Shown here: positions 1 through 64,000 of the stretch, piece by piece | Position numbering within the stretch: position 1 is the first letter of the stretch | How the letters are laid out: every line of letters begins with the position of its first letter | Assembly (NCBI GenBank): GCA_951813565.1 | Contig: OX638351.1 | Coordinates: 5,362,983-5,426,982 of the forward strand | Reading direction: 5' to 3' | DNA: 64,000 bases | Source of the DNA: an uncultured Poribacteria bacterium | GTDB lineage: Bacteria; Poribacteria; WGA-4E; WGA-3G | Position numbers and translations under genes: made by a program | Notes under the pieces: generated by a model | Databases searched by the model: none | The model's input: only the letters and a program-made list of their open reading frames with translations | Told to the model about the DNA's origin: nothing

Positions 1-783
1 ACGGAATTGGGAGATTGGGGATTTATGCCGACTGACCCTGCACAACTCCGTGACGAACTTGCAGCACGCGAGTTAACATTGTTAGGTGCTTTTGTGCCAG
101 TTACGTTGGTAGATACTGGGGCACACGCAGCAGGTGAGGCAGCGGCAGTAAAGCATGCGCGACTGTTGGCAGATGTAGGCGGTGACGCTCCGTTTATCGT
201 GCTTGCGGATGACAACGGCACTGTAGAACAACGCACGCAGAATGCCGGACGTATTCATCCCAAACACGGCTTGACACAAGAGCAGTGGGACACTTTTGTG
301 TCGGGTGTGCATCGTATCGCGCAATCGGTACGGGACGAGACAGGACTCCGCACCGTTTTTCATCATCACTGTGCGGGATATGTGGAAACACCTGCGGAAG
401 TGGACACATTGATGCAACACACCGATCCGAATCTGGTTGGGTTGTGTTTTGATACGGGACATTACCGATTCGGTGGCGGCGATCCGCTTGACATATTTGA
501 TCGGCACGTTGAACGGATATGGCACGTGCATTTCAAGGATTGCCACCCTGAAATCGCAGCCCGTTCTTGCACAGAGAGTTGGGATTACTTTAAGTCTGTC
601 GGGAATGGTGTTTTTTGCGAATTGGGCAAGGGTGATATTGATTTTCCAGCGTTCATAGCGGAATTGCGAAATCGCAACTATGATGGATGGATAGTCGTTG
701 AGCAGGATGTCTTGCCGGGCATGGGCAGTCCATATCAGAGTGCAAAACGGAATTTCCAATATCTTAAATCAATCGAAGTGTAA
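1..783 (+). CDS. Sugar phosphate isomerase/epimerase TIM-barrel protein, myo-inosose-2 dehydratase (IolE)-like; 5' truncated by window edge
   Basis: Frame open from position 1 (TELGDWG). Motifs FHHHCAGYVET, LCFDTGH, HVHFKD, LGKGDIDF and WIVVEQD are typical of IolE/AP_endonuc_2. Confidence 0.8.
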   Translation, partial: TELGDWGFMPTDPAQLRDELAARELTLLGAFVPVTLVDTGAHAAGEAAAVKHARLLADVGGDAPFIVLADDNGTVEQRTQNAGRIHPKHGLTQEQWDTFVSGVHRIAQSVRDETGLRTVFHHHCAGYVETPAEVDTLMQHTDPNLVGLCFDTGHYRFGGGDPLDIFDRHVERIWHVHFKDCHPEIAARSCTESWDYFKSVGNGVFCELGKGDIDFPAFIAELRNRNYDGWIVVEQDVLPGMGSPYQSAKRNFQYLKSIEV

Positions 784-802
784 CTGAAAATTAAATCACT
801 TA

Positions 803-833
803 TAGGTTGGGTAGAGTTTGCGAAACCAACCTA
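803..833. repeat. Single uninterrupted REP-like palindrome TAGGTTGGGTAGAG-N-GCGAAACCAACCTA
   Basis: Intergenic imperfect palindrome with the same core as the direct repeats flanking the composites at 47.6, 49.4 and 52.6 kb. Confidence 0.7.
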
Positions 834-877
834 AATCTACTGAAAAATTGTATGGTTCGATAAATAAGGAGTGAGAA

Positions 878-2044
878 GTGGCAAAAATACAACTTACAGG
901 AAAACAGAGCGACTTTCTTAAAATCATTGTTGCTGCGGCAGGTCGTGGTGACCTTGATGCCGTTCGGCAATTTTTAGATGACAAACCTGAATGGCTTCAC
1001 ACTATCGGTTCGCACGGTAGGACAATGTTGTGGGAAGCCGCATATCGTGGAAAATTAGAGGTCGTTAGATTTCTGGTAGAACATGGTGCCGATATGAATC
1101 TTCCCGGTTGCCATCTCAGTCAACACGACCTTGAGATAACACCTTACTGTGTTGCACGACACGAAGGGCGCGACGAGGTGGCGGATTATCTGTTGCAGCA
1201 AGGTGCTATAGTTGATATTCATACCGCTGCCTATCTCGGTGATTATGATACGGCACTTTCACTTCTTGATAATGATGCCAGTCTTGTTAATAGCGGATAT
1301 CTTCAATCCGTGATGCTGCCATCAGGTGAACCGCACACTGTTGAGCATCGAGATGCGGAGTGGGCAACACCTCTCTGCTACGCCATCGTTGGTGGGAACA
1401 TACGGATTGTTGAATTACTTATTTCAAGAGGCGCGATAATTGAGTCGCATAGTAAACTCTTGCTGGATCATGCTGTATCAACTGATCGGGTAGATATAGT
1501 TAAGTTACTATTCGAAAATGGTGCAGATCCGAGCAAAGCACCGCGAATTTATGATGATAATTCAGGTATGAGCGTGCTGCTCAAGTCTCATGGTGTCCCG
1601 TCCAAGGACATAAACGCCTTAGGCAAGATGGGTTGGCCTCCACTTCCTTATGCATGCCGTGGTGACAAAGGAGAACACCCTAACAAGGTTTTGAGACTTC
1701 TGAAACTGGGGGCAGATATTGACGTCCGAAGCAGCAAAGGAAAAACAGCATTGCATTGCGCTGCGAAAGCGGGGTTTCTTAAAGTCATCGATGTGTTGAT
1801 AGAAAATGGTGCGGCTATTGATGCAACCGACAAAAACGGTGAAACACCACTATATGAGGCAATCCGATCCACAATAAAAAATCGTGAAAAGCAGCGTGCA
1901 TCGTTAGAAGTGTTGCTCACTAAAGGTGCGAACCCGAATGCTGAGAACCGTAGAGGGTTGACACCACTACAAGTTGCGCAGCAGATGCGAAGGGTAGACG
2001 CGGAAGAAGTTGTTAAGTTATTGAAAAAGTATGGTGCCGACTAA
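878..2044 (+). CDS. Ankyrin repeat protein
   Basis: Multiple G-x-T-P/A-L-H-x-A-A...L-L-x-x-G-A-D/N repeats; AGGAG RBS before the GTG start. Confidence 0.9.
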   Translation: MAKIQLTGKQSDFLKIIVAAAGRGDLDAVRQFLDDKPEWLHTIGSHGRTMLWEAAYRGKLEVVRFLVEHGADMNLPGCHLSQHDLEITPYCVARHEGRDEVADYLLQQGAIVDIHTAAYLGDYDTALSLLDNDASLVNSGYLQSVMLPSGEPHTVEHRDAEWATPLCYAIVGGNIRIVELLISRGAIIESHSKLLLDHAVSTDRVDIVKLLFENGADPSKAPRIYDDNSGMSVLLKSHGVPSKDINALGKMGWPPLPYACRGDKGEHPNKVLRLLKLGADIDVRSSKGKTALHCAAKAGFLKVIDVLIENGAAIDATDKNGETPLYEAIRSTIKNREKQRASLEVLLTKGANPNAENRRGLTPLQVAQQMRRVDAEEVVKLLKKYGAD

Positions 2045-2085
2045 CTTACCAAATTCCATTTTTGGTTTTTTAACCTTACTAATAA

Positions 2086-2820
2086 ATGAAAACTCCTTAT
2101 ACGCGCGAAAAACTTATCAAAGACTTTTCTGCTCTTGGCATAGAAAAGGCAGATACGCTTTTCATACATTCCTCCTTCAAGAGTTTAGGTGGTGTTGAAG
2201 GCGGTGCAGGCACAGTTATTGCTGCGCTTGAAGCAGTTATCGGACAGGGCGGATTAATTCTGATGCCCTCGTTCAATCTATTACCGAGTCGAGAAGAACG
2301 CGTAGGATCCTGGGATATTGAAAAGACTCCATCCACTGTTGGATGGTTAACAGAGTTTTTCCGACAGATGCCCGGTACCTATCGTTCGGATCACTATTCA
2401 CACTCTGTCGCTGCTCGAGGGAAAGGTGCAAAAGCGTTTGTCGCAGATCATCTCCGATGTGATGGCTATCAATCTCCGTGGGATTACCCACCTTGGGGAA
2501 AGACTTACGGCACACATTCACCGATGTTTCGCGCTTACATGGCAGAAGCTAAACTCCTCATGATCGGCGTAGATTATCAAACCTCAACTTATATTCATCT
2601 CGTTGAGGTAATTTATTTTAATAAACTCCTTGCTGACAATGCCGAAGCAGATGTTTTTGATCTAAATCGACCAAAACTTGGTGCATTTTGGGATGGACTC
2701 GGAAATTTAAGGCGAGGTAAAGTCGGAGACTCAGACTGTCGTTTGTTTGAAATTAAGACGTATGTAGATACCCTTCTTGCAGAAGTTGAACGTAACCCGC
2801 AACTATACTCGGGTAAGTAA
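2086..2820 (+). CDS. AAC(3)-family (aminoglycoside N3) acetyltransferase-like protein
   Basis: Motifs IHSSFKSLG, LMPSF, G-x-LTEFFR, RSDHYSHSVAARG and LMIGVDYQTSTYIHLVE. Confidence 0.85.
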   Translation: MKTPYTREKLIKDFSALGIEKADTLFIHSSFKSLGGVEGGAGTVIAALEAVIGQGGLILMPSFNLLPSREERVGSWDIEKTPSTVGWLTEFFRQMPGTYRSDHYSHSVAARGKGAKAFVADHLRCDGYQSPWDYPPWGKTYGTHSPMFRAYMAEAKLLMIGVDYQTSTYIHLVEVIYFNKLLADNAEADVFDLNRPKLGAFWDGLGNLRRGKVGDSDCRLFEIKTYVDTLLAEVERNPQLYSGK

Positions 2821-2859
2821 ACAACAAAAAAGTATTGCTTGTCTCCAAAAGGATTCTTG

Positions 2860-3453
2860 ATGACAGATAAAGAGATTATTGCCCATTCACGTTCACTACG
2901 AGATGAAGCAAGCAACCTGCTTAATCATGAAGGTTTGCTGCCAATGCTAAAATCTTTTGGGACAACTCGTGTGATCGGCAGTTATACGTTGGATACGATG
3001 ACATGGCGTGACATTGACATTAGTATGAAATTGCCTGATGAGCAGGATATAGCGCTTTTCTTTGAAATCGGCAGGAAATTCGCAACGAAGTTTCAAATAA
3101 CGAAGATGTCATATTCAAATCACTTTATCCGGAACTTTCCCGGTTTTGACCATGGACTTTACTGGGGTATTAGACTCCACTATGCAGAACAGGAATGGAA
3201 GATAGACCTATGGGGTTACGGCGAAAAAGATTATCATAAGCACATGGCTGACTTTGATAGGTTGCACAAAGAAATTCAACACGCAGATCGTACTACAATC
3301 CTACGTATTAAACACGCTGTATCTCAACGTCCCGACTATCGGGGAGATGTCTATAATAGCATGGCGGTCTACCGCGCAGTACTTATGGGAAAGGTTACAT
3401 CTTTAGAGGAGTTTAACAGATGGATCGAAAGGGATACAAATGCTAACATCTGA
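2860..3453 (+). CDS. Hypothetical protein with Pol-beta-type nucleotidyltransferase signature
   Basis: IGSY-x7-DIDI motif plus a later KIDLW; start placed at ATG 2860. Confidence 0.55.
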   Translation: MTDKEIIAHSRSLRDEASNLLNHEGLLPMLKSFGTTRVIGSYTLDTMTWRDIDISMKLPDEQDIALFFEIGRKFATKFQITKMSYSNHFIRNFPGFDHGLYWGIRLHYAEQEWKIDLWGYGEKDYHKHMADFDRLHKEIQHADRTTILRIKHAVSQRPDYRGDVYNSMAVYRAVLMGKVTSLEEFNRWIERDTNANI

Positions 3454-4228
3454 AGAAAAATGGTTTTTTGACCATCATGGGTTCATCATCTTGCGCAATG
3501 TCGTACCGCCCGAAGATATTGAATTGATGATTGAATTAGGAAATCGCTGGCACGATATGACATTAGAGGAATTACCGCCACCACTGACTTCTACTTCACG
3601 TACCAGCGATTATAATTCAACAATTGCACACTGGATAAACAATGTGCAATACGGCGATGTAGTTTTCCAGCGATTGGTGCTTAATCTTGAAATTATGCGT
3701 GTTGTTATTGCGTTGACGCGAGCAGCACCTTGTCTTGTGGATTGCGCCTTGACCAAAAACTACACAACCTCCGATGACATCAGCTTTCATGCATCAGGAC
3801 AAAATTACGGCGTGGAAAATGGAGAACCGCACGCTGGATTTGTCAATGCTGGCACCTCGTTAGTTGATGTGCCAGAAGGGACAGGTTTTGTCTGCCTGCC
3901 CGGAAGCCACAAACGTAACTTTGACCCACCCGAAAATCTGTCGATTTATGACGGCCCTCCCACAGTGATAAATGTCCCTGTCAATGCTGGTGATTGTGTA
4001 ATCTTCACTGAGGCACTCTACCACGGTGCAAGACGTTGGACAGAAGATTATCCTCGCTTTACTGTTTTCAACCGATACATTGATAACGGGTCGCATGGTG
4101 CGTTGCCAAAAGAGGAACATAAACATTTGATTTCGGACGAGGTCTACGAACTGGAGCAGCCTGCGATTCGTGGACAACAGAAACAGGTTGTAAAACATAT
4201 TTTAAAAGGCTTGAGTGTGGATGGTTAA
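3440..4228 (+). CDS. Phytanoyl-CoA dioxygenase (PhyH) family Fe(II)/2OG enzyme with atypical metal motif
   Basis: FFDHHGFIILRNVV N-terminus, CLPGSHK and AGDCVIFTEALYHG; first His motif reads HAS rather than HxD. Confidence 0.85.
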   Translation: MLTSEEKWFFDHHGFIILRNVVPPEDIELMIELGNRWHDMTLEELPPPLTSTSRTSDYNSTIAHWINNVQYGDVVFQRLVLNLEIMRVVIALTRAAPCLVDCALTKNYTTSDDISFHASGQNYGVENGEPHAGFVNAGTSLVDVPEGTGFVCLPGSHKRNFDPPENLSIYDGPPTVINVPVNAGDCVIFTEALYHGARRWTEDYPRFTVFNRYIDNGSHGALPKEEHKHLISDEVYELEQPAIRGQQKQVVKHILKGLSVDG

Positions 4229-4274
4229 AGGGGCAATTCTACATGGATCAAAATATCTAAAATTTCTTCCGGTA

Positions 4275-5288
4275 TTACCGAATTCTATACCGCTCAACAG
4301 CATCCATGTCCAAACTAATACCCAGTCCCGGTTCGTCTGACAGGTGAATCGCTCCATTAGTGAGATTCATACTACCGCCAGATAGGTCATCAACACGAAT
4401 GTGGGGAAGTTCGTCAATTGGCATCGTGCAGTTTGGAATAGTGGATACCAAGTGTGCAGCAAAGGTTGAAGCTACACAACAACCGAACGCGAAGCACTGC
4501 ACCCAAATCGGTAAATCTGCCGCTTCGGCAACAGCAGCACTCTTTCGGAGTCCTGAGACATTTCCTTGTGTGTTTATGGCATCCACGGCATCTGCACGGA
4601 TGTTCTTTAATATCTCTTGCTGACCCCCCACATGCCTTGCGACTGGCACATCTGTATGTTTCCTAAGTTCACGATACCAAGATAAATCCTCAAAGCGGAT
4701 CGGGTCTTCGTAGACTTCAATGTTATACGGTAGCAATTCGTCTGCAAGCCGTATCCCTGTTTCCAAGTCTCCAAACTCCGTATTTGGGTCAACACGAATC
4801 TCGAAATCAGGACCACATGCTTCTTTGATTAAACGTGCAGTTTCAACGATAGTTGCGCTCCGAGCTTTGAGTTTATGGACTCGAAATCCTAAGTTTGCAG
4901 CGCGTTCTGCTTCTGCTGCAATTGCTTCAGGAGGCATCGGAGGTGACCAATAAGCGAGTTCAACGCTATCCCTATGTTTTCGACCGATTAACTTATGTGC
5001 TGGCACACCTAATGCCTGTCCTGCTATGTCATAAAATGCACTTTGGAAGGTGAATCCTTCGTCGGCTAAATCAAAATCCCAAATATTTTTGCCGACATAT
5101 CTTTCGGCAATCTGCTCTGCTTGTTCTGTAATATCACTATGAACAGCGTTGCTCTCACCCAATCCTGTTATTCCTTCATCTGTGTGCACCCAAATCAGGG
5201 TAGTTGGATAAACCATCCCTGAATGCTCTTGTATTGCTGGGATAAACGGGATGGAAACGGTGCAGTATTCTATGTTTGTAATTTTCAT
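4275..5288 (-). CDS. Mandelate racemase/muconate lactonizing enzyme (enolase superfamily)
   Basis: TDEGITGLGE, DIAGQALGVP, KLK, RVDPN, EDP and C-terminal PGLGI. Confidence 0.9.
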   Translation of the reverse strand: MKITNIEYCTVSIPFIPAIQEHSGMVYPTTLIWVHTDEGITGLGESNAVHSDITEQAEQIAERYVGKNIWDFDLADEGFTFQSAFYDIAGQALGVPAHKLIGRKHRDSVELAYWSPPMPPEAIAAEAERAANLGFRVHKLKARSATIVETARLIKEACGPDFEIRVDPNTEFGDLETGIRLADELLPYNIEVYEDPIRFEDLSWYRELRKHTDVPVARHVGGQQEILKNIRADAVDAINTQGNVSGLRKSAAVAEAADLPIWVQCFAFGCCVASTFAAHLVSTIPNCTMPIDELPHIRVDDLSGGSMNLTNGAIHLSDEPGLGISLDMDAVERYRIR

Positions 5289-5376
5289 AATATCGCAGCT
5301 CCTTAAATATCCATTGAATGTAAGTTTGCAGGGTTTATGCTCCCTAATGAACTTTGACGTTCAAGTTGGGTAAAAT

Positions 5377-6231
5377 CTAAATGGGTCTACAAGCGTTAGC
5401 TAATAGCCCATCGCCTTTCAGTCCTACATAACGGAGTAAGTCATCCGAACCGGTGGCAAATTGATCCAGAAATCTATTCACCCGGGCTCTGAACGCCTCC
5501 CACTGGCTCGCAAAACGATGCATCTTAAACACATCAACCCGCAGCCATCTCCATAACTTCTCAATCGGGTTCAACCACGGCGCATAAGTCGGTAGCCAAA
5601 CAGGCGCAATCTGTGGCAACTCTGATAACGCATCAAGCACATCCGGATGTTTGTGGATCGACCAGTTGTCTTGAACAACATAAAGCGTTTCTGCTCGCGG
5701 ATATACTTGTGTCAACTTCTGATACATTTCAATCACTTTGGCACGCCCTACAATGTAGTTATCAAGATAGCATACCTGTCCCGTCAACGCATTCAGCGCA
5801 CCAATGATCCGCCATTGCTGATTATTTCCATCACAACCTGCCACCGGAATACTTCCCGGAGGTGCTTGTATCCAAACCCGTCCAGCTTCAGACCAGCGAG
5901 AATACCCCATCTCATCAAGAAATACCAGTTCTTGTTTACCACGACTGCGAACGATCTGCTGTAAACAGGAACATAGATGTGATACTTTCGCCGCATACTC
6001 AGGATCCGGACTATACTGCTGCACGTGACCTGAGCGAAGACGCAAACCACAACGAGACAGCACTCTATATACACCACTCAGCGTGTAACCTTCTAACCAA
6101 TCAAGACTCGCACGCAGCGTCCGAAGCGTCCAACGACTTGGGATAGGCGCATCAGTAGAAACGCCTTTCGCTTTATCCACAACTTCATCTGGGGCTTGGC
6201 GCACATGTTCTAATAGTTCTTCTTTTTTTTT
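5377..6231 (-). CDS. IS630 transposase OrfB (winged helix + DDE_3), reached by -1 frameshift
   Basis: VFLDE, VVQDNWSIH and LPTYAPWLNPIEKLW are the IS630 DDE motifs; the frame is -1 relative to OrfA. Confidence 0.9.
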   Translation of the reverse strand, partial: KKKEELLEHVRQAPDEVVDKAKGVSTDAPIPSRWTLRTLRASLDWLEGYTLSGVYRVLSRCGLRLRSGHVQQYSPDPEYAAKVSHLCSCLQQIVRSRGKQELVFLDEMGYSRWSEAGRVWIQAPPGSIPVAGCDGNNQQWRIIGALNALTGQVCYLDNYIVGRAKVIEMYQKLTQVYPRAETLYVVQDNWSIHKHPDVLDALSELPQIAPVWLPTYAPWLNPIEKLWRWLRVDVFKMHRFASQWEAFRARVNRFLDQFATGSDDLLRYVGLKGDGLLANACRPI

Positions 6232-6500
6232 GAAAATCGCTGTCTTGCTCCGCCATGCTGCCGCTGGATTAACCCATCAAAACCTTCTTCGTCATATATA
6301 TTCAACCATCTGTAAATGGTATCAGGTTTGCGGCGTTTGAGTAACCCATAGGTCGAAACCCAGTGTGCCGAAACACCTTCGGCTATTTTCAACAACGCAG
6401 CAGCTTTTTCTCTGACATCAGGACGGTCGTGATGATCTCGATATTCAATCAGTTCTTGTTCTTCTTCTTCTGTCCGAATGAGTTCTCTTCGTTTTGCCAG
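6210..6500 (-). CDS. IS630 transposase OrfA (HTH domain)
   Basis: AAGGAG RBS then a probable CTG start at 6500 (LAKRRELIRTEEEEQEL...TIYRWLNIY); ends at an A9G slippery run. Confidence 0.7.
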   Translation of the reverse strand: MAKRRELIRTEEEEQELIEYRDHHDRPDVREKAAALLKIAEGVSAHWVSTYGLLKRRKPDTIYRWLNIYDEEGFDGLIQRQHGGARQRFSKKKKNY

Positions 6501-6689
6501 GGTATACTCCTTTTATGTTGGATTATACCATCATAACATTACCCCGTTTGATTGTCAAAGTTCATTAGGCAGGGGGTTTGACGGGGAGTGCTAGATTAAT
6601 GTGTTGATCACAAAACCGCCAATTAAAGATTTGAAATATTTGATTGGATTTACCTAAAGTTGAAATTAGCAGAAAATCTGAAGCAATTG

Positions 6690-6808
6690 TTTATAGTAAA
6701 CTTCACAATTACCTTTACATTGGCGAGGTTAGGAAACCTCGCCAGCGCATGCGTGTGGGAATTGCTGTTCATTGAAATGTGAACATATTATTGGATTTTA
6801 CTATAAAT
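6690..6808. repeat. MITE/REP composite with TTTATAGTAAA...TTTACTATAAA ends and internal hairpin TGGCGAGGTTAGGAAACCTCGCCA
   Basis: Inverted ends visible; similar ends at 47860-48031 and 51683-51712. Confidence 0.6.
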
Positions 6809-6995
6809 GCGTGGTCTGTGGTTACTAATAACGCTTGTAAACGAAGTAAAATAAAAAACGTAGAAAGTTCTAACTCAGTTTACATCTTATACATAATATC
6901 ACTTTTGAGACAAACTGTCAATTTATGTGGGTGTATAATATTATGTCACTTAGGTGCAATTTGCAAAGAGGCCGTCGCGTTTTCTACGGCAGGGC

Positions 6996-7030
6996 CAAAT
7001 CAACACAGCATGCACGTATGGCATGCCAGA
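6996..7030 (-). repeat. Degenerate hairpin-TTGATT micro-element
   Basis: Reverse complement TGGCATGCCATACGTGCATGCTGTGTTGATTTG resembles the copy at 52616-52650. Confidence 0.6.
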
Positions 7031-7183
7031 TGACTTGGCAAGATTATAGAATTTCCAAGATTGGTATTTACTCAGCTAAAGGTTTTTCTCAAGAAAGATT
7101 TAAACATTCATCAAACAGAAACGCTTGGAGAATAAAATAGCATTCATAACATAAATAATTCCGATGTTAAATATGTGCTTAAA

Positions 7184-7420
7184 GGTAGTCCGCACACGCC
7201 GTGGGTTTCCGTCCACAAGTTCAAAGAGGCGCAGCATGCCACACGGGGAATGCCATAAGGCATTCGGACCGTTGATTTGGCGCATGCTGCGTTGATTTGG
7301 CAATGAATTGCGCGACTACAAACGCATTTCTATAAATCAAGCGGCACCTGGCGTCTGTCCTTGTCTGTGTTGATGCGCCAATTATTTATGCACACCCCTC
7401 AATTATTTATGCACACTCCT
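7184..7420. repeat. REP (GTAGTC...GCGACTAC) carrying two nested micro-elements (7230-7299), followed by a 21-bp tandem duplication (7379-7420)
   Basis: Removing the units restores GGCGCAATGAATTGCGCGACTAC; CAATTATTTATGCACAC(C/T)CCT occurs twice. Confidence 0.7.
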
Positions 7421-7488
7421 GAGATAGGTAGCATAAATCGGGGTATCAAACTCCGATTATCTTTTGTAGCGTAAACTTTCAGTTTGCA

Positions 7489-10400
7489 CTACGGAGTCTT
7501 CCTATTGTGTCTATCTTCAAGCGTATGTATTGTGCCGTGCAGATAGCAATTCAGCGGTGTGCCGTCTGCGAAGTTGCCTGTGATGTCAACATGGAATTGC
7601 ATTGTAGGAGTTAGGCTCGGTATTTTGAGGAAAACGGTTTTGCCATCCTCGGAAAGTGTTGCAGATTGGACAGGATGCATATCTCTGCCCTCCTCACCAG
7701 AACGTTTTAACTGTGGCGAACCGTAGCCTTCAGACCAGCGGTACTCCCAACTCTGTACCCGCCAGTTTTCTGGATTTGCTGCGGATTTTGGTGCAAGCGG
7801 TTCATAGAAATTGATGATTAAGCCGTCGCTGACAGCGCGAAATGATTTGGGGGTACGGAGTGGTGCACCGGTCATACGTATCCGATAGAAACCTGTGTCT
7901 TCCTGTTTGTTGGAGGACCAGCCAAACATACCTGCGAGATAGAGGTCCCCATTGATAGGGTGGAATCGGCCACGCATCACTCCTGTAGGGAACTCCACAC
8001 CTAGTTCGGTGAGAGCACCTTGTACAGTTTCTTCTATTTGGTGCTGAAGAACGGCGTACACTTTCCCAGTGCCGTAACTGACTGAAAGTAGAGAATCGCC
8101 CATTTCCCCCCAAGTGCCGATGGGAATCCAGACCAGTGCCGCTGGGGAACGGTCAACAAAAGGAGCGACCCAGCAGAGAGGTGGCTCGTAGCTATTTGGC
8201 GGATCGTCGGGCGGGTACCAGCCCCAGAGGTTACCATAGAATTTACCGTGATCAGTGATACGATTCAGTCGGTTGGCAGGCATCCAGAACCCTTCCTGAT
8301 CTGTGCCGTAGAATGTAGGACCGGGGCTAATCCCAAGCCCGTTTGATGCGCGAAATCCGTAAGCGATCACGGTAGACTTTTCCCCGCCTGGCGACACCCG
8401 GATGAGTGTGCCGTGGTGAGGGTGTTGGGCGCGAAGTGCATGTCGGGCGGCTTTCATGTAGTAGAAGTTCCCCGCTTCATCGGTCTGCAGGTCCATACTC
8501 GGTTCGTGGAAGTGTTCACTGTTGTAGACGTCATTATTAAAATTCTCGTAGAAATCTATTTCACCGTCTGCGTTGAGATCAACGAGACGGGTGATCTGGT
8601 CGCGTCCGACAACGTAAATCTGCTGCTTGACAATTTTAAGTCCGAGCGGTTGATTCAGACCGGTGGCGATACGTTGCCATACGAGCGTGTCCAAGGTATC
8701 ATTGAGTCCGGTGACTGTCCAGACATCGCCGTTCCAAGTGGAAAGCGCGGCACGATTGCCGCCTGGAAAGAAGTCGAACCCACCGAAGCGTAGCCACGAT
8801 TCCCACGGATTTTGTGTGGGCCAATCTATCTTGTCGATTGCGAACGGTTGGCTGGGGTCAAGTCCATCATTTGCCGCTAACTGTGCGAAATCTGATAGTT
8901 GTGATTCACTGCCATCCCATGTAAGAACCGATGCGGTTGTGTCTGTAGAGAGGTGGAGGTAAACACGGTCGGAGTCGACGGTCCATTTCGCGCCCTCAAT
9001 CGGTTCTACCAGAGTCGCTGCAATCAGAGGTGGCTCTTGGAAGCGTTGATAAAGCGCTTGCATCTCATCGGGAGAGAAGGCACGGTTGTACAAATGCAGG
9101 TCATCAAGTTTCCCTTCTAACCTGGGGGATTCTTCGGGGAAATTCTCTGCAGTGAATCCGAGTCGCCAAACGTCATCTTCAAGTTCATCTTCTGGCTTGA
9201 GCACACCTTCTGCTACAATCTCCCCATCCAAAAACATCTTCATTGCACCCGTTTGATGTCGCCACGTCAGTCCGACATGATGCCAAACACCATCAATGAC
9301 TGATTTTCCATCTCCTGCAGCACTGCTGACAACACCGACCCAACCGACATCAAAAGCCAATTGTCCATCTCGGATAAAAAAGGTTTTGCCGTTAGGCACC
9401 CATTCTGGCTCCTCAAGTGCTTCAGAGAAGATTGTACCATCATCCTCAGTGGCAATCCATACAGCAAAGGTTAGGTCAGTGGTGTCAAAATCAAGGGTAA
9501 AGTTTTTGTCAAAACGAGCTTCCGCATTACCATCAAATACAAGACAATTGTCGCGTCGCCCGGATTTCCACTGAACACCATCAAGGACGATTGTTGACTT
9601 TTCGGGTGTTGAACTTATTGCGTGTAAACCGTTGTCTTCGTCAAAACGCCAATGTCCGATCAAAGCGGAATCACCCTTCTGTTCCTGTGCAGGGGTGGAC
9701 TCTGAGGTTTTGGAATGAGGAAACAGGACTGCAATGTACTGGTCTGCATTGCCAACACCGCCAGGGGCAGGTAATAGATTATCCATAGAAAGCACTTTCG
9801 GTAGATACCCATCTAATTCAAGGTGCATAGTCGTTGTTCCCGCGTCTATTTTCACCGTTTCCAGCCTGAGTTTTCGCTGTATATCGGTGTGTCCGGTTGT
9901 GGTGAGTTTTTCCGACCAACGTTGCGGTCCGCCTTGTATCAGTTTCGTCAGATCTTCAACAGGAGGAGAATTTTCAACGAATTGTGTCCAAACGTTTAAT
10001 TCAAGTGTATCTTGGATCGCCGGCGTAATCAGAATTTTGGCTGAGATTGCTTGCTCAGATGGCGGGAACCGGACACGAATCTCGTCCTGCACTGTCTCCC
10101 ACTGTGTGCCTTCCGGCGCGTCAATCAAAGCGGCAAAAAGACTACCTTGAGCTCCAAGTTCTGTCTCCGGTGGACACAAGGCGACCCCGGTGCCGCGTGA
10201 AAATTCAGGTAAAGCGGATGCTTCACCATTAGCGATTGTTGCGATACGGACAAGTGTGCTTGATGCGGCAGGGCCGAGATGGAGCGTTCGAACAAAAGCG
10301 AGTCCCTTTTCTCCACTTTCAAGCGATGGTGATTCCAGCACCGAGCGAGTGCCTACCGTATACGACAAAATAACGCTGTTGTCGTGAAGATACAATCCTT

Positions 10401-11607
10401 TCCAATGTGCCCAATCTCTGGGGAGAGGACCGAAGGGAACGGTTCGTGTATCCTCAAAGCTGCCATCCTTCGCCCAACCGGGGCCCACCCGGTTTTCCCA
10501 CAGCAGTTTGCCCTCAATAGATGGAGAACTCTGATGCCATCCGTTAAAGGCAACATCGGCGTAGTCAATCAGTCCATCTATCCAACCTGCGGAGTAGCGT
10601 AACAGGTCTGTGTCGAACACCACTGCACCGCTTGTGAGATCCGGCGTGAGTGGTATAACAATGCCTTTGTAGGTAAGGTTATTGGGATTCGCTGCGACAG
10701 CTGTGGAGAGGAATGGACCGTAGTCCATATCCCGCCATGGCTGTCCGGTTTTAACACGCCAACCGGGTGGATATCGGCGCGAGGCTTCGCGTTCGAGGCA
10801 CCAGTAGATACCGTTGACAATGAGGCGACGAAAGTCGCTCACCGTGAAGTCCTCCGGGTGCCCCATCGTGGTTGTGAAGACACGTCCGCCGCCGGAGTGA
10901 GTGTGCGTCCATGCGATCGGATTGACCGTCTCCGCATCGCCGCGCTCTCCTTCGGGAAATACAGGGCGCCCCTGTACTAAGATCTGAGCATCTTTAGGTG
11001 GATAGTCGGGTCGCACATGGTAGGTCCAGGACCGGACGTGGAACTGAGGAGCTACTCCTGTAAGAATTGAGTGCTTGCCGACGGTTGTTGCATCGGTGCT
11101 TGCCCCATGTCCGTAGTGGTAAATCCACGGTGCACCGAGTTCGCGGGCACCGAAATTGTTCCACCGCGTAGCACGCTGATCCTCTTCTTCGTAGGCGAAG
11201 GCGTGCGTGGTTGTGCGGAAGGCAACTATGGGACCACCGCGATCGATGTATTTTTGTAACAGGGCAAGTTGGTCATCTGGGAGTTGACGGAATCGTAGAT
11301 ACATTATGAGGAGGTCTGCAGTTTCGAGTGCTTCAAGTCCGTTGATACTGTTATCCTCGCCTCCCTCGAGTTCGTTATCAATGAGAACTGTGGTGCGGAA
11401 ACCGTAATGGTCAGTCAACATCTGAGCCAACGCGGACATCGTTACTTCGGAACGATACTCATTTTCGCCTACAACGAAGACGAGATGGGGCTGCGCATGA
11501 CCAATGGATGCTAATATGCCAAGCACGAGCAGAATGTGCAGTAGATAAATTGGAATCCGCATCGCCCATTGGCCCGAGGCATTGCGTAGGTAGTTTGATT
11601 TTGACAA
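7489..11607 (-). CDS. Large secreted multidomain protein: ThuA-like + DUF6797-like + LamG + beta-propeller (PVC-superphylum type)
   Basis: Signal-peptide-like N-terminus; ThuA-like GENEYRSE...FTTTMGHPEDF; MDYGPFLS; LamG GHWRFDE...DGVWHHV...DDLHLYNRA; propeller WNGDVW/GLNQPLGL. The start may be ATG 11562. Confidence 0.7.
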   Translation of the reverse strand: MSKSNYLRNASGQWAMRIPIYLLHILLVLGILASIGHAQPHLVFVVGENEYRSEVTMSALAQMLTDHYGFRTTVLIDNELEGGEDNSINGLEALETADLLIMYLRFRQLPDDQLALLQKYIDRGGPIVAFRTTTHAFAYEEEDQRATRWNNFGARELGAPWIYHYGHGASTDATTVGKHSILTGVAPQFHVRSWTYHVRPDYPPKDAQILVQGRPVFPEGERGDAETVNPIAWTHTHSGGGRVFTTTMGHPEDFTVSDFRRLIVNGIYWCLEREASRRYPPGWRVKTGQPWRDMDYGPFLSTAVAANPNNLTYKGIVIPLTPDLTSGAVVFDTDLLRYSAGWIDGLIDYADVAFNGWHQSSPSIEGKLLWENRVGPGWAKDGSFEDTRTVPFGPLPRDWAHWKGLYLHDNSVILSYTVGTRSVLESPSLESGEKGLAFVRTLHLGPAASSTLVRIATIANGEASALPEFSRGTGVALCPPETELGAQGSLFAALIDAPEGTQWETVQDEIRVRFPPSEQAISAKILITPAIQDTLELNVWTQFVENSPPVEDLTKLIQGGPQRWSEKLTTTGHTDIQRKLRLETVKIDAGTTTMHLELDGYLPKVLSMDNLLPAPGGVGNADQYIAVLFPHSKTSESTPAQEQKGDSALIGHWRFDEDNGLHAISSTPEKSTIVLDGVQWKSGRRDNCLVFDGNAEARFDKNFTLDFDTTDLTFAVWIATEDDGTIFSEALEEPEWVPNGKTFFIRDGQLAFDVGWVGVVSSAAGDGKSVIDGVWHHVGLTWRHQTGAMKMFLDGEIVAEGVLKPEDELEDDVWRLGFTAENFPEESPRLEGKLDDLHLYNRAFSPDEMQALYQRFQEPPLIAATLVEPIEGAKWTVDSDRVYLHLSTDTTASVLTWDGSESQLSDFAQLAANDGLDPSQPFAIDKIDWPTQNPWESWLRFGGFDFFPGGNRAALSTWNGDVWTVTGLNDTLDTLVWQRIATGLNQPLGLKIVKQQIYVVGRDQITRLVDLNADGEIDFYENFNNDVYNSEHFHEPSMDLQTDEAGNFYYMKAARHALRAQHPHHGTLIRVSPGGEKSTVIAYGFRASNGLGISPGPTFYGTDQEGFWMPANRLNRITDHGKFYGNLWGWYPPDDPPNSYEPPLCWVAPFVDRSPAALVWIPIGTWGEMGDSLLSVSYGTGKVYAVLQHQIEETVQGALTELGVEFPTGVMRGRFHPINGDLYLAGMFGWSSNKQEDTGFYRIRMTGAPLRTPKSFRAVSDGLIINFYEPLAPKSAANPENWRVQSWEYRWSEGYGSPQLKRSGEEGRDMHPVQSATLSEDGKTVFLKIPSLTPTMQFHVDITGNFADGTPLNCYLHGTIHTLEDRHNRKTP

Positions 11608-11835
11608 ATTTTGTCCCTCACGGATAGATTGGGTTTGCTATGTTGTGTTTAAATTGTGTGTACTAATGTGAAGGGTTTTCTGTTAAATTCTGTTGAAAAA
11701 TGACCTCTTATAAAGCTGCTATCTGAAAATTTTTCAGTAGGAAAAGTATAATAGGTCTAAAGAAAAAAGTCAATAAAAATCAGACTGATAGCAGAAAACC
11801 GAAAACTAAATGACTATGACAGAAAATAGCGAATG

Positions 11836-11864
11836 TTGACAACTACAGAATTGTATTATATAAT
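11836..11864 (+). promoter_or_regulatory. Consensus sigma70 promoter of the WD40 gene
   Basis: TTGACA-17 nt-TATAAT, perfect consensus, followed by AGGGAG RBS. Confidence 0.8.
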
Positions 11865-11887
11865 TAGCAATAAGGGAGTAACTTCTG

Positions 11888-13858
11888 ATGAAAAAGCGAA
11901 TCCATTTGTGGCTTGTCACCTTTATAATCACATCTTGTCTATCAACGGCTTTCGGTGAAAATGAGCCTGTAACGCAGATTGGTCTACCCGAAGGTACGAT
12001 CGCTCGCCTTGGTAAAAGCGCGATTAGCAAAATAGCTTACTCTCCCGATGGCACTCGGCTGGCAGTGGGGAGTTCTATTGGTGTTTGGATTTACGATATA
12101 GAAACGGGCAAGGCATTGGATCTTTTCCCGATGTATGGTGTATCTTGCTTAGCGTTTAGTCCGGATGGGAAAACCCTCGTCAGTGGGAGTAGGCGGCATA
12201 ATCTTGTCTTATGGGATATGACAACCGGTAAACCGCTGCGCACCTTTATCAATGAATATCAGGTGGGTGTTTTTAGCGTAGCGTTCAGTCCAGATGGAAA
12301 AACGATTGTCAGTGGACATGCCGGGGGTTATCTTAGGTCGTGGGAAACAGCAACAGGCAAACATATCAGATTGCTCTCCGGTATGGGAGGTGAAGAGGGA
12401 GGTCGGTTGCCCTTCGAACATACGGGTACGGTTCATAACATAGCGTTTAGTCCGGATGGAAAGACACTCGCCAGTGCAGGCTACTATGGCAGGGGCACCG
12501 AAGTTCGTTTGTGGGAGACAGCAACGGGTAAGTATATACGACTCTTGGATAGTGTGGATGGCGAGGAGAATTCATACGACAGTGTGGCCTTCAGTCCGGA
12601 TGGAAAGACACTCGCAATTGGATTGGGAGCTGGAGGCATTGACTTACGGGATATGACAACAGGTGAAGGCGCCCAATACCTTAGAGGACCCGAAGGACGT
12701 TATATAAGGAAAGTTTTAGATTTAGCGTTCAGTCCAGATGGTAAGCTGCTTGCCAGTTGTGGTGAGGACAAAATTGTTGATTTATGGGATATGAAAACCA
12801 ACAAGCACATCCACACTTTTACTGGACATAAAGATGATGTCTTTAGTGTGGCGTTTAGTCCGGATGGAAAGAAGGTCGCGAGTAGCAGTAAAGAATCTGT
12901 CCGTTTGTGGAGGACGCAAGGAGAAGAACATCTACGTTCTGTCATCACACATACCGCTATTTTGGATGTGGCGTTTAGTCCAGATGGAAAGACCCTTGCC
13001 AGTGGGAATGAAGACAATACTGTCCGTTTATGGGACGCGAAAACCGGTAAGTCCATAACTACTCTTATCGGGCATAAGGGTAAGGTGATTGACGTGGCAT
13101 ATAGTTCAGATGGAAAAACCCTTGCCAGTTCGGGGGACGACGGTGTCCGTCTGTGGGATGCGAGAACAAGCGAACACCTACGCATACTCTCTGAATCTAA
13201 ACATTTACATGTAGCGTATAGTCCAGATGGAGAAACACTTTTTACGAAAAGTTGGGGTGCTTATCATTTATGGGACACAAGAACAAACGAACGCCTCCGC
13301 ACGTTCACTAAACTGAAACATTGGGTCGGTCCCATAGTGTTCAGTCAGGATGGGCAGCTGCTGGCACTGCTTAGGGATGAGGACAAAAACTATAGTGTGT
13401 GGGATATAAAAGCAAACGAACTTATATGTTCCCTTACTGTGCCGACAACTATAAGAAATCAGTGGGGCGCAGCATTCAGTCCGGATGGTAACATGCTCGC
13501 AACAGGTATGGTAGATAAAACGCCCATAGGAAAAAGGGATGATGTTGTATGGCTGTGGGACATAACTATAGGTGAACATATCCGCACCCTCACCGGACAT
13601 CTTAGTATAATTACATGCTTGGCGTTTAGTCCGGATAGGCAGCTGCTTGCCAGTGGCAGTGAGGACGAGACTGTTCTTTTATGGGATTTGAAAACTGGCG
13701 ATCACCCGCGTATTCTCATTGGACACAATGATAGGGTTTTGGGTGTGGCGTTTGGTCCGGATGGGAAGACACTTGTCAGTAGGTGTAAAGATGGTACAGT
13801 GCTACTTTGGGATTTGGAAAAAGTTATCACCAATACGGAAGATAACAAGCGAAATTAG
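11888..13858 (+). CDS. Secreted WD40 repeat protein
   Basis: Signal peptide, GLPEGTIARLG motif and about 14 GH...VAFSPDGKTLASG...LWD repeats. Confidence 0.92.
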   Translation: MKKRIHLWLVTFIITSCLSTAFGENEPVTQIGLPEGTIARLGKSAISKIAYSPDGTRLAVGSSIGVWIYDIETGKALDLFPMYGVSCLAFSPDGKTLVSGSRRHNLVLWDMTTGKPLRTFINEYQVGVFSVAFSPDGKTIVSGHAGGYLRSWETATGKHIRLLSGMGGEEGGRLPFEHTGTVHNIAFSPDGKTLASAGYYGRGTEVRLWETATGKYIRLLDSVDGEENSYDSVAFSPDGKTLAIGLGAGGIDLRDMTTGEGAQYLRGPEGRYIRKVLDLAFSPDGKLLASCGEDKIVDLWDMKTNKHIHTFTGHKDDVFSVAFSPDGKKVASSSKESVRLWRTQGEEHLRSVITHTAILDVAFSPDGKTLASGNEDNTVRLWDAKTGKSITTLIGHKGKVIDVAYSSDGKTLASSGDDGVRLWDARTSEHLRILSESKHLHVAYSPDGETLFTKSWGAYHLWDTRTNERLRTFTKLKHWVGPIVFSQDGQLLALLRDEDKNYSVWDIKANELICSLTVPTTIRNQWGAAFSPDGNMLATGMVDKTPIGKRDDVVWLWDITIGEHIRTLTGHLSIITCLAFSPDRQLLASGSEDETVLLWDLKTGDHPRILIGHNDRVLGVAFGPDGKTLVSRCKDGTVLLWDLEKVITNTEDNKRN

Positions 13859-13860
13859 AT

Positions 13861-13998
13861 GTGCGGTTATCAACACCGCTAAATGCCTTATGTGCATTTG
13901 GCGTTGATTTGAACTTTACAGTTTGGGTCTCACAAAACGGACCTAGAAAACTCTCCTACAAGAGAAATTCAGCAATTTTCTTCTTAAGTTGACACCTA
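13861..13998. repeat. Partial MITE/REP composite with a micro-element (13877-13911) and right end CTTAAGTTGACACCTA
   Basis: 13953-13997 is approximately the reverse complement of 52651-52693. Confidence 0.65.
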
Positions 13999-14131
13999 AA
14001 GTTTCAATCTACTCTACACGTGATTTATACATAAACCGATATGATAATTTCTCACATAGAAATGGTATAATACCACGATTTTAAACTAAAAGTTAATTAT
14101 TGTGTTTTAGGCTTCACATTTTGAGAAGGTT

Positions 14132-15217
14132 TTGAATATCCGACAATCTTATATTACGTTATTCAAGAGTCTGATTCTTCAGATACGACAACTGAGCCGT
14201 AACCTTTTGCCGTCGCTGCTTGCTATCTGCGGCTTTTTTCTTTTATGCGGGATTGTGTTGATCGTGAGAGAACAGAACCCATGGGAATTTTATGCGACAA
14301 TCTTTATCAGTGGGTTCTCCAGTTTTGATGAAGTCGGCAGTGTGTTGTTTAATTCAACACCTCTTATTTTCACGGGACTTGCCGTTGCTATTGCCTATAA
14401 AGGTGGACTGTTTAATATTGGTTGCGAAGGACAACTCTATGTTGCTGCGTTTGCAGCTACGTGGGTAGGAATGCATCTGAACCTTCCTTCTGTTATGTTA
14501 GTGCCTCTCTGCATAGGTGCTGCAATGATTGCGGGGAGTATCTGGGGAGCGGTTCCTGGTTACTTAAAAGCGAAATTCGGGGCGCACGAAGTTATCAACA
14601 CAATTATGATGAACTTCATTGCGTTTGCCCTAACAAATTTCCTTGTTACGTCTGTTTATAGAGAGCCTGGACAGATGATTCCACAAACACCTCAGATCCA
14701 TGAAGGGGCACGTTTACCGCGTTTAGCAGGCGTGTTACTTTTCCTACCACAGAGCAATCTTTTAAACGCCAGTTTCTTGCTTGCATGTGCTTGCGTTGTT
14801 ATCTGTTACATCTTTTTAAAGTATACTCGGTGGGGATATGAACTCCGCTTAGTAGGGAACGCACCAGAAGTTGCTGAATATGGAGGGATAAACCCTCGTA
14901 TAGTGATTGTGTGGGTAATGGCACTCAGTGGCGCTATCGCTGGGTTATCGGGTGTCGCTGATGTAATGGGATATCGGTACAGGTACTTAGATAGTTTCTC
15001 ATCTGGCTGGGGCTTCACTGGAATTGCTGTTGCGCTTTTGGGTAGAAATCACCCGTTTGGTGTTTTTGCAGCAGCACTGTTATTTGGTTTACTAAATAAG
15101 GTTGCTTTGGATATTGAACTCACCTTAGAAGTGCCGCGCGGTCTATTCCTTGCTGGTCAGGGATTACTCATTATCGGGTTGGTCTGTATGGAAGGTATTT
15201 CAAAAAGAAATAAATGA
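14132..15217 (+). CDS. Nucleoside/simple-sugar ABC transporter permease
   Basis: TPLIFTGLAVA, GLFNIGCEGQ, HEVINTIMMNF and GFTGIAVALLG. Confidence 0.9.
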   Translation: MNIRQSYITLFKSLILQIRQLSRNLLPSLLAICGFFLLCGIVLIVREQNPWEFYATIFISGFSSFDEVGSVLFNSTPLIFTGLAVAIAYKGGLFNIGCEGQLYVAAFAATWVGMHLNLPSVMLVPLCIGAAMIAGSIWGAVPGYLKAKFGAHEVINTIMMNFIAFALTNFLVTSVYREPGQMIPQTPQIHEGARLPRLAGVLLFLPQSNLLNASFLLACACVVICYIFLKYTRWGYELRLVGNAPEVAEYGGINPRIVIVWVMALSGAIAGLSGVADVMGYRYRYLDSFSSGWGFTGIAVALLGRNHPFGVFAAALLFGLLNKVALDIELTLEVPRGLFLAGQGLLIIGLVCMEGISKRNK

Positions 15218-16059
15218 TGATTTTTGACTTAATTCCAAGCACATTACGGATGACAACACCGCTTGGTTTTGCTGCGCTCGGTGGAATTTACTCTGAACGT
15301 TCTGGAGTAATTAATATCGCTTTAGAAGGGATGATGCTGATCGGAGCGTATGGTTATGTGGTTGGTGCACATGCATCAGGTTCCGCATGGGTTGGATTAT
15401 CTGTTGGCATTTGTTTAGGAATTGTCTTATCAATTTTGCATGCTGTTGCCACAATTACTTTTCACGCTGAGCAAATTGTCACAGGTATTGCGATTAACAT
15501 TCTGGCATTAGGTATTACAAAGTATCTCGTACCAACCACAGAATGGGTGCCGGGATTACCTCAGTTGACGCTGCCACTTATTGGCTCTTATAGCATTCTT
15601 GTATATCTGGTGCCTATATTGATGGTATCAAACCATATTTTGCTTTTCAAAACACCATGGGGTTTGCGGTTGCGTGCTGCGGGCGAATCTACTGAAGCGC
15701 TTAAAACGCTCAGCTTAAGTCGCGCAAAGTGGCAATATCTTGGTGTAATTTTGAGCGGCGTCTTTGCAGGAGTTGGTGGATGTTTTCTCATATCCGATGT
15801 GCATTATTTTACTGAAGGTATTATTGGTGGACGAGGATATGTTGCACTTGCAGCAGTTATCTTCGGAAATTGGCGTCCCCTCTATGGTGTTGCTGCATGC
15901 CTACTCTTCGGATTCGCTGACTCTTTAGGGCTTTCAAGTCAATGGCAAATTCCCGATCAACTTTTAAAAAGCTTCCCGTATATATTAACAATGATTATAC
16001 TCGCTGGACTTGTCGGTAGATCGCGTCCCCCAGCAGCTTTGGGCAAGATGGAATCCTAA
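15214..16059 (+). CDS. Nucleoside/simple-sugar ABC transporter permease (second subunit)
   Basis: SERSGVINIALEG, GLRLRAAGE, GRGYVALAAVIFGNW and PAALG. Confidence 0.9.
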   Translation: MMIFDLIPSTLRMTTPLGFAALGGIYSERSGVINIALEGMMLIGAYGYVVGAHASGSAWVGLSVGICLGIVLSILHAVATITFHAEQIVTGIAINILALGITKYLVPTTEWVPGLPQLTLPLIGSYSILVYLVPILMVSNHILLFKTPWGLRLRAAGESTEALKTLSLSRAKWQYLGVILSGVFAGVGGCFLISDVHYFTEGIIGGRGYVALAAVIFGNWRPLYGVAACLLFGFADSLGLSSQWQIPDQLLKSFPYILTMIILAGLVGRSRPPAALGKMES

Positions 16060-16078
16060 ACGATTTGTTGTGAAACTC

Positions 16079-18454
16079 CTAACTTCCTTCATCTGTCAGT
16101 TCATAATAACCGGCATGTCTGTTATAGTATCCATAAGATTTGGCGTGTTTTGGATTTATCATGTTACAAAGCACCCCGATACCCTTCGCTGGTAATACCT
16201 CCTTAAGATGTTTTATCCCTGTCAATACATCAAACCGTTTGGTTTTCGTTATGTCAAACACATAAACGACAGCATCAACGACAGTTGCTAAGATAACTGG
16301 GTCCGCGACTGCACGTACAGGTGGGGAATCAATTACTATAACATCATACTCATTTTTTGCCAGTTCCAACCATTGGGTCATCATATCTGAATTTAATAAC
16401 TCAATCGGATTCGGTGGGACTGTTCCACCCGGCACGAGATGTAAATTGGGAATACCGGTTTGCCTGACTGTCGACTGAAGAACATCATAAGCGTTTTCGG
16501 CATTAAGACGAATAAGTGCTTCGCTCAATCCGGGTTTACGCGGGTCACTGTGCGTAACTACTGAAAGATTGTCAAGCGTCTCAACCTCACCTTGGGACGT
16601 TATCTGGAGTAGTTGTTCTGTGGGGAAAAATGTGTGTTGCGACGGTCTACGCATATCTGCATCTATTAACAGGACTTTGTTTCCTTTCTGCGCGAGTGTA
16701 GCTGCGAGATTAGAAGAAACGGTACTTTTCCCTTCTCCGCGGGTGGAACTTGTGACAAGTACAGTTTTCAGCGCGCTGCTAAGGTTAAGAAACGGTAGTT
16801 TGGCTACAAGCACTCTAAATGCTTCCGCTGTTCTGGAGTTAGGTGCATCATTTACTATGAGCGGAATACGGTAAGCACTCCGTTTTTTCATAGATGGAAT
16901 TACACCAAGAAAACTTGGGGGTTCAGGCAGCGAATCTAATTGACGGACAGAATCCTCTAATCGTAAATAGGTGTCTTTAAAATAATTTTTGGCAACTGCA
17001 AACGTAAATCCGAGTAGACAACCAAGCATACCACCTAAAGCGAGATTTAGTTTCATGCGCGGTTTGATAGGCTCTTCTGAAAGGCGGGCATGATCTAGGA
17101 CCTGAAGACTATCTGTGCGCGCTTCAGCGACAATTTGTGACTCCCGTATTTTCGCCTCTAAAGCAACGACCTGTGCTGTGTAAATTTCAACATCGCGCTT
17201 AAAACGAAACATCTTCAACTGTTCATCTGACCAACCCCCAAGCTTTTTGATTTCTTGCTTGATTTTGGCAGAAACCTCTACTTTTTGCTTCTCAAGACTC
17301 TTAATAGCAGCTTGTGCCTCATTGACCTTTTCAGAAACCACTTGGTGTAACGGGTTAAAAGAGGATGTTGTACTGATAATTTCTTTTTCCTCTGTGGTAA
17401 GACGTGCTTTTGTTTCTTTTATTTTCTCATCAAGAGAGGTAATTTCAGGATGGGTTACATCCCCGTATTTTCCGATAAGCGCCTTTCGTTCAATTTCATA
17501 TTCGTTCAAGTTGTCATTCAGTTTGGAATATGAAGGGTTTTTTGTTCTCGTTTCTGATATAAGATTTTCTTCTATTTTACTAAGTTCATCCTCATAAGCT
17601 ATAAGCCTTAATTCAGCATCAACCAATTGACTCGTCAATTGATTTTCATTCAACTGTAGTGAGACAATAAGTTGCGCTTGTGTTCCTCCTTCTGTATTTA
17701 AGGTTAACTCAGGATTTGCTTGCTGAAAATCAAAGAGCTGCTTCTCCGAATTTTTTAAGTTCTGTTTTGCTTCCTCCAACATTGCTTGTGGAAGTGGTTT
17801 TTCCCACCATCGCATATTTTCCGTTTTCTCTGCATCAACAACTTGGATGAGTACAACGGCAATTCTGTTACACAAGAGCTGCGCAGACTCTGGGTTCTGT
17901 TGTTTCACAGTAAGGGTAATAACGTTGCCATCCTGAGACTCTTCAACCTTTAACTTTTCATCAATAAGCGTTTTGATGAAATAGTCTTTCCACTCAATAT
18001 CAGTGAGTTCACCTTGTTCAGTAACGGTTGGATCTAATTCAATATTCAGAAGATTCGCCAACCACTTCACTGTGTCACCTCGGTGAATAGGTTGTGGTTT
18101 CAACAGTTCTTCATCTATAAGTTGACTGACTGTTGGGGCAATCACTAAGTCGCGGGACTGCATCAGGGTCGCGTAAGTCCCTAAAGATGCGCCTTTGAGG
18201 AATCCCGACAGTGGAAATTGTGAGAGTAATGAAGAGGCGGATTGGTCATCAAGGATACGAAGTGTTGTTTCGGATTGATAAACTGGGGACGTGAAATCGG
18301 TTACGAGGAATGCGCCAAAAACACAAAGTAAAAAGATGGTAAGAACACTCCATTTATTCCGGAAAAGTATCCAAAAATAGTCTGATAATCGAATTTCTGT
18401 AATTTGTTCAAGTTGTCGATCAGTTGTATCTGGCATATTTAACCTCATGCTCAT
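16079..18454 (-). CDS. Polysaccharide co-polymerase / BY tyrosine kinase (Wzc/GumC-CapB)
   Basis: Two TM segments and coiled coil; Walker A GEGKST, LIDADMRRP, VIDSPP and a C-terminal tyrosine cluster YGYY...GYY. Confidence 0.9.
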   Translation of the reverse strand: MSMRLNMPDTTDRQLEQITEIRLSDYFWILFRNKWSVLTIFLLCVFGAFLVTDFTSPVYQSETTLRILDDQSASSLLSQFPLSGFLKGASLGTYATLMQSRDLVIAPTVSQLIDEELLKPQPIHRGDTVKWLANLLNIELDPTVTEQGELTDIEWKDYFIKTLIDEKLKVEESQDGNVITLTVKQQNPESAQLLCNRIAVVLIQVVDAEKTENMRWWEKPLPQAMLEEAKQNLKNSEKQLFDFQQANPELTLNTEGGTQAQLIVSLQLNENQLTSQLVDAELRLIAYEDELSKIEENLISETRTKNPSYSKLNDNLNEYEIERKALIGKYGDVTHPEITSLDEKIKETKARLTTEEKEIISTTSSFNPLHQVVSEKVNEAQAAIKSLEKQKVEVSAKIKQEIKKLGGWSDEQLKMFRFKRDVEIYTAQVVALEAKIRESQIVAEARTDSLQVLDHARLSEEPIKPRMKLNLALGGMLGCLLGFTFAVAKNYFKDTYLRLEDSVRQLDSLPEPPSFLGVIPSMKKRSAYRIPLIVNDAPNSRTAEAFRVLVAKLPFLNLSSALKTVLVTSSTRGEGKSTVSSNLAATLAQKGNKVLLIDADMRRPSQHTFFPTEQLLQITSQGEVETLDNLSVVTHSDPRKPGLSEALIRLNAENAYDVLQSTVRQTGIPNLHLVPGGTVPPNPIELLNSDMMTQWLELAKNEYDVIVIDSPPVRAVADPVILATVVDAVVYVFDITKTKRFDVLTGIKHLKEVLPAKGIGVLCNMINPKHAKSYGYYNRHAGYYELTDEGS

Positions 18455-18544
18455 TTTCGCGAACGCTCGCTGTACATAAAAAGAGATAGCAAGGTAAAAA
18501 TAAAAGGGATGTCTTCCGCTATTTTCTTCCTTAGTCTTAGATTT

Positions 18545-19726
18545 TTACCTGTATCTGAGCCAAACATTCACGACCAAGCTTGTCAGCGAAGCAGCAAAAC
18601 TCAAAACTCGCCAATCAATTCGTGTCCGTTCCAAAATTCGGAGTTGATCATTTGGGTAAAGATAAACTTCTGACTGAACCAAATTAAAGTTAAGTTCTTC
18701 TTGTGTTCCATTTGCCCGTGTAAGGATACATTTTTTGGTGTTGGCTTTTTCCTCGTTTAACCCGCCTGCCATTGCCACAGCATCTCTTAAAAGTGTTGGT
18801 TCAGTAATTACATATTGAGCAGGCTTATCGACAGCTCCGACAACGCTAATTTTTGCTTCAGCCAAAGGAACAAATAAAACATCCCCTGGTTTCAACATTG
18901 CGCTAACATTTTCCGAAGTGAGATCAACAGGCGTATTTTCGGTACCGGTAATAATTTCCGCGTTTTTTAAATCTGCGAAGTCTGCTCTGGAGCCTCCTGC
19001 AAGTTTCAACGCATGGTTTGCAGGAATCTGTTCATTCGTTATCGGGAAGAGGCCAGGCGAAACCACAGCACCTATTACACGAATCCGTCGCTGTTCATAA
19101 ATAGAAGGAATAATGACAATATCATAATCTCTTAAGGGAATATCAACACTATCTGATTCAATGTGTTCTTTAAAATTAATCGTTTTGAATGTCTTGCCAT
19201 CGCGCCATACGGTAATTTTGGTGAGATCAGCCAATTCATAGTTGATTCCTGCCGCTGCCAAAGCATGCATTAAATAAACCTGTCCGGTTTCAAAAATATG
19301 CATGTTTCCTCTTGGTCTCTGATCGACTGCTCCGAAGACCAGAATGTGTCGTTTGGGTTGCATTAATGTGACAAACACACGGGCACTCGGAAGTTTCTTT
19401 GCAAAGGCCTGCTGCATCTGCACCTGAAGTTCAGAAACCGTTAAACCTGTTACCTTAATAAGTCCAATGAGTGGATAGGAGATATAGCCATCCGATTGAA
19501 CAGGAACTGAGACACGGTCTTTGGTATATTCAGGGTACCCGTCAACAGTAACAACAATACTGTCCCCAACTTGCAATTTATAGGTAGATGTTTCTGGGGT
19601 TATTTCGCTATTTGTAGAATTATACTCGGCTGGAGATTCTTCAGCAAAAATTTCTGTGGAAAAACTGACTTGTCCCAATATTATCAAAAGAAAAAATAGA
19701 AAATGTAAGCGTAAAAACGTGTTCAT
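18545..19726 (-). CDS. Polysaccharide export protein (Wza-like, Poly_export + SLBB domains)
   Basis: YKLQVGD, DGYISYPLIG and repeated V-x-GAV-x-x-PG / A-x-AGG SLBB motifs; lies upstream of the wzc-like gene. Confidence 0.85.
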   Translation of the reverse strand: MNTFLRLHFLFFLLIILGQVSFSTEIFAEESPAEYNSTNSEITPETSTYKLQVGDSIVVTVDGYPEYTKDRVSVPVQSDGYISYPLIGLIKVTGLTVSELQVQMQQAFAKKLPSARVFVTLMQPKRHILVFGAVDQRPRGNMHIFETGQVYLMHALAAAGINYELADLTKITVWRDGKTFKTINFKEHIESDSVDIPLRDYDIVIIPSIYEQRRIRVIGAVVSPGLFPITNEQIPANHALKLAGGSRADFADLKNAEIITGTENTPVDLTSENVSAMLKPGDVLFVPLAEAKISVVGAVDKPAQYVITEPTLLRDAVAMAGGLNEEKANTKKCILTRANGTQEELNFNLVQSEVYLYPNDQLRILERTRIDWRVLSFAASLTSLVVNVWLRYR

Positions 19727-20190
19727 CAAATTTACATCGACCTTTTCGGTTGTGTGCTTAGAACACACCTTGAAAAACTATCACGAATGTTTTCAGAGAT
19801 AGGTTTTTTTCTAAAGTACTAAGGATGTATCTCGTAAATTGCCATCTTTAGTATATTTTGTAAATGTTATGTGTTTACATATTTTGAAGTAATTTTCTAA
19901 GGTATTTTAGCAGGAATATGGCAAAAACACAAGTGAAAATAGGTGAACGACTAATACAAACAACCTTGATTAAACCTCAATTGATAAAATAGTTGAGATT
20001 TATAATACCTTGTTTTGAAATTGGTTCTAACAAACTTTTTCTTATAAAAAAATGGCATTTCATTAAACTTCGATCATCTTGTTTGTTGTAATCCGTTTTG
20101 TTTTTCTTCAAGAAATTTCGGAAATTGCAAACAAAACTTAAGTAAGAATGTTTGTTGCTTTAACCTACTAAGTTATGCTAATATAATCGT

Positions 20191-21246
20191 GTGAACTTAA
20201 AAAATGTTTTTACAAAACTTCAAGAAAAACGGGTGATGGTAATTGGAGATATCATCGTGGATGAATACATCTGGGGTGATGTGAACCGAATTTCACCAGA
20301 GGCTCCAGTTCCCGTGTTCGAGATGACCAAAGAAAGAACCGGCTGTGGAGGTGCTGCTAACGTAGCACAAAATATCATCAGTTTGGGAGGTAAAGCAAAA
20401 TTAGTCGGTGTCATCGGGAAAGACAGAGATGGTGAAAAACTGATCCAGATGCTAAATCTTATGGGTGTCGGCACTGCTGACATCTGTATGGATGTTCAGC
20501 GTCCCACGAGCAAGAAAACCCGTGTGATTGTCCTCTCTGATACAGCAGATTTCTCACATCTAAACGTGGACAACACTGATGACCTATCTTTACACCAGGG
20601 ACACCATCTGCTTCGGATTGATAGGGAGTCTAAACAGGAAATCACTGCTATGCTGAGGGAACGTCTGTTGAGTGCTGTTATTTCTCATATAGCCGAGGTT
20701 GATGCGATTATTTTTTCTGATTACGATAAAGGTGTTGTTAGTGCAGAACTTATCAAAGCGGTGGTGATGCGTGCAGAGTCTTACGACATACCGATAATAG
20801 TTGATCCGAAGCGTAATAATTTTTGGAAATATGAAGGTGTAACTGCCCTAACACCGAACCATAAAGAAGCAGGGGAGGCTGTACAGGAAGAAATTACTGA
20901 TGTGTCACACCTAATTACTGTTGGCGAAAAGATATTAGATCGATTATCGTTGCGATCATTGTTGATTACGCGTGAGGAAGAAGGAATGTCACTATTTCAT
21001 CGGGATTCCGATGGTACTTTGCAAGTAGAACACCTACCACCCTATTCGAGAAAAGTGACAGATGTAACAGGTGCAGGAGATACTGTGGCTGCTGTTTTCA
21101 CGCTTGCTCTTGCAGCACAAATTGATTGCCGTAGTGCTGCGAAACTATCAAGTCTTGCTGGCGGAATTGTAGTTGGAAAGATGGGTTGCGCAACTGCCAC
21201 ACCAGAAGAACTGCATCAGGCTATTGAGACATTGCCTCAAACATAA
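20191..21246 (+). CDS. rfaE1: D-glycero-beta-D-manno-heptose-7-phosphate kinase (HldE/RfaE kinase domain only)
   Basis: VIGDIIVDEY, RISPEAPVPV, GGAANVA, SDYDKG, DPK, TPN and DVTGAGDT. Confidence 0.88.
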   Translation: MNLKNVFTKLQEKRVMVIGDIIVDEYIWGDVNRISPEAPVPVFEMTKERTGCGGAANVAQNIISLGGKAKLVGVIGKDRDGEKLIQMLNLMGVGTADICMDVQRPTSKKTRVIVLSDTADFSHLNVDNTDDLSLHQGHHLLRIDRESKQEITAMLRERLLSAVISHIAEVDAIIFSDYDKGVVSAELIKAVVMRAESYDIPIIVDPKRNNFWKYEGVTALTPNHKEAGEAVQEEITDVSHLITVGEKILDRLSLRSLLITREEEGMSLFHRDSDGTLQVEHLPPYSRKVTDVTGAGDTVAAVFTLALAAQIDCRSAAKLSSLAGGIVVGKMGCATATPEELHQAIETLPQT

Positions 21247-21303
21247 TTACAATCTCAATCCTTTAATTTCTCAATCTAACTACAACCTATCTCATAAATT
21301 ACT

Positions 21304-21411
21304 TGTAGGGCGAGGTCCCGGGAATGCCATAAGGCATTCGGACCGTTGATTTGGTGCCTCGCCATGTCTCAGGATCGAAACAACGGGCGGGCACAGGGAC
21401 CCGCCCCTACA
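21304..21411. repeat. REP doublet TGTAGGGCG...CGCCCCTACA with a micro-element inserted at 21319-21353
   Basis: The left arm GGGCGAGGTCC^GTGCCTCGCC is interrupted; the right arm GGGCGGGCACAGGGACCCGCCCCTACA is intact. Confidence 0.8.
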
Positions 21412-21500
21412 ATACAAGTGAACTTCAGTGCAAATAACGAGTAAAACCCAAAAATCGGATTTATGAGATACACTCTAAATACCCACATCGGAGATATAAC

Positions 21501-22061
21501 ATGAAAACCATCTTTCTTGATAGAGATGGTGTTATCAACAGAAACCCACCAGATTGGGGTTATGTCTGCAACTGGACAGATTTTACTTTTCTTCCTAACG
21601 CCTTGGAAGCAATACGAGACATAACCCAACGTGGTTTTCGCATTTTTGTGGCAACCAATCAAGCAGGTATCGGCAGAGGCATTTTTACAGAGCAGCAGCT
21701 CACAGATATCCATCGCAAGATGTTAAATGAAATTGAAGATGCGGGCGGACTTATAGAAAATATTTACTACTGTCCACACCATCCTGATGCTGGATGTGAA
21801 TGTAGAAAACCGAAACCCGGAATGTTATTACGAGCGGTCCACGAATATGATGTAGACATGTCAAATTCATTTTTTGTTGGTGATTCAATTACAGATATTC
21901 AAGCAGCCCGAAATGCTGGTGCATCGCCGATACTTGTCTTAACAGGACACGGACGTGATTCTTATGACCACTATATCAATTCGGATTCTAACGACAAAAC
22001 GCATAAGCCAGACAAAATTTTTACAAATCTCTATACCGCTTCCCGTTGGATAATTCAATAG
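21501..22061 (+). CDS. gmhB: D,D-heptose 1,7-bisphosphate phosphatase
   Basis: FLDRDGVIN, TNQAG, CPHHP...CECRKPKPGM and VGD; adjacent to the heptose kinase. Confidence 0.9.
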   Translation: MKTIFLDRDGVINRNPPDWGYVCNWTDFTFLPNALEAIRDITQRGFRIFVATNQAGIGRGIFTEQQLTDIHRKMLNEIEDAGGLIENIYYCPHHPDAGCECRKPKPGMLLRAVHEYDVDMSNSFFVGDSITDIQAARNAGASPILVLTGHGRDSYDHYINSDSNDKTHKPDKIFTNLYTASRWIIQ

Positions 22062-22115
22062 TTGATCTCGCTTTGCGGTGCATTCAAACGTCCAACACAT
22101 TTCTTGAGGTAATTT

Positions 22116-23786
22116 TTGAATTACAAACATAAAATCCTGATATGTGTTCCAATCTTTTTAGTGATATGTATTGTATTGATGTGGCAATTTCCGAATGTCG
22201 AATCTGAAAAGGGTGGAACTGTATGGTGGTATAGCGTTATTCCGCCGTTGCTTGCTATCACTTTGGCAGTGATAACAACGCGTTTGTTTCTGAGCCTTGG
22301 TGTGGCAGTAGGCGCTGGGCTTTTCTTTGCGTGGGGTCAGCAAGGGTTATCATTAAACACATTTTTTTCGGAGGTCGTTTGGTTTGCACGTGCCGTAACC
22401 GTTGGCAATGACGGGATTGACCTATTTAATATCTGGGTCATTCTTTTCGTCCTTTTCATGATGTCAATGATCTCCGTAGTGATAGCATCAGGAGGAATTG
22501 CAAGTGCCATTTCGCTTCTAAGTCGCCTCGCGAAGGGACCTCGTTCTACCCAATTCATCACTGCTGTGATGGGCACAGTGATTTTTATAGGTGACTATAG
22601 CAACGCGATGCTCGTGGGTCCTACGATGCGACCTATCACTGATCGGTATAAAGTAAGTCGTGAAAAGTTAGCGTATATTGTGGATTCGACGAGTGCACCG
22701 ATTGCCGGACTTGCTTTTGTTAGCACATGGATCGGTTATGAAGTGGGACTGTTTAATGGAGTTGCCGAGAATATCGGCTTAGATAGTGATGGCTATTCAA
22801 TGTTCTTTGATGCGCTGCCGTTCCGCTTCTATTGCATTTTAACCATCATTTTTGTACTCATCAATACGCTTAGTGGACGAGATTATGGTTTGATGCGGCG
22901 GGCGCAAAAGCGTGCACGGAACACAGGAGATGTTTCTGCTCCTGATGCGAAAGTCATGGGAGGTATCACAGCGGACATCGGCACGGAAAGTGGCAAAACT
23001 CAAATACTTTCTGCAGTCGTTCCGCTTACACTGCTATTTAGCTTGATTCTTGGTGGATTATGGGTGGATGGTGAAGGGGCTGGATCTATTTTTTCTTTGA
23101 CTGCCTGGCGTGACGCGCTTTCAAACGCGAATAACGTTAAAATACTTGCCTCTGCCGCCATAATCACGTTTGTCACAGCCATCTTATGCGCGAAATTTTT
23201 CTCTAAAATGTCTTATTCAGAAATCGGTAAAGCTGTAAAGGAAGGGCTTTCAGGTACACTATTACCGATAGGAATTATCTTGTGTGCGTGGGGTATAAAA
23301 GCGAGTTGTGATAAATTATTGACAGGTGAGTTTATTGCTTCAATACTCAGTGATGTCGTATCGCCACTCTGGTTTCCGGCGCTTGTTTTTGTTGTTGCAT
23401 CACTTACATCTTTTGCGACTGGCACCAGTTGGGGAACAATGGCGATTCTTATCCCCACAGCAATTCCTGTTGCGTTTCTTCTTGATAATGACACTTACGG
23501 AATTACGACAATCATTTGTTTAGGTGCAGTACTGGATGGTGCTATCTTCGGTGACCACTGCTCGCCAATTTCGGACACGACCATCCTCAGTGCGATTGTC
23601 AGCAGCTGCGATCCGATGCACCATGTGAGAACGCAGATGCCTTATGCACTTACTGTTGCGGTAATTGCTTTAATGTGCGGTTATCTTCCAGCTGCACTGG
23701 GTTTGCCGTCATGGATCGGAATAGTAATCGGAATAGGAGTCATTGCTTTGTTATTTTTAGGGTTATCTCGTCTACGGACCGAATAA
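22116..23786 (+). CDS. NhaC-family Na+/H+ antiporter / amino acid transporter
   Basis: SREKLAYIVDSTSAP, FATGTSWGT and GAIFGDHCSPISDTT. Confidence 0.9.
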   Translation: MNYKHKILICVPIFLVICIVLMWQFPNVESEKGGTVWWYSVIPPLLAITLAVITTRLFLSLGVAVGAGLFFAWGQQGLSLNTFFSEVVWFARAVTVGNDGIDLFNIWVILFVLFMMSMISVVIASGGIASAISLLSRLAKGPRSTQFITAVMGTVIFIGDYSNAMLVGPTMRPITDRYKVSREKLAYIVDSTSAPIAGLAFVSTWIGYEVGLFNGVAENIGLDSDGYSMFFDALPFRFYCILTIIFVLINTLSGRDYGLMRRAQKRARNTGDVSAPDAKVMGGITADIGTESGKTQILSAVVPLTLLFSLILGGLWVDGEGAGSIFSLTAWRDALSNANNVKILASAAIITFVTAILCAKFFSKMSYSEIGKAVKEGLSGTLLPIGIILCAWGIKASCDKLLTGEFIASILSDVVSPLWFPALVFVVASLTSFATGTSWGTMAILIPTAIPVAFLLDNDTYGITTIICLGAVLDGAIFGDHCSPISDTTILSAIVSSCDPMHHVRTQMPYALTVAVIALMCGYLPAALGLPSWIGIVIGIGVIALLFLGLSRLRTE

Positions 23787-23810
23787 GGATCCATTTTAAC
23801 CTATCAAATT

Positions 23811-24710
23811 CTACGAATTTCTATTAGGAAACCGTAGAAATCTCTTGGCATTTCCACCCATAATGTCTGCTAACTCTGATTCTGATAGATTAGGTAGCAG
23901 TTTTTCTATAATGGTTGTAAGTTCCCCATAGCCTGGTTCTTCCAAGATCCACGGAAAATCAGTTGCCCACATCAATCGTTTAACACCAAAATCGCTCAGT
24001 AAATTCCCATGCCATCCTGCTAAATTCTGATACGGATATGCCTCTCTGCTGAACGCGTATTGTCCTGACAAATGCACCGTAACGTTTTCAAACCGCGCCA
24101 TCCGATAAGTTGTGTGCATATTGAGGTTGTAGCCTGATACTTGGATCTGTGGTCTGCCAAGTTCGTCCAAGGCGAATTTTCCTTTTCCCGGTGTCATACC
24201 GAGATGATTGAGAACCACACGAACCTGCGGAAACGCTTGGACTAAATACGGTAGCAGATGGGCATCAATTGAACGCGGATAAAGCCATAAAACGTAGTCT
24301 TTTTCAGCGGCACACTCCCAGATAGGATATGTTTTAAACTCTCTTGCATCCGCTGTCGCAAAAATATCCCTCGGTCCACCAAGTTCAAAGAGACGGAAAC
24401 CGATTATTCCAGTTCCATCTGCCAATTCAGCCATGTGTTTTGCGGGGTTAGGATGATCAGGTGGGACCAGTCCTATTCCAAGAAACCTGTCGGGATAACT
24501 TTTGAGACAATGCCGCAGATAACTGTGGTGTTCAATACTTGTGCCACCGATTTGGACAAGAACTGCTTGGTCAATCTGACTTTTTTCCATTTCACCTAAC
24601 AGTTTTTCGGCAGATTCCTCTCGTTCTGCCGGACAAATCGGCGTAACTTCTCGTGGGAATTCGGGTGAAGCCTTTGTAAATACGTGAACATGTGCATCAA
24701 TTTTTGGCAT
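23811..24710 (-). CDS. Amidohydrolase_2 family protein (L-fuconolactonase-like)
   Basis: IDAHVH, LNHLG and RLMWATDFP. Confidence 0.85.
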   Translation of the reverse strand: MPKIDAHVHVFTKASPEFPREVTPICPAEREESAEKLLGEMEKSQIDQAVLVQIGGTSIEHHSYLRHCLKSYPDRFLGIGLVPPDHPNPAKHMAELADGTGIIGFRLFELGGPRDIFATADAREFKTYPIWECAAEKDYVLWLYPRSIDAHLLPYLVQAFPQVRVVLNHLGMTPGKGKFALDELGRPQIQVSGYNLNMHTTYRMARFENVTVHLSGQYAFSREAYPYQNLAGWHGNLLSDFGVKRLMWATDFPWILEEPGYGELTTIIEKLLPNLSESELADIMGGNAKRFLRFPNRNS

Positions 24711-24769
24711 AAATCACTTCCTTAGTCGTAGAACTTCTAACGCTTGATGGAATTGTGGTATGTAAGGGT

Positions 24770-25486
24770 TCAGTCAGCTAAGCTAAACAATTTACGACGT
24801 TCATGTGTTGCGCAATATTCGGAGATGGCGGCGAACTGCTCAGGTCCAATCCGTCCTGGAGTGCGCTTTTCATAAATCAGAATAATCGATTTTCGCGGTA
24901 CATCCGAAGCATTATCCATTGATGTATGCCAACCGCATGAATTGAACATAATGGCAGTTCCTGCTTTTCCTGGGAAAGTTTTATGTCCAGGCATACTCTC
25001 CTGTCGAAGCGGACGTTTATAGGGACCGGTGTCTGGTTTGTGACTGCGCGGAACAAAACCGAATTCACCACTTCCTGCGGAGACATCGTTAACGTAGATT
25101 TGCACTTTAATATGTAGTGGATTGCTCTGTCCCACATCGGGATGCCACCCTGTATAGCTGACGGGCCACGGTGCGACTGTTCTGACTTGTGGTCCGAGCA
25201 GAATCAGATCATCGTCTGTAAATTCCATCAACGCGCCGTAGTAGCTTGGGTGATCAATGAGATCGATAAAAATTGGGTCTTTTTCAAGCGGATTTGGAAT
25301 ATCGTAAAAGGTGGCAGCAGCTTCACCTGCTTCAACTCTATCCAACCATTCATCCTTACATTCCGCTGCCCAAAAATCAAAGGCAGATTGTAGACGTTTC
25401 AAGTCATCACCTTGAATTGCGTTTTCAAAAACAAGGTATCCTTCCTGTTCCCATTGTGCTTTTTGCTCTGGAGTTGGTCTAATCAT
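24770..25486 (-). CDS. Phytanoyl-CoA dioxygenase (PhyH) family protein
   Basis: EQEGYLV, WHPD, VPRSH and WH...R; the ATG overlaps the upstream stop (TAATG). Confidence 0.85.
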   Translation of the reverse strand: MIRPTPEQKAQWEQEGYLVFENAIQGDDLKRLQSAFDFWAAECKDEWLDRVEAGEAAATFYDIPNPLEKDPIFIDLIDHPSYYGALMEFTDDDLILLGPQVRTVAPWPVSYTGWHPDVGQSNPLHIKVQIYVNDVSAGSGEFGFVPRSHKPDTGPYKRPLRQESMPGHKTFPGKAGTAIMFNSCGWHTSMDNASDVPRKSIILIYEKRTPGRIGPEQFAAISEYCATHERRKLFSLAD

Positions 25487-26529
25487 TATTTTACCTTCCC
25501 TCTTCCTGCAATTTTCCATATAGTTTCAACTGTATGCCCACGCACCGCTATCAATTCATCGTGAAGATTACTTGTCATTCCTTGGTGCAATGGAATTACA
25601 GAGAGTCTTTCACCGACCCTAAACCGGCGCGAACATTCGCTTACATTTACATGCCCGTGTTCAACTGACATGCCGTAAATTTTCGCGTCGGGGTATTCTA
25701 TGATATACCCGTAGGGTGTCGGTGGATAACTGGTAAACGTTTTTTGTCCGCCATCAACGATTATGCGGTCGGGTGTTGGCGTACTAACAACTGTTACAAG
25801 AATGCGAAGGACACATCGGTCTGGCGATAACATTTCTGAATTACCGATACGTGTCATTCCTTCGTAAACATAAGAACCGCTGCGCGTTTCCGTGCATCCA
25901 AGTTCTTTTGATGCTGCTTCTGCACCTGTTCCACCACCGCTGATAATGTTTATAGGAATACCATCATTATTTAATAGATCCACTGTTTCAGTAATAAACG
26001 GTTTTGCGTTTGCGTTACTTGGATAGGTCATCACACCTTGAAAATCGATTCCTGACATTTTAACAACCTTTTGTGCCAAGTGTTGTGCCTGTTGTGGTGA
26101 GCCTACCCCACATCTTCCTCCGCCTGTATCAAGTTCCAATACAACAGGAACGACACATCCATCTGTAGCTGCCTGTTGAGAAATACCTGATGCTGTTTCT
26201 TCAGAATCCAGAGCGACTATAATCCGAGCGCGTTTTGTCAGTGCTGTTAACCGTTTCAACTTCGGTTTGCCAACGATGTTATACGGAATTAGGATATCGT
26301 TAATTCCTGTTTCTACCATTGCCTCTGCTTCACCTAATTTCTGACACGTAATTCCTTGTGATCCAGCATCAAGTTGCAATTTGGCAATTTCTGGAACTTT
26401 ATGTGTTTTGGTATGAACGCGTAACGGAATACGGATGTTATGACAGTGGCTTGCCATTCCGCTTATATTACGCTCGAGCACATCTAAGTCGGCAATTAGG
26501 CAAGGTGTGTCTAAATCGTTGATGTGCAT
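25486..26529 (-). CDS. DSD1/D-threonine aldolase-family PLP enzyme (alanine racemase fold)
   Basis: LDTPCL, RVHTKTHK, GRCGV, DGGQK and SVEHG. Confidence 0.88.
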   Translation of the reverse strand: MHINDLDTPCLIADLDVLERNISGMASHCHNIRIPLRVHTKTHKVPEIAKLQLDAGSQGITCQKLGEAEAMVETGINDILIPYNIVGKPKLKRLTALTKRARIIVALDSEETASGISQQAATDGCVVPVVLELDTGGGRCGVGSPQQAQHLAQKVVKMSGIDFQGVMTYPSNANAKPFITETVDLLNNDGIPINIISGGGTGAEAASKELGCTETRSGSYVYEGMTRIGNSEMLSPDRCVLRILVTVVSTPTPDRIIVDGGQKTFTSYPPTPYGYIIEYPDAKIYGMSVEHGHVNVSECSRRFRVGERLSVIPLHQGMTSNLHDELIAVRGHTVETIWKIAGRGKVK

Positions 26530-26644
26530 ATAGGTAGTCCTCCAACAGAATTCTGTTTTTAGTTTATCTATAGAGGGATTTTATGTCAAGTATTTTGGCT
26601 ATAACGAAAAATGGAGTTATGGAATTATTTTTTCAAATTTATAT

Positions 26645-26673
26645 TTGACTTTCTCTGCAATTTTTTGTATAAT
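26645..26673 (+). promoter_or_regulatory. Sigma70 promoter
   Basis: TTGACT-17 nt-TATAAT; a divergent TTGACA-17-TAAACT near 26560-26588 serves the aldolase operon. Confidence 0.7.
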
Positions 26674-26870
26674 ACTACTAACCGCTAAAAACAGAAGATT
26701 CAAGATGGGGCCCCTTCTCAACATTTTATGTCTGGGATCTTCTGGTTTAGCGGCCAGGGTGCCCCGTTTCTTTATTGTGCGTGTAGAAGATCTACCGAAC
26801 AAGAATAGGGAACCCGCTCAACTCTCAGATATGCTCTGTGTAGCATATCAACTAAATAGGAGAAAGAAAA

Positions 26871-27824
26871 ATGATCAGATTGAAATCAATCGGTATCACA
26901 GTAGCGATAATATGTTCCTTATGTCTATTCGGACTGGTGCTAACGCCTTGTGTTTCCGCACAGTTAGCGATAGATGCCCATATAGCGACGGACATAGTGG
27001 ATCCTGATGGTAACACACTTGTTACGGCTTATGTATCTATAGATGACCTTTCTTATGATGGCTCTGATGGCGTTGTCGATCTGGATGGCACTTTCTATGT
27101 TTACAACTATGATCAAAAGAGAAGCATAACCTATAATGGCGACATCCGCCTTGAAATCTTCGACCTGAACGGTAATACTTATATCCCTGATTCCAAAAAG
27201 ACGGTAAGTGGTAGTTTAGAAAAGAATGATGAGGACGCGCTTTGGTGGGAAGTCTCCGACAGTATTACTAAAAACACGAACTTACATGTTGAGTGTCTAT
27301 CAACAACTGCCTTTGGTCAAGAACCCATAACAGCAGGCGCCAGGTACACGATGTCTGCTAATATAGCACTCAGGGTGACTGGTTTTCGTGATGAAGAAAC
27401 TTGGGCGACCTCCTACTCAACTACTTTTCGGCACGATCCCAAAACTGATGTTGAGCAACTCGAAGGTCTCGGTCCGACAACGGATGGCGAAACCTTTTCT
27501 GACGATTGCAAAGCCGACAGCGAAGATGAGCGGACGAATTGGCAGTCACTGATATATACAGATGGACTGTATCATGCAGTCTATTGGTATGTGAAGGCAC
27601 CTGGGGATACGAGTGCCTATGGTAGTACTGCGGGTGTATCTTGGGGGGACGGTGCTACGAGGAAAGCAACTATGACCACCAGTTTTCCTGAGGATGTCGA
27701 TGATCCGGATATAGAAGGGGAAGAAAAGCGGGTTTACTATGAAATCACTGCCTATGTATACAGATGGGACCTAAGCGTCTACTCGAAATCCTACCTTGTC
27801 GATGTGTACGACGCAGGAGAATAA
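26871..27824 (+). CDS. Secreted hypothetical protein, acidic and beta-rich
   Basis: AGGAG RBS, signal peptide and a 317-aa open frame; no family recognised. Confidence 0.75.
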   Translation: MIRLKSIGITVAIICSLCLFGLVLTPCVSAQLAIDAHIATDIVDPDGNTLVTAYVSIDDLSYDGSDGVVDLDGTFYVYNYDQKRSITYNGDIRLEIFDLNGNTYIPDSKKTVSGSLEKNDEDALWWEVSDSITKNTNLHVECLSTTAFGQEPITAGARYTMSANIALRVTGFRDEETWATSYSTTFRHDPKTDVEQLEGLGPTTDGETFSDDCKADSEDERTNWQSLIYTDGLYHAVYWYVKAPGDTSAYGSTAGVSWGDGATRKATMTTSFPEDVDDPDIEGEEKRVYYEITAYVYRWDLSVYSKSYLVDVYDAGE

Positions 27825-27922
27825 GAGAATGAAGTTCTTGTTGCTTTGATTTTATAGAAAACAACGATAGGCACGGGGGACCAACCGTGCCTATCGATAC
27901 ACCGTAAAAATGGAGGTGAATA

Positions 27923-28903
27923 ATGGTCATGCAACGTCTCACCTTATGTTGCTTGTTATTATTGTTGCCGGCACTCACGCACGCAAAGATCGTTTTCCAG
28001 TCCTATGGCTTAGGTATTTATGTGATGGACGATGACGGGCGTAACGCCAAAATATTAGTCAAAAGGGTAGACGGGAGGAGTGTCTGGTGGCCTGTTTGGT
28101 CTCCTGATGGCAAGCAAGTTGCTTTTAGTAAGAGTCTGCCAGTAGAACCGAGGCAACCACAAAAGTCAGCTATATTTATCATCAATAGCGATGGCAGCAA
28201 TGAACACAGGCTCACCGACGACAACGAGGAGAATCTTAATGGAAATCGTCTTTTTGAGGGGCATTGTTCTTGGTCGCCGGATGGGAAACACATGGTATTC
28301 ACAAGCCCCCGGCTTGCCAAACCGGGAACTGCTCAGCACGATGCCTGGCGGATAAATATAGAAACAAAAGCGTTACAGCGACTGACACGCACAGTTTCAT
28401 TGACAACAGCAATGGCTTGGTCCCCTGATGGTAAATATATTGCGTATCAAGACGACATCAGCGGGCGTACCACAATCCATCTGATGCGTGCCGATGGTAG
28501 CGGACAGCATGAACTTGTGCCTGGGCAGGCAAACTATACCCGTAGGTCTCCGCGTTGGTCTGTTGATAGCCAATCTGTTCTGTATAGAGAATGGAATGGT
28601 CATTCAACAAAAGTTGTCATTCATGATATCAAGAGTAACAAACGACGAGTCGTAGATACACCCGACAAATGGATAATCCACAGTGCGTGTTTTATGGGCA
28701 GAAAATATCTGTTGATTTCAGCAAAGCCTCCGAATGCTGAGAAGCATGACCTCTACCGCTATCACCTTGTTACAGGTGAACTCGTCAACCTGACAAACAC
28801 GCCTGCTGTAGATGATTACGGACCAGATTGGATAGACGATGATGTGCTATCGGTTTCGCCAGTGGGGAAAAAAAAAGTAACGTGGGGAGAGATAAAGCAG
28901 TAA
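27923..28903 (+). CDS. TolB-like / PD40 beta-propeller secreted protein with C-terminal TWGxIK motif
   Basis: GGAGG RBS, signal peptide, WSPDGK repeats; ends VSPVGKKKVTWGEIKQ. Confidence 0.85.
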   Translation: MVMQRLTLCCLLLLLPALTHAKIVFQSYGLGIYVMDDDGRNAKILVKRVDGRSVWWPVWSPDGKQVAFSKSLPVEPRQPQKSAIFIINSDGSNEHRLTDDNEENLNGNRLFEGHCSWSPDGKHMVFTSPRLAKPGTAQHDAWRINIETKALQRLTRTVSLTTAMAWSPDGKYIAYQDDISGRTTIHLMRADGSGQHELVPGQANYTRRSPRWSVDSQSVLYREWNGHSTKVVIHDIKSNKRRVVDTPDKWIIHSACFMGRKYLLISAKPPNAEKHDLYRYHLVTGELVNLTNTPAVDDYGPDWIDDDVLSVSPVGKKKVTWGEIKQ

Positions 28904-28938
28904 GTCAGTAATCTGTAGAGACACATCAATTTTTTCAT

Positions 28939-28973
28939 AGGCAGGTATCCTTTATTGGGTATCTGCCTTTTTT
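28939..28973 (+). terminator. Intrinsic terminator
   Basis: AGGCAGGTATCC-tttatt-GGGTATCTGCCT followed by a T run. Confidence 0.75.
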
Positions 28974-29139
28974 CTTTTTGAGTTATATTGAACATAGCAC
29001 TAAATAGGACGCGAGGTAACTCTCACCGAAAAAGTAGGGTACTTATAGTAGATTTTACAATCTGAAATTGAAAATTATGGTATAATTGATATTGAGATTT
29101 TAGATTTCGCTAAATCTATAGGGAATTATGGAGGCATTT

Positions 29140-29724
29140 ATGTCATCTGCTGCAGCCCGAACCTATCTTACACCTGAAGAATATATCTCTTTTGAACGCA
29201 AGGCAACCACTAAACACGAATACCTAAAAGGACAAATAGTCGCGATGTCCGGTGCAAGTCGCGCACATAGTTTTATCACTGGAGATATTTTTGGGGAACT
29301 ACGAGACCAATTGAAAGGACAGAAGTGTGAAGTCCATTCCAGTGACATGCGCGTGAGAATTCATTCAACTAACTCATATTTTTATCCGGATGTTGTCGTT
29401 GCCTGTGAAGAACCTAGGTTTGAGGATAACGTATTTGATACACTTCTTAACCCAAGAGTTGTGATAGAAGTTCTTTCTCCTTCAACGGAAGCCTATGACA
29501 GAGGTGAGAAATTTGAATTTTATAAGCAGCTTGATTCTTTGCAAGAATACCTCCTCGTTTCTCAAGATAAGGTTCTTGTTGAACATTACCGTTGCCAAGA
29601 GACTGAGTGGTTGAGGCGTGAGTATAAGGAACTTGGTGATGTGATGTCGCTATGTTCAATTGAATGTATGTTGCGTTTGCAGGATATTTATGCACGCACC
29701 GAATTGGTATTGAACGCGTCTTAA
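29140..29724 (+). CDS. Uma2-family (PDDEXK) endonuclease
   Basis: KHEY...AMSGAS..H, YFYPDVVV, IEVLSPSTEAYDRGEKF and LQEYLLVSQ. Confidence 0.9.
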   Translation: MSSAAARTYLTPEEYISFERKATTKHEYLKGQIVAMSGASRAHSFITGDIFGELRDQLKGQKCEVHSSDMRVRIHSTNSYFYPDVVVACEEPRFEDNVFDTLLNPRVVIEVLSPSTEAYDRGEKFEFYKQLDSLQEYLLVSQDKVLVEHYRCQETEWLRREYKELGDVMSLCSIECMLRLQDIYARTELVLNAS

Positions 29725-29775
29725 TGACCAAAAGGATTTAGCTACAGCAATAGACACCCCAAATATGTGCTTATC

Positions 29776-30645
29776 TCATTTCACAGTGGCAAGAACTACA
29801 CGTTCTATCCCAGCGTAATCCTTGATGAACCAATAATTCTGATACGCAGGTTGTTCCTCAATCAAGGCTTTAACTGATGCTGCTTGTTTATCACCGATTT
29901 CAAAAATGAGTTTGCCTTCCGGATGGAGGTAATTTGGGGCTTCGGCAATCATGCGGCGAATGATGGATAACCCATCTTGACCAGCGAAAAGTGCAACAGT
30001 CGGTTCATGCTCCCGGACATCTGGACTCAAGTTATCGCGCTCTTCGGACATTATGTAAGGTGGGTTGGAGACTATCCAATTAAAACGTGAAGAGTCTAAT
30101 GGTTTAATCGGTTCAAAAAGATCGCCTTGCAAAAGAGTAATGCGATCAGTGCAGTCGTGTGCATCCCTATTTTTTTCTGCAACACCCAATGCGTCTTTAG
30201 ATATGTCGGTTGCAATGATTTCATATTCTGGCATGTTGATTGCGATGGCGATTGCTATAACACCGCTTCCTGTCCCAATTTCCAATAAGCGTTGAGGCGT
30301 GCCGCCTTTCGTCTTAAGGATTGTTTCAACGATGAATTCTGTTTCCGGGCGCGGGATGAGGACTCTTTCATCAACATAGAAATCCAGCGACATAAACTCC
30401 TTACGGTTGGTGAGATAACTGATCGGGGTGCGCGCAATTCGTTTTTTTATTAACTCTCGAAATACAGTAAGATCGTCCTGAAAAACTGGCATATCGAAAT
30501 GGAGATAGAGTTGCAAACGGCTTTTTTGAAGCAGGTGTCCGAGTAACACCTCAGCATCTAATCTTGGGTTTGGAATGTGATGCTTTTCAAAATAACCTGT
30601 TGTCCACTCAAGGAGTTCAAGTACGTGCCAGATTTTGGTAGCCAT
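29776..30645 (-). CDS. prmC: Release factor glutamine methyltransferase
   Basis: VLIPRPETE, GTGSG and SNPPY; downstream of prfA. Confidence 0.95.
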   Translation of the reverse strand: MATKIWHVLELLEWTTGYFEKHHIPNPRLDAEVLLGHLLQKSRLQLYLHFDMPVFQDDLTVFRELIKKRIARTPISYLTNRKEFMSLDFYVDERVLIPRPETEFIVETILKTKGGTPQRLLEIGTGSGVIAIAIAINMPEYEIIATDISKDALGVAEKNRDAHDCTDRITLLQGDLFEPIKPLDSSRFNWIVSNPPYIMSEERDNLSPDVREHEPTVALFAGQDGLSIIRRMIAEAPNYLHPEGKLIFEIGDKQAASVKALIEEQPAYQNYWFIKDYAGIERVVLATVK

Positions 30646-30828
30646 AAATTCTTATCTGATTTCAGGGAACTCCGTAGTGTATGACAAGGAAGGTAGAATT
30701 TGGGAGAGAAAGTGTATTCAACTCCTACGAGTTTTCAATTCATACGCGATTTAAATTGAAGTTCAATTACAGCACGTTTACAAAGCGGACCTACTCGATA
30801 GAATTTTGATGGTATGATTAGGATTATC

Positions 30829-31902
30829 TTAGTTTTCTTCGTTTTTTAACTTTTCAGCTTGATCGGCAGTTGTTAACCGCTCAATAAATGGGTCTAATTG
30901 ACCATCTAAAACAGCATCTAACTGGTGGATGCTAAACTGAATTCGGTGATCGGTAACGCGCGATTGAGGGAAGTTGTAGGTGCGAATTTTTTCGCTTCTG
31001 TCCCCACTGCCAACCATGGATCGACGGGTTTCGGCACGTTCGCTATTGAGTTCTGCCTGTTTTCTTTCTTGGAGACGAGCTCGAAGAATTTTCATCGCCT
31101 TTGAGCGATTTTTGTGCTGTGATTTTTCGTCTTGCTGGGTTACAACCAGACCTGTTGGAATGTGCGTAATACGGATAGCAGAGTCAGTTGTATTCACACT
31201 CTGCCCCCCAGGTCCTGAAGATCGATAAGTATCAATCCGTAATTCTGTTGCTTCGTCTATTTCAATGTCCACTTCTTCTGCTTCGGGTAGTACAGCGACT
31301 GTAACAGCAGAGGTGTGAATTCGTCCGCTTGTTTCAGTGGCAGGAATTCGTTGTACACGGTGGATTCCACCCTCGTATTTGAGAAGACTATACGCTAATT
31401 TCCCTTGAACCGAAAAAACAACTTCTTTAAATCCTTTTAACCCGGTTGCATTTGCGCTGAGCATTTCGATTTTCCAGCTTCTCCTTTCTGCGTATCGTGT
31501 GTACATGCGAAATATCTCTGCTGCAAAAAGGCTTGCTTCTTCCCCACCAGTACCTGCGCGAATTTCAATAATAACATTTTTTTCATCATTTGGGTCTTTT
31601 GGTATAAGAAGCATCTTAAGCGCTTCTGTTAACTCGTCTTTTTGTTTCTCAAGATCAGTCAATTCCTCTTGTGCTAACTCCAACATGTCGGTATCATTTT
31701 CTTCTGTCAGCAGTGTCTGTGTTTCTTCAATAGCAGTTTCCAGCTGTTGAAAATCTTTATATGCGGATACAATTGGCGAAAGTTCCGCGTGCATCTTTGA
31801 AAGTTCCTGCAGGCGTTGAGGTTTGGAAATTTGTGCAGGATCACTTAATGATTTCTCAACATCAATATATTTTTTTTGAATATCTTTGAGCTTATTGAAC
31901 AT
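30829..31902 (-). CDS. prfA: Peptide chain release factor 1
   Basis: GGQ motif, PAT tripeptide (RIPATET) and [11 protein letters not shown]. Confidence 0.97.
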
Positions 31903-32053
31903 CTCAGTTCCCTTCTCAGGGTGATTTCATAGCCGCGCAAAGAACGCGTCGTATAGATTTGGTTTTGTAGCTTTCGCTACGTCACCTGACATACAAACCT
32001 TGAGAGATAAAGCGAATGTGTAACAACAATCGTCTATGGGATTACTTGGAAAT

Positions 32054-32266
32054 TTACGATTTCTCAGTGAGTCCATAACGCCGACGGAAACTCTCAACGC
32101 GTCCAGCAGTATCAATAAAGCGGGTTTGTTGTCCAGTGTAAAATGGATGGCATTTTGCACAAACGTCTACACGCATCTCTGATTGGATTGTAACCGTTTG
32201 ATACGTAGCACCGCACACACAGTTGATAGTGCATTCGGTTGTTTCTGGATGGATTTCAGGTTTCAT
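32054..32266 (-). CDS. rpmE: 50S ribosomal protein L31 (Zn-binding type)
   Basis: MKPEIHP, CxC...CxxCHPFYTG and DTAGRVE. Confidence 0.95.
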
Positions 32267-32425
32267 ATAATCACTCCTTTGCTTTAGGCATTTAGGTCGT
32301 TAGTATTGATGATAAACAAACTTCAGTTCATTCTAAGTTTTGCCCTATGTTATATCATAATTTTAATTTTTATCTCTGTTAAGATCCGGTAAAGAGTTCT
32401 AATAACGTATGTCACATTATAATTC

Positions 32426-33751
32426 TCATTTTCCGGTTCTGGATTGAAAGCGCTGTTTTCCTGTTTGTGTAACATCTTCAGCCATTTTTTCAAGAAATTC
32501 TTCATTCGATTTGGTCTGACTAAGATGTTTAATCAAAAATTGCATTGAATCAGCGATGCTCATTTGGCTGGTCAATTTCCGTAAAATCCAAACTTTGTTA
32601 AGCACTTCCGGTTTTAACAATAGTTCTTCACGACGTGTTTTTGATTTATCAATGTTGATAGTCGGGAAAATCCGCAGTTCTAACAGCGTGCGATCCATGT
32701 GGATTTCCATGTTGGCTGTGCCTTTGAATTCTTCATATATATACGTGTCGGAACGACTTTCAGTGTCAACAAGAACAGAAGCGATAATTGTTAAACTGCC
32801 GCCCTCTTCAAATTTACGTGCGGCACCACAGAATTTGCGAGGCTCCACAATCGCCATTGCATCTAACCCACCCGAAAGAGTTCTCCCGCTATGTGGTGCT
32901 GTCATATTGTGTGCCCTTGCGAGACGAGTCATACTGTCAAGTAGAATCACAACATCTTTTCCACATTCAACCATGCGCTTTGCTTTTTCGATCGCCATTT
33001 CTGCAACTTGGATGTGTCGTTCTGGATGTTCGTCAAAGGTAGAACTAATGACTTCACCTTTAACCGTTCGGATGACATCGGTAACCTCTTCTGGACGTTC
33101 ATCAATTAACAAAAAGATAAGTGAAACTTCTGGGTGATTTGCTTCAATACCGCAGGCGATGTTTTTGAGAAGGGTTGTCTTTCCGCTAAAAGGTGGAGCA
33201 ACAATTAAGCCTCGCTGGCCTTTACCAATAGGTGCCATGAGGTCAATGATACGCGTTCCAAATTCAGATGTATTATGTTCCAGTTTCAACTGTTCATAGG
33301 GAAAAACTGGCATGGGAGTATCAAAAGGGATTCTTGCCTTGACAGATTCAGGTGGCTCACCGTTGACTTTCTCTATCTGTAACAAAGCATAGTAGCGCTC
33401 TGTTTTGTTTTCCGATTTTTTAGGAGGACGGATCAAACCTTCAACTACATGTCCGGTCTGCAAACCAAACAAACGTATTTGTGAAGGAGAAACATAAATA
33501 TCTTCATCACTCTGCAAATAATTAGAACGAGGAGACCGAAGAAAACCGATGTTCTGATCTCTGTCATCTAAGATTTGCAACACTCCTCTTCCAAAAAGGG
33601 GAATATTTTGTTCAGCGGCCTCTCCAAGAATGCGAGTAATGAGTTCATCTTTACGCAATCCATTACTGTCTTCAATACCGAAGGATTGTGCCACGGTATT
33701 TAGGGCCGAAATCTCCATATCCTGGAGCTTGCCTATGTCCAAGCTCTCCAT
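32426..33751 (-). CDS. rho: Transcription termination factor Rho
   Basis: DIYVSPSQIR, PIGKGQRGLIVAPP, LIDERPEEV and EEFKGT. Confidence 0.97.
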   Translation of the reverse strand: MESLDIGKLQDMEISALNTVAQSFGIEDSNGLRKDELITRILGEAAEQNIPLFGRGVLQILDDRDQNIGFLRSPRSNYLQSDEDIYVSPSQIRLFGLQTGHVVEGLIRPPKKSENKTERYYALLQIEKVNGEPPESVKARIPFDTPMPVFPYEQLKLEHNTSEFGTRIIDLMAPIGKGQRGLIVAPPFSGKTTLLKNIACGIEANHPEVSLIFLLIDERPEEVTDVIRTVKGEVISSTFDEHPERHIQVAEMAIEKAKRMVECGKDVVILLDSMTRLARAHNMTAPHSGRTLSGGLDAMAIVEPRKFCGAARKFEEGGSLTIIASVLVDTESRSDTYIYEEFKGTANMEIHMDRTLLELRIFPTINIDKSKTRREELLLKPEVLNKVWILRKLTSQMSIADSMQFLIKHLSQTKSNEEFLEKMAEDVTQTGKQRFQSRTGK

Positions 33752-34186
33752 AGTTTTAATACTCCTCAGTAATACCTATTTTGATTTAACTGTGTTTAGG
33801 AACGCGGATATTGTAAGTCTACGCGAAATTGTTAAATCGAATCAGGTCAATACTTATGAATTCGACAGAATCTGCAAGATACTGCAGAACTATCTTTGGT
33901 GTGCTAAATAAATATATACCGGACTATGATGCCGGAGTGAATATAGAATTTGAATAGTAAATGTATTATTAGAACGTTTTATACGTCGCAAGACGAATTT
34001 GATCATGTCCCGCGGGTAACAAAGCCAGCAATCGCACCCAATTTGTATTCTGGAGGGTACTGTCTGGCAAAATGTAGAATTTAGATTATTATTGGGGTCC
34101 GTATGAAAGCGTTGGCAGGAATTTCATATCCTTTTTGTGTTGGGACCGAATGCTTGATCCATTGATTCTGAATCATATCAATGTAT

Positions 34187-34215
34187 ATTATACATAATTT
34201 ATTATCAAACGTCAA
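34187..34215 (-). promoter_or_regulatory. Sigma70 promoter upstream of rho
   Basis: Minus strand TTGACG-17 nt-TATAAT, about 430 nt before the rho start. Confidence 0.65.
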
Positions 34216-34284
34216 GTTTTTTTTGAAAATAACATTAAGTGTATAATTCTTAGATAGTGCTACGATATAGGATATTATACAGTA

Positions 34285-34321
34285 CCCATGTTAAGTGCGT
34301 TTCAAGCGTACTTAACATGGG
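34285..34321. terminator. Long hairpin, probable terminator of the TPR gene
   Basis: CCCATGTTAAGTGCGT...GCGTACTTAACATGGG; no strong U tract. Confidence 0.5.
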
Positions 34322-34395
34322 AATAGTTGTTTTCGTTACAGATTACCGTTTGTGACAAAATTTATAGTGTTCACTAAGATAATCAAATAAGTTTT

Positions 34396-36333
34396 CTACT
34401 CACCATTTTTTTGTAGAGGTTTTAGCCTGCGTAGCACTTTAGCATTGTATCTATCCTTTTCCAAGTAGCTCTGCCAGAGTGCAATTGCTTCATCATTGTA
34501 TCCTTTAGATACATAATAATCCCCAAGTGCTATCACAGGAATGTCAACGCGTGGGTCTTTTTCTATAGCTTCTTTGAAGGCATCCACAGCAACTTTTTCG
34601 TCTCCTTTAAGTAAGGCGATCTCACCTTTTGCGTAAGGGAGCAATGAGTGCTCAGGATATTCAGTAGCCAGAGTGTCAAGCAAGGTCTGCGCGTCCGCTT
34701 CTCTACCTTTTTTGAAACTTGAAAGTGCAGTAAGGATAGTTCCATAAACGTATTCATGTGTGAGTGTCCGTTTTTCTACTGGATTTTCTGTGTTTTCCAA
34801 GAGACGTTTTGCGATTCTGGTAGCGGATTTATACTTGATCTGTGCTTTATTATATTCCCCGTGTTTGAAACACACGTCTCCAAGAGTTTTCATTGCAATA
34901 AAAGAATCCCTCTTCTGTTCAACGAGGTCTTGGAAAATCGCAGCGGTTTTTCTGTCATTCAAACGGTAGTGTAGTACTTCTGCAAGGCTTTGCAACGCAT
35001 CGGTATCCTCAGGATTTTTTGCGACAGCCTGTTCAAAGGCATCTTTCTCTTTTTCGTAATCTCCAAGTTTTTCATGCGTCTTGCCGATTAACCAATATAA
35101 TTCTGCATCTTTGTTGCGATTTAAACCGACAACAGAGTTGAATGATTCAAGTGCTTTCTCGTACTCCGCATTCGTGTATTGAGTTTCTCCGGTAGTTATT
35201 ACCGCATCAATTACTTTACTATTTTTGCTTGCAGCTTTTTTCAGTACTGCTGATGCCTTTTGATGCATACCTAATTTTCGGTAGCAAATTGAGAGTCGTA
35301 GATAGCTATAGGGATCAATTTTTGCTTTTTCAGCTTCAGCGCGTGCTATAGCATCAAAGTATAACGCCCCTGCATTACGATAGTCCTCATCACCGTAAAA
35401 GAATCCTGCAATCATCAGTTCTGCGTCGTGATAGCTGCCTTGTTCATCTCCCGCAATAGCGGCTTGTCCGCCAAAGTTTCTCATGACCTCATCTGCGGTA
35501 ATTCCGAAACCGGAGTTCTCTAAAACAACTTTAGATTTCACAATCGGACTTTTTTCAACACCTCGTGGACGATCTCTTTCACGGCGTGCTTCTTGCCTCG
35601 CGATGGCCCGCCCAATTTGTGTATCTTCCGGGTTATCTGGCTTAGGAATGGAAGCGTTGAGTTCGGTCAGTTCTTCTTTTGCTTTTTCAATGTGCGATTG
35701 CGCTGCATCAATTCTGCCATATTTCTTGACGGTATATTGAAGGGTGCGTTTTGCCTCATCATCATCTTTGATCAATTCACGCTGTATTCGCGCTTTATTA
35801 ACAAGGGCTTGTACAGCTCGTTCGCTTTGCGGGTTACGGTTAGCAAAACTATCGAAAGCTTCCACAGCTTGTTCAAACTTTTGACCTTCTTCATAACTTT
35901 TTGCTAACATCAGATGAGCATCATGGCTTAAATCCAAATGAGGGAATTTGTTAACAATCGTATCAAATTGGGTTTGCGCTGCACCAAAATCTTTCTGCCT
36001 ATAGTAATAGTGCTTTCCGAGGCGATAGTGTGCCTCTGCAGCTTCATCACTTTCGGGCGCTTCAGCAATAATTGCTTCATAAGCTTTAACACCCTGTGAA
36101 GGTTGATTCATTTTCTCAATTTGGAGTTTGCCGATGGCAAGTTGTGCTTTACGCGCATCAGCTGTCCCGGGCTCGGTATCAACGACACTTTGGTAAACTT
36201 CTATCGCAGCACGGTAATCTTTCGCTTCAACTAAATTCTCTGCTGTCCCCATAGCACCACCGGATAAACAACCGGTTTGCACTAATGTTACAAGCATCAG
36301 AATAGCAAGTAAGCTGTAGTTGACAAATTTCAT
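34396..36333 (-). CDS. TPR-repeat lipoprotein (BamD/YbgF-like repeats)
   Basis: AGGAG RBS before MKFVNY, lipobox-like QTGC and many TPR helices. Confidence 0.85.
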   Translation of the reverse strand: MKFVNYSLLAILMLVTLVQTGCLSGGAMGTAENLVEAKDYRAAIEVYQSVVDTEPGTADARKAQLAIGKLQIEKMNQPSQGVKAYEAIIAEAPESDEAAEAHYRLGKHYYYRQKDFGAAQTQFDTIVNKFPHLDLSHDAHLMLAKSYEEGQKFEQAVEAFDSFANRNPQSERAVQALVNKARIQRELIKDDDEAKRTLQYTVKKYGRIDAAQSHIEKAKEELTELNASIPKPDNPEDTQIGRAIARQEARRERDRPRGVEKSPIVKSKVVLENSGFGITADEVMRNFGGQAAIAGDEQGSYHDAELMIAGFFYGDEDYRNAGALYFDAIARAEAEKAKIDPYSYLRLSICYRKLGMHQKASAVLKKAASKNSKVIDAVITTGETQYTNAEYEKALESFNSVVGLNRNKDAELYWLIGKTHEKLGDYEKEKDAFEQAVAKNPEDTDALQSLAEVLHYRLNDRKTAAIFQDLVEQKRDSFIAMKTLGDVCFKHGEYNKAQIKYKSATRIAKRLLENTENPVEKRTLTHEYVYGTILTALSSFKKGREADAQTLLDTLATEYPEHSLLPYAKGEIALLKGDEKVAVDAFKEAIEKDPRVDIPVIALGDYYVSKGYNDEAIALWQSYLEKDRYNAKVLRRLKPLQKNGE

Positions 36334-36444
36334 GATTTTTCTCCTTGCTAAATAGGTATAAACAGACCGTTGAGAATCTAACTCACAAAACTGAATAAAC
36401 GTGCTTTGCAAGTAGGTGTTATTATATAACAAGAAATTTCTGCT

Positions 36445-37578
36445 CTAATACATCTGTTTTGACATGCATTGGTCAATTAGGGATAAAACTTCTTGACGAC
36501 TATACCCTTCTTTTTCAATAAGTTTGTCGCAATCTACTCTGTTCTTTTCGTCAGGTCCCTTACCAGCTTCAAGAATAGAGTTTGTTAACCAACTGGTTCG
36601 TACGCCATTAACACCGGATGTGTAGTTTGCCTCGTATTCACCTTTCACAAGACCGACAAGTTGGTCAACTTTACTGCGTGGATATCCTTCGGGACGTGGG
36701 TATGAAAGTGGCTGGGCTTCGCCGCCCTTGGGTATATAACGGATACCTTTTTTGATTTCGATCGTGCCTTCGTCACCTTCAAGAATGACCCATTCTTCAA
36801 ATCCGATCCGTGTGTTTCCAAGAATAGTGATTGTACCTTCCGCGCCGTTGTTAAGTTTTACGTCAGAGTAGGAATTAATCTCAACGAACTTCGGCACAAG
36901 ATTTCCGTCATCATCTTCAAATTTCATGTCGGTTGTGCCGTAGACCTCAGCGGGTAACACGTTAGTCATCCAAAGGAAAATATCTTGCAAATGGCTACCT
37001 GAATCGTTTGGTTGCCCACCACCAGAAAAGCGAGGGTCGCCGCGCCATCCACCTGCTCCCCAACGTTGTGCCATGTAGACCTCAAACTTTTTCAGGTTAC
37101 CGATGAGTCCTTCGGCGATTGCACGTCTGCCAGTAATGTAGGTGTCTTCGTAATGGCGCTGATAGCCACCGACAAGGTGTAAGCCGCTGCCAATAGCGAG
37201 TTTGGTTATTGTAATCGCATCACCAACGATATTTGCCATCGGTTTTTCAACGATTACATGACATCCCGCGCGGAGCGCGTATTTCACGTGAATATCATGC
37301 AGAGAATGCGGTGAGAAAACCCCTACAATGTCTAAGTCTTCATGATTGAGCATCTCAACAAATTCATATTCACCGAGGTAACGTGTCATACTATTGGGTT
37401 TGTAATCTTCAACTCTTTGCTGAAGTGCGTTTTCTAAAGCGTCTAAACTGGACTCATACGCGTCTGCAGCAGCGACGACTTGGCAATCCGGACGTGTTGC
37501 AAATCCAAGTGTATTCCCACGTCCTGCACCGCCAGGCCCAATCACACCAACTCTTAAAATATCGTTCTTACTTGCCAT
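36445..37578 (-). CDS. Gfo/Idh/MocA oxidoreductase
   Basis: VGVIGPGG, HVIVEKPM and GGG...DSGSH. Confidence 0.9.
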   Translation of the reverse strand: MASKNDILRVGVIGPGGAGRGNTLGFATRPDCQVVAAADAYESSLDALENALQQRVEDYKPNSMTRYLGEYEFVEMLNHEDLDIVGVFSPHSLHDIHVKYALRAGCHVIVEKPMANIVGDAITITKLAIGSGLHLVGGYQRHYEDTYITGRRAIAEGLIGNLKKFEVYMAQRWGAGGWRGDPRFSGGGQPNDSGSHLQDIFLWMTNVLPAEVYGTTDMKFEDDDGNLVPKFVEINSYSDVKLNNGAEGTITILGNTRIGFEEWVILEGDEGTIEIKKGIRYIPKGGEAQPLSYPRPEGYPRSKVDQLVGLVKGEYEANYTSGVNGVRTSWLTNSILEAGKGPDEKNRVDCDKLIEKEGYSRQEVLSLIDQCMSKQMY

Positions 37579-37628
37579 TATTTTAACATCTCCAAGGTAA
37601 CTCAAAAGGAATTATAGGTATCATAATG

Positions 37629-37847
37629 TCAATTTGTGTACTCATACACAGGAGCGTAACAGTTCTAACGGGTTGCTGCTGGTTCCACAAAATTTGTTGC
37701 AAACGGTCAACAGTTCTTGGAAAAAGAATTGTTCTCCTGTTTCGACATTGACTCGGGCGGGGACACTTTCAATTAAGAAAAACTTTCCATTCATCTCAAG
37801 CGTGTACGTAATCTTCTGGTCAAGTAGGTTTTATCAATAAGGGTCAT
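37629..37847 (-). pseudogene. Frameshifted YgiT-type zinc finger (MqsA-like antitoxin) gene
   Basis: Joining frames gives DQKITYTLEMNGKFFLIESVPARVNVETGEQFF/PRTVDRLQQILWNQQQPVRTVT/PVYEYTN*; not in the ORF track. Confidence 0.75.
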
Positions 37848-37951
37848 AAAGTTTTCACGGTAGTTCTCAAAGGTAAGTAAAGTTTATCACAAATTTTGAA
37901 GTGCGTCAATTTATTTGTGGTTGATCTATTAGATAAATCCAAAAAGTATGC

Positions 37952-38692
37952 TTATCCACTAAAAATGCGGAAGAGTTTTTTAATTGGATCGTAAAACTCA
38001 TCAACAACTCGTTCTTTCAGCGGAATAATTGCATTATCTGTAATCGTGATATGTTCAGGACAAACTTTCGTACAGCATTTGGTGATGTTACAGTACCCGA
38101 TACCGTCCTCATTTTTTAATTCTTCTAACCGATTTTCGGTATCAATAGGATGCATTTCCAAAGATGCTGCGTATACAAAGAACCTGGGTCCTATAAACTC
38201 ATCATGAAGATCATGCTCACGCAAGACGTGGCAAACATCTTGACAGAGAAAGCATTCAATGCATTTTCGGAATTCTTGGACATGGTCAATGTCTTCTTGT
38301 TCCATGCGCCATGTGCCATCTTCTGCATCAGGCGGTCGTGGCGTAAAAGGTTTCATCTTTTTTTTGACTTTAAAGTTCCACGACACGTCAGTAACCAAGT
38401 CTTTTATGATCGGAAAGGCGCGCATTGGCTCAACGGTAACGGGTTGGTCAAGTGGTAAATCGTTGAGGCGCGTCATACACATCAATTTAGGGTTGCCATT
38501 CACTTCTGCTGAACAGGATCCGCATTTGCCAGCCTTGCAGTTCCATCGCACAGCGAGGTCATTTGCCTGATCCGCTTGAATACGGTGAACAGCGTCTAAA
38601 ACGACCATTCCTTCGGAAACTTCTGTTTCGTAATCAACGAATTGTGCTTCGCTGGCATCTCCACGCCAGATTCTAAAAGTTGCTTTTGCCAT
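37952..38692 (-). CDS. sdhB: Succinate dehydrogenase/fumarate reductase Fe-S subunit
   Basis: CKAGKCGSC, CIECFLC and CNITKCCTKVCP. Confidence 0.93.
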   Translation of the reverse strand: MAKATFRIWRGDASEAQFVDYETEVSEGMVVLDAVHRIQADQANDLAVRWNCKAGKCGSCSAEVNGNPKLMCMTRLNDLPLDQPVTVEPMRAFPIIKDLVTDVSWNFKVKKKMKPFTPRPPDAEDGTWRMEQEDIDHVQEFRKCIECFLCQDVCHVLREHDLHDEFIGPRFFVYAASLEMHPIDTENRLEELKNEDGIGYCNITKCCTKVCPEHITITDNAIIPLKERVVDEFYDPIKKLFRIFSG

Positions 38693-38718
38693 TTTGGATT
38701 CCTTCCAGTGTGTCGTGC

Positions 38719-40536
38719 CTATCCCATTTCCTCTATAATTTGCTGATACTCTTCAGTCAATTCATGAACAAGTTCACGGCGAATAGCCATTGTGCCATCG
38801 TCAGCTTTTTGGAGAATAGTGTTATATTTTTCTGCTCCCGGTTCTTCTTTTTCTGGATAATCATCACGAGAATGCGCGCCGATACTTGCTCTGCGTTCAA
38901 GCGCTGCAAGTGCAATCGCCTCTGAAACCGTGAGCAGACAGTCGAGGTCAAGTGCAGTATGCCACCCCGCATTATATTCTCGATTGCCGATAGCATGTAC
39001 ATTATCCGATTTTTCACGCAAACCTTGGATTTCCGCCAATGCTTGTGTTAAGTTTTCTTGACTACGCGCGATACCCACTAATTCCTGCATCTTCTCTTGA
39101 AGTTGTGCTTGAATTTCGTAAGGGTTATCACCATCCTCTGGATTATCAAAAGGTTTTAGAACATGCTGAGCAATTTCATCTATTGCACTTTCCTCAAGCA
39201 CAACTGCTCCGTTTTCTTGAGCAAATTGTGCAGCGTATTCACCCGCCCGTTTCCCGAAGACAAGGAGGTCGGATAAAGAGTTACCACCAAGACGATTCGC
39301 ACCGTGTAAACCAGCGGCGCATTCACCTGCTGCGAAGAGACCTGGAACACAAGTCATTTGAGAATCGGCATCTACACGGATACCGCCCATAATATAATGT
39401 GTCGTAGGACCGACTTCCATCGGTTCTTCAGTGATGTCAATATCAGCAAGTTCCTTGAATTGATGATACATACTCGGCAGTTTTCTGCGGATATGTTCGG
39501 CAGCGTTCGGGATTTTCTCTTTTATCCAAGCGATGTCTAAGAACACACCACCGTGTGGACTGCCTCTACCTTCGTGAACTTCCCGCACGATGCAACGTGC
39601 AATATGGTCACGGGTTAACAATTCCGGGGGTCTACGCGCGTCACGATCACCTTGTGTATAACGCCACCCTTCTTCAGGGTTGTCTGCTGTCTGGTTCACA
39701 TAGAGGTCAGGAATATCGTCAAACATGAAACGATTACCTTCGCTATTTGTAAGAATTCCACCTTCACCTCTAACCCCCTCGGTAACTAAGATGCCTCTAA
39801 CGCTGGGGGGCCAGACCATACCAGTTGGGTGAAATTGGACGAATTCCATGTCAATCAGCTCAGCACCCGCATGGTATGCAAGAGAATGTCCATCGCCGGT
39901 ATATTCCCAACTGTTGCTTGTGATTTTGTAAGCCTTTCCAACGCCCCCTGTTGCCAAGACGACAGCTTTTGCCGAAAAGATTTTAAATCGTCCTTTTTCG
40001 CGCTCGTAACCGAAAGCACCTGAGACCCTATCCCCTGTCTTGAGAAGTGAAACGATGGTATTCTCCATGTGTACTTCGATGCCTTGGTGGATACCGTGAT
40101 CCTGCAAGGCACGAATCATCTCTAAACCGGTTCGGTCGCCAACGTGAGCAAGCCGTGGATACTGATGTCCGCCGAAGTTTCGTTGTAAAATACTACCTTC
40201 TTTTGTCCGATCAAAGAGTGCTCCCCAAGCTTCAAGTTCACGCACGCGGTCAGGCGATTCTTTGGCGTGAAGTTCTGCCATCCGTGCGTTAGAGAGGTAT
40301 TGCCCACCCTTCATTGTGTCAGCAAAATGAGCTCTCCAACTATCTCTCTCATCAACATTTGCTAATGCGGCAGCGACACCGCCTTCCGCCATCACAGTAT
40401 GTGCTTTACCAAGGAGAGATTTACAAACCAATCCAACTTTCAGATCGCCTGTAGATGCTTCAATTGCAGCGCGTAATCCTGCGCCTCCAGCTCCGATTAT
40501 TAGTACGTCATATTCAAAAGTTTCGTAAGATGCCAA
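38719..40536 (-). CDS. sdhA: Succinate dehydrogenase/fumarate reductase flavoprotein
   Basis: IGAGGAG, AHTVMAEGG (FAD His), QFHPT and HGANRLGGNSL. Confidence 0.93.
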   Translation of the reverse strand: MASYETFEYDVLIIGAGGAGLRAAIEASTGDLKVGLVCKSLLGKAHTVMAEGGVAAALANVDERDSWRAHFADTMKGGQYLSNARMAELHAKESPDRVRELEAWGALFDRTKEGSILQRNFGGHQYPRLAHVGDRTGLEMIRALQDHGIHQGIEVHMENTIVSLLKTGDRVSGAFGYEREKGRFKIFSAKAVVLATGGVGKAYKITSNSWEYTGDGHSLAYHAGAELIDMEFVQFHPTGMVWPPSVRGILVTEGVRGEGGILTNSEGNRFMFDDIPDLYVNQTADNPEEGWRYTQGDRDARRPPELLTRDHIARCIVREVHEGRGSPHGGVFLDIAWIKEKIPNAAEHIRRKLPSMYHQFKELADIDITEEPMEVGPTTHYIMGGIRVDADSQMTCVPGLFAAGECAAGLHGANRLGGNSLSDLLVFGKRAGEYAAQFAQENGAVVLEESAIDEIAQHVLKPFDNPEDGDNPYEIQAQLQEKMQELVGIARSQENLTQALAEIQGLREKSDNVHAIGNREYNAGWHTALDLDCLLTVSEAIALAALERRASIGAHSRDDYPEKEEPGAEKYNTILQKADDGTMAIRRELVHELTEEYQQIIEEMG

Positions 40537-40564
40537 GCTAAAATTTCCTCTCTATAGACATTGC

Positions 40565-41377
40565 TTAAAACGTAATCCAGTCCTGCCATCCGGTAATGGC
40601 AATTGTACGAACATAAAGATCAGAAAAACCGACCCAAAAAAGACTCATCCACGCCCAGAGCATGTGTCTACGGTTTAGACAACTGACACAGTTATACACA
40701 TTTCGGCGTACGGGTGCTTTAGAAAGTAGATTCACTGTGCCACCCACAAGATGGCGTAATGAATGACACCCAAAAATATACCCAGCTAATAGGACTATAT
40801 TTACTGTTAAGATGACAGTTCCTATGCCGATTCCGAAAGTTTTACCACCGTTTCCATCATCAAACCAAAGAGCAAGCCATACATCATAGGATAGAATACC
40901 CAAAAAAATAATCGCAATGTACATAAAATACCTATGAATGTTCTGAATTATCAATGGGAAAGAATGTTCACCTCTATACCCTTTACGCGGTTCTGATACT
41001 GAACATGAAGGAGGGTCTGCCCAAAAGGCTTTGTAATATGCTCCGCGATAGTAGTAACATGTAAACCGAAATCCGAGTGGTGACCACAAAATTAGGACTG
41101 CAGGTGTAATAAATGCTGGCATCCATTCAGGCATTGCACCAAACCAACTATGTGCATTGGTATGCTCGTTAAGTCCAAAAAGAAGTGGTGAATAGAAAGG
41201 TGTTAAATAAGGTGCATGTTCTGGCAGAAAATGTGCACCTTCAAAAACACGATATGTCGTGTAAACAACAAATATACCGAACCCGATAAATACAACTAAA
41301 GGTTGTACCCACCAAGTATCTTTGCGTTGGGTTTGAAAGGGGCGATGTTCAGTTAATGTTAGTTCTGGGTGCGACAT
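40565..41377 (-). CDS. Succinate dehydrogenase membrane anchor, actinobacterial Sdh1 (Rv0249c/SdhF-like)
   Basis: Hydrophobic; FRFTCYYYRGAYY, QNIHRYF, GCHSLRH and LNRRHM; first gene of the operon. Confidence 0.8.
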   Translation of the reverse strand: MSHPELTLTEHRPFQTQRKDTWWVQPLVVFIGFGIFVVYTTYRVFEGAHFLPEHAPYLTPFYSPLLFGLNEHTNAHSWFGAMPEWMPAFITPAVLILWSPLGFRFTCYYYRGAYYKAFWADPPSCSVSEPRKGYRGEHSFPLIIQNIHRYFMYIAIIFLGILSYDVWLALWFDDGNGGKTFGIGIGTVILTVNIVLLAGYIFGCHSLRHLVGGTVNLLSKAPVRRNVYNCVSCLNRRHMLWAWMSLFWVGFSDLYVRTIAITGWQDWITF

Positions 41378-41457
41378 AAAGACAATTTTCCTTTATATAT
41401 CTAACAGAATACCACATTTGAAAAATAAGTGCAAGCAGGATAAAATCTGTTTGGATA

Positions 41458-41765
41458 TCAAGTTTCTTTTTCACTTGAATCTTCCTTAATTCGGGGTGGT
41501 GGAAGTGGCAGATATTTCCAACCCAAGGCTTTAAATTTTTTTGCTCTGCTTTTAGATAATCGTGGAGTTCCTGCGCCGAATTGAATTTTGCAGCAAATGC
41601 TTCTTTCATTCGATAACATTCTTCAAGGACAGGATCCGTGCGAGTATCCGGTTTCTCTTTCACGTGAATTTCCTCCATTAACTCTGTTGGTGTGCAGAGA
41701 ATTGTCGGTACAAACCCCGCATTCTGACATACCTCTGTCGTTTCAACGTAAACCCTCGACTTTAT
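41458..41765 (-). pseudogene. Internally deleted PIN-domain (VapC-like) toxin plus frameshifted partner segment
   Basis: (ATA)KSRVYVETT is joined directly to EVCQNAGFVPTILCTPTELMEE, then DPVLEECYRMKEAFAAKF; an A7 run at 41536-41542 shifts out KFKALGWKYLPLPPP. Confidence 0.65.
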
Positions 41766-41835
41766 CTTTAAGTATATTGTAGCATGAAGTAACATCTATG
41801 TCAAATTAACAGAAAACTAAAATTTAAATGCATGT

Positions 41836-42576
41836 TCACAACGCCAGCGTATGCGTCAACGGTTCCCAACCTAACAATCGTTTTGCTTTTGAAAGATTGA
41901 TCTCCTCCTGTTCATAGTCTCCTGCAATAAACACAGCATCAAAGCCTTCGTGTTCAACCGAGATGGCGGCGAGGTATGCACGTGCCAAATCTTCCTCATC
42001 TGTCCACCAGATATGGACTGACGAGTCTTTCGGTTGGTTGCGGCGTTCTAACCACTGTTCCCGTGTTGATGGACCTGTAATTCGCAAAGCGATGAGGGAC
42101 ATGTCATGTTCGCGAGTGAAGTACTCACAGACCTGTTCACCAAAACTTTTGGTCAAACCGTAAACACCTGGATTATCTCGTGGGACAAGGTCCTCATAAG
42201 GATAACTATTTCGGGTGCGTTCATGGACGGTGAAAGTGCTGGTGTAGACACCATGGGGTATTCCTGCTTCCTTCGCAGCATGAAGTAGGATATGGAGTCC
42301 CTTTGCGTTCACATCGTAGTTTGCCACAATGTCTGGGAAATCTGCGACAGATGAGCGGTCACTTGTGGGACGTAACATCACCATGTAGACAAAAGTATCC
42401 ATCCCTTTCAACGCTTCTTGTACGATGTCTACATTGGTAACTGACCCTTGGATGTATTCTATGGATTCGTCCTTTGGTGGGGCAAGGTCAAGCACGCGAA
42501 AATTGTGATGTTCCTTCATGTAAGGAAGTGTCATCGTTCCGACGTGTCCCGAACCGCCTACAAGTAGAACATTCAT
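41836..42576 (-). CDS. NAD-dependent epimerase/dehydratase (uronate dehydrogenase-like SDR)
   Basis: GGSGHVG and YGLTK. Confidence 0.85.
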   Translation of the reverse strand: MNVLLVGGSGHVGTMTLPYMKEHHNFRVLDLAPPKDESIEYIQGSVTNVDIVQEALKGMDTFVYMVMLRPTSDRSSVADFPDIVANYDVNAKGLHILLHAAKEAGIPHGVYTSTFTVHERTRNSYPYEDLVPRDNPGVYGLTKSFGEQVCEYFTREHDMSLIALRITGPSTREQWLERRNQPKDSSVHIWWTDEEDLARAYLAAISVEHEGFDAVFIAGDYEQEEINLSKAKRLLGWEPLTHTLAL

Positions 42577-42598
42577 TCCCCAATTCTCCTGTTTTCAG

Positions 42599-43459
42599 CT
42601 ATCCCTTATAGGCATGAGTGCGGTGCTGAATCCGCAAATCGAAGTTATCATCTGGGTTCCACGTTGGCATATCAACCGGCACTTCGTAAGCAAACTGCTC
42701 TGTATCTGATGGATATGGGTTAGTGCGGCGTTCATGCAGCGCACGTTGATACATTTTGCACCGTTGCGTCAGGAATTCGGTTTGCCACCACTTGTAAAGC
42801 GTATTCCATCTCGGTGTCCGTTGATCAAAGTAAATGACTCTGCGGAGTGTATCGCTTGTATTTATTTTACTACCGTGCAAAACTTTGGTATGGTGCAGTA
42901 AGATATCACCCGGTTCAACCTCTGCAGGCACAGCATCTGGACGATCAAAATTGACTACGCCTTTATCAATGATTTCCTGTGCTTCTTCAATTCCCCACAG
43001 ATGACTTTTCGGAATGACCCAAACACATCCGTTGTCAACGGTAGAATGATCAATGTATATGTCAACATTGAAGATAGGATGATTTTCTCGGATTGCATTG
43101 CCATCACGGTGCCATCTGACAGAAGAACCGTGTTTTGGTAATTTAAAGACGAGAGATTCGTAGCATGGAATAAAATCGGGTCCGATGATCCTGTGCAGCA
43201 GATCGCCAATAGAGGGATGTCCGAGCAGCTTCAGTGAAAATTCGTTCGGGTGTGAATGGAGATAGGTGAGATAGTAAGGGATGCCTTCGGGCCCACGCAT
43301 GCACCATTCATCTGCGGGTCCTCCTGCCAAAATCTCATCAATGAGTCTCTGACTCTCCTGTTGTATGACAGCAAGCTCATCTGGTTGGATAACTCCTTTA
43401 AGAATAAGGTATCCATTATCGTTGAAGAATTGAATTTCGTTATCGGTAATTTTTTGCAT
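42599..43459 (-). CDS. Phytanoyl-CoA dioxygenase (PhyH) family protein
   Basis: FNDNGYL, WHRD, IPKSH and LHGS...RR. Confidence 0.88.
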   Translation of the reverse strand: MQKITDNEIQFFNDNGYLILKGVIQPDELAVIQQESQRLIDEILAGGPADEWCMRGPEGIPYYLTYLHSHPNEFSLKLLGHPSIGDLLHRIIGPDFIPCYESLVFKLPKHGSSVRWHRDGNAIRENHPIFNVDIYIDHSTVDNGCVWVIPKSHLWGIEEAQEIIDKGVVNFDRPDAVPAEVEPGDILLHHTKVLHGSKINTSDTLRRVIYFDQRTPRWNTLYKWWQTEFLTQRCKMYQRALHERRTNPYPSDTEQFAYEVPVDMPTWNPDDNFDLRIQHRTHAYKG

Positions 43460-43525
43460 ATTTGTATAGCAAGTTTTGGCTTGCAAGCTGTGCCAAAATC
43501 CTTTCCCTATTTTGCCCAAACCGTG

Positions 43526-44356
43526 TTAGGCGCTTGGAATTTTGTTTGTCTCTATTGCGGTGTGCCATGCTGACACAAATTCTTGGACAGATTGGTATCG
43601 CAACTGTTTGTCCACATTCGTTGCTTTTTTCGCGACGTTCCACATAGCATCGTTTCCCTTCCAGTCGTCTCGTGAATTGCTGTTGTTAGTAAGCAACACG
43701 AATGCTGTGCGCCCCAACATAAAAACGTTTGTTCTTTCATCGATTCGCTCCCCTTTCTGAAATTCCTCTGGTGCCATAAAGCGTCGTGAACCAGACAACC
43801 TTCCGCGGTCATTTATGAAAGGTTTCGGATGGTAGTGGTCGAAATCGTACAGATGGACCTGCTTTTTTTCAAAGTTGTAGATAATGCATCCATCGTAAAA
43901 ATCTTCAGCGATGAAACCTCTTTTTTCGATGAGGATGTGGACATCATAGATAACGTTGAGTGCCGCAACTATCTCAACTGTTGGCAAGGCACAAAACCTG
44001 TCCAGCGGATGTAATTCACCAGCACTAAGTTCCCTTTCGGGGCGCAACCCCTCGCCATCTACCCAATCGTAGACGAGTACGAATCCATCGGGAGTCGTGA
44101 AGGTGTTATGCAATCGGGGGAGTGCCTCATGCTGGACAGCAGCATGAAAGCGCACGGCTTGCTTGAGCCATGTGATAGGTTGCGGTGTATCGGCATATTT
44201 GACGAACCAATGTTGATTGTCCACTACTGTCCGAAAGGATTGACACCCTGAGTCGTGTTCTGGAAATCGATATGTCATTTCACCAATTTGCTTCAGGTAT
44301 GTTTCAATATTTGTGTCAATTTCCGTAACGTCCAAAAGTGGGTGCCGGATGGGCAT
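43526..44356 (-). CDS. Ser/Thr protein kinase-like protein
   Basis: FVK, DFYDGC, DFD, GSRRFMAPEE and TNVFMLG. Confidence 0.75.
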   Translation of the reverse strand: MPIRHPLLDVTEIDTNIETYLKQIGEMTYRFPEHDSGCQSFRTVVDNQHWFVKYADTPQPITWLKQAVRFHAAVQHEALPRLHNTFTTPDGFVLVYDWVDGEGLRPERELSAGELHPLDRFCALPTVEIVAALNVIYDVHILIEKRGFIAEDFYDGCIIYNFEKKQVHLYDFDHYHPKPFINDRGRLSGSRRFMAPEEFQKGERIDERTNVFMLGRTAFVLLTNNSNSRDDWKGNDAMWNVAKKATNVDKQLRYQSVQEFVSAWHTAIETNKIPSA

Positions 44357-44509
44357 TTCACTTATCCTCAGGTGTGGCAAAACTGTTTCTTAACCGTTTT
44401 GCGTGGGTTTTATAGGTTGATAATAGTATACACCGAAACGACAAAAAAGTCACATTTTGTTTATTGTTTGCTGGAGGGCATTTTATAGCATATAACATTC
44501 TTGAATATA

Positions 44510-46585
44510 CTACAGATAAGGTGTCAGATCCCAGAGAAGGATGGAACCGTCAAAACTTGCACTTACCAAAAGTTCATTGTTTGGCGAAAAAGCAAGTCCC
44601 TGTATATCTGTTGGATGCCCCAAAAATGTGGTGATCAGCTTACCTGTCTTAGCCTCCCACAAATAGATGGGAATTTTCTTAAAACCTTGCTGCCACCACA
44701 TACCACCGGCCAAGTACTTTCCACATGAGGAAAATGTTAACGCCATCATATTATTACATTCCTCTGGTAGAGGTATCCGCTTATGGATTTGATCTTGTTT
44801 TATGTCCCATAGCAGGAGTTCTGGTTGTCTTAATTCTCCGCCACATGCTAAATATGAACCGCAGGGAGAAAAGGCGAATTTAAAATATATCCCATCCACT
44901 GGTGGTGTTTCCCCACTTTGTATTACTGCAGAAACTTCACGGCGGCTAACATCCCATAACATGTAATCTGGTGCTTCCTCTCCGCCACAAGCCACATACA
45001 AACCGCAGGGAGAAAACCCTCCGACATTCCCAACCTTATCGCCCGGAAATTCATGTATCTCTTCACCGTGTTCAACATCCCAAAGTCGCGCCGACATACC
45101 ACAAAATTCTTCACTGAGAAGAAATCTGCCATCTGGATTGAATTCCAATAGTGTAATTCGGGATTGGTCATGAGGTAGGTATTTGAGTTGGTGTTTGAGT
45201 TTACATTGTTCATGCCCACTTTGTGCATTCCATACTACGATTGTACCCTCCTCATCAGCACATGCAAGAAGGTTTGCTACTGGTGTAAATGCCTGCTGAA
45301 CCCATGCTTTGCCGTGTCCCGTCAATTCAACAATTGGCGACTCAATGTTTTCAATGTCCAGAAGTGTGACGGTTCCTTCGTTAATGCTAACAATATAACT
45401 ATCACCATTGGAAAATGTGAATAGGTGTTGTCTTTCTCCGGTTCGTCGTGGACGTTTACTTTCAATATCCCATAAGAACGCCTCGCTATATACCTTTGAT
45501 TCAGCCCCTAACGTTTTGCTATCGCCAGAAAATACTATTGAATTTGGGTAATAAGTAGGCTGATAGTCAGATTCTTGCGTATGCGAGTTTCCAGAGAACC
45601 ATACCTTGATGCCGCCATCTCCGGATTCGTGTGCCAATCGTGATCCGTTTGAAAAACGGACTGTCCCCCATATTCCTCCAATATCCTCTATAGTAGAATA
45701 CAGTTTCTCATCACTTTCCAAATCCCATACAGTAATGATACTTTCACGAAACCTTTCAATATAGGAAATTGCCGTTGCACGCAGAACACCTTCCGGTGAG
45801 TAAGATGGAGTCATGTCCGCCTCACCATAATCAGTGTATATCTGAATCTGTTGCCTGTTAACCGTGTCCCAGACGCGGACTGTTCCATCGTCTCTCTTAC
45901 CACCAGAGGCAAGAAATCTATCACACGGTGAAAAGCAGAGACGATGGACACAACCGGTGTGTCCGGTGAGGCAGGCAACTCGTTTCCCGCTTTCCACGTC
46001 CCATACTATTATGGATTCAGCATCGTTATCTATGCCTTCACGACTCGTAGATGCAACCAGATTAGTATCGGGCGAAAAGGCAATCGGCATGGAGCGACCA
46101 CCTTTTTCAGATTTGCAGCTAAATATTTCAAGAAGTTCACCGGTTTCTGGGTGCCAGAGGTTGACAGTACCAGTAGCACTATCGCTTGTAGCGACCCATT
46201 GACTGTTAGGCGAAAAAGTGAGATGACTCAATTCTGTTTTTATCTGCGTCACGCGCAGACCTTTTTGGATGTCCCACATCTCTATGAGGTTCTCCCAGTC
46301 GATGGTAGCGATCCATTTTCCATTAGGTGAAAAAGTGGCTGCAAACACTCCTCGTTCCGCACCCCATAATGCGATAGGTGACATCGTCTCTACTTCATAC
46401 CACCAGAGCCCTACCCTTGTTCCCACAGCAAGATAATGTCCATCCGGGGAGAACACCAGATCCTCCACAAGCCCTTGTCCCAACCGAGCAATTGCGCCTT
46501 CGGGAAGTGCCCAAGTTGTTACATCATCACCGTTAGCACTGACTGGCGCGGGAACTATTAAATTTTTGTCTTTCATAATTTGCAT
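44510..46585 (-). CDS. WD40 repeat protein (no signal peptide)
   Basis: WALPEGAIARLGQG and many FSP(D/C)G...WD repeats. Confidence 0.9.
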   Translation of the reverse strand: MQIMKDKNLIVPAPVSANGDDVTTWALPEGAIARLGQGLVEDLVFSPDGHYLAVGTRVGLWWYEVETMSPIALWGAERGVFAATFSPNGKWIATIDWENLIEMWDIQKGLRVTQIKTELSHLTFSPNSQWVATSDSATGTVNLWHPETGELLEIFSCKSEKGGRSMPIAFSPDTNLVASTSREGIDNDAESIIVWDVESGKRVACLTGHTGCVHRLCFSPCDRFLASGGKRDDGTVRVWDTVNRQQIQIYTDYGEADMTPSYSPEGVLRATAISYIERFRESIITVWDLESDEKLYSTIEDIGGIWGTVRFSNGSRLAHESGDGGIKVWFSGNSHTQESDYQPTYYPNSIVFSGDSKTLGAESKVYSEAFLWDIESKRPRRTGERQHLFTFSNGDSYIVSINEGTVTLLDIENIESPIVELTGHGKAWVQQAFTPVANLLACADEEGTIVVWNAQSGHEQCKLKHQLKYLPHDQSRITLLEFNPDGRFLLSEEFCGMSARLWDVEHGEEIHEFPGDKVGNVGGFSPCGLYVACGGEEAPDYMLWDVSRREVSAVIQSGETPPVDGIYFKFAFSPCGSYLACGGELRQPELLLWDIKQDQIHKRIPLPEECNNMMALTFSSCGKYLAGGMWWQQGFKKIPIYLWEAKTGKLITTFLGHPTDIQGLAFSPNNELLVSASFDGSILLWDLTPYL

Positions 46586-46653
46586 TCCTTAGCAACAGAA
46601 CGCCAGTATAGAAATAGCGTGAGTAGCATCATAAGCTACCCACGCATATTTGA

Positions 46654-47409
46654 CTAATCCCGTGATTTTATCTTTCCCCAAGTAATTGCCAATTTGTTAT
46701 ATGCCTCAACAGCAAGTGCTTGATCCATATTTTTCTTTACATCCTCTGCTGTAAGTGCAACACTCCACATTTTCACTTCGTCAATCGTGCCGTTAAAGAA
46801 ATTGCTGCCGCCGGTATTGGCACCGATAGACATGCCGTGTACTCCGAAGTCCATTCGGACATCACCACCAGAATCAGCTTCACCATCTTTTTTACCATCA
46901 ATATACATGATGGCTTTATCCTTATCTTGTGTTAGAACGAGGTAGTACCATTGTGGTTCAAAAGCGTTGTACGTGCTTACTACTTGAAATTCCTTTGCTT
47001 TCGTGGCAACGTAGCACCCGAAAAGTATTCCACCTCGGTTGAATGTGAGATGGGGTCTACCACCACCGTTGCCACGATACATAATATCTATCCTATCACC
47101 GCCAGCGATCTTTTCAGTAGGTTTGAACCACAATTCAATTGTCATCTCCGCTGGTTCATCAACACCGAATGCTGGAACAGTAACGGCACCATTGTTAAAT
47201 TGTAGTGCCTGTCCTACGACACCTTCAACCCATTCCGCATTATTGATTGTCCCCTTAAACTTATTTGCGGATATGTCTGCGGTTGTGTCCCCGTTACCTT
47301 CATCAAACGGAAAGTGAAAAATTGTATCTTCGGCTGGATTTGCTGCGAAAGCGATTGTACCACATACTACAAAAATCATTGTTGTGAATAAACAAATAAA
47401 CTTTTTCAT
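46654..47409 (-). CDS. Secreted LamG (concanavalin A-like) domain protein with C-terminal TWGxIK motif
   Basis: Signal peptide, FDEGNG, TIELWF and FNGTIDEV; ends AVEAYNKLAITWGKIKSRD. Confidence 0.88.
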   Translation of the reverse strand: MKKFICLFTTMIFVVCGTIAFAANPAEDTIFHFPFDEGNGDTTADISANKFKGTINNAEWVEGVVGQALQFNNGAVTVPAFGVDEPAEMTIELWFKPTEKIAGGDRIDIMYRGNGGGRPHLTFNRGGILFGCYVATKAKEFQVVSTYNAFEPQWYYLVLTQDKDKAIMYIDGKKDGEADSGGDVRMDFGVHGMSIGANTGGSNFFNGTIDEVKMWSVALTAEDVKKNMDQALAVEAYNKLAITWGKIKSRD

Positions 47410-47567
47410 GGTTGAAATTCCTCCAAAATATCAACTATTAACCTTATTTATTAACCTTATTTTATGCCAAACAGATTTTTGTGTCAACTTACAAATGTTA
47501 TGGTAAGGTTATTTAGTTTTCTATATTTCTGATGCATTTTATCACATACGTTGATGTTTTATAATAT

Positions 47568-47819
47568 TATTGTCCGTTGGGTTTCGCAAGCTCTACCCTT
47601 ATGTATGCGTCAATTTAAGGCTTGCAATCCTCGTCCACATCGTGGGGCAGGGCACAGAGACCCTGCCCCTACAATAAAGATGGGCGTTTGGAAAGAAATC
47701 GGGCGGACAAGGTTTCCCTCCTACAAGAAAATCTCCGCTAAATTGACACCCGCTGAATGCCAACAGGCATTCACAGCGTTGATTTATGTGTTTCACTTCG
47801 CTCTACCCAACGGACAATA
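47568..47819. mobile_element. MITE-like composite A inside a duplicated REP core; micro-element at 47751-47784
   Basis: Outer inverted arms TATTGTCCGTTGGG/CCCAACGGACAATA, direct repeats of GTTTC..GCTCTACCC, and inner ends GTCAATTTAAG / CTAAATTGACACC. Confidence 0.7.
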
Positions 47820-47859
47820 TAAACTTTCAGTAACACCCATCAACTGATAATTCCTAAAA

Positions 47860-48031
47860 CTATAGTGAACTTGAAAAATAAAGGGACACATTTTCTGTAG
47901 GAGCGATCTCCGAATCGCGACGAAACTCACTGATAGTCGGGAATCGGAGTTCCCTCCCGCCAAATGCCAGACGCGCATTTGGCGTTGATTCACATCTCAA
48001 AATGTCCCGTTAATCCTAAAGCTTACTATAA
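47860..48031. repeat. REP doublet (GTAGGAGCGATCTCCGAATCGCGAC type) with TATAGT...ACTATA wrapper; micro-element at 47958-47990
   Basis: Removing 33 bp restores GGGAATCGGAGTTCCCTCCCACA. Confidence 0.65.
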
Positions 48032-48295
48032 ATACCCTTGTCTTATTAAGATATTCTCTTGATTTTGACTAAGGATTTTGATAACATATTGCAAAACATC
48101 TTAAACCATACAAAAATAAAACCTAAAGAATGGACTGAATTTGATGAAAAAACTGGCGACCTCAAAAGTTTGGACGTTGTTAGATGCCACGTTTAAAGGT
48201 GTTCAACGCACTTACAAGAAATTGGGAAGTGTCTACAAAGAATTGAATAAGTTTACCACGCTCACAAAGCGTGCTTACAATGAATTGGAGAAAAC

Positions 48296-49345
48296 ATGCC
48301 ACACATATATAAAACCTGCCTTATCGGATGCGGACGGATGGGTGCAACGATTGACGATGAGGTAGCAGATCGTCCCGATAGTTTTATCTGGCAGCCGTTC
48401 TCACACGCTGCAGCCGCTGTTGCTTGTGATAGAACAAATCTCGTGGCTGTTTCGGATGTATTTGCCGAAAAAGCTGAAACCATTCGACAACGTTACGGAG
48501 CAGAACGTGCCTATACAGATTATCAAGAGATGATAGAAAAAGAAAAACCCGACATTGTCTGTATTGCCACGCGACCCGGACCACACGCAGAAATTACCGT
48601 TTTTGCTGCTGAAAACAGTGTCAAAGGTATCTATTGTGAAAAACCGCTTTGCTGTTCCATGGAAGAAGCAGACATCATGGTAGATATTGTTGAAAAACAC
48701 GGTGTCAAATTCAACTACGGCACACAGCGCCGTTTTATGCCTATCTACCGTAAGGTCCGAGAACTTGTTGATGCAGGCGAAATCGGAGACATCCAGTGCA
48801 CCATCGCACAATACGGAGCAAGTTCCGCACTCTGGGGATTAACGCACGCTGCAGACATGCTCCTCTTCCTCGCTAAAGATCCAGAGGTTGACTTTGTTCA
48901 AGGCACTGTTTCATGCAAGGATTCTGATTGGGATGGCAACCGTTTAAACGTTGATCCAGCAATTACTTGTGGTTATATCCGTTTTTCTAATGGAGTCCAC
49001 GGATATAATACTGCTGGCACTGGACCGGAATATGAGGTCTGCGGTACCGGCGGTAAAATCCGAGTCCAAAACAACAGTAGAGAAGTTCAATTCCGGAAGA
49101 AACAGGGAACTTTCTATGAAGATGTGCCGTTTCCTGAAGTATCCCGCGCCACTGGAACCGTGATGGGTATTACAGATATCGCCGAAGCACTTGACGAAGA
49201 CCGAGAGACGAAGGGACCTGTTCATCTTGCCCGGCGCAGTCAAGAGGCATTGATGGGCATGATTGAGTCACATCGGTTAGGTGGGCAACGTGTCTCACTC
49301 CCTATGGAAAACCGTTCTCTCTACGTTACCAGAGATAACTGGTAA
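48296..49345 (+). CDS. Gfo/Idh/MocA oxidoreductase
   Basis: IGCGRMG, PDIVCIAT and YCEKPL. Confidence 0.9.
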   Translation: MPHIYKTCLIGCGRMGATIDDEVADRPDSFIWQPFSHAAAAVACDRTNLVAVSDVFAEKAETIRQRYGAERAYTDYQEMIEKEKPDIVCIATRPGPHAEITVFAAENSVKGIYCEKPLCCSMEEADIMVDIVEKHGVKFNYGTQRRFMPIYRKVRELVDAGEIGDIQCTIAQYGASSALWGLTHAADMLLFLAKDPEVDFVQGTVSCKDSDWDGNRLNVDPAITCGYIRFSNGVHGYNTAGTGPEYEVCGTGGKIRVQNNSREVQFRKKQGTFYEDVPFPEVSRATGTVMGITDIAEALDEDRETKGPVHLARRSQEALMGMIESHRLGGQRVSLPMENRSLYVTRDNW

Positions 49346-49417
49346 AATTCGTGAGTGTAGATATTATGTGATCTGTAGTGGGTTTTCAAATTAATCTCAA
49401 ATGTGCTTATGATACTT

Positions 49418-49720
49418 GTTGGGTTTTACTCCGTTTTACCCATAGGTGTCAATTTAAGGATTTATTTCAGGTTTCACACATTATTAACCAAAACAACACC
49501 GTAACCCGATTGTAGGGGCGGGTCTCCGGGGAATGCCAAAAGGCATTCATACCGTTGATTTGGTGCCCGCCCGTTGTTTGAATACATCAGCAATGGCGGG
49601 GCACAGAGACCCCGCCAAATGCCAAAAAGCGCATTTGGCGTTGATTTGGCCCTACAAGGTTTGACGGGAATTATCCCCTAAATTGACACTTATAGGTTTT
49701 ACTGCGTTCTACCTAACCTA
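49418..49720. mobile_element. MITE-like composite B with an internal GTAGGGGCG REP doublet and two micro-elements (49527-49562, 49613-49648)
   Basis: Ends CCCATAGGTGTCAATTTAAGG / CCTAAATTGACACTTATAGG, flanked by direct repeats GGTTTTACT(C/G)CGTT(T/C)TACC. Confidence 0.75.
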
Positions 49721-49748
49721 AAAATAGTTTGCACGCGCGCCGAAAAAT

Positions 49749-50738
49749 ATGAATTTAGAGACCCAAATCCAAGAATTTCGTGATACCTTCTATTGTGTCA
49801 AGACCGAAGTTCAAAAACGAATTGTTGGTCAAGACGAGATTGTTGAAGGTGTGCTCCTCTGTCTACTTGCCAACGGACACGCGCTGCTTGAAGGCATACC
49901 CGGTTTAGGCAAAACCCAACTCATTCGGACGCTCAGTGAAGCACTTAATCTTACCTTCAAACCGATCCATTTCACTCCAGATATGATGCCATCCGATATC
50001 ACTGGTACAACGTTCCTCGTCGAAGACGAACATGGTAGAAAACAGTTCGAATTCCAACAAGGCCCCATTTTTGCACAACTTATCCTTGCTGATGAAATTA
50101 ATAGAGCAACACCACGCACACAATCTGCACTTCTTGAGGCAATGCAGGATCGCACTGTCACTGTCGGTCGGACCAGCCACAAATTGGAAGAACCTTTCTG
50201 TGTACTCGCCACACAAAATCCACTTGAGATGGAGGGCACCTATCCACTCCCAGAAGCACAGCTTGATCGGTTTCTATTCAAACTACTCATCGAATTTCCG
50301 GATGAGGATGAAATAGTCCAGATTATGCGGCGCACGACATCTGGAACAGATATCACAATCGACAAAGTTACAAATGCCGAAACGCTTAACCAGATGCGCC
50401 AACTTGTTCCACAGGTTATCATCGCGGAACATGTTGAGCGACACATTATCCGACTTGTCCGTGCCACGCACCCTGACTTCCAAGATGCACCAGAGATTGT
50501 CAAACGTTATGTCCATCTCGGTGCTGGCATCCGTAGTATTCAAGCGATAATCCTTACCGCAAAAATTAAGGCACTGCTTGACGAACGTTATAACGTTGCC
50601 CACACGGATATTGATGCTGTGCTTCTTCCTGCCCTCCGTCACCGTATCCTTCTCAACTTTGAAGGGCAAGGCGAAAGTATTACCTCCGATGCTGTTGTCA
50701 ACGAAGTTCGCAATTCTATTTCGACTTCGTCATCATAA
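49749..50738 (+). CDS. MoxR-family AAA+ ATPase
   Basis: LLEGIPGLGKT, LADEINRATPRTQSALLEAM and YPLPEAQLDRF. Confidence 0.95.
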   Translation: MNLETQIQEFRDTFYCVKTEVQKRIVGQDEIVEGVLLCLLANGHALLEGIPGLGKTQLIRTLSEALNLTFKPIHFTPDMMPSDITGTTFLVEDEHGRKQFEFQQGPIFAQLILADEINRATPRTQSALLEAMQDRTVTVGRTSHKLEEPFCVLATQNPLEMEGTYPLPEAQLDRFLFKLLIEFPDEDEIVQIMRRTTSGTDITIDKVTNAETLNQMRQLVPQVIIAEHVERHIIRLVRATHPDFQDAPEIVKRYVHLGAGIRSIQAIILTAKIKALLDERYNVAHTDIDAVLLPALRHRILLNFEGQGESITSDAVVNEVRNSISTSSS

Positions 50739-50871
50739 CTTGTATACCTTTAGGAATACCGGCTATAAAATAACAAATTGTAGAATTTAAGCAAAGAATT
50801 TACGATTCTCAAAAACAGGTGAAAATGATAATATAGGATTTTCGTTTTCATAAAACGCCAGAAATGATAAT

Positions 50872-51270
50872 ATGAAAAACTTCACTGCGGGTACATACAA
50901 GCAACAGAGAGAATATAAGAGTTTTTCACCTTCTTTCGTTAACAGACTTGCTTGGGAAAACCCACAAATAGATCTTTTAATTGAGCAATCGGCAAATCTT
51001 TTGGGTGAACTCAAGGCTTATGCTGGAATCGCACCCGATGTCAATTTTTCCGTTCCAATGAGTATTGCTAAAGAAGCAATAGACTCTAATCTTATTGAAG
51101 GCACAAATACCGCCCTTGATGAAGTTGTCCTTCCACAATTAGAGATTCCGCCGATTAGACGTGATGATTGGCAAGAAATTCAAAATTATATTGAAGCCAT
51201 GAATTTTTCGATTGCCAAGTGCAAGAAATATACGAGCGCGTTACATTTCCTGAATAGGAACTCTATTTAG
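50872..51270 (+). pseudogene. Truncated Fic-family protein (N-terminal domain only)
   Basis: ANLLGEL...KEAIDSNLIEGT...DDWQEIQNYIEAM; no HPFxDGNGR motif; ends next to an IS terminus. Confidence 0.75.
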
Positions 51271-51271
51271 A

Positions 51272-51822
51272 CAATACCTTCGCCAATTATCCAGGGTTTA
51301 GTTCAGGTTGCGTGTGATGAATAGCACCGATTGCTCCCAGATGTTGTGCGATTTGTTGAATAACAATAGGTTCAGGTTTTTGCGGAAGTATTTTTAATGT
51401 TTCGTGTAAATACTTCAAACCTCGGTAGTGTGCCCTAAGGTCTAAAACACTGGACGCAGTATTTTTACAACGGAGCGTATCTATGAGTTTAGCACTCACA
51501 TTCACCATAAACATTGAGAGGTTCGCTTCAACGCCAAATGCACGCATGGCATTTAGCGGATTCGGTTTCCTGACCGGACTGTATTTATCCAGTCTCATAG
51601 TTCGGCAGAATGCGCTTGGTAGAATGTGCGCATGGCATTCTATATGATTCCGCATTGGTTAGGAAACCGCATCTACCAGGGAGTGTGCACATATTTTCGG
51701 ATTTCACTATAAACAGTGCTATAATGTCAATCATGGGCGGTTGTCCTTTCTAAGTTATGGTAAACTGTTATAACTTTAGGACAACAGCCCTATTTATTCA
51801 ATCATTTTTGGCGAAGGTATTG
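51272..51822 (-). mobile_element. Internally deleted IS4-like element with both TIRs retained
   Basis: Perfect 15-bp TIR CAATACCTTCGCCAA (51272-51286 / 51808-51822). Transposase start MIDIIALF near 51734 and C-terminus ANLSMFMVN...LDLRAHYRGLKY...PEP...GAIH remain; the interior is repeat DNA. Confidence 0.75.
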
Positions 51823-51926
51823 TTTTTAACATAATGTTAAAAAACTTTCACTCGCTATTTTTCCTATTTTGTCGCGTCCTTATCCTTACCACAACCTATT
51901 TGCAGTGTATCAACAGGAATTAGCAA

Positions 51927-52523
51927 ATGGCACGACAACTCAGAATGCTCAGACCTAATCTGGAAGGCTTACCGAAATTAGAACTTCCCGCAGGGTACGG
52001 TCTGCGAAACTACCGAGAAGGTGATGAGGGACATTGGGCAAACATTATCAGCGATTCGTTCGGTGGAACAGAACGCACTGTACAAGATACGCGTAATGAA
52101 ATTACCGAACGAGATGTATTTGTTCCAGATGGACTCTATTTCGTAACATATCAAGATATTCCTGTTGGCACTGCATGTGCTTGGCGGCAATCAGTTGATG
52201 AGACAGATGTCGGATACGTGCACATGGTTGGCGTTTTAGGTGAACATACAGGACATAAACTTGGCAAATGGGTATCACTTGCCGTTCTCTACTATTTTCG
52301 CGACCATGGATTTTCCTGTTCTATACTTGACACAGATGATTTTCGTATCCCTGCTATTAAAACCTATCTAAACCTCGGATTTGTGCCTGTCTACGTTGAC
52401 GACACGCAACCTAAAAGGTGGCAAGAAATTTTTAGGAAATTAGAACTCCCATTTATGACCACACAGATTGCGCGAGTACAGAAGTTACTTCCTATCAAAT
52501 TGTGGGCAAAAGTATCACGTTAG
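51927..52523 (+). CDS. GNAT-family N-acetyltransferase
   Basis: VHMVGV...HTGHKLGK and AIKTYLNLGF. Confidence 0.85.
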   Translation: MARQLRMLRPNLEGLPKLELPAGYGLRNYREGDEGHWANIISDSFGGTERTVQDTRNEITERDVFVPDGLYFVTYQDIPVGTACAWRQSVDETDVGYVHMVGVLGEHTGHKLGKWVSLAVLYYFRDHGFSCSILDTDDFRIPAIKTYLNLGFVPVYVDDTQPKRWQEIFRKLELPFMTTQIARVQKLLPIKLWAKVSR

Positions 52524-52558
52524 CGTCCAAAATGAAATTACCAATAGCCTTGTAGGCG

Positions 52559-52981
52559 GGGTAGAGCGGAGCGAAACCCATAAATCAACGCTATGAATGC
52601 CCTTTGGCATTCAGCCAAATCAACGCAGCATGCGCGTATGGCATGCTGCGGGTGTCAACTTAAGAAAAAAATGCTGGTTTTTCTCTTGTGGGAGGGCTTT
52701 CTAAGCCCGATTTTGTGAGACTCAAGCTGTTGAATCCAAATCAACGATGAATGCGCCAAATCAACGGTATGAATGCCAATTAGGCATTCCCCGTATGGCA
52801 TTCAGCCAAATCAACGCAGCATGCGCCAAATCAACGGTCCGAATGCCTGTTGGCATTCCCCGTATGGCCTGCTGCGGGGTTGAAAACCCGACAAATACCA
52901 TACGCGTATTTGGCGTTGATTCACTCCCACAAGAAGAAATTTCCTTAAATTGACAGTTATGGGTAGAGCGTAGCGAAACCC
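52559..52981. mobile_element. MITE-like composite C containing seven nested micro-elements
   Basis: 21-bp direct repeats GGGTAGAGCG(G/T)AGCGAAACCC at 52559 and 52961; ends CCCATA..GGTGTCAACTTAAG / CTTAAATTGACAGTTATGGG; units at 52583-52650, 52737-52876 and 52889-52921. Confidence 0.8.
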
Positions 52982-53064
52982 GACATGTAAGCTAAATTGT
53001 CCATTATGGTTTTGTTTCCTAACCGCACTAAAAGGAATGTCTGTACTTTTGATTTTACTAAAAA

Positions 53065-54681
53065 ATGAAATTACCGATACCACAAAGAAATAGCACATAC
53101 AATCTCAATATTTTGATAATGCTTGCTATTCTTGCCATCGGTTTCTTGCTACGCATTCTCGGCATTGGCGTTGGGTTACCCAATTCTCCCGATCCTCGTG
53201 AAACATTAATTGCACAAGACATCCTAAATCTCATCAATTTCACTGCCCCTCCTGAAATCTATAATTGGCCTGGAACAGCATGGTTTTACCTGATTGCGCT
53301 GGTCGGGAAAATCCTTGCGATCTTCGATGTGGATATGACCGAAGCACGTGTGATCTGGATGGCACGGTTCATTAACGTGTTGTTGTCCACAAGCACGATA
53401 TGGTTGACCTATTGTCTTGGAACACAGGTTTATAACAAACAGGTTGGACAGATTGCTGCAGGATTCCTTGCAGTCGCGATGTTGCACGCCACCAATGAAT
53501 CGCGTTTTGCCCTTGTTGATATACCTGCCACCTTTTGTGTTACTTTATTTCTCTGGTTAATTGCGCGGGATATTCATCTGACGTTCCGAACTTGTTTGTG
53601 GTTAGGTATTGTTGCTGGGATCGGTATTGCGGTAAAGTTTACAACCATCTTTGTCGGACTATCTCTTTTGATTTTAATTAGAACAGAGAATTTTTATCGG
53701 AAATTTGCGGGGATAGTTGGTGTCACTGCGCTAACTTTTACACTCGTATGTCCATATTGGTTGGTTGATTTGATGTCATCAGAATGGAATCTCTTTTTTG
53801 AGGACTTCTTGTATGAAGTTGGTCACTACCATCGTGGGCATTTTGGATTATTTGCAACCGGGGATACTGGTTGGATCAGTCGGTTTCTGTATTTATGGAT
53901 ACTCTTGAAGTGGGGGATGGGATTGCCACTCGCGCTTCTGGTGAGCTTTAGTGTTATCTATGCACTTGCAAAATCGATACTATCTTTGAGAAAATCTGTT
54001 GCTACAAATCTGTTTGCAAATAAAAAAATACAGACAGGATTGTTAATACTCGCCTTTGCTATCCCGTATCTACTGTTTATTGGGACGTTTAAGGTCTCCT
54101 TTACACGGCATCTACTGATTCTTTATCCAGTACTTACAGTCTTTGCCGCTACTTTTCTCGTCTCACTTGACAAACGGATTGGTATTTTTTTTGGAAGTGC
54201 TGTTTGGCTGTATTCATTCGTTTACACCGCCGCATTTGCTTCTGTTATGCTATCGCAACCTACCGGGCAGGAAGCATCTGAATGGGTATCCGAAAACATA
54301 CCACACGATAGCTCAATTTCCCGTGCGCCAGAGATTCTATTTGATTGGCTTATACCTGAATTGGATAGAGAAATGGTGTCTGAGGATGAGGAATCCGAAT
54401 GGGCGTTAATAATCCAGCCTAACAGAGAAGTTATTGAAAAATATGGACAGAATCCACAAGATTATGAAAGGATTGATTGGTACCCACTGGAAGCTATTGA
54501 AATTGAAGGGACAGTTGAATTTTACAAAAGGATTTTAGGTGAAGGAAATCGCTATAAATTGTTCAAGACATTCAGGCGCAGCCCACAGTTTCTCGGAATC
54601 CGAATGTCAGATAAAGAAGCACCGTTTCCGATGCGAGCTCTTATTCATCCAGAAATTCGCCTATATCGCAGAATTGAATAA
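53065..54681 (+). CDS. GT-C membrane glycosyltransferase (ArnT/PMT_2, GT39/83-like)
   Basis: Multi-TM; PDPRE loop, ARFINV, SRFALVD, KF and RHLL. Confidence 0.8.
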   Translation: MKLPIPQRNSTYNLNILIMLAILAIGFLLRILGIGVGLPNSPDPRETLIAQDILNLINFTAPPEIYNWPGTAWFYLIALVGKILAIFDVDMTEARVIWMARFINVLLSTSTIWLTYCLGTQVYNKQVGQIAAGFLAVAMLHATNESRFALVDIPATFCVTLFLWLIARDIHLTFRTCLWLGIVAGIGIAVKFTTIFVGLSLLILIRTENFYRKFAGIVGVTALTFTLVCPYWLVDLMSSEWNLFFEDFLYEVGHYHRGHFGLFATGDTGWISRFLYLWILLKWGMGLPLALLVSFSVIYALAKSILSLRKSVATNLFANKKIQTGLLILAFAIPYLLFIGTFKVSFTRHLLILYPVLTVFAATFLVSLDKRIGIFFGSAVWLYSFVYTAAFASVMLSQPTGQEASEWVSENIPHDSSISRAPEILFDWLIPELDREMVSEDEESEWALIIQPNREVIEKYGQNPQDYERIDWYPLEAIEIEGTVEFYKRILGEGNRYKLFKTFRRSPQFLGIRMSDKEAPFPMRALIHPEIRLYRRIE

Positions 54682-54719
54682 CGGTATGTTTTGTGTGTTT
54701 GAAGAAATATGATAATGCG

Positions 54720-55388
54720 TTATAGATGTGGTGGGGAAAAACATTTCTTCTGAATTGGAACAATAACAGATAAAATTTGATGCAGCACTTCAGCAGGGAT
54801 AGTATCAGCATCAATAATCCTAATCATCTCTTGAGGGTAATAGTCAATCAGAGGTTCCGTATCCCGTTTGTATAGGTCCCATCGGTACCGAGCAACTAAC
54901 TCATCAGCATCGTCCCGTCGTTTTTCTTTTATTGCTCGCCCGCGTATCCGTTCAAACATTACTTCCCGATCTTCACAAACCATGAAGAGGATCCTAAGGA
55001 TATTAATATAAGGGGATAATAATTCGGCTTGTGCAATGTTCCGAGGGATACCGTCAAGAACAAGTAAATCGGTCTCCGGATTGTAGGCTTTTTGTTCCAC
55101 TTTCGTCCTGACGTAGTTCTGCCATGTTTTAATTGTAATATCGTCTGGGACAAACTCACCGTGCGTTGCGTATTGATGAAAGAGTTGCCCTAATTCAGAA
55201 TCATCATCAAGTTCGCGAAACATATCTCCGCTGGAAAGGTGAAAAATACCGGGAATATGTGATAATAATTTTCCTTGTGTTCCCTTGCCGACACCCGGAG
55301 GTCCGACCAGTAATACAGATTGAAAACAAGGTCCTCCCTCCTCAAATAGAGGTTTCTCAGGAAATAAAAAATTCTTATCCATTGTCAT
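54720..55388 (-). CDS. Adenylate/nucleoside monophosphate kinase (short LID)
   Basis: GPPGVGKGTQ, HLSSGDMFR, LDGIPRN and RRDD. Confidence 0.85.
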   Translation of the reverse strand: MTMDKNFLFPEKPLFEEGGPCFQSVLLVGPPGVGKGTQGKLLSHIPGIFHLSSGDMFRELDDDSELGQLFHQYATHGEFVPDDITIKTWQNYVRTKVEQKAYNPETDLLVLDGIPRNIAQAELLSPYINILRILFMVCEDREVMFERIRGRAIKEKRRDDADELVARYRWDLYKRDTEPLIDYYPQEMIRIIDADTIPAEVLHQILSVIVPIQKKCFSPPHL

Positions 55389-55481
55389 GCTTGTTTCTTC
55401 CTCAATTGTCCTATATGTTTTATTAAGAAGGGTTGAGTTTATACGAGGTAGGATTGTATTTCAGAGGCATCTTCTGAGAAT

Positions 55482-56525
55482 TTATGTCCCAAGTAAGTGT
55501 TCGAGTATGTAAAAATCTAAACCTTCGTAATCTCGTGCTGTGATAAACTCCTGCTCCACTTTTCTGTCAAACGTCCGAACCTTTTCAAGTAAGTTAATAA
55601 AGGTCCTGCGACTGCTCAATAAATGTTTTGTCGAAATGTCGCGCGGTTGTGTGCGCATGACTTTGACATCTAATCCGACGAATTCTCCGTTTTGACCATA
55701 ACCTTTTTCTTCAAGCACGCGCACCTGATTAAAAGCGCGGCGTAAATTTGCTGAACCGAACGCCTTGTCTTGATCAAATTTAAGTCCGTTCTGATCGTTC
55801 AAATGCACACTCCAAAGTTTCTTATGATATAAGGCATAACCCATTTCATCGGATGGTTCAAGTCCAGCAAGAATGGCATGTGCACTTTCGATTAATCCGC
55901 CTACACGGTCTGGATCCTGGCTTGCATAAGCCAAACCGATAGCGTGTCCAATTGTTGGGATATAGGCAATGTCCATCGGTTCATTCGGCTTCGGTTCAAT
56001 CAGAATCCGAATCTCAGGATCATAGTCAAGTAGAACGTTAATTGCATCTAATATATATCCAACTGCGTTGGCTGAACTCTTCGTTTCACGAATATAAGTG
56101 CCTTCCCGGGCTAACCACAGCACAAAATTTTTGCATTCCAGTTCATTTGCAATATCAATACAACGTTTTGAACGTTCAAGCGCGTACTGTCTCTCTTTTT
56201 CTGAATTTGAGGTGAAAGCCCCATCAATTGTCAGTGGTGATTCCCACAATCTCGGTGCAATCACTTCAGCGGTCAAACCGTGGTTATCAATTTGTGTTTT
56301 TACACTTTTTGCGCGGGATATTAACTGTGCATGTGTTTTTTCATCAATATCAGGCACGACATCATCATCATGAAACTGGATTCCAACAAAGCCAAGGTCT
56401 CGGTAAAAACCGACCTTTTCATCAAAACTAAACGATTCCCGCACTGGGGGTCCAAAAGGGTCAGCACCCTCGTGTATATTCCAAGGACCAAAAGAAAAAC
56501 AGTATTCTGTAAGCGAATTGGACAT
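55482..56525 (-). CDS. Xylose isomerase-like protein (class I type)
   Basis: FHDDD, W..REG, EPKPNEP, HLNDQ and DQD. Confidence 0.8.
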   Translation of the reverse strand: MSNSLTEYCFSFGPWNIHEGADPFGPPVRESFSFDEKVGFYRDLGFVGIQFHDDDVVPDIDEKTHAQLISRAKSVKTQIDNHGLTAEVIAPRLWESPLTIDGAFTSNSEKERQYALERSKRCIDIANELECKNFVLWLAREGTYIRETKSSANAVGYILDAINVLLDYDPEIRILIEPKPNEPMDIAYIPTIGHAIGLAYASQDPDRVGGLIESAHAILAGLEPSDEMGYALYHKKLWSVHLNDQNGLKFDQDKAFGSANLRRAFNQVRVLEEKGYGQNGEFVGLDVKVMRTQPRDISTKHLLSSRRTFINLLEKVRTFDRKVEQEFITARDYEGLDFYILEHLLGT

Positions 56526-56673
56526 CTACTTGCTCCAGTCACAACATCTTTTTACGTTAACGATGAGGCCTATTTGTAAGTTACCTTATCTCTAACAAAC
56601 TTCTTGACATTTTTAATAAGTATAAAGTATTATTTTAATAGTGTCAAGTCATTTTTACATGAGTCGGAATTAA

Positions 56674-59600
56674 TTGGGGATATCTGGAATGTTGTCTGCA
56701 ACTTATAGGATTACTTCTAATACCATATCAACCAATTTTGCAGATTTATATCCTGATACCTCTACCCGCTTCAATCTCATTCTACGGCTTCCGATTAAAT
56801 TAGGATATTATCTATTTTGTTTTTTCCTATTTGGAATATGTCTCTCTACTCATCCTATAGAAGCAGCCGAGGATGAAACAATAGACACTCCACATTCTAC
56901 ATTTTTTAGAGAACAAACACAAAACCCTCCCCTAACTTCTTCGCAAACCTTCAGTTTTGATGATGTCTATCGACTTGAACTCAACTTAGATATACCCGGG
57001 AACATTAGAATAGTTGCTATAGACAATAAGGAAGGAGACAAAGGGATGATTAGTGTAACCCTTGAAAAACGTGTACGGGAACATAATCCATTCCTCACAG
57101 TTCTAACGAAAAACTTCTTGGAAAATATCTCTTTAACCGGAACAAAAAAAGATGGCACACTTCAGTTGAATTCACAACTACCGCCAGAAGCGGACAAAGC
57201 AATTTTAGAAAATCAAAGTGAATATGAGATAAAAAAACAACTCCATTTGAGTTATGTGATTATGACACCGCCAGATGTCTCGGTTCAACTTAAAGTAAAA
57301 AATGGTAATGTATATATCCATCACCTACGCGGAAAGATTGAAATCGCAAATGAGATGGGTAGAGTGCATCTTGATGAAACGTTGGGAAACTATCAGGTTG
57401 AAGTCCAGCAGGGAGGCATTCACGGCAAAATTTTATTGGCTCCCGGACAAAACAAAATTACAACAAACAACGGTTCAATTGACCTAACTGTGCTTGATGA
57501 ACTGGCAGCACCACTGGATTTAACCGCACTTGGTGACGGTATCGGGCTACTCCTTCCCGATAATTATGCTGCAGATGTTGAATTAAAGAGTGAAAAACAA
57601 CGTTATATCATCAACCTACCATCAGAAATTGACAATAACGTCGGCGTCATCAACGGGGGAGGCCCACTGCTTCGTTTAACAGCTACAGATGCAATTTCAG
57701 TTCTATCGAATCCGAGATTACGAAATCAATCAGAAAATTCTAAATCAACCTCACAAAAAGAGTTGACTTCAACTGAATTGGTGCAACCTATCCCTCAAAC
57801 TGCACAGTCTCCCACTATAGATGGAAATTTATCTGAAACAGCGTGGTTAAATGCTGCCGCACTCACTCCTTTTAGGAATCCAACGGGGACCGAAACAGCC
57901 GAAAATCCGACAGATGTCTATTTGATGTGGGATAAAGATAAACTTTATATTGGCGCGAGGGCATACATACAGGATAAGCAGGTTCCTCGTGTTTCACAAA
58001 CGCAACTTGATTCCCCTATCTGGGAAGATGAATCAGTTGAAATTTTGCTTGATATGAATCCAGAAACAGAAGCCTATTTGCACCTTGTCATAAATCCTAT
58101 TGGTGGACTCTTTGACCAGTGGGTTCAAAAGGTAGGTTTTCCAAATTTTCGATTCGCACCAAGTAATGCCCAACGGAAAACGATAGACGATTCAGTAGAA
58201 CAGTTCAAAGGGGATAGTTCATGGACTTCAGATGCAAAGGTTGCTACCAAAATTAACACTAATTTCTGGAGTTTTGAAATTGCTATCCCACGTAAATATG
58301 AGAGAAAGCAGGGAATAGGTGCCTGGCTTTTTAACGTTCACCGTAAAGCACAAGTTAAGTCGGTAATTGGTGAAGATTTAAACCCTACTGTAGAACGTAA
58401 GTACAGTTACTGGTCACCGTTTTATGATGAGGAATATCCTTGGTGGCCGCATTGGAAAGAGGGCATGGGGACGCTAAAATTAGTTGAGGATCAATCACCG
58501 ACCATAGAATCATTTGAAGTTTCGGAAAAATTTAAAGTTACTGCAGTTGAAATTGAGGGGAACAATACAATTCCAACTGACGTTGTGTTAGAACAAATTC
58601 CGATTGTGCCTGGTAATACCTTTACAAACGAACAACTTGCGCGGTTGATTGCAGAATTAGAAAACTTTGATTGGTTCCAGAAGGTGCAATTAAGGACAGT
58701 TGTCTTGGGAACTGACGAACCTAAATCTCCATTGGACAATCTGTCCGATACTTTTCTTCGAGATCAAGGATCTGACGATATTCATCAAGGAAAAAATCAA
58801 CAGCTGCCGAACACCGAACCGTTGGAGGTAACTGTACAAATCAATGTGACCGAAGCACCAGTGAAGTTTGCAAACAAAATAAAAATCAACAGGCATAGGA
58901 GTTTTCCAGCACAATTCATCAAAAATTGGTTTGATTTATCACCCAGATATTTTGCTGATACGAATATAAAGTTAAAACAGCGGATGATAGCCGATTTTTA
59001 TGTAAATCGTGGTTACCCATTTGCTAAGGTTACGTATGAATTTGTCAACGATACACTACAGTATAACGTTAACGAAGGTTACTTAGATGAAATACGTTTT
59101 ACTGGGAACCGCCGAATTTCACATTCTGAACTTACATCAGCAATTAATATAAGTACTGAAGAAGTATATTTTCACTCACTGGGCCAAGCGAGAATCAATC
59201 AATTGGATAAAAAACTCAGTGACAGCAATGAAGCTTTCAAATCTATTCGTGATTGGCGTGTGCAACGAGAAGGTGGAAAAAACGTTCTGATTGTTGATAT
59301 TGAAGAACAACCGTTTATAAAACCCGGATGGTATCCTATTCTCGGCTTCAACCGTGTTCATGGATTAGTGCTCGGTGCAGGTGGAACACTTTCAACGCAT
59401 TTTACAGGTGAAGAACAACTATTCGGTTCAGTCAGCGGCGGGTTTTCCAGTAAAATTTGGAACTATAGCTTTGGAGTTGAGAAAAGTTTTTTTAAGCGTT
59501 ATCCTTTGGCAATGGGTATCGGTTTTTTCAAACTAACGGACATAAGTTCAAATGCTTATCGTTTACTCCCTGCCGAAGCTAATCTTACTGCTGCTGTATA

Positions 59601-60459
59601 TGGGACTGCTCTTGAAGACTACTATCAACGTCAGGGTGAACAGATTTGGGTTTCCCAGATGTTTGGAACATCCTCTCTGATGCGTCTTGAGTTCACGCAG
59701 GAAGACCATGATAACTTGTCGAAATCAACTGACTGGAGTTATCTTGACCGTAACCTTATAAAGCGCGGTAATGCGCGAATTGATCGTGGGCATCTGAAAG
59801 CGATTTCCTTCGGTTATACATTTGATACTCGCGACCAAAAGTCAACCATTACACGTCCGCAGAATCTTGGAAGTTATCTGTTACCTTGGCCAAATGAACG
59901 GACAAGACGTGGATGGCGCGGACATTTGGGAATTGAAATAGCAGGCGCAAGCCTTGGTGGAGAATGGACATTTAACTTGTACAAGTTTGAATTAGTTCGC
60001 TACACCCCTTTGTTTGGGCCGCATCATCTAAATTTTCGACTTTCTGGAGATTATTCGAACGCACCTTTGCCAAGACAACGTCTCCTCTATCTCGGTGGGG
60101 CAACTACCTTGCGCGGATACGGTTTCAACACATTTGCTGGCGATAAACGAATTCTTCTCAATCTCGAATACCGTTTTTTACAAGAGACCCGTATTAACAC
60201 AGACGTAGACGCTGTATTGGGGTGGGCATTGAGTTCTTTTTTTGATATTGGGCAAGTTTGGCAGTCTGATGAAAACCCTTTTTCTGATTTTTCTATAGAA
60301 AAGTTTAAATCCTCAATCGGTGTCGGCGTGTCCTTTTTCATCAGTCCACCGATAGATTTTCAACCTTTGAGTACTTCGATTGAAATTGCCGTTCCTCTCA
60401 ATATTGCGTACTCGTTACGAACACCGAGAATAATTTGGCGCTTGGAACGAATGTTTTAA
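56674..60459 (+). CDS. Omp85/BamA-TamA family outer-membrane protein fused to DUF4097-like and CBM9-like domains
   Basis: GIINGGG-type DUF4097 end; PTIDGNLSE..W / WEDESVEILLD CBM9-like; POTRA IEGN/FTGN; LGG..TLRGY loop; C-terminal F. True start uncertain. Confidence 0.75.
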   Translation: MGISGMLSATYRITSNTISTNFADLYPDTSTRFNLILRLPIKLGYYLFCFFLFGICLSTHPIEAAEDETIDTPHSTFFREQTQNPPLTSSQTFSFDDVYRLELNLDIPGNIRIVAIDNKEGDKGMISVTLEKRVREHNPFLTVLTKNFLENISLTGTKKDGTLQLNSQLPPEADKAILENQSEYEIKKQLHLSYVIMTPPDVSVQLKVKNGNVYIHHLRGKIEIANEMGRVHLDETLGNYQVEVQQGGIHGKILLAPGQNKITTNNGSIDLTVLDELAAPLDLTALGDGIGLLLPDNYAADVELKSEKQRYIINLPSEIDNNVGVINGGGPLLRLTATDAISVLSNPRLRNQSENSKSTSQKELTSTELVQPIPQTAQSPTIDGNLSETAWLNAAALTPFRNPTGTETAENPTDVYLMWDKDKLYIGARAYIQDKQVPRVSQTQLDSPIWEDESVEILLDMNPETEAYLHLVINPIGGLFDQWVQKVGFPNFRFAPSNAQRKTIDDSVEQFKGDSSWTSDAKVATKINTNFWSFEIAIPRKYERKQGIGAWLFNVHRKAQVKSVIGEDLNPTVERKYSYWSPFYDEEYPWWPHWKEGMGTLKLVEDQSPTIESFEVSEKFKVTAVEIEGNNTIPTDVVLEQIPIVPGNTFTNEQLARLIAELENFDWFQKVQLRTVVLGTDEPKSPLDNLSDTFLRDQGSDDIHQGKNQQLPNTEPLEVTVQINVTEAPVKFANKIKINRHRSFPAQFIKNWFDLSPRYFADTNIKLKQRMIADFYVNRGYPFAKVTYEFVNDTLQYNVNEGYLDEIRFTGNRRISHSELTSAINISTEEVYFHSLGQARINQLDKKLSDSNEAFKSIRDWRVQREGGKNVLIVDIEEQPFIKPGWYPILGFNRVHGLVLGAGGTLSTHFTGEEQLFGSVSGGFSSKIWNYSFGVEKSFFKRYPLAMGIGFFKLTDISSNAYRLLPAEANLTAAVYGTALEDYYQRQGEQIWVSQMFGTSSLMRLEFTQEDHDNLSKSTDWSYLDRNLIKRGNARIDRGHLKAISFGYTFDTRDQKSTITRPQNLGSYLLPWPNERTRRGWRGHLGIEIAGASLGGEWTFNLYKFELVRYTPLFGPHHLNFRLSGDYSNAPLPRQRLLYLGGATTLRGYGFNTFAGDKRILLNLEYRFLQETRINTDVDAVLGWALSSFFDIGQVWQSDENPFSDFSIEKFKSSIGVGVSFFISPPIDFQPLSTSIEIAVPLNIAYSLRTPRIIWRLERMF

Positions 60460-60522
60460 TTTTTTAGAGACACCTGAGAATACTCAGGAATGTGCAAAGA
60501 AAGGCATAGAAATAGGCAAAAA

Positions 60523-61608
60523 ATGAAAACAACCCCGCTTTACGAAATCCACCGTAAACTCGGTGCCACTTTTGCAGAAAGACATTCAGGTTGGAATTTG
60601 GTCGCTCATTTTACCGATACTATGTCTGAACATAATGCTATTAGAAGTGATGTCGGAATTACGGATATTTCATACCTTGAGACTCTCAGTTTAACAGGTG
60701 AAGATCGCGCAAAATTTTTGCACCGTCTCATCTCTAATGATGTTGAAGGTCTTTCAGTTGGCGAAGGAAATTACGCTACACTTTTGACGAATCGTGGTAA
60801 AATAATTGCTGATCTAAAAGTATATATATTAGAAGATGCAATTTATATTAGCACTGCACCTGAAAGCACTGAAAATGTGTTCGCGGAATTGGACAAATAT
60901 ATCATTGCAGATGATGTGGAACTATCTATTGAAAAAGATGTTGGGACAATAGCAGTTTACGGACCGAAATCAGCAGAACTCGTTCAATCTGTTTTGGTTA
61001 CTGAGAATCTCAATAGTTTGCCTGAATATCATTCCCGCTATTGTGAGCTTGATACGCAGTGGGTGGTTTGTGTGAGATCAGATGTTGTTGGAGAATGCGG
61101 ATACCATCTTTATACTTCAACTGATACGTTAGAGGAATTATGGGAAAAATTGATGGCTGAAAGACCTGATGTTGTCCCTATCGGATGGGATGCTTTAGAA
61201 TCGCTGAGAATTGAAGCAGGCACACCAAGATATGGAACAGAATTAACCGATTCTGTTATCCCGCTTGAGGCAGAATTAGAACACGCTATAGATTTTGAGA
61301 AAGGGTGTTATATCGGTCAAGAGATAGTGGCACGTATGAAGTATCGTGGACACCCGAACCGGTTGCTGCGCGGAATTGAAATTGACGCGGAACATCCTGT
61401 ACAACAGAATTCGCGTATTTTTAGTGGCGATAAAGATGTTGGATGGATTACAAGTTCTGCCTATTCGCCAACACTTGGAAAACCGATTGCACTCGGTTAC
61501 TTGCGAATGGCTGTTACAGACCCCGGTAGCCAAATTCAAATTGAGGGTAAGGAAGAACGCGTCAGCGGGACAGTTGTTGATCTGCCCTTTTTATCTAACA
61601 GAGTATAA
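60523..61608 (+). CDS. GcvT/YgfZ-family folate-binding aminomethyltransferase
   Basis: KTTPLYEIH, LRIEAG and KGCYIGQE signature. Confidence 0.88.
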   Translation: MKTTPLYEIHRKLGATFAERHSGWNLVAHFTDTMSEHNAIRSDVGITDISYLETLSLTGEDRAKFLHRLISNDVEGLSVGEGNYATLLTNRGKIIADLKVYILEDAIYISTAPESTENVFAELDKYIIADDVELSIEKDVGTIAVYGPKSAELVQSVLVTENLNSLPEYHSRYCELDTQWVVCVRSDVVGECGYHLYTSTDTLEELWEKLMAERPDVVPIGWDALESLRIEAGTPRYGTELTDSVIPLEAELEHAIDFEKGCYIGQEIVARMKYRGHPNRLLRGIEIDAEHPVQQNSRIFSGDKDVGWITSSAYSPTLGKPIALGYLRMAVTDPGSQIQIEGKEERVSGTVVDLPFLSNRV

Positions 61609-61685
61609 TACACGATATTAGTTTTAGAAATTCGGACATGTAATTTTGCAATTACATGTCTGTAAGAAAGGAGGAATCCCGTACA

Positions 61686-62525
61686 ATGGGAAACTCAGAT
61701 TTTGGTAAAATTCTGCTCGGTTTAGATGGTTCCAGTTACGCAGAAGCAGCGAAGGCGTACGCCTGTGAAATTGCACTTGCTTACGATGCCACAATCACTG
61801 GAGTCGCTATCATTGATCTCCCCGGTATTCAATCGATGGGAGGCCCAGTCCCACTCGGTGGCGCACACTATGAGGTGCAACGCGAAGAACATCTGTTAGA
61901 AGAAACACAAGAGAAAGCAAAAGCAATACTTGATGAATTTTCCCAGACTTGTAAATCTCGGAAAATCAAATCTGTCTTACACGCTGATACAGGTAGTCCT
62001 TTCTCTGAGATTATAGAGGAATCCAAATTCCACGATTTTACTGTTATAGGCAAAAAGACTTTTTTCGGATATACTGATCATGAAACCTTTGGCACGCTTG
62101 AGAAGATATTGAAGAATGGACTCACGCCTGTCCTTGCAGTTCCTGATTCGGTCCGAAAAATTGAAAAGGTCCTGGTTACCTATGACAATAGTATACCCGC
62201 AGCAAAGGCTGTTCACATGTTCCTTCTGTTGGGTATTTGGAATGCATGTGATATAACCTTACTCACAGTGAGTGATAGCAATGAAGACGCAGAAAGGCTA
62301 TTGACGGATTTAGGAGATTTTTTTCAGAGTTATGGTATCCAGACGAATCTTGTCACGCGGAGTGGATATCCAGATGCTGAAATAAAAACTTACATTAGCG
62401 AAAATGAAATTGATCTACTTGTGATGGGGGCTTACGGAAGAAAAAGCGTCCGTGAATTCTTTGTCGGCAGTGTTACACAACATCTAATTCAAGAGACAGA
62501 TATACCGCTTTTCCTTTACCATTAG
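61686..62525 (+). CDS. Universal stress protein (tandem Usp domains)
   Basis: ILLGLDGS and DLLVMGAYG...GSVT...PLF. Confidence 0.88.
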   Translation: MGNSDFGKILLGLDGSSYAEAAKAYACEIALAYDATITGVAIIDLPGIQSMGGPVPLGGAHYEVQREEHLLEETQEKAKAILDEFSQTCKSRKIKSVLHADTGSPFSEIIEESKFHDFTVIGKKTFFGYTDHETFGTLEKILKNGLTPVLAVPDSVRKIEKVLVTYDNSIPAAKAVHMFLLLGIWNACDITLLTVSDSNEDAERLLTDLGDFFQSYGIQTNLVTRSGYPDAEIKTYISENEIDLLVMGAYGRKSVREFFVGSVTQHLIQETDIPLFLYH

Positions 62526-62608
62526 TGGAAATTATCTATATCCATTTTGAGGTTAAACTGCGTCTACAATGGGACGCATAACGTTAATAGGAGGTAAATA
62601 CAACACCG

Positions 62609-63517
62609 ATGATATGCAACAAGTTTTATTTTCGGATAATGCTTTTACTTTTACTGTCTATACTCGTAGGTGGGTGTGGTTTAAGCAAGTTATCCAAAAT
62701 TCAACAGGAAAGTGACTTAACGGTGGTAGAAACCACCCTTGAGAAAAACCTTAAGACACTTGAACGGTTAGCAAAGTTAGGAAATAAGTCTCTGGTTGTT
62801 AAGACCGCTCGCGCTTTTTCATCTTATAGCGGATTTCTTGAAGATAGGATGGAAGACGCTGAAATAGCAGGTGACACTGAGACAGCAGAAGAGATGCGTA
62901 CACAAGCAATTGCGCACTACGCACGTTCTGAAATGTACGCGTTCAAAGCACTGGCAAAATCAAATAAATCCTTTAACAAAGCAAGAACTATTGGAATGGA
63001 AGTGTTTGAAAAAATGCTACAGAAAGTGAAAAAGGAAGATGTAGAGCCGCTGTTTTGGGCAGCTTATGCTGTCGGACGCGGTATTAGCCTGCAGAAAGAT
63101 GACCCGATGCAAGTCATTGACCTTGCTCGTGTTGAACTGATGATGCGACGTATCCTTGAATTAGACGAAACCTTTTATTTCGGTAGTGCGCATCTGTTCT
63201 ATGCTGTCTATTATGGTGATCGGTCACCAGCAATTGGAGGCAACCCCGAAAAAGCAAAGGAACACATCAAAAAAGTTGACGAAATTAATGACAATAAATT
63301 CCTAATGAGTAAGTTCTATCTGGCGCGATACTACGCCTATCCAAAACAGGACCTGGAACTTTACAAGAAATCTTTGCAAGAGGTTCTTGATGCCCCAGAT
63401 GACCTGTATCCTGGGGAAGAAGCAGCGACTGCGTTAGCAAAGTCGCGCGCCAAACGTTGGCTTTCTCAGACTGATATACTTTTTGATTTAGAAATGGAAG
63501 AAGGAGAAACTGAATAA
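62609..63517 (+). CDS. TRAP transporter TatT component (TPR lipoprotein)
   Basis: Lipobox VGGC, LDETFYFGSAH and GGNPEKAKEH; coupled (TAATG) to dctP. Confidence 0.8.
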   Translation: MICNKFYFRIMLLLLLSILVGGCGLSKLSKIQQESDLTVVETTLEKNLKTLERLAKLGNKSLVVKTARAFSSYSGFLEDRMEDAEIAGDTETAEEMRTQAIAHYARSEMYAFKALAKSNKSFNKARTIGMEVFEKMLQKVKKEDVEPLFWAAYAVGRGISLQKDDPMQVIDLARVELMMRRILELDETFYFGSAHLFYAVYYGDRSPAIGGNPEKAKEHIKKVDEINDNKFLMSKFYLARYYAYPKQDLELYKKSLQEVLDAPDDLYPGEEAATALAKSRAKRWLSQTDILFDLEMEEGETE

Positions 63518-64000
63518 TGAGGGATAAGAAAACAAGCAATAAAATCCACGCCGCAAGTATTGCGAGCGTGCTTATAGTAATTTTGAGCATGTTCTGTTTA
63601 CCAATGTCTGTTCGCGCTGTTGAGTCTATTAAGTTCGCTACACTTGCACCGAAAGGTTCAACTTGGATGAACAATCTCAATGCAATGGGAAAAGAAATTT
63701 TTACGAAAACAGATAGTCAAATCGAGTTCCGATTCTATGCAAATGGGATTCAGGGTGACGAACTTGATGTTATCCGTAAGATGCGGGCAGGTCTACTTCA
63801 CGCAGGTGCTATGACAGCCACCGGGCTTGGCGAAATACAGAAAGAAGTTCTTATTTTTCAACTACCGAGAATGTTTAAGACTTACGAAGAACTTGATTAT
63901 GTTCGTAACTATCTTCGTGAAGATTTAGATAAAGCCTTTTCAGATGCTGGCTATGTTTTACTTGGAATGGGAGATATAGGCTTCTATTACATTTTTAGCA
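63517..64000 (+). CDS. dctP: TRAP transporter substrate-binding protein DctP/TatP; 3' truncated by window edge
   Basis: Manual translation gives IKFATLAPKGSTW...GIQGDELDVIRKMRAGLLHAG; absent from the ORF track because no stop lies in the window. Confidence 0.85.
   Translation, partial: MRDKKTSNKIHAASIASVLIVILSMFCLPMSVRAVESIKFATLAPKGSTWMNNLNAMGKEIFTKTDSQIEFRFYANGIQGDELDVIRKMRAGLLHAGAMTATGLGEIQKEVLIFQLPRMFKTYEELDYVRNYLREDLDKAFSDAGYVLLGMGDIGFYYIFS

Follow-up and report, generated by a model that had tools for sequence, protein, structure and literature searches.

Genomic Context of the Locus

The stretch of DNA analysed (the window, 64,000 nucleotides) corresponds to G000:C1:5362983-5426982, where G000 is the source genome, a single contig of 5.43 Mb; two of the best-matching sequencing runs were labelled sponge metagenome. 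A stack of small hairpin units was found between a GNAT acetyltransferase gene and a PMT_2-type glycosyltransferase gene, together with the following features (window coordinates):

51927-52523, + strand: upstream gene, GNAT acetyltransferase (PF00583, domain match)
52529-53075, + strand: whole lineage-specific insert of ~530 bp, with a 14-bp exact direct repeat at its borders
52559-52579 and 52961-52981, + strand: direct pair of 21-nt REP-like repeats (repeat family D4) around the MITE
52651-52957, no strand assigned: MITE-like element that encloses the REP pair; TA on both sides, 14-bp terminal inverted repeats
52679-52939, no strand assigned: host, an inverted pair of GTGG-footed REPs (REPIN-like), arms at 52679-52694 and 52924-52939
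53065-54681, + strand: downstream gene, PMT_2-type membrane glycosyltransferase (PF13231, domain match)

The layers are nested, with the units in the inverted REP pair, this pair in the TA-flanked MITE, the MITE between the direct REP-like copies, and all of them in the ~530-bp insert. The 14-bp direct repeat at the insert borders (52529-52542 and 53062-53075) contains the start codon of the PMT_2 gene. The insert was missing from 12 of the 14 orthologous sites at which both flanks were obtained (19 loci compared, five unresolved), and the other two hold different inserts. Since G013 and G003 carry different inserts at this same gene junction, it is an insertion hot spot. The TA-flanked MITE-like family shows 156 ends genome-wide, often has REP pairs as its cargo and lands between REP copies. 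Elsewhere in the window, at 50872-51270, a short ORF with only a Fic_N domain (PF13784) was observed, probably truncated.

In four sequencing runs (DNA or unlabelled, contigs only) from four studies, one run possibly being the source of the analysed genome, the unique flanks continued into the insert on both sides in 4/4. Among the joints listed for these runs none crossed the whole insert, two joints lying outside those listed and the inner stack being unspanned.

Anatomy and Copy Number of the Units

A sequence-only reading of the locus had described a nested stack of seven elements, and a recursive parser recovered exactly seven units in 52581-52923. The same parser recovered a nested pair near the start of the window, where an identical loop insertion had been read at 7244. 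The units are:

52581-52615, - strand: unit 1, 35 nt, GCTGAA head, bulged ATAG arm, tail end TA; at the MITE end/TA junction
52616-52649, - strand: unit 2, 34 nt, GCAGC subtype, perfect stem; precedes unit 1 head-to-tail
52737-52806, - strand: unit B, 34 nt without its guest, unit 4, which splits it; inserted at the host REP hairpin (C^GAT foot)
52757-52792, - strand: unit 4, 36 nt, GGGG subtype; guest of unit B, loop site ATAC^GCG
52807-52875, - strand: unit A, 34 nt without its guest, unit 6, which splits it; GCAGC subtype, placed ahead of unit B
52827-52861, - strand: unit 6, 35 nt, GGGG subtype; guest of unit A, loop site ATAC^GCG
52890-52923, + strand: unit 7, 34 nt, tail end CA; at a C^C site, the other foot of the same host hairpin as unit B
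7231-7299, + strand: GCAGC unit, loop occupied by a GGGG unit (7245-7279); composite spread by block copying

Small details of the earlier description required correction. The two units placed at 52583-52650 do form a stacked pair, which occupies 52581-52649 at the MITE end/TA junction and whose distal unit ends in TA, not TG; the opposite-strand unit placed at 52889 is present, but it ends in CA and occupies a C^C target, so that C^G is not the sole target. Unit A has one stem mismatch and the arm ends of unit B do not match. Folding of the 140-nt stack gave z = -3.65, with 0/200 shuffles equally stable.

Each unit consists of a G, a stem-loop of 24-26 nt, GTTGATT and two variable bases, 34-36 nt in total. 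Read on the opposite strand, it presents a 9-nt foot (NN-AATCAAC) followed by the stem-loop, which is the layout of a REP. Genome-wide, the parser found 691 units, of which 17 were unclassified and excluded from later counts, leaving 674; 668 of these lie outside long ORFs. The tail 11-mer CGTTGATTTGG occurs in 519 copies in the genome versus four for the reversed control, and chance is therefore ruled out as the origin of the family. In being palindromes of 20-40 bp, in high copy and extragenic, the units are REP-like. No orientation bias with respect to flanking genes or GC-skew halves was found among the units genome-wide, and a terminator role was rejected because their orientation is unbiased relative to genes.

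An Rfam search gave no match near the gathering score, the best being CRISPR-DR25 (18.7 bits against a cut-off of 36, E 0.43). The unit presumably resembles the ends of some CRISPR repeats; an origin from such a repeat was rejected, as the three resident CRISPR repeats differ from the unit and the CRISPR-DR25 match lies below the cut-off. Pure tandem unit runs resemble CRISPR arrays in periodicity searches, and one such run (G000:C1:3536350-3536660) has nine unit copies, with six to seven copies in G018 (L071). A literature search, mostly outside subscription papers, found no account of this hairpin-and-tail family, and a search of viral contigs for the unit gave zero matches. No autonomous parent was found in G000, where 23 distant head-tail pairs contain only nested repeats or ordinary genes.

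Two variants were also observed. At G000:C1:502459 and L049:2198-2229 one hairpin carries the tail on both sides (inverted-repeat form), and such double-tailed units probably derive from recombination between opposite-strand units. Hairpins ending in CATG form a second, smaller family in the loops of GGTG-headed foot units genome-wide, a nesting that yields four- and five-level dolls in ~80 copies.

Insertion Sites and Empty Alleles

The units had been proposed to nest in one another by insertion, and this was upheld. The left flank is C in 529 of the 546 units not preceded by a tail, empty paralogous alleles were found for 323 of the 529 units tested, and each unit offers further sites of the same kind, one C^G at its head and one in its loop. 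Comparison of empty and filled alleles revealed precise insertion, with target duplication absent. An inner unit is accordingly later than the unit that it splits, as had been read, and in a head-to-tail pair the C rule makes the 5' unit the more recent arrival.

Simple slippage does not account for the stack. The host REP pair has 36 paralogues in the genome (18-nt anchor), in which the C^GAT site was by hand count empty in 21, filled with different displayed stacks in 13 and degenerate in two. At genome position 4461377 a paralogue shows identical architecture with a different allele of each unit. The stack of units A and B is unique in the genome within 20 mismatches of 139, and so was assembled or remodelled at the present locus.

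Among 42 distinct target contexts, C^G was found in 25, C^T in 12, C^C in two, C^A in two and A^G in one, while the background of the flanks is CG 26%, CT 18%, CC 23% and CA 32%. C^G or C^T make up 37/42 contexts (88%) versus 44% of the background (binomial p 4e-9, post hoc, the contexts being not fully independent because the heads of other units account for many of the C^G sites). CA steps outnumber every other C-step in the flanks and are avoided as targets. For the CC^TAC junction type, 32 of 34 units map to an existing CC^TAC allele of the host REP, in eight flank classes, and an abundant C^C host class has 44 copies.

The two sides of the unit behave differently. The hairpin-side junction is precise and the tail side is loose, with 0-2 target bases lost and the last two bases variable; 45 of 321 classified junctions show an extra C and the loss of 1-2 bases. 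At least ten unrelated host sequences were entered with the same left junction and a near-fixed unit length. In foot insertions into GGGG units, a C and the new unit take the place of the G in C^GTT, and no foot allele with the C and without a unit was found in the genome. In four genomes foot insertions obey a rule whereby the last base complements the lost one; the rule fails for other classes and is not claimed.

Block Copying, Slippage and Recombination

Insertion is not the only source of copies. All 37 composites in the GAGGC host share one inner loop allele, and the copy at 7244 is one of ten with identical host flank and alleles, so it was copied with its host. Slippage is seen in runs of nine, five and three identical units and in repeated 69-nt dimers, and recombination in 18 hybrid-arm units and in REP halves recombined through the GGGG palindrome. 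Because of block copying, slippage and recombination, copy counts overstate insertion events.

These recombinant forms bear on an explanation that needs no dedicated transposase, in which host repair or replication would mend nicked hairpins by template switching or gene conversion from another copy, with C or CC as microhomology. The hybrid arms and recombined REP halves are consistent with it, as are the loose tail-side junctions with their extra C and lost bases, and the persistence of units in genomes where no Y1 was found. It is nonetheless unlikely, though worth weighing, in view of the same left junction and near-fixed length in at least ten unrelated hosts, the conservation of the tail in two genera and the avoidance of CA in spite of its abundance in the flanks.

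Distribution across Genomes

The tail 11-mer was present in 40/40 genomes of the genus, with 13-519 copies each. The bulged-subtype tail pattern was found in 37/37 other genomes of the genus, in 50/57 of the sister genus and in 1/56 others drawn from the phylum; the unit tail is thus conserved across two genera. The GGGGAATGCC (GGGG) subtype, found in 39/40 genus genomes, is the most widespread of those tested, and the GCAGC subtype in which it sits was found in 10/40, a comparison limited by the different strictness of the two search patterns. The GCAGC subtype has 181 copies in G000 and at most 28 in any other of the 40 genomes, and in a one-gene tree (19/40 genomes, weak inner support) it lies mostly among the nearer relatives of G000, with G004 as the exception. 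Distribution, copy skew and tree placement together mark the GCAGC subtype as an apparently recent burst. A doubled-tail scar, the trace of foot insertion, was present in 36/38 genus genomes, and the same foot junction, with GGGG units preceded by other units, was observed in G018, G024, G015 and G016 (10 hand-picked regions).

Subtype Niches and the Order of Nesting

The subtypes partition target niches. GGGG units lie in loops in 93 of 124 cases, and three fully stemmed subtypes do so in 0/511 for the two loop classes concerned (196 units unclassed, 14 loop exceptions in the parser output); foot insertion at C^GTT was found in 107 bulged arms versus 0/520 other arms, although founder effects could inflate these contrasts. 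The C of C^GTT is predicted to be paired with a probability of 0.49 in GGGG units and of 0.80-0.99 in the others; GGTG units are bulged, yet their predicted value is 0.92 (n = 3). No association was detected for the GGGG bulge as a guide (ATA/GGA versus host loop, Fisher p = 0.23).

The GGGGAATGCC subtype had been read as apparently the youngest because it is never itself interrupted here. The lack of interruption is true only of the GGGG unit at 7245 and the two at this locus. Across the genome, interruption affects 100 of 220 such heads, at the stem foot and not in the loop (98 interrupted versus 107 intact by a strict count). A simple loop/head parse gave 0/128 GGGG units interrupted, since foot insertions are missed by that parse, and the GGGG units look immune at the present locus because they usually have no loop C^G (7/128 have one). 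The guests at the GGGG foot are mostly of the GGTG-headed subtype (81 copies in 54 contexts; other subtypes 5, 5, 3 and 3), which is absent here. The order claim is half right: inner units are later than the units that they split, and the youth of the subtype does not hold, given the interrupted heads, the reciprocal orders and its being the most widespread subtype tested.

In its strong form, the sequence-only reading had successive in-place insertions following one consistent subtype order, with GGGG the youngest. GGGG units do occur in the loops of three other subtypes (69, 18 and 11 copies), and the 0/128 of the simple parse is as this order would have it. The full parse, however, shows inner and outer orders that are reciprocal and contain cycles, and such inconsistency refutes the strict order on that reading's own terms. 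The foot insertions overlooked by the simple parse, the scar in 36/38 genus genomes and the wider distribution of GGGG than of GCAGC also oppose it, and it is highly improbable. Chains of GGGG > GCAGC > GGGG > GGTG occur at least twice in the genome, and head-to-tail pairs are found in both orders (57 vs 20; 25 vs 16). Since the subtypes differ in niche, the nests record niche and local order and not subtype age; when subtype targets differ, nesting depth dates events, not subtypes.

Candidate Mechanisms of Movement

Beyond the observed anatomy, empty and filled alleles, junction rules, niches, block copying and tandem runs, we infer a single-stranded intermediate, an enzyme class and a guide. 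The preferred reading, which we hold about equally likely to be right or wrong, is a RAYT-type (TnpA-REP) HUH route. The units would be non-autonomous mobile hairpins of 34-36 nt that enter single-stranded, hairpin-forming DNA via strand exchange at a cut 3' of C. The cut would be made in trans, most likely by a Y1 HUH nuclease of the RAYT kind, with a precise junction on the hairpin side and loose repair on the tail side. Each subtype has its niche: bulged GGGG units go into loops, those with perfect stems go to stem feet and the heads of units, and GGTG-type units use the C^GTT foot of GGGG units, where pairing is weak. Finished stacks then spread through copying of the host REP/MITE and are altered by slippage and recombination.

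According to the available parts of the sources, TnpA-REP of E. coli cuts C^T, for example GGCC^TACA (PMC3333891), and in RAYT systems the foot tetranucleotide selects the cut (A3G4 giving CT, T2G4 giving CA and GTGG giving CC; PMC8266576). The CC^TAC site of host REPs, to which 32 units map, is of the type cut by the E. coli enzyme. The foot tetranucleotide AACG is present in 655/674 units, and the rule as given in that part of PMC8266576 predicts CG and CT for it, a post hoc fit. Because the target preference was noticed before the rule was applied, AACG as guide is put forward as a hypothesis only. The inverse site of AACG is the unit's own C^GTT, which is the foot target, and the half-unpaired state predicted for its C in GGGG units matches the need of a single-strand nuclease.

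RAYT genes flanked by host-type REPs exist in the genome; no unit-flanked (cognate) RAYT was found among 30 loci of one RAYT group and 10 Y1 loci of G000, and at RAYT loci the units occur only as guests. PF01797 had no match in G023, G001, G010 and G024 (one of them closed), which have 104, 102, 62 and 33 tails, respectively. Unit counts do not follow Y1 number, G009 having 21 matches and 13 tails. Co-occurrence of units and RAYTs failed, both RAYT groups being common in non-carrier genera (genus g5, 9/9; genus g6, 19/20 and 16/20). When all 18,581 six-frame ORFs were searched with a profile, no further HUH protein was detected, two extra matches being a DDE-like IS ORF. Several observations count against the RAYT route itself: C^G is not among the RAYT cuts described in the available parts of the papers, the extra C and lost bases at 45/321 junctions misfit clean HUH transfer, and the C^C host class, the bulged yet paired GGTG units and the lack of an autonomous parent in G000 do not favour it. 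As to the AACG guide, it overlaps the stem base in perfect-stem subtypes, is one of several possible frames, and has C^T targets on the opposite strand.

The genome is rich in insertion sequences, with five IS200/IS605-type TnpA, 29 TnpB-like copies and three IS607-like TnpA (family labels other than Y1 were read from the sequences, not from a library match), so that another transposase or recombinase (IS200/IS605 TnpA, IS607 serine TnpA, IS630-like) or an unrecognised enzyme might move the units. This is quite improbable: wherever a left end could be read, the IS200/IS605 copies follow TTAG or TTAA and not C, the two unit junctions share no direct core dinucleotide, and the IS110 catalytic domain (PF01548) was unmatched in G000 (95% complete), on which ground IS110 was rejected. 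Loci L002, L003 and L005 carry IS200/IS605 elements with TnpA and TnpB-like ORFs, inserted after TTAG/TTAA, the copy at L005 being interrupted by another IS.

Alternatively, a reverse transcriptase could supply nicked hairpins with a copy of a short hairpin RNA that ends in a U-rich tail, the last two bases of the unit being non-templated or site-templated. The variable NN does track the target class, unit length is near spacer length, and the genome has two reverse transcriptase genes, one beside cas1 and a CRISPR array. With no orientation bias to genes or GC-skew halves, no target duplication and no likeness between the unit and any of the three CRISPR repeats, such copying is very unlikely. 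The cas1-associated gene lies at G000:C1:3988991-3996437 (L031, L033, L035), adjoining cas1 and a 54-repeat CRISPR array, and a stand-alone reverse transcriptase of 511 aa (PF00078) at L032:1066-2598. Two more CRISPR arrays were observed at ~1.198 Mb (48 repeats) and ~2.831 Mb (26 repeats, no cas1 beside it).

Returning to the RAYT-type route, a more specific form can be suggested tentatively, and is rather doubtful as a whole: the unit may be a one-hairpin, self-guided parasite of the REP machinery, in which AACG would retarget a domesticated RAYT to C^G/C^T, so that 34 nt of DNA would specify their own integration site. Such a unit would invade REPs at their natural cut site and nest in its own unpaired inverse foot, its subtypes occupying non-overlapping structural niches. 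It makes a concrete prediction testable with oligonucleotides, namely that a RAYT would cut at C^G under a new guide. If this holds, the unit would rank with the smallest mobile DNAs for which an enzyme is known, and would provide a minimal insertion module that leaves little scar.

Comparison with Known Systems

The nest is real and specific to this lineage, and its members belong to a family of very small mobile hairpins. The units share with REP/BIME/REPIN sequences and their RAYTs, as described in the available parts of PMC3333891, PMC8266576, PMC3116915 and PMC3733652, the size, a 5' foot with a hairpin, hundreds of intergenic copies, junctions 3' of C, and clusters formed by insertion into or beside copies and by tandem amplification. 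They differ from the REPs of these partly available sources in the foot, NN-AATCAAC in place of the GTAG or CGTC tag, and in moving as a single hairpin and not as an inverted doublet; solo, head-to-tail and nested units dominate on inspection of the parser output, made without a doublet statistic. They differ further in that the unit invades REPs and itself at fixed sites, and no REPtron for the unit was found in the genome, the RAYT loci being flanked by host-type REPs. The unit thus works like a REP/RAYT substrate and stands apart in tag, doublet form and REPtron.

With IS200/IS605 ends and their non-autonomous derivatives the unit shares a hairpin with a 5' tetranucleotide, which is a cut-selecting guide in those elements (PMC8266576, available part) and a putative one in the unit, strand specificity and the absence of target duplication. 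In contrast, it is one hairpin and not two ends, has no TCAA right end, and targets C^G/C^T where the resident IS copies use TTAG/TTAA. Derivation from IS200/IS605 (PATE) was rejected as the ends and targets of the resident IS differ from those of the unit, and a classical MITE because of the asymmetric ends and the empty alleles without duplication.

Small dispersed repeats (SDR) of Nostoc were reportedly described by Elhai et al. in 2008. To the extent that they are treated in the available parts of PMC4390886 and PMC2884548, SDRs are likewise very small, possibly mobile repeats, and SDR5 is stated to insert precisely inside the HIP1 palindrome (PMC4390886). They are set apart, by description, by a size of ~20 bp (PMC2884548), another phylum and other targets; on these partial accounts and by description, they are the nearest precedent. 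The family is a variant of REP/SDR-like miniature mobile DNA, with SDRs compared by description. The spread of REP-sized repeats in living cells is still poorly understood, according to the available part of PMC8266576, and the hundreds of filled and empty sites reported here are evidence, at the level of individual junctions, that a single 34-nt hairpin moves.
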